The position numbers were made by a program, and so were the translations under genes. 13,726 bases of DNA, taken from Candidatus Bathyarchaeia archaeon. Lineage in GTDB: Archaea > Thermoproteota > Bathyarchaeia > Bathyarchaeales > Bathycorpusculaceae. The stretch is from assembly GCA_049512935.1 (NCBI GenBank), contig JBEKWR010000033.1:1-13726 (forward strand). The letters are read 5' to 3'. Below are positions 1 to 13,726 of this stretch, in pieces. The notes under the pieces are model-generated. The model was not told where the DNA came from, searched no databases, and saw nothing but the letters and a program-made list of their open reading frames with translations. The first letter of the stretch is position 1. The number at the start of each line of letters is the position of its first letter.

Positions 1-334
1 CGACGTTGACATGCACCGAGACGGCGTCTGCTCCAAGTCGTATGGCTTCCTGTACGCTGCACACTTGCACTTTGCCGTTCACGTTCGGGCTCAGATTCGA
101 CATGCCAGACAACATGACAATTAAGCCTACGTCGTCGACATCGGTGTTCTTGGCGATGCCTTTGTGGACAAGGACAGCGTCGACTCCTCCTTTGATGAGG
201 TTGTTGATGGTTTGCTGCATGTTGATTATGCCCTGTATCGGGCCAATCGTGACGCCGTGGTCCATGGGTACAATTACAGTTTTGTTGTCTTGCTTCATGA
301 TTCTTTTGAGTCTTCTATTTTTTCCTTGATTCAT
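1..334 (-). CDS. DhnA-type class I aldolase, probably 2-amino-3,7-dideoxy-D-threo-hept-6-ulosonate (ADH) synthase (MJ0400/AroA' family); 5' part only, runs off the window
   Basis: Not in the ORF track because it has no stop in the window. Hand translation from ATG 334: MNQGKNRRLKRIMKQDNKTVIVPMDHGVTIGPIQG...GVDAVLVHKG...VQEAIRLGADAVSVHVNV. GKxxRL, PMDHG, DAVLxHKG and EAIRLGADAVSVHVN are DhnA/AroA' signatures. RBS AGGTGA at 339-344 overlaps the lysC stop. Confidence 0.88.
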   Translation of the reverse strand, partial: MNQGKNRRLKRIMKQDNKTVIVPMDHGVTIGPIQGIINMQQTINNLIKGGVDAVLVHKGIAKNTDVDDVGLIVMLSGMSNLSPNVNGKVQVCSVQEAIRLGADAVSVHVNV

Positions 335-343
335 GTTTTCACC

Positions 344-1591
344 TTATTTAGCGCTCCTTAAAGAGCTTTTAATTAGCCTGAGGGCTTTTTCACGTTCGCC
401 CCAGTCAATGAATAGCAGGATGCTTGACGTGATGGTTAAGATGCCTGAAATGTTTATGCCGTTCAATCTCAAGTCTTCGCTGATTTTTCCGATGACGCCG
501 TGCGTTTCTTCCAAGCCGACACCGCTTGTCTTTATGAAAACCAAGTCTTTCTTGACAGCCATCGCGATGGTTTCTCTATTGCTCTTTGTGATGTCATGGA
601 TGTTGTTGAAGAGAGCATCCAGGCTTTTCTCTTGAGAAACGTACAGTATGACGCTGTTCGTGTTCATCGACATGCCAAGAAGCAGCGAGTGCAGCTTGGT
701 TTTTTCAATCATTTCCTGAATGATCTGGGGGTTCGCGGAGATGCCGTTTCCTATCACCGTTATCTCAGCCACTGGAAAGGGATGCGCGATTTCCGCGTCA
801 AGCTCAGAGGCTAATCCACCCGTGACCAACGTGCCCTCCTCCGAAATGTTCCCACATGCATGGTTTATTACGCGGACGTTGATGTTTTTGGGCTTGTACT
901 TCAAGGCTTTGCTGTGGATGAACTTGGCTCCTGAATCGGCAAGGCCCACCAAAGTGTTGACGTCGATTTCCTTGAGGCGCTCGACGTTAGAGAGAATCTT
1001 CGGGTCTCCCGACATTATGCCGTCAGCATCTGTTACCAGCACAATTTCGTCTGCTCCCAAAGCCTCAGCTAAAACGAACGCGGTTGTGTCGCTTCCGCCC
1101 CTACCCAGCGTGGTAATTTTCCCGTCTTTGGTTTTGCCCAAAAAACCAGCGACGACGGGGATAACGCCTTTTTCCATTAGCGGCAGCACGCATTCGCGGA
1201 TGTTTTTTTCGCAGTCCTTAAGGAGCGGGTTGGCGTTCTGGAAGGCTGAGTCGGTTATTATTGGCCAGTTGCTGTCGATGGGGTCGAAGTAGCAGGATTC
1301 AGCTCCGTTGGTCTTCAGCGCCGCCGAAAAGATTCTGATGCTGGTCCGCTCGCCCATCGAGAGGATATCATCCAAATCTTTCTTCTCCAGTTTCCCGTTG
1401 GAAGCGCCTTTCGCCGTCGTCATGAGGACATCTGTTGTTTTACCCATTGCGGACACTACAACGGCGACATGCGTTCCTTTCTTGGCTTCGTTTACCACGG
1501 CAACCACAGCTTTCAGGAGCCTCTCGTGGTCCGCTAGGCTAGAACCGCCGAACTTAACCACAATTGTTTTGTTAGAGCAAGTTTTTTCCAT
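344..1591 (-). CDS. lysC: Aspartate kinase (amino-acid kinase domain plus ACT domains)
   Basis: VKFGGSS, VVVSAMGKTTD, GE, GFLG, TLGRGGSDTTA and TDADGIMSGDPK motifs; ACT-like C-terminus (GVIGKISEDLRLNGINI); GGGTG RBS upstream. Confidence 0.95.
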   Translation of the reverse strand: MEKTCSNKTIVVKFGGSSLADHERLLKAVVAVVNEAKKGTHVAVVVSAMGKTTDVLMTTAKGASNGKLEKKDLDDILSMGERTSIRIFSAALKTNGAESCYFDPIDSNWPIITDSAFQNANPLLKDCEKNIRECVLPLMEKGVIPVVAGFLGKTKDGKITTLGRGGSDTTAFVLAEALGADEIVLVTDADGIMSGDPKILSNVERLKEIDVNTLVGLADSGAKFIHSKALKYKPKNINVRVINHACGNISEEGTLVTGGLASELDAEIAHPFPVAEITVIGNGISANPQIIQEMIEKTKLHSLLLGMSMNTNSVILYVSQEKSLDALFNNIHDITKSNRETIAMAVKKDLVFIKTSGVGLEETHGVIGKISEDLRLNGINISGILTITSSILLFIDWGEREKALRLIKSSLRSAK

Positions 1592-1605
1592 TTGTTACAC
1601 CCGTG

Positions 1606-1830
1606 CCTTGCCCAGAACCGCGCTAAAAAAATTTTTCAGTTCTGGGCTTAAGGAAAATAACTATAATAAAAGTAGTCGAAGCTCTGGAACCATGATGCAA
1701 CGTTTTCTTTCTTGCTTGCCAATTTAGACATTGAAGCTTCGAACCTTGCCCAAAGAGTCATTGACTAAAAAATATAAGGCTTTCGGCGTTTTGAAGAGTA
1801 ATCACGTTTTAGAACTGGCTTTCAAAGCCA
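1606..1830. promoter_or_regulatory. Divergent promoter region (lysC / IMPase) with palindromic candidate operators
   Basis: Minus-strand TTTTATTATA at 1671-1662. Inverted repeat GCCCAGAAC (1610-1618)/GTTCTGGGC (1639-1647). Palindromes AGTCA-T-TGACT (1756-1766) and TGGCTTT-C-AAAGCCA (1816-1830). Confidence 0.45.
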
Positions 1831-1945
1831 AAATAACACGCATGGTTAACGTGGCAATGTATCAACCTCAGATTAAAAGTGCATGTTCTTGCGCATTGCA
1901 TTTATCAACCTGTCCCGGATAATAACAAAAGAGGATGACCCGTCA

Positions 1946-2779
1946 ATGAAAGAGCAAAAACGAAGCAGCTGGCAAGAAATCCTTATCGAATGCAAAAGCA
2001 ACGTGCGAGCCAGCATTCAACCCTGCGTCGCAAGTATCCGTGAACCACAGCCTAACTTGGGCTTGGGCGCAGGCGGCGACGCCATGAAGCCGATGGATTT
2101 AGCTGCTGAAAACGCAATCGTGGAAACCTTGAAGAAACATGGCGTTTCGTTCACCCTGGTCAGTGAAGAGTCAGGAGTAAAAGACTTCGGAGCCTCGCCC
2201 CGAGAGTGTTATGTGACGGTTGACCCGATTGATGGAAGCACAAACTTCATGCATGGCTTGCCCTTCTACGCTTGCTCCATTGCCGTTTCAGACAAGCCTT
2301 GGCTCATGGACGTTTACGCTGGCATGGTCGCCGACCTCTATCACGACGTAACCTACACCGCGTTCAGGGGCGAAGGCGCGTTTCGGGACGGAGGGAAGAT
2401 TGAGCCGTCGAAGAACGTTTCGTTGGAGGATGCTTTGATAGGGTTAGATTTGAACACTTACAAGGTTAAGGAGGTCGCGCCACGGGTCACCGACCTTATC
2501 GAGAAGACTAAGCATATACGCCATTTCGGCGCCAACGCCCTGGAGCTCTGCTACGTGGCTGACGGGTCGTCTGACGCGTTTGTTGACCTGCGTGGAAAAC
2601 TCAGAACCACGGACGTCGCGGGGGCCTTTCTCATCATCAAAGAGGCAGGCGGATTGGTGACAACGCTGGACAATCAAGCGGTAAACGTCGAGTTAGACCC
2701 CAAACGCACGGTGAGTTTCATCGCTTCAGGCAACGTGCAGATTCACGAAAAAATCTTAAGCCTGGTTAAACGCCCATGA
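1946..2779 (+). CDS. suhB: Bifunctional fructose-1,6-bisphosphatase / inositol-1-monophosphatase (archaeal IMPase/FIG family)
   Basis: Metal-binding motifs SEE and DPIDGSTNF, plus RHFGANALEL and RTTDVAGA. Start moved from 1883 to ATG 1946 because GAGGATGA lies just upstream. Confidence 0.9.
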   Translation: MKEQKRSSWQEILIECKSNVRASIQPCVASIREPQPNLGLGAGGDAMKPMDLAAENAIVETLKKHGVSFTLVSEESGVKDFGASPRECYVTVDPIDGSTNFMHGLPFYACSIAVSDKPWLMDVYAGMVADLYHDVTYTAFRGEGAFRDGGKIEPSKNVSLEDALIGLDLNTYKVKEVAPRVTDLIEKTKHIRHFGANALELCYVADGSSDAFVDLRGKLRTTDVAGAFLIIKEAGGLVTTLDNQAVNVELDPKRTVSFIASGNVQIHEKILSLVKRP

Positions 2780-3618
2780 TAAGCCTGCTTTGGCCCAGCC
2801 CCGCGGCGATGGTGAAGACAGGAAAAACCAAAACGCTGCTCATCGCTGACCCGCATATAGGCTGGGAGATGCAGCTTCAGGAAAAAGGCATTCACGTGCC
2901 TAGCCAGACGCCTAAACTTCTTAACAAGCTGACGGCGATCGTTGACGAGTACAAGCCGCAGCGGCTGGTCATCGTCGGCGATGTTAAGTACACGGTTGTC
3001 TCAAGTGAGCTGGGCGAGTGGCATGACGTACCCGACTTCTTCGCCAAACTGCAAAGCCATGTAGGTGAAATAGCGGTCATACGCGGAAACCACGACGCAA
3101 ACATCGAGCCTCTTCTACCCGAAAAAGTCGAGCTTCTGCCAGCCACGGGGGTCGCGATTGGCGATGTGGGCGTTTTTCACGGGCACAAGTGGCCTTCGCC
3201 TGCGTTGCTTGGCTGCAAAACCCTGGTCATGGGGCACTTGCACCCCGCAGTTGTTTTCCGTGACCCAATCGGCTTCAAGATTACGAGGCAGGTGTGGATG
3301 AGAGCAAAACTCGATGCGGAAGCCTTAGCGAAGATTCTTCTGCAGAAGCACAGGGTAAAAATCGAGGGCACAGCTGCCGAAACGCTGTGGAAGCACTATG
3401 GGGTTAAGCCTGAGGCGAGGGAGATTTTGATTATGCCCAGCTTCAATGATTTTCTCGGTGGCAGACCCGTAAACGAAACTAGGCCCAGAAAAGAAATCGG
3501 CGCTGAAGCGCTTATCGGACCAGTGCTGCGTTCAGAAGCCGTCGACGTGGACGACGCGGAGCTTTTCTTGTTGGACGGAACTTACCTCGGCACCTTGAAT
3601 CAGTTGAGAAGCCTGTAA
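2776..3618 (+). CDS. Calcineurin-like metallophosphoesterase (ICC-like, COG1407-type)
   Basis: Five-motif signature ADPH, GDVK, GNHD, HGH, GHLHP plus IMPSFN; ATGA overlap (2776-2779) with the IMPase stop. Confidence 0.88.
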   Translation: MISLLWPSPAAMVKTGKTKTLLIADPHIGWEMQLQEKGIHVPSQTPKLLNKLTAIVDEYKPQRLVIVGDVKYTVVSSELGEWHDVPDFFAKLQSHVGEIAVIRGNHDANIEPLLPEKVELLPATGVAIGDVGVFHGHKWPSPALLGCKTLVMGHLHPAVVFRDPIGFKITRQVWMRAKLDAEALAKILLQKHRVKIEGTAAETLWKHYGVKPEAREILIMPSFNDFLGGRPVNETRPRKEIGAEALIGPVLRSEAVDVDDAELFLLDGTYLGTLNQLRSL

Positions 3619-3640
3619 ATCAGTCAGGGTTTGCTGGTTA

Positions 3641-3689
3641 ACTCTTATATTTATGGCATGTTATAAGCATGATATAGTTTGAGGGAGGA
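3641..3689 (+). promoter_or_regulatory. Promoter, candidate autoregulatory operator and RBS of the RHH gene
   Basis: TTATATTTA at 3645-3653; direct repeats GCATGTTATA (3656-3665) and GCATGATATA (3667-3676) with an 11-bp period; RBS GAGGGAGGA at 3681-3689. Confidence 0.55.
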
Positions 3690-3698
3690 ACCACAAAA

Positions 3699-3854
3699 GT
3701 GAAACTTGTAACCGTCTTGTTGCCAGAAGCGTATCTGGAAGGTTTAGATGAACTCGTCCGAGCAAACATGTACCCGAGCAGAAGCAGCGTCATAAGATCA
3801 GCGGTGCGTGACCTGCTAAAGAAGGAGCTTTGGGAGAACAAACGCGGAAGATAA
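3699..3854 (+). CDS. Ribbon-helix-helix (CopG/Arc/MetJ) transcriptional regulator, CdrS-like, 51 aa
   Basis: Not in the ORF track. GTG 3699 to TAA 3854 gives MKLVTVLLPEAYLEGLDELVRANMYPSRSSVIRSAVRDLLKKELWENKRGR: an alternating beta-strand, LDELV helix and YPSRSxxIRxAVRDLL helix. Strong RBS upstream. Confidence 0.92.
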   Translation: MKLVTVLLPEAYLEGLDELVRANMYPSRSSVIRSAVRDLLKKELWENKRGR

Positions 3855-3860
3855 AACCGC

Positions 3861-4628
3861 CTAGACCCTTTTTATCGAGTCCCGAAGACGGCTTGCCGCT
3901 TTGGCTGGGTCAGTGGCTAAAGTGATTTCTCGTCCGATAATGAGGTAGTCCGCACCCGACTTAATCGCCTCTTCAGCAGCTCCACCCTGCGCGCCTACGC
4001 CTGGAGAGTAAATTGGAACTTTTCTTCCAACTACCTGTTTTACTTCACAGATTTTCTCCGGGAAAGTCGCGCCGACCACTACTCCGTCAGCGCCGTACCT
4101 GAGGGCTTTTTTAGCAAAGGAAATGTACTGAAGTGTTCTCTCTCCTGTTTCCGAGTCAATTATGGTTTGGCCGTAGCCTTCAGCCGCGCCTTTATGGCTC
4201 ATGTAGCAGAGAAGGATAATTCCTCGATTGAGCCGCGTGGAAACTTCAAAGAGCGGTTTTAAGCCTTCTTCCCAACCGATGAAGGGGTTAGCGATTATGG
4301 CGTCAAAACCCGCCGCATAGTAGTACTGTGCTATTGTCTGGTTGGTGGCTCCTATGTCGTTGACTTTCGCGTCCATGATCGCGAGCAGCCCCTGCCCGCG
4401 GATTTGCTCCACCAACTGCTGCACACCGTCGAATGTGCCAAGCGGCAGGACAAGATGGTGGTTTATCTTGACCGCGCAGATGTAGGGGTGGACTGCCTTG
4501 AGTACGCTTTGGGCTTTAGATAGAATTTTGCTTCGGTTCTCTTCCGCTTCAAAAGGGAAATCCAAGGCTAAAACGATCCTTGACTTCTTGCTCTCGGCTG
4601 CCTCCACCATTTTCTCTTTAAACGACAA
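3861..4628 (-). CDS. pyrF: Orotidine-5'-phosphate decarboxylase
   Basis: IVLALD, catalytic DAKVNDIGAT (DxKxxDIxxT), VVGAT, SPGVGAQGG, GADYLIIGREI. TTG start at 4628 (alternative ATG at 4610). Confidence 0.96.
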   Translation of the reverse strand: MSFKEKMVEAAESKKSRIVLALDFPFEAEENRSKILSKAQSVLKAVHPYICAVKINHHLVLPLGTFDGVQQLVEQIRGQGLLAIMDAKVNDIGATNQTIAQYYYAAGFDAIIANPFIGWEEGLKPLFEVSTRLNRGIILLCYMSHKGAAEGYGQTIIDSETGERTLQYISFAKKALRYGADGVVVGATFPEKICEVKQVVGRKVPIYSPGVGAQGGAAEEAIKSGADYLIIGREITLATDPAKAASRLRDSIKRV

Positions 4629-4849
4629 CTCGCGCGCCTCGCTTATCCATTTGAACGCTTAGCTATTTCATTTTTTCGCCTCTTTTGCGCAATTGCATCT
4701 TGCAAACCCTTTTTCACCATAATCAGCGGCTGAGCATAAGGGCTAGTTCTTTCGGTTTGCTTGGAAAACTATTGTGTCATCATCATCAACAACAAGCTCA
4801 AAACCGTCTTGAAACCAACTTTTACAATCAAAGCTACCTGTTGATACTG

Positions 4850-5085
4850 TATGTGTCGCCTGTAGAAGCGACTGTTCGGCTCAATTATCTTACCCGGACG
4901 GGTGGGCTGTACAAGCAAACGCAAACTGAGGGTAGACGTTAACAAGGTTCTGAGGTATTTCGGCTCAGGAGTTAAAGCCCTCAGCATTCTAAAACGAGGA
5001 ACCATAGCGAACATGGGAATAGGGACAGCTCAACAACAGCCATTTTCCCACCTGACGAGTCAACAAGAGTTTTTCTGCGTGGGCA
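4850..5085 (+). ncRNA. Candidate structured non-coding RNA (unassigned)
   Basis: Several hairpins with G-U pairs that work on the + strand, including a long interrupted stem at 4926-4984. Possible promoter GAAACCAAC-TTTTACAA at 4811-4827. No convincing ORF and no known family recognised. Confidence 0.3.
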
Positions 5086-5167
5086 AGGAAGAGAAAAACA
5101 TGGTTAAAGTAGGCGGAACGCTGGCTGCTATAAAGGTAAAGGAGATAAGATAAGTTTGAAAGGCGAT

Positions 5168-5866
5168 TTAAACGTTCCAAACTGTTGAGTATGTAAGGGT
5201 ATAAATAACCTCAAGTTCTAGCGCTGGGTTATTGTATTCTTGTATTTCGCTAAAGCTAGTGAGCATACCTGTTTGCCTGTCGAACCAAACTTGATCGTAT
5301 AAGTAACGCTCTGTGCTTTGTGTCGGGTCAAGTTGGTAAGCCTCAGTAGTGCTTGCCCAGTAGTAGACGGTGTCTCTGGCGCCGCTATCATATGATTGAG
5401 TAAGTGTTGCATTAACGGGAACCGTATAGTTCATTTTAGGATAAATCGGGTCATTTACTTTAAGGTTAGAAGGGTAAAGAAAAGAAAACCCGTTTTCATC
5501 GCTCATCACTCCGTTGGATAAGTCGATTGTTTGTTGCTGCGAGATGTCTGTGCCGTTTACGAATACCCAATCTGTTTTAAGCGTGACTGAATCGCCCTGG
5601 ATACCTGTTACAGTAACATTGTAGTATTGGGTATCATTAAGTTGGTAAAAGCCTGGATAATCTAAATTAGAAACAGGGCCTGAAGAACTGCCAGTTATGC
5701 TGTAGGTGAAGGTGTCTCCAACCTTAACGCCTACTATGCCTCCACTAGCAGAAGATTTCCTTGCAACTACGTAGACTGTAGCGGCAATTGCAACGGCAAG
5801 TATAGCCACGAGGGCGATGGCGATAACTAACTTCTTGGTTGAACCCCTCTTCTTTTTATACTGCAT
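5168..5866 (-). CDS. Hypothetical exported/membrane-anchored protein, probably glycosylated
   Basis: Basic N-terminus (KKKRGSTKK) followed by a ~21-aa hydrophobic helix. Beta-rich Thr/Ser/Tyr/Asn body beginning GVKVGDTFTY and ending WFDRQTGML. Five N-X-T sequons (NDT, NVT, NGT, NYT, NAT). Confidence 0.8.
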   Translation of the reverse strand: MQYKKKRGSTKKLVIAIALVAILAVAIAATVYVVARKSSASGGIVGVKVGDTFTYSITGSSSGPVSNLDYPGFYQLNDTQYYNVTVTGIQGDSVTLKTDWVFVNGTDISQQQTIDLSNGVMSDENGFSFLYPSNLKVNDPIYPKMNYTVPVNATLTQSYDSGARDTVYYWASTTEAYQLDPTQSTERYLYDQVWFDRQTGMLTSFSEIQEYNNPALELEVIYTLTYSTVWNV

Positions 5867-6029
5867 GCCTAAGAAGTGTGAAGGTCAGGTATTTAGTTTT
5901 TTTCCTAAAAGTCATCAACAAGCCAAAGTAGCATCGTTAGCAAAAAAAGCCGAAGTTGCGTTTAAGGGCGGGCGTAATTGAGGTAAATTTAAGAGAAAGC
6001 AGCATTATTTAGAGAGTCGGTGGAAAAGA

Positions 6030-7106
6030 TTGTATTGTCATAATTGTGGTGCTCAACTTCCAGATGACTCGGCGTTCTGCACCAAATGCGGAACAAGCAC
6101 GGGGTTAAACGCGGTTAAGCCGACTTCAACCTCGACAGGACCCATCCTTGCTCCTTCAGGAGTGCAATCCCTTAAATGTCCCAGTTGCGGAGCGCCGATC
6201 GCGCCTAAGTTCGGAGAAATGGTCATAACCTGCGAGTACTGCGGCACAGGAGTCACTCTTGGAAGCCAAGGTTGGACTAACATTCAGAAGCAGACAATGC
6301 TCTCGTTGAAGGTCGCCACCGAAGACCAAGTGAACGCGATAATCGTTCCAATGATGGACAAGGGTCTTTTACATAGGCATCTCCACGAGGACTCCAAACA
6401 AGAGGAAATGAGCCTCACCTACGTGCCTTACTGGATTGTAAGCGTTTCAGCAAGAACCAGCGTCGTCGCCACAAATGAAACTGCACAGATTGCGCAAACC
6501 GCAACAACCGCCGCGTTGATGGGCGTCATATTCGGCGGCATGGGTGGCGGTTATGGAGGAGGCGGAGGAAGACGAGGCGGTTTTGGGGGGAGGCGTGCTT
6601 TTGAAGGAGGATTTGGAGGAAGCAACCCGTTTGCCGGCATTCTCGGGTTGAAGCGGATAAGAATAATGGCTTGGGGCATGGGAATGGGGTACGGGGGCTA
6701 CGGTGGAGGAAATAGAAATGCTCAGCAGATGGACGAGAACTATAATTTTCCAGTTATTGCACTGAAGGCTCTTACGGACTTTCAGCCGCGTGACTACCAA
6801 TTCAACCTCGAAGGCAGAGAACTGTTTGACATTTCAAAACTGCCAAAAGGAGTAAAGATCCTAAACGGAGACATCAGTGAGGACGTTGCTAAATCTCAAG
6901 CAAAGACTCTTGTCGATCAGCTTCAATCGCAAAAAGCACACGCAAAATACCACATGATCCAGTCGATACACACGGATTCCGACGTTGGAGATGTCGAGTT
7001 GCTTCACGTTCCAGTGTGGTTCTCAAAGTTCGACCACAAGGGAAACAAAATCGTGCTGGTTATCGACGCCAACTCCGGCAGCGTAATCAACAGCTTCGGC
7101 CTCTAA
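6030..7106 (+). CDS. Double zinc-ribbon protein, YdjG-like, with a Gly/RGG-rich low-complexity insert
   Basis: CHNC-x10-CTKC and CPSC-x14-CEYC ribbons, YVPYW, and C-terminal LLHVPVW...IDANSG. TTG start with GGTGG RBS (6019-6023) and AAATTTAAG TATA-like box near 5985-5993. Family assignment is from motif memory. Confidence 0.75.
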   Translation: MYCHNCGAQLPDDSAFCTKCGTSTGLNAVKPTSTSTGPILAPSGVQSLKCPSCGAPIAPKFGEMVITCEYCGTGVTLGSQGWTNIQKQTMLSLKVATEDQVNAIIVPMMDKGLLHRHLHEDSKQEEMSLTYVPYWIVSVSARTSVVATNETAQIAQTATTAALMGVIFGGMGGGYGGGGGRRGGFGGRRAFEGGFGGSNPFAGILGLKRIRIMAWGMGMGYGGYGGGNRNAQQMDENYNFPVIALKALTDFQPRDYQFNLEGRELFDISKLPKGVKILNGDISEDVAKSQAKTLVDQLQSQKAHAKYHMIQSIHTDSDVGDVELLHVPVWFSKFDHKGNKIVLVIDANSGSVINSFGL

Positions 7107-7480
7107 ATTCACGTCAAAGTCTTCTGAAAACCTACAGGGAAGAATACGACTGTGACATGCCCGCCGTGATAAGAGACGCCTGAGAAGGCAAGTTCGCCGT
7201 AGCGCTACCCATCAGAGGAAACAGCAAAATAGTAGCCTAAGACGAATCAATCTAAACCTAAAATGGCGTCTGCCACGTTTCTGTCTTTTCTCTAACCCAA
7301 AAATTGACTCGCCACTTGATTGATTGGAAGCCGCCCTCGTTCGATCCGTCTAGCGCTCATTCTTCACGCGACCGATTACGTTCAGAATAGAGAAGAGAAA
7401 GAAGACTTTAACCAATTAAGACAAGCGCAAAATCCACAACAGCAAGGAACCAACTAATTCCTAACTGCTCGCCAAACAGC

Positions 7481-7530
7481 ACAAAAAAAACGGCGGAAAC
7501 AACTAAAACAAAAATAAGTCTAAAAAAATA
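7481..7530 (-). terminator. Oligo-U terminator region of the proteasome/exosome operon
   Basis: Runs of T7, T5 and T8 on the minus strand immediately after the rpl37ae stop. Confidence 0.55.
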
Positions 7531-7543
7531 ATATTAGGGAAGT

Positions 7544-7873
7544 TTAGTCGGTTTTTTCTTCGGTTGCTGGCTCGGCAGCAGAGGCTTTAGCCGCTTCCTT
7601 TGTCACTTCTTCCACGGGCAAACCTTTAGCTGCACGTTTCGCCACGGCTCCAAGTTTTGTCGCCGGGGTGTAGGCTCCGCCTGCGAAGGTGAAGTTGCAT
7701 TTACCGCATTTCCAGATGCCGACGCTTTCACGATGCACCCGCACGAAGCCGCAGTTTGGGCATTTGTGCGGTCGCTTAAGTTCAGTGACGACTTTGACGT
7801 AGCGTTTCCTAACTGTGGCACCGTAACGTGTTCCTAAACCCCTTGTTGGACCGACCTTCTTCGTTTTCGGCAC
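7544..7873 (-). CDS. rpl37ae: 50S ribosomal protein L37Ae (eL43)
   Basis: TKKVGPTRGLGTRYGATVRK, zinc finger CPNC...GIWKCGKC, FAGGAYTP. Start reassigned to GTG 7873 behind GGTGA (7879-7883). Confidence 0.96.
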   Translation of the reverse strand: MPKTKKVGPTRGLGTRYGATVRKRYVKVVTELKRPHKCPNCGFVRVHRESVGIWKCGKCNFTFAGGAYTPATKLGAVAKRAAKGLPVEEVTKEAAKASAAEPATEEKTD

Positions 7874-7878
7874 TTTTT

Positions 7879-8670
7879 TCACCAATCAAGCTTCTTGCGT
7901 AATTCGACTGCTTTCTCCTGAGCAATCTTTAATGCTTCTAAAATCTGTTGCGGTGTAAAGTAGCCTGAGCCGCCCTTCTGGCAGGCACATATTTTGCCTT
8001 CGTCGTTGATCGCCAAAGTTATCCGGGAGTCCATAACCTTTTCTTCTTCAAGCCATGGGTCAACAATCAAGACGTTGTTTATCTTGCCGATGGTTACGGT
8101 TATGGGGTGGCTTTTCATAGGCAGCGGAGTGTATCCCTGCTTCATTTTTACTTCGCCGTCTTTGATTTCATAGTTCGGCATCTTCGTGTTCAGTAGTGCA
8201 GCCATAGCAGCTAATGCGGCGCAGTCAATCAGGTTCCCGTCGTGGTTCAGCACGTAAACGTCAACGAAGACAATGAACACTTTCTTTCCTGGCTCGATGC
8301 AAAGTTTCTCGGTGTCGATAGCATGTGATTCACGGATGCCTCGGTCAACAACTCTTGCAAGCTCAATAGAGTTTTCGTCTGGTGGTCCCGGCTCAAAGTT
8401 CGGTGAAGCCAACGGGACAAGTTCAGCGTTAACCGTCATTACCCCTTCGTTAGGCGTATCGGTGAACGGCTCGCCAATTTCCACTTTTACGCCGGCAAGA
8501 ACCTCGGATTTGCCAAGCAGGCACCTTGCGGATCCTTCGGCGCGTTCGATTAAACCTTGCTCAATCTTGATTTCTCTTGTGTCACGTAAGCCTCGTTCGT
8601 CTAGGCGTTTTCCTTTTTCGAGCAGACCTTCAATCTGCTTTAGTCTAACTTTAGTTATTAATGATGACAT
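7879..8670 (-). CDS. rrp42: Exosome complex subunit Rrp42 (RNase PH-like)
   Basis: GKRLDER, AEGSA, PFTDTPNEG, FEPGPPDENSIELARVVDRGIRES, VLNHDGNLID, QKGG; operon context. Confidence 0.96.
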   Translation of the reverse strand: MSSLITKVRLKQIEGLLEKGKRLDERGLRDTREIKIEQGLIERAEGSARCLLGKSEVLAGVKVEIGEPFTDTPNEGVMTVNAELVPLASPNFEPGPPDENSIELARVVDRGIRESHAIDTEKLCIEPGKKVFIVFVDVYVLNHDGNLIDCAALAAMAALLNTKMPNYEIKDGEVKMKQGYTPLPMKSHPITVTIGKINNVLIVDPWLEEEKVMDSRITLAINDEGKICACQKGGSGYFTPQQILEALKIAQEKAVELRKKLDW

Positions 8671-9407
8671 TACTCTTCTCCAGCCTCCTTAACAACCATA
8701 TACTTCGTTTTTAACGCTTCCTTCTGCATCTCATAGATCTTTTTGCATCCATCAATCGCCATGTTCATGGCTTTTTCAAATTCTTCCGTTGTCAGAATGC
8801 CATCCATCTGAAGCAATGTAACCGCGTTTAAGCTGGGCATGTAAGCTACGGGAACATCAGCGGCGCCTAGCTTGTCTTCAGCATCGTAGAGGTCTAAGAC
8901 AACTGTGTCATCAACCTTTCCAGCCGCGCACGCAACAACCAAGTCACGCATCGGAACGCCAGCGTCTGCAATTGCTAAGGCGGCAGCAGTGATGCTTGCA
9001 CATCGGGTTCCTCCGTCAGCCTGCAGGACTTCAACGAAAACGTCAACGCCTGTCCGCGGATAAAGCTCCAAGAACAAGGCTGGCTCCAAAGATTCTCTTA
9101 TGACTTTAGACAGCTCAACTTCTCTTCTTGAAGGCGCGGGTGATTTGCGTTCCTGCACCGAAAAGGGAGCCATGTGATAGCGGCAGCGCAGAACCATGCG
9201 GTCTGGCATAGCCAAGTGTTTAGGATGCATTTCTCTTGGGCCAAAAGCCGCGGCTAAAATCTTGTTTTTGCCATGTTCAATGTAGGCTGACCCATCAGCG
9301 TTCGATAAGACGCCGACTTGAAGCTTTAACGGTCGAAGCTCATCTGCTTTTCTACCATCCAACCTTACGCCTTTTTTATCAATCAGTTTTTCAGGTTTTT
9401 CATTCAT
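8670..9407 (-). CDS. rrp41: Exosome complex exonuclease Rrp41
   Basis: [58 protein letters not shown]. Start at ATG 9407 behind GGAGG, overlapping the rrp4 stop. Confidence 0.97.
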
Positions 9408-10122
9408 TCTTGTTTTCCTCCACTTTTTCTTCAACTTTACCTTTACGTTCTTTAAGCAACTGTGTTATGCGATCTGTAAGACCGCTCGTGTGGGACTCTT
9501 GCTCAATCTTTCGGATCGCATCTATTGCGAGTTCCTCATCCTCAGGAGCTTTTCCAGTCACCAAGATGACACCGTTGAGCCCCAGAATAATTTGGCAACC
9601 CGTCTCCTGTTTAATCATGGAAATCATTGAGCCTTTTCTACCGATTACCCGAGGAATCTTCGTTGGTGTCACGTGAAGAATCTGTCCTCGAGTTATCTTT
9701 CCCAGCCCTGGCTCTCCAACGGTGAGCTGTGGGTCGTGGGCTCTGTCGTATGAGGCGATTTTTGCAACAATCAAGTCGCCAGCGTTTAGAACCGCGGATA
9801 ACTCGTCGTTTTGAGGCTTGAAAGGCCTGCTTAAAACGTCTGAGGCACGCAAGAGTGCTGTGTAGGGTGATTTAATGTCAATCGTCCAGCCGTTAAATCC
9901 TACTTCCACGACTGTCCCTATCACAATATCTCCCATTTTAGGCACATAAAAAGCCCTAAGTGCGACAACGTTCACTTTTTTATTGTCGGTATCCACAAGT
10001 CCGATTCTAGAGGCGAAAATCTTGTTCTGCTCCATATACGTGTTTTCGCCAGGCAAATATTCGCCCTCAGCAAGCATTTCTCCTGGCGTCACGAGCTGTT
10101 TTTTTTCAAAGAATATTGGCAT
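9400..10122 (-). CDS. rrp4: Exosome complex RNA-binding protein Rrp4 (S1 + KH)
   Basis: [16 protein letters not shown] (S1), [13 protein letters not shown] (KH), [10 protein letters not shown]. Start at ATG 10122 behind GGTGA (10131-10135). Confidence 0.96.
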
Positions 10123-10152
10123 AAAATCTTTCACCATCCATTTTAGATTTTT

Positions 10153-10842
10153 TTACGAGATTATTTTTGCTTCTCCACTTCCTTTTGTTACGTCGCCAAG
10201 TTTGTTCAGCAACGAGGCGTAGGATCCAGCGGGCAGTTCTAGCTCGCCATACCATGAGCCGTCTCCACGCCATTCTTCCCGTTTTATTGTTCCTAAGGTT
10301 TTAACCGACCCGTAGGCTCTTGCGGCGTACTGGGAAGGTATCTTCACGGCGACTGTGACTTGCTCTACTTTTAGGGGCAAGATCGGTCGCAAGAGTTTAA
10401 CTATGTCCCTTGCTTGTTCCTCAACTGGCTTGTACGGGTCAATCGGGTAACGGATCTGCTCCATCGCGTTCTCGATGCGCATTGGAGGATGAGGCAGGTT
10501 CGTTTTTGGGTCAACTGCTTGTCTCGCGATGTAATCGATTATTTGTCTTCTTTTGTCCTCAACCATTTTGCGTCTCTGTTCGGTGGTTAGCTGAAGCGTG
10601 CCTTTCTTGAGTATGACATCAGCGATTTTCAGCGCGTCGATGGTTCCGAAGGCTTTGCGCATTGCTTCCTCGGAAACTTTGGTTCCCTTGTTCGCGTCGG
10701 AAAATATCATTTCAGCGGCTAAGACATCGGTGATTCCAGCGATTTTCCCGTTGCGGTAATCCAGTGCTTTTTGCGGCTTAACTAGGACTTCAAAATGTTC
10801 GTTTTCTTTTGTTAAGCGTGCAACGGTGAACTTTTCACTCAT
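10153..10842 (-). CDS. Ribosome maturation factor SBDS/Sdo1 homolog
   Basis: HFEVLV, IFSDANKG, ILKKGTLQLTTEQRR, VDPKTNLPHPPMRIENAM, EEWRGDGSW; canonical position between psmA and rrp4. Start ATG 10842 or GTG 10845. Confidence 0.96.
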   Translation of the reverse strand: MSEKFTVARLTKENEHFEVLVKPQKALDYRNGKIAGITDVLAAEMIFSDANKGTKVSEEAMRKAFGTIDALKIADVILKKGTLQLTTEQRRKMVEDKRRQIIDYIARQAVDPKTNLPHPPMRIENAMEQIRYPIDPYKPVEEQARDIVKLLRPILPLKVEQVTVAVKIPSQYAARAYGSVKTLGTIKREEWRGDGSWYGELELPAGSYASLLNKLGDVTKGSGEAKIIS

Positions 10843-10849
10843 CACTTTG

Positions 10850-11578
10850 TCACTTGCTTGAACCCAGCTCTTTGATGTAACCTTCCACTTTGTCGTCGCC
10901 CAGCATTTCCATCTTCTTTGTTGTTAGGGGTATGACCGCTATCTTTATTCTCGCAGGCAGCTGCCGTGCTTCTAGAGCTTTGACTAAGCATTTTACCGCC
11001 AGTCTGACGCCTTGCTCGAGTGTTAGGTCTTCTTTGTACTCTTCTTTGAGGATTGCCTGGACTGTTTCTCTTCCTGCGCCGAGCGCGGTTGCTTTGTATC
11101 CTCGGTAGGTTCCGCTTGGGTGTGTTCCGAAAACGCGTGTTCCTGTTTTGTCGACTCCGCCGAAGATTATGGAGACTCCGAAGGGTCTGACTCCTGCGTG
11201 CTGTGTATACATTTGTTGGATGTCGCATATGCGTTTTGTGACGACTTCTACGTCTATGGGTTCGTCGTAAGTTAGTTTGTTGCTTTGAGCGTAAATTCTT
11301 GCTTGATCGATGAGTATTCTGGCGTCTGAGCTTAAACCGACGATCGCGGCGCCTATGTGGTCGTCTACTCTGAAGATTTTCCAGGAGTAGCCTGCTTCTT
11401 CGAGGATTTCGATGTTTTCTTCTGAGCCGAGGACTAAGCCTTCCGGGGTTTGGATTCCAAGTATGGTGGCTCCGCGGTTTACTAGTTCCATTGCGTATTC
11501 GACTTGGAAGAGTCGTCCGTCGGGTGAGAAAACGGTTATTGCACGGTCGTATGCTCCTGGTGCTGCAAACACTGACAT
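10850..11578 (-). CDS. psmA: Proteasome subunit alpha
   Basis: YDRAITVFSPDGRLFQVEYA, GLSSDARILID, YTQHAGVRPFGVS, PSG; RBS GAGGT at 11585-11589. Confidence 0.98.
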   Translation of the reverse strand: MSVFAAPGAYDRAITVFSPDGRLFQVEYAMELVNRGATILGIQTPEGLVLGSEENIEILEEAGYSWKIFRVDDHIGAAIVGLSSDARILIDQARIYAQSNKLTYDEPIDVEVVTKRICDIQQMYTQHAGVRPFGVSIIFGGVDKTGTRVFGTHPSGTYRGYKATALGAGRETVQAILKEEYKEDLTLEQGVRLAVKCLVKALEARQLPARIKIAVIPLTTKKMEMLGDDKVEGYIKELGSSK

Positions 11579-11616
11579 AACTTAACCTCACTTTACACTA
11601 TTCGCTATTTCACAGA

Positions 11617-11647
11617 TTCATATAAAGACCACACTAAAAACCTTTCC
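11617..11647 (-). promoter_or_regulatory. Promoter of the psmA-exosome operon
   Basis: Minus strand reads GGAAAGG-TTTTTA (BRE/TATA-like) and TTTATAT, 40-70 nt upstream of the psmA ATG. Confidence 0.5.
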
Positions 11648-11706
11648 TAGCCAAAACCCATTCCGCTGAAATTTTTTGGCGGGGCTTGTTTGGTTTTAAT
11701 TTTTTT

Positions 11707-11977
11707 GTTGCGACTTTTGCTAAGGGAAAGTTGCGACTTTCCGCCTTGGCAGTTTGCGTTTCATGTTGCTTTTACGGTTTAGAGCTTGAAAGCGTTTGAA
11801 CGTTGCGACTTTGGGATGGGCGGGTTGCGACTTTCAATGTTGACCCCATGTTGAAGGCATTGTCAGTTATTGTCGGTTATGGGCGGGTTTTTGGGCGGCT
11901 GGTTCGGTTTTGCATGGGTTTCGGTTTTTCAGCTTGGGGCTAAAGGTTTCTGCGGGTTGCGACTTTTGGGATGGGCG
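11707..11977 (+). repeat. Five direct copies of GTTGCGACTTT in a G/T-skewed intergenic region
   Basis: Exact copies at 11707-11717, 11730-11740, 11802-11812, 11824-11834 and 11956-11966. Copies 3 and 5 extend into (T)GGGATGGGCG; copies 4 and 5 are preceded by GCGG. Confidence 0.9.
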
Positions 11978-12039
11978 CTGGCTCGGCAGTTTTTCAGAAG
12001 CTGGCGGGTTCTCCCGGGATCCTTTGCAGTAACTTTGGC

Positions 12040-12103
12040 TTTTATACTAGACTGAACCATTAACTTTATCTATTACTTTGTAAAATAAAGTAATTTGCAA
12101 AGT
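12040..12103 (+). promoter_or_regulatory. Promoter and operator palindromes upstream of the wHTH-antitoxin-MazF operon
   Basis: TTTTATA near 12040-12046 and TTTATC at 12065-12070. Perfect inverted repeat ATTACTTT (12072-12079)/AAAGTAAT (12087-12094), overlapped by ACTTTGTAAA (12075-12084)/TTTGCAAAGT (12094-12103). Confidence 0.6.
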
Positions 12104-12128
12104 GTATGGAGTTCTGGGGAGAAAAAAT

Positions 12129-12488
12129 TTGAACGATAATGTTTACCTCTTGTTAGATGCTTCTGAAAGGTTGAACACCCGCACAGTATCTTTGACTAGG
12201 TGTCTTATTTTGGCTTTATTGTCGTATTTTGTGGATGGCGTTCAGTACAGAGAGTTGAAAACTGCTTTGAAGTTATCTGATGGAAAATTGATCGCAAATT
12301 TAAATCTGCTCAGAACAATGGGGTACATTCGAAAATCTGAAGCTGACGCGAATCAAAGAAAGATTGATGTCTATTCTCTTACGGAGAAAGGAAAAAATGA
12401 ATTGAGTAAGATTGTTGAGTGGATGAAGCTAATTCAAACAGTTGCAAGTGAGGGAGACGAAAAATGCCAAGTGATATTGACAAGGTAG
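12129..12488 (+). CDS. Winged helix-turn-helix transcriptional regulator (ArsR/HTH_34-like)
   Basis: RCLILALL...VQYRELKTALKLSDGKLIANLNLLRTMGYI...VYSLTEKGKNEL pattern. Probable TTG start at 12129 behind GGGGAGA (the track start 12102 is upstream). Confidence 0.85.
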   Translation: MNDNVYLLLDASERLNTRTVSLTRCLILALLSYFVDGVQYRELKTALKLSDGKLIANLNLLRTMGYIRKSEADANQRKIDVYSLTEKGKNELSKIVEWMKLIQTVASEGDEKCQVILTR

Positions 12489-12994
12489 TTGCATGCCTCA
12501 AGTTTTTAGATTTACGTCCAAGGATGAATGATTATCGATGGCGTTTTATGACCCAGAAAATCGGGTTCTTGGCAAAAGCTCTTGGAATGGATATTAGATA
12601 TGAGTTCACTATTTACGTGGCAGGACCTTATTCGAGAGATTTGAATTGTGACTATTACTCGTTCGAAGTTAAGGTTAAGATGGATGCGCTTGAAACTGAT
12701 TATCAGCTTTCGACTAATGACACTGCTGCTTTAACGAGAATCAAGAGTTGCCAAGGTTTGCTGGAAAATCAAAGCTTATTGGAAGCAACAGCTACTGCAG
12801 TTTATCTTATTCGTCAAAATCCGAATGAAGGCGACGACAGCTTGTTTATGAGCTTAAAGCGGCTAAAACCTCACCTGAGTGACTCTGACCGGGTTGTAGG
12901 CATTACCAAGGCCAAGGAACTGCTGTTTACACCTGATTATTTGACTGAAGACCTTAAGCGTGAAATGGATGAATGGGATAGACTTGAAAGCTGA
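12464..12994 (+). CDS. Panacea (DUF4065/SocA)/YwgA-like protein; putative antitoxin
   Basis: QKIGFL...YEFTIYVAGPYSRDL matches the QKxxY/F...F-x2-Y-x2-GPYS signature; LEATAT; acidic tail EMDEWDRLES. RBS GAGGGAG; lies directly upstream of mazF. Confidence 0.72.
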   Translation: MPSDIDKVVACLKFLDLRPRMNDYRWRFMTQKIGFLAKALGMDIRYEFTIYVAGPYSRDLNCDYYSFEVKVKMDALETDYQLSTNDTAALTRIKSCQGLLENQSLLEATATAVYLIRQNPNEGDDSLFMSLKRLKPHLSDSDRVVGITKAKELLFTPDYLTEDLKREMDEWDRLES

Positions 12995-13003
12995 TGAGAA
13001 CTG

Positions 13004-13351
13004 ATGCAGCGTGCAATTAAACCCATGGATATCTGGATGGTCTCTTTAACTGAGACTGTGGGTTCTGAGCAAATGGGGCAGCGACCAGCAATTGTTATTT
13101 CAGTGCATAATCAATCAAATACTTGCATGGTGGTGCCCTTGACTAAAAACTCGGCTGCTTCCAGATTCCCTTATTCTTTTACAATCGCATGCTCCATGGT
13201 CAATGGGCTGTCTGTTGATTCGGTCGCATTGATATTTCAAATGCGGTCTCTATCGATGACAGCAGGAAGGTTCCTTTCGAAAATGGGCAGCGTTGAAAGT
13301 GGTCATTTTGGGCGGATTAAGTCTTTAATAAAAGATTACCTGCAAGTCTAG
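13004..13351 (+). CDS. mazF: MazF/PemK-family endoribonuclease toxin
   Basis: DIWMVSL, GSEQMGQRPAIVIS (catalytic Arg), VVPLT (catalytic Thr), SVALIFQMRSLS, RF..KMG; 115 aa. Confidence 0.93.
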   Translation: MQRAIKPMDIWMVSLTETVGSEQMGQRPAIVISVHNQSNTCMVVPLTKNSAASRFPYSFTIACSMVNGLSVDSVALIFQMRSLSMTAGRFLSKMGSVESGHFGRIKSLIKDYLQV

Positions 13352-13446
13352 AAGGACCACAACCTGCCTCAAAACCCAGAAACAAAGAGCCGGGTGTCGC
13401 CTGCCTTTTAACACGAATTGTTGCCTCTTTTGATTTCTATGCATCT

Positions 13447-13473
13447 TTTCCAATGATATTTATAGCTTGGAAA
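13447..13473. promoter_or_regulatory. TATA box enclosed by an inverted repeat
   Basis: TTTCCAA (13447-13453) and TTGGAAA (13467-13473) flank TTTATA (13459-13464). Confidence 0.45.
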
Positions 13474-13487
13474 TCACCCACCCGCAA

Positions 13488-13556
13488 GATAGCCATGACT
13501 ACATGGCACGGGCACTAGCCCTGGCAGTAGCACGCAGCATGCAGAACGGTGCTTTT
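13488..13556 (+). ncRNA. Candidate small RNA with twin ACUA-loop hairpins
   Basis: GCCATG-ACTA-CATGGC (13492-13507), GGGC-ACTA-GCCC (13510-13521), and AGCAC/GTGCT stem (13529-13553) ending in a T4 run; lies about 25-30 nt downstream of a TATA box. Confidence 0.3.
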
Positions 13557-13593
13557 CAACATAGAAACAATACCCGCGCTTTCAACATGAAAC
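13551..13593 (-). repeat. Tandem TTTCAACAT(A)GAAACA repeat, an inverted counterpart of motifs at 11758-11855
   Basis: GCTTTTCAACATAGAAACA (13551-13569) and GCTTTCAACATGAAAC (13578-13593). CAACATGAAAC (13583-13593) is the exact reverse complement of GTTTCATGTTG (11758-11768). Confidence 0.6.
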
Positions 13594-13726
13594 AGTCTCT
13601 TTCTGCATTAAAAGTTGTTTTCTTAGTAGTTATAAGCAATTTCTTAAGGTCAATTGGCGGTTGTTCAGTTTTTCTAGCAATAAATGCTTGGACGAATGTT
13701 TCACTCAAGAAGCGACCGCATCATAA

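Follow-up and report, generated by a model that had tools for sequence, protein, structure and literature searches.

How is a MazF-type toxin held in check at a locus where no MazE of the usual kinds is encoded, and does it matter that the genes concerned lie beside those of the proteasome and the exosome? Both questions are raised by a stretch of DNA from a Candidatus Bathyarchaeia archaeon (assembly GCA_049512935.1, contig JBEKWR010000033.1; the window, that is, the whole stretch analyzed, comprises 13,726 nucleotides), in which three co-directional genes on the forward strand, at 12129-12488, 12464-12994, and 13004-13351, encode a winged-helix (wHTH) protein, a 176-aa protein, and a MazF. 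The module is probably a small, mobile toxin-antitoxin (TA) cassette of soil archaea in which MazF, an RNA-cutting toxin, is accompanied by an unusual antitoxin with a distant relationship to the bacterial Panacea and DarG antitoxin domains.

The trio and its toxin

The ORF listing gives these three frames as the only ones of at least 40 aa on the forward strand in 12102-13351, and its coordinates match the description, in an earlier note on this DNA, of three linked genes, the first and second overlapping by 25 bp (12464-12488) and the second and third spaced by 9 bp (12995-13003). The first ORF extends in full over 12102..12488 from a GTG; an in-frame TTG at 12129, the start given in the earlier note, falls in line with the codons at which relatives begin, such as the ATG in L004. 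Two error-free 151-nt metatranscriptome contigs, at 12428-12578 (covering the junction of the wHTH and middle genes) and at 12586-12736, give a weak hint of transcription of the module; because such contigs show presence only, the parts of the module that they do not cover carry no meaning. Contigs in these RNA libraries could stem from contaminating DNA. Rfam yielded no match at the gathering score in the window, the single row for 11580-13726 being an lncRNA at chance level (E 0.19), and no tRNA genes were found at the locus, hence no tRNA-linked integration site.

The third gene (13004..13351, forward strand) encodes a putative endoribonuclease toxin of 115 aa that belongs to the MazF/PemK family. 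It matches PemK_toxin (PF02452) at E 1.8e-17 with 63.9 bits, compared with a gathering cut-off of 23.1, over profile positions 2-107 of 109, the PHROG annotated as 'MazF-like growth inhibitor' at E 1.7e-17, and 23 solved MazF/PemK/Kid chains at E <= 0.001. Two residues, R27 and T47, are shared by all 15 sequences compared and align with the R and the T in the GvRP and iTg segments of the solved S. aureus MazF; we take these positions to be the catalytic residues of MazF, and, with the conserved Arg and Thr retained, the active site appears to be intact, as had been supposed from the sequence at the outset. Neither of the two upstream proteins matches MazE_antitoxin or RHH in Pfam, and the listing holds no such ORF, in agreement with the previously noted lack of an AbrB- or RHH-type MazE. 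A pair of the conventional kind is also present elsewhere in the same genome, at L003:1272-1803, where a 108-aa PemK comes after a 75-aa ORF.

The same three-gene order is found in 24 loci from other genomes, which is far beyond chance, and these loci are distributed among Bathyarchaeia, Asgard archaea, and Ferroplasma. In 22 of the 24, a wHTH gene directly precedes the middle gene, a remnant being left in locus L026, and mazF or its remains follow the middle gene in 21, so that the trio does co-occur elsewhere and, by synteny, the three-gene archaeal TA-like module proposed in the earlier note is a conserved unit. The three genes diverge together: across 14 loci, the distances computed pair by pair for each protein correlate among the three with r 0.91-0.94, and none of 2000 permutations in a Mantel test reaches the value observed for the middle protein and MazF, these correlations being overstated because loci of related genomes are not independent. 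Decay strikes the toxin first: 14 of the 24 loci have an intact mazF, 7 a broken one, and 3 none, and, of the 10 without an intact toxin gene, 9 retain open frames for both the wHTH and the middle protein, L026 being the one in which both have degraded. In draft MAGs, faulty assembly could account for some of the breaks in mazF.

Fold, family, and partners of the middle protein

Panacea is a hyperpromiscuous antitoxin domain known mainly from bacteria and phages. The earlier note had assigned a Panacea-like character to the middle gene (12464..12994, forward strand), which encodes a putative antitoxin of 176 aa; the AF2 model (pLDDT 87.3, pTM 0.82) and profile comparison point to a Panacea/DarG-C-like helical core, at about residues 1-153. 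In Pfam, PF13274 included, the protein matches no family at E <= 1; the PF13274 model, for its part, fails at E <= 0.1 with every one of the 45 distant relatives tested and gives no match in a scan of the window's own genome. The 90 homologues that we collected, mostly of 172-177 aa, are likewise without a Pfam domain, and the label that JGI gives to the family is YwgA, a name under which none of the titles listed in the literature search concerned the middle protein. No match was found in PHROGs, and the viral contigs of IMG/VR, searched with a narrow profile of 21 sequences, gave 76 pattern matches and no relative; of 1339 candidates screened, in a weak search, for longer, fused forms (wHTH- or Macro-), none qualified at E <= 0.001. 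The QK...GPYS motif that had first drawn attention to the protein is borne out by conservation across 21 homologues, Q31, K32, G54, P55, and S57 being invariant and Y56 nearly so.

The structural check of 12464-12994 for likeness to DUF4065, which had been suggested along with that assignment, matched the fold of DarG-C. The shared fold was judged by the match to 7yk3_D of two models, that of the middle protein and that of a control modeled likewise, an archaeal protein that is a canonical PF13274 member (78.9 bits): the former aligns with Z 13.0, rmsd 3.0, and 14 % identity over 148 residues, the next row scoring 4.8, and the latter has the same top row with Z 7.9 and the next at 5.0, where, for helical proteins, Z below about 13 may reflect a common arrangement. 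Foldseek returned 7yk3_D (E 1.3e-2) and 7yk3_B as the top two rows for the middle protein, both with probability 1.00, and no match at E <= 0.001. Comparison of profiles leads in the same direction. An 88-sequence family profile aligned by hhalign with 12 PF13274 proteins gave 95.3 % with E 2.2e-8 over 91 columns, whereas the narrow 21-sequence profile gave only 70.5 % over 43 columns. Against the PDB, the best match of the family profile is 7yk3_B (E 0.0047, marginal), and the profile of the PF13274 proteins also matches 7yk3_B (E 0.008, marginal), both matches covering one common QK..F..GPYS segment; the narrow profile finds no DarG at E <= 10 and only HDHD2, with E 0.34. The family profile further picks up G119:C192 (E 5.0e-15) and G141:C38 (E 2.3e-10), both of which pass the PF13274 cut-off. 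Thus, the Panacea-like nature of the middle gene is upheld by fold and by profile-profile comparison, but the PF13274 model is not reached. Both Panacea/DUF4065 and the C-terminal domain by which DarG binds its toxin are remote homologues of the middle protein, whose own, separate family lacks a Pfam model and, by the PF13274 model, lies outside PF13274. A 2026 paper, in the portion available to us, treats DUF4065 as homologous to DarG-C and describes the latter as helical and as both binding and inhibiting its toxin (PMC13621843).

Outside the DarG-C-aligned core (model residues 1..153), the protein ends in a tail (residues 155-176; 12926..12991, forward strand) that, by alignment and in the AF2 model, is predicted to form an acidic helix, with pLDDT of 56-72 across the last three ten-residue blocks and with 8 acidic and 3 basic residues among 24. 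E167 and W171 are invariant, and D172 nearly so, in the 21 homologues. All 11 long-class members checked carry the tail, 10 of them with the W, and it is missing in 27 of 27 short relatives that do not adjoin mazF. As far as the sequences go, this acidic, Trp-containing tail is restricted to the MazF-linked clade, and we propose that it would be a MazF-specific neutralizing element. The 27 shorter relatives have other neighbors: the gene directly downstream is PIN-like in 5 cases (with 3 of the 5 PIN matches under the Pfam cut-off) and HD-type in 1, most neighbor genes in this class having no family, and an HTH_34 gene is found upstream of only 1. Given that 26 of the 27 lack an HTH_34 gene, it is the middle family, not the wHTH, that is the constant partner of toxin-like genes, and this family apparently pairs with more than one toxin type.

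Operator and genomic setting

The first gene (12129..12488, forward strand) encodes, from the TTG, a winged-helix DNA-binding protein of 119 aa and putative autorepressor, which matches HTH_34 (PF13601) in Pfam at E 1.8e-13 with 50.9 bits, above the gathering cut-off of 27, and has 22 invariant columns across 22 sequences. About 19 residues extend past the HTH_34 match, forming a tail that is encoded within the 25-bp overlap and differs between Bathyarchaeial and Asgard loci. The overlap with the middle gene is itself kept: most Bathyarchaeial loci have one of 25 bp, and the Asgard loci one of 17 bp. Alignment of the promoters brought out an operator-like site (12063..12103) that ends 26 bp 5' of the TTG and consists of four half-sites 12 bp apart, ACTTT at 12063-12067 and 12075-12079 and AAAGT at 12087-12091 and 12099-12103, arranged as nested palindromes about an AT-rich, TATA-like stretch at 12081-12089; an inverted repeat (I1) has its arms at 12057-12079 and 12087-12109. 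The three half-sites in 12075-12103 are invariant in all 15 aligned promoters (the window and 14 Bathyarchaeial loci), the mean column identity of which is 40 %, and the fourth, 12063-12067, is retained in closer loci only. The pattern ACTTT-N7-AAAGT-N7-AAAGT occurs once in the 2.3-Mb genome, at the promoter of the module. We infer that the wHTH protein binds to these half-sites and that the AT-rich stretch acts as the TATA element.

The module adjoins, back-to-back and 551 bp from the start of psmA, the superoperon psmA-SBDS-Rrp4-Rrp41-Rrp42-L37ae, a setting from which the earlier note derived a speculative link of the toxin to the proteasome and the exosome. The superoperon is kept in 11 of the 12 congeners searched. 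DNA homology to 11 of 11 congeners stops at 11649 (11648 in L083) and, in congener L082, resumes at 13474-13543, which delimits a strain-specific insertion at about 11650..13470 that comprises a copy of a dispersed repeat (about 11690-11970, between psmA and the module) and the module itself; in the compared stretch upstream of psmA, neither the module nor this repeat motif occurs in any of the 11 congeners. The GC content of the module is 0.408 versus 0.477 for the genome. The distribution of the module is patchy and multi-copy, and the flanks of the related loci are variable, with TnpB/IS605, Cas6, TIR, PLD, and other TA genes, whereas psmA, SBDS, Rrp4, and Rrp41 occur near none of the 24. 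The cassette is mobile, as indicated by its variable flanks, low GC, and absence in congeners, and, because the module is a low-GC insertion that the 11 congeners lack, the link to the proteasome and the exosome is unsupported, and its place beside these genes looks accidental. PADLOC reports no system-level match at the locus, with no row for MazF and weak single-protein rows for the other two proteins.

Known systems, mechanism, and alternatives

The module shares with PanA-PanT a helical antitoxin gene directly 5' of the toxin gene, and the two antitoxin families are connected by a common QK..L/F..GP(Y/F)S signature and profile-profile homology; toxin partners of different types are, apparently, another shared trait. 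In the available excerpts of Kurata et al. 2022 (PMC8832971), PanA antitoxins pair and form complexes with PemK/MazF-like toxins, and PanA often comes with an attached HTH (343 cases), with third genes of PanAT loci each present in only a small fraction of genomes; neutralization carried out by appended elements is described in the accessible part of Ernits et al. 2023 (PMC10440598). The differences are that the middle protein falls short of the PF13274 model and represents a separate family with no Pfam model, that the HTH of the module is a separate, overlapping HTH_34 gene that is constant across the clade, and that the hosts are Bathyarchaeia and Asgard archaea, in a clade with the acidic Trp tail. 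The datasets of both papers may already include such loci; in the excerpt of PMC6393860, PemK appears only in a legend. Among the literature matches listed for archaeal MazF with a winged helix and for Bathyarchaeota toxin-antitoxin, no title or abstract start indicated the module, and a search joining DarG and Panacea gave only the 2022 Panacea paper (PMC8832971) as relevant.

In structure, the middle protein matches DarG-C of the M. tuberculosis DarTG system (7yk3) best, and nothing else clearly; the sequence matches to it, across the same motif, are marginal. In contrast to DarG, however, the 176-aa protein has no Macro match in Pfam and so no macrodomain, scores 13 bits, compared with a cut-off of 250, against NF048014 (DarG, NCBIfam), over profile positions 179-233 only, and has as its partner a MazF/PemK_toxin where that of DarG is the DarT ADP-ribosyltransferase. 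With MazEF, PemIK, and Kid-Kis, the module has in common a PemK_toxin with the conserved Arg and Thr and an antitoxin gene upstream, but it is without an AbrB/SpoVT- or RHH-type MazE, and neutralization and DNA binding appear to be divided between two proteins. The order of regulator, antitoxin, and toxin in one operon is that of paaR-paaA-parE, as outlined in the excerpt of PMC8832971, whereas all three families are unrelated, the host is an archaeon, and the operator lies across a TATA-like box.

We estimate at roughly 70 % the probability that the module is a mobile tripartite type II toxin-antitoxin operon functioning, as a whole, along the following lines. By binding the ACTTT/AAAGT half-sites, which overlap the TATA-like box, the wHTH protein would repress the operon, all three genes of which would be carried on one transcript, with translation coupled. 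The 176-aa protein would bind MazF directly and block its RNA groove, the acidic, Trp-containing C-terminal helix being the most likely blocking part and the Panacea-like core serving, perhaps, as a platform or sensor. Should the antitoxin no longer be replenished, free MazF would cut RNA and arrest growth, an outcome that would stabilize the element and may limit infection.

Classical type II antitoxins unite DNA binding with neutralization, and, by that precedent, the wHTH protein could be the true antitoxin, binding the toxin through its short C-terminal tail, with the 176-aa protein relegated to an accessory such as a chaperone or a trigger sensor. Such an arrangement would be compatible with the 19 or so residues past the HTH_34 match and with the presence of the wHTH gene in 22 of the 24 loci, and the NetFlax paper (PMC10440598, as excerpted) proposes Panacea as an accessory or sensor rather than the neutralizer. 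It is nevertheless unlikely, considering that 26 of the 27 short relatives precede PIN-like, HD-type, or unknown small genes without any HTH_34, that the tail of the wHTH protein is encoded in the gene overlap and differs between Bathyarchaeial and Asgard loci, and that the conserved, clade-specific tail belongs to the middle protein.

Two further readings take their cue from the neighborhood. The 176-aa protein might, in the manner of SocA (type VI), pass MazF to the proteasome/PAN or Lon without inhibiting it; the Panacea domain is present in SocA, a proteolytic adaptor (PMC8832971, in part), and the nearness of the proteasome gene psmA, its start 551 bp away, might then gain a meaning. That adjacency, however, is peculiar to this genome (0/24 related loci, 0/11 congeners), with a dispersed repeat in between, the Panacea authors, in the passages at hand, judged their PanA data most consistent with direct neutralization (PMC8832971), and the nearest solved fold, DarG-C, is described in the accessible text as toxin-binding and toxin-inhibiting (PMC13621843), all of which renders this route quite improbable. 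Hardly credible is the notion that the cassette is a domesticated, regulated RNase that serves the adjacent superoperon in RNA and protein turnover: its sole support is the back-to-back position, and against it stand the retention of the superoperon in 11 of 12 congeners with the module upstream of psmA in 0 of 11, the GC contents of 0.408 and 0.477, the patchy, multi-copy spread with variable flanks, and the frequent decay of mazF.

The tripartite type II operon, with direct neutralization by the middle protein, is accordingly the reading that we prefer. It can tentatively be extended to a broader and rather doubtful scenario in which the 176-aa protein represents an archaeal Panacea/DarG-C branch that acts as a hub antitoxin for PIN-like, HD/dGTPase-like, and MazF toxins, the tail neutralizing and the core sensing a trigger, so that the module would be a mobile abortive-infection system. 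If so, the trigger sensed by the core could be, for example, virus infection, and an abortive-infection cassette with its own wHTH repressor would be common to Bathyarchaeia and Asgard archaea.

The module has no bearing on proteasome or exosome biology; its significance lies in a divergent archaeal antitoxin family that escapes the present models of Pfam and PADLOC and that combines the toxin-binding fold of DarG with a habit, apparently, of swapping toxin partners, as in Panacea. The division of neutralization between a Panacea-like core and its appended tail could be studied cleanly in the MazF-linked clade, and the invariant operator could provide a simple archaeal model for TA autoregulation. 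In the genomes of uncultured Bathyarchaeia and Asgard archaea, the module can be used as a marker of mobile or defense islands.

The three-gene cassette and its insertion

The module consists of three co-directional genes on the + strand of a contig that makes up the entire window (C33, 13,726 bp) in a 49-contig, 2.30-Mb genome. The first, an ORF of 12102..12488 that includes an in-frame TTG (12129), encodes a winged helix-turn-helix (wHTH) protein (Pfam HTH_34, E 1.8e-13), the second (12464..12994) a 176-aa "middle protein" that matches no Pfam family, and the third (13004..13351) a 115-aa MazF (PemK_toxin, E 1.8e-17). The ORF listing bears out the tight linkage described in the earlier note, with a 25-bp overlap between the first two genes and a 9-bp gap between the second and third; combined with the Pfam search, it also upholds the claim that the module includes no MazE of the AbrB or RHH type. 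The start codons of relatives align with TTG 12129 (for example, an ATG in locus L004), and the alternative upstream GTG at 12102 falls within an operator-like site.

The co-occurrence of the three genes across archaea is also real. Scanning one genome per species yielded 24 loci (18 in Bathyarchaeia, three in Promethearchaeota and one each in Thorarchaeota, another archaeon and Ferroplasma), with two copies per genome in two MAGs. The wHTH gene lies directly upstream of the middle gene in 22 of the 24 loci; L026 retains a remnant, and L027 offers merely 292 bp of upstream sequence. The mazF gene is intact in 14 loci, broken in seven (truncated in L005, frameshifted in L011, L014, L019 and L027, and interrupted by an in-frame stop in L016 and L017) and absent from three (L004, L022 and L026). 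The wHTH and middle genes both remain open in nine of these ten mazF-deficient loci and are both degraded in L026. Such toxin-first decay is what is predicted for a toxin-antitoxin pair, with the caveat that some of the breaks may be draft-MAG errors. A TnpB/IS605 gene occupies the expected place of mazF in L022. Where the trio is intact (14 loci; L012, where the wHTH gene is cut by a contig end, was excluded), the pairwise distances for one protein track those for the others (r 0.91-0.94), and none of 2000 permutations in a Mantel test reached the value observed for the middle protein and MazF; because related genomes are not independent, this correlation shows only that the genes are inherited as a unit. 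The module is a real, conserved and mobile cassette of the toxin-antitoxin type.

The neighboring operon of psmA, SBDS, Rrp4, Rrp41, Rrp42 (the latter two being RNase PH subunits) and L37ae, intact on the - strand at 7544-11578, is the well-known archaeal exosome superoperon. It is kept in 11 of the 12 congeners searched, with 85-93 % protein identity, and in none of these 11 is the module or the adjoining repeat motif found upstream of psmA (a stretch of at most 1.5 kb that shrinks to 88 bp in L091). In all 11, the DNA homology runs no further than 11649 (11648 in L083), resuming at 13474-13543 in one congener, and the GC content of the module is 0.408 versus 0.477 for the genome. Given these homology breaks, the absence from congeners and the low GC, the module is an insertion, about 1.8 kb long, that is specific to this strain. 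The flanks of the 24 related loci vary widely, including TnpB/IS605, Cas6, a TIR effector, PLD and PD-(D/E)XK nucleases, HerA, terminase, other toxin-antitoxin genes and housekeeping genes, and in none of them do genes of the psmA superoperon lie near the module. The speculative functional link to the proteasome and exosome is thus rejected, the adjacency being shared by 0/24 loci and 0/11 congeners. In the DNA run X2, a 4527-nt contig covers 11860-13726 without differences and extends about 2.66 kb past the window end, so that the contig break there is an assembly limit rather than the end of a replicon; PHROG offers no match for the open-ended 86-aa ORF at 13467-13724.

Promoter site, dispersed repeat and transcription

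Alignment of 15 promoters out of 25, namely, those of the window and 14 Bathyarchaeial loci (L004-L011, L014-L018 and L020), gives a mean column identity of 40 %, with ACTTT at 12075-12079 and AAAGT at 12087-12091 and 12099-12103 invariant in all 15. The closer loci also share a fourth half-site, ACTTT at 12063-12067. With a spacing of 12 bp, the half-sites form nested palindromes flanking an AT-rich stretch, 26 bp upstream of the start codon, a pattern that occurs only once in the 2.3-Mb genome. The wHTH protein is predicted to bind this palindromic site and occlude a putative TATA box.

Between the module and psmA lies one copy (11690-11970) of a dispersed repeat, roughly 190-230 bp long, which contains five exact copies of an 11-base motif on one strand (11707, 11730, 11802, 11824 and 11956), where 0.43 are expected and none of 200 shuffles reached five. 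Genome-wide, there are 89 exact copies of the motif, which cluster with the same 23/72/22 spacing, against eight for a control in which the motif is read backwards, and blastn recovers 31 further repeat matches on 19 contigs (73-93 % identity), several of them at contig ends; 23 aligned copies have a highly conserved core in common. Metagenome-contig depth is 147-217 for the repeat against about 9.5 for the flanks. Folding z-scores are -2.6 for the + strand and -1.0 for the - strand, and no Rfam family matches the repeat, which could represent either a family of small-RNA genes or an element of the MITE-like kind.

Peat and wetland metagenomes are the recorded source of the runs that contain this stretch. 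One metatranscriptome run yields two error-free 151-nt contigs, 12428-12578, spanning the junction of the wHTH and middle genes, and 12586-12736, a hint that the module is transcribed, albeit a weak one because RNA libraries can contain DNA.

Fold and affiliation of the middle protein

A word-indexed search recovered 90 homologues of the middle protein, mostly of 172-177 aa, none with a precomputed Pfam domain and many labeled "uncharacterized protein YwgA" by JGI; an exhaustive search extended this to 303 cluster representatives (E <= 0.001). In the database, the window's own protein is entered with 148 aa, 84 % of the query ORF, its start probably having been called at an internal Met; the 176-aa reading is correct, since homologues span the full length and the N-terminus is conserved.

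The AlphaFold2 model (21-sequence alignment; pLDDT 87.3, pTM 0.82) has as its two top Foldseek matches in the PDB chains 7yk3_D and 7yk3_B, the C-terminal part of DarG in the M. tuberculosis DarTG complex (E 1.3e-2, probability 1.00, TM 0.51), with no match at E <= 0.001. A search of 48,161 chains that does not depend on Foldseek places 7yk3_D first at Z 13.0, with 148 residues aligned over model residues 1-153 at an rmsd of 3.0; the runner-up scores Z 4.8. The tool cautions that a common arrangement can give helical proteins such Z values; in this case, so wide a lead and an alignment of nearly the whole model favor a genuine match. Single-sequence matches to DarG models are weak (NCBIfam E 0.045, PADLOC E 0.001) and fall on the same segment.

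The earlier note had called this protein Panacea-like. The PF13274 model matches neither the middle protein, nor any of 45 distant relatives, nor anything in the window's own genome. The profile-profile probability against 12 archaeal PF13274-matching ORFs, collected from 151 same-phylum genomes, is 70.5 % (43 columns) for the narrow family alignment and 95.3 % (E 2.2e-8, 91 columns) for an 88-sequence alignment. The best PDB match of the 88-sequence profile is 7yk3_B (E 0.0047), which the PF13274-derived profile also finds (E 0.008, rank 2), both on the QK..F..GPYS segment; the narrow profile does not find DarG in the PDB. The 88-sequence profile further recovers two of the ORFs scoring above the PF13274 cut-off (G119:C192, E 5.0e-15; G141:C38, E 2.3e-10). 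The top solved match of a canonical PF13274 protein (78.9 bits; model pLDDT 82.5) is likewise 7yk3_D (Z 7.9, next 5.0), and ESM Atlas leads are concordant (a "putative DUF4065" cluster, TM 0.72/0.82; a Macro-bearing cluster, TM 0.68). A 2026 study (PMC13621843) states that DUF4065 proteins share homology with DarG's C-terminal inhibitor domain, which is helical. On these grounds, we place the middle protein in the Panacea/DarG-C superfamily; the Panacea-like label stands at this level, by fold and profile-profile comparison, whereas membership in PF13274 does not, the protein forming a family of its own.

Panacea antitoxins are reported to be paired with PemK/MazF-like toxins, to occur in three archaeal phyla and often to carry a fused HTH (PMC8832971). 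In contrast, PF13274 fails to detect the present family, the winged-helix regulator has a gene of its own that is constant, overlaps the next one and comes with a conserved operator, a specific tail marks the MazF-linked clade, and the hosts are Bathyarchaeia and Asgard archaea. No description of the module was found in the literature searched; the supplementary datasets of PMC8832971 and PMC10440598, outside this search, may list related loci.

The likely neutralizer of MazF

Across 401 genomes of the phylum, the 88-sequence profile finds matches in 61, at up to eight copies per genome (the maxima, of short relatives, being in G036 and G359), and strong orthologues (E < 1e-50) are confined to the window's genome and one congener. 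The window's genome also contains a weak second match, in the motif region only (G000:C3:113171-113317, E 2.0e-4), and a second PemK-family gene (L003:1272-1803 on G000:C10; 108 aa, 34.9 bits) that is preceded by an overlapping 75-aa ORF, a conventional two-gene pair.

The 28 further loci examined comprise one MazF-type module, L052, with figures identical to those of L014, and 27 short relatives (147-214 aa; L053-L079). The same-strand gene directly downstream of the latter is PIN-like in five (two above and three below the Pfam cut-off) and in one an HD protein with weak dGTPase-like matches, the rest being small ORFs of no known family; an HTH_34 gene lies upstream of only one of the 27. 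The constant partner of toxin-like genes is thus the middle family rather than the wHTH protein, which favors the middle protein as the neutralizer.

In none of the 27 short relatives does the match to the family model extend beyond its position 151 of 174. A C-terminal acidic helix is present in all 11 MazF-linked (long-class) members checked, with an invariant Trp in 10; the exception, L019, is a locus whose mazF is frameshifted. The window's version of this tail (residues 155-176; eight acidic and three basic residues in 24) is of lower model confidence and lies outside the DarG-like core. A similar C-terminus, acidic and containing a Trp, is found in E. coli MazE. Stand-alone Panacea can neutralize directly, and in multidomain PanAs, appended elements neutralize, according to the NetFlax study (PMC10440598). 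Given this role of appended elements and the restriction of the tail to the long class, the acidic Trp tail may be a MazF-specific neutralizing element. The short relatives, with their varied downstream genes, look like a partner-swapping antitoxin hub.
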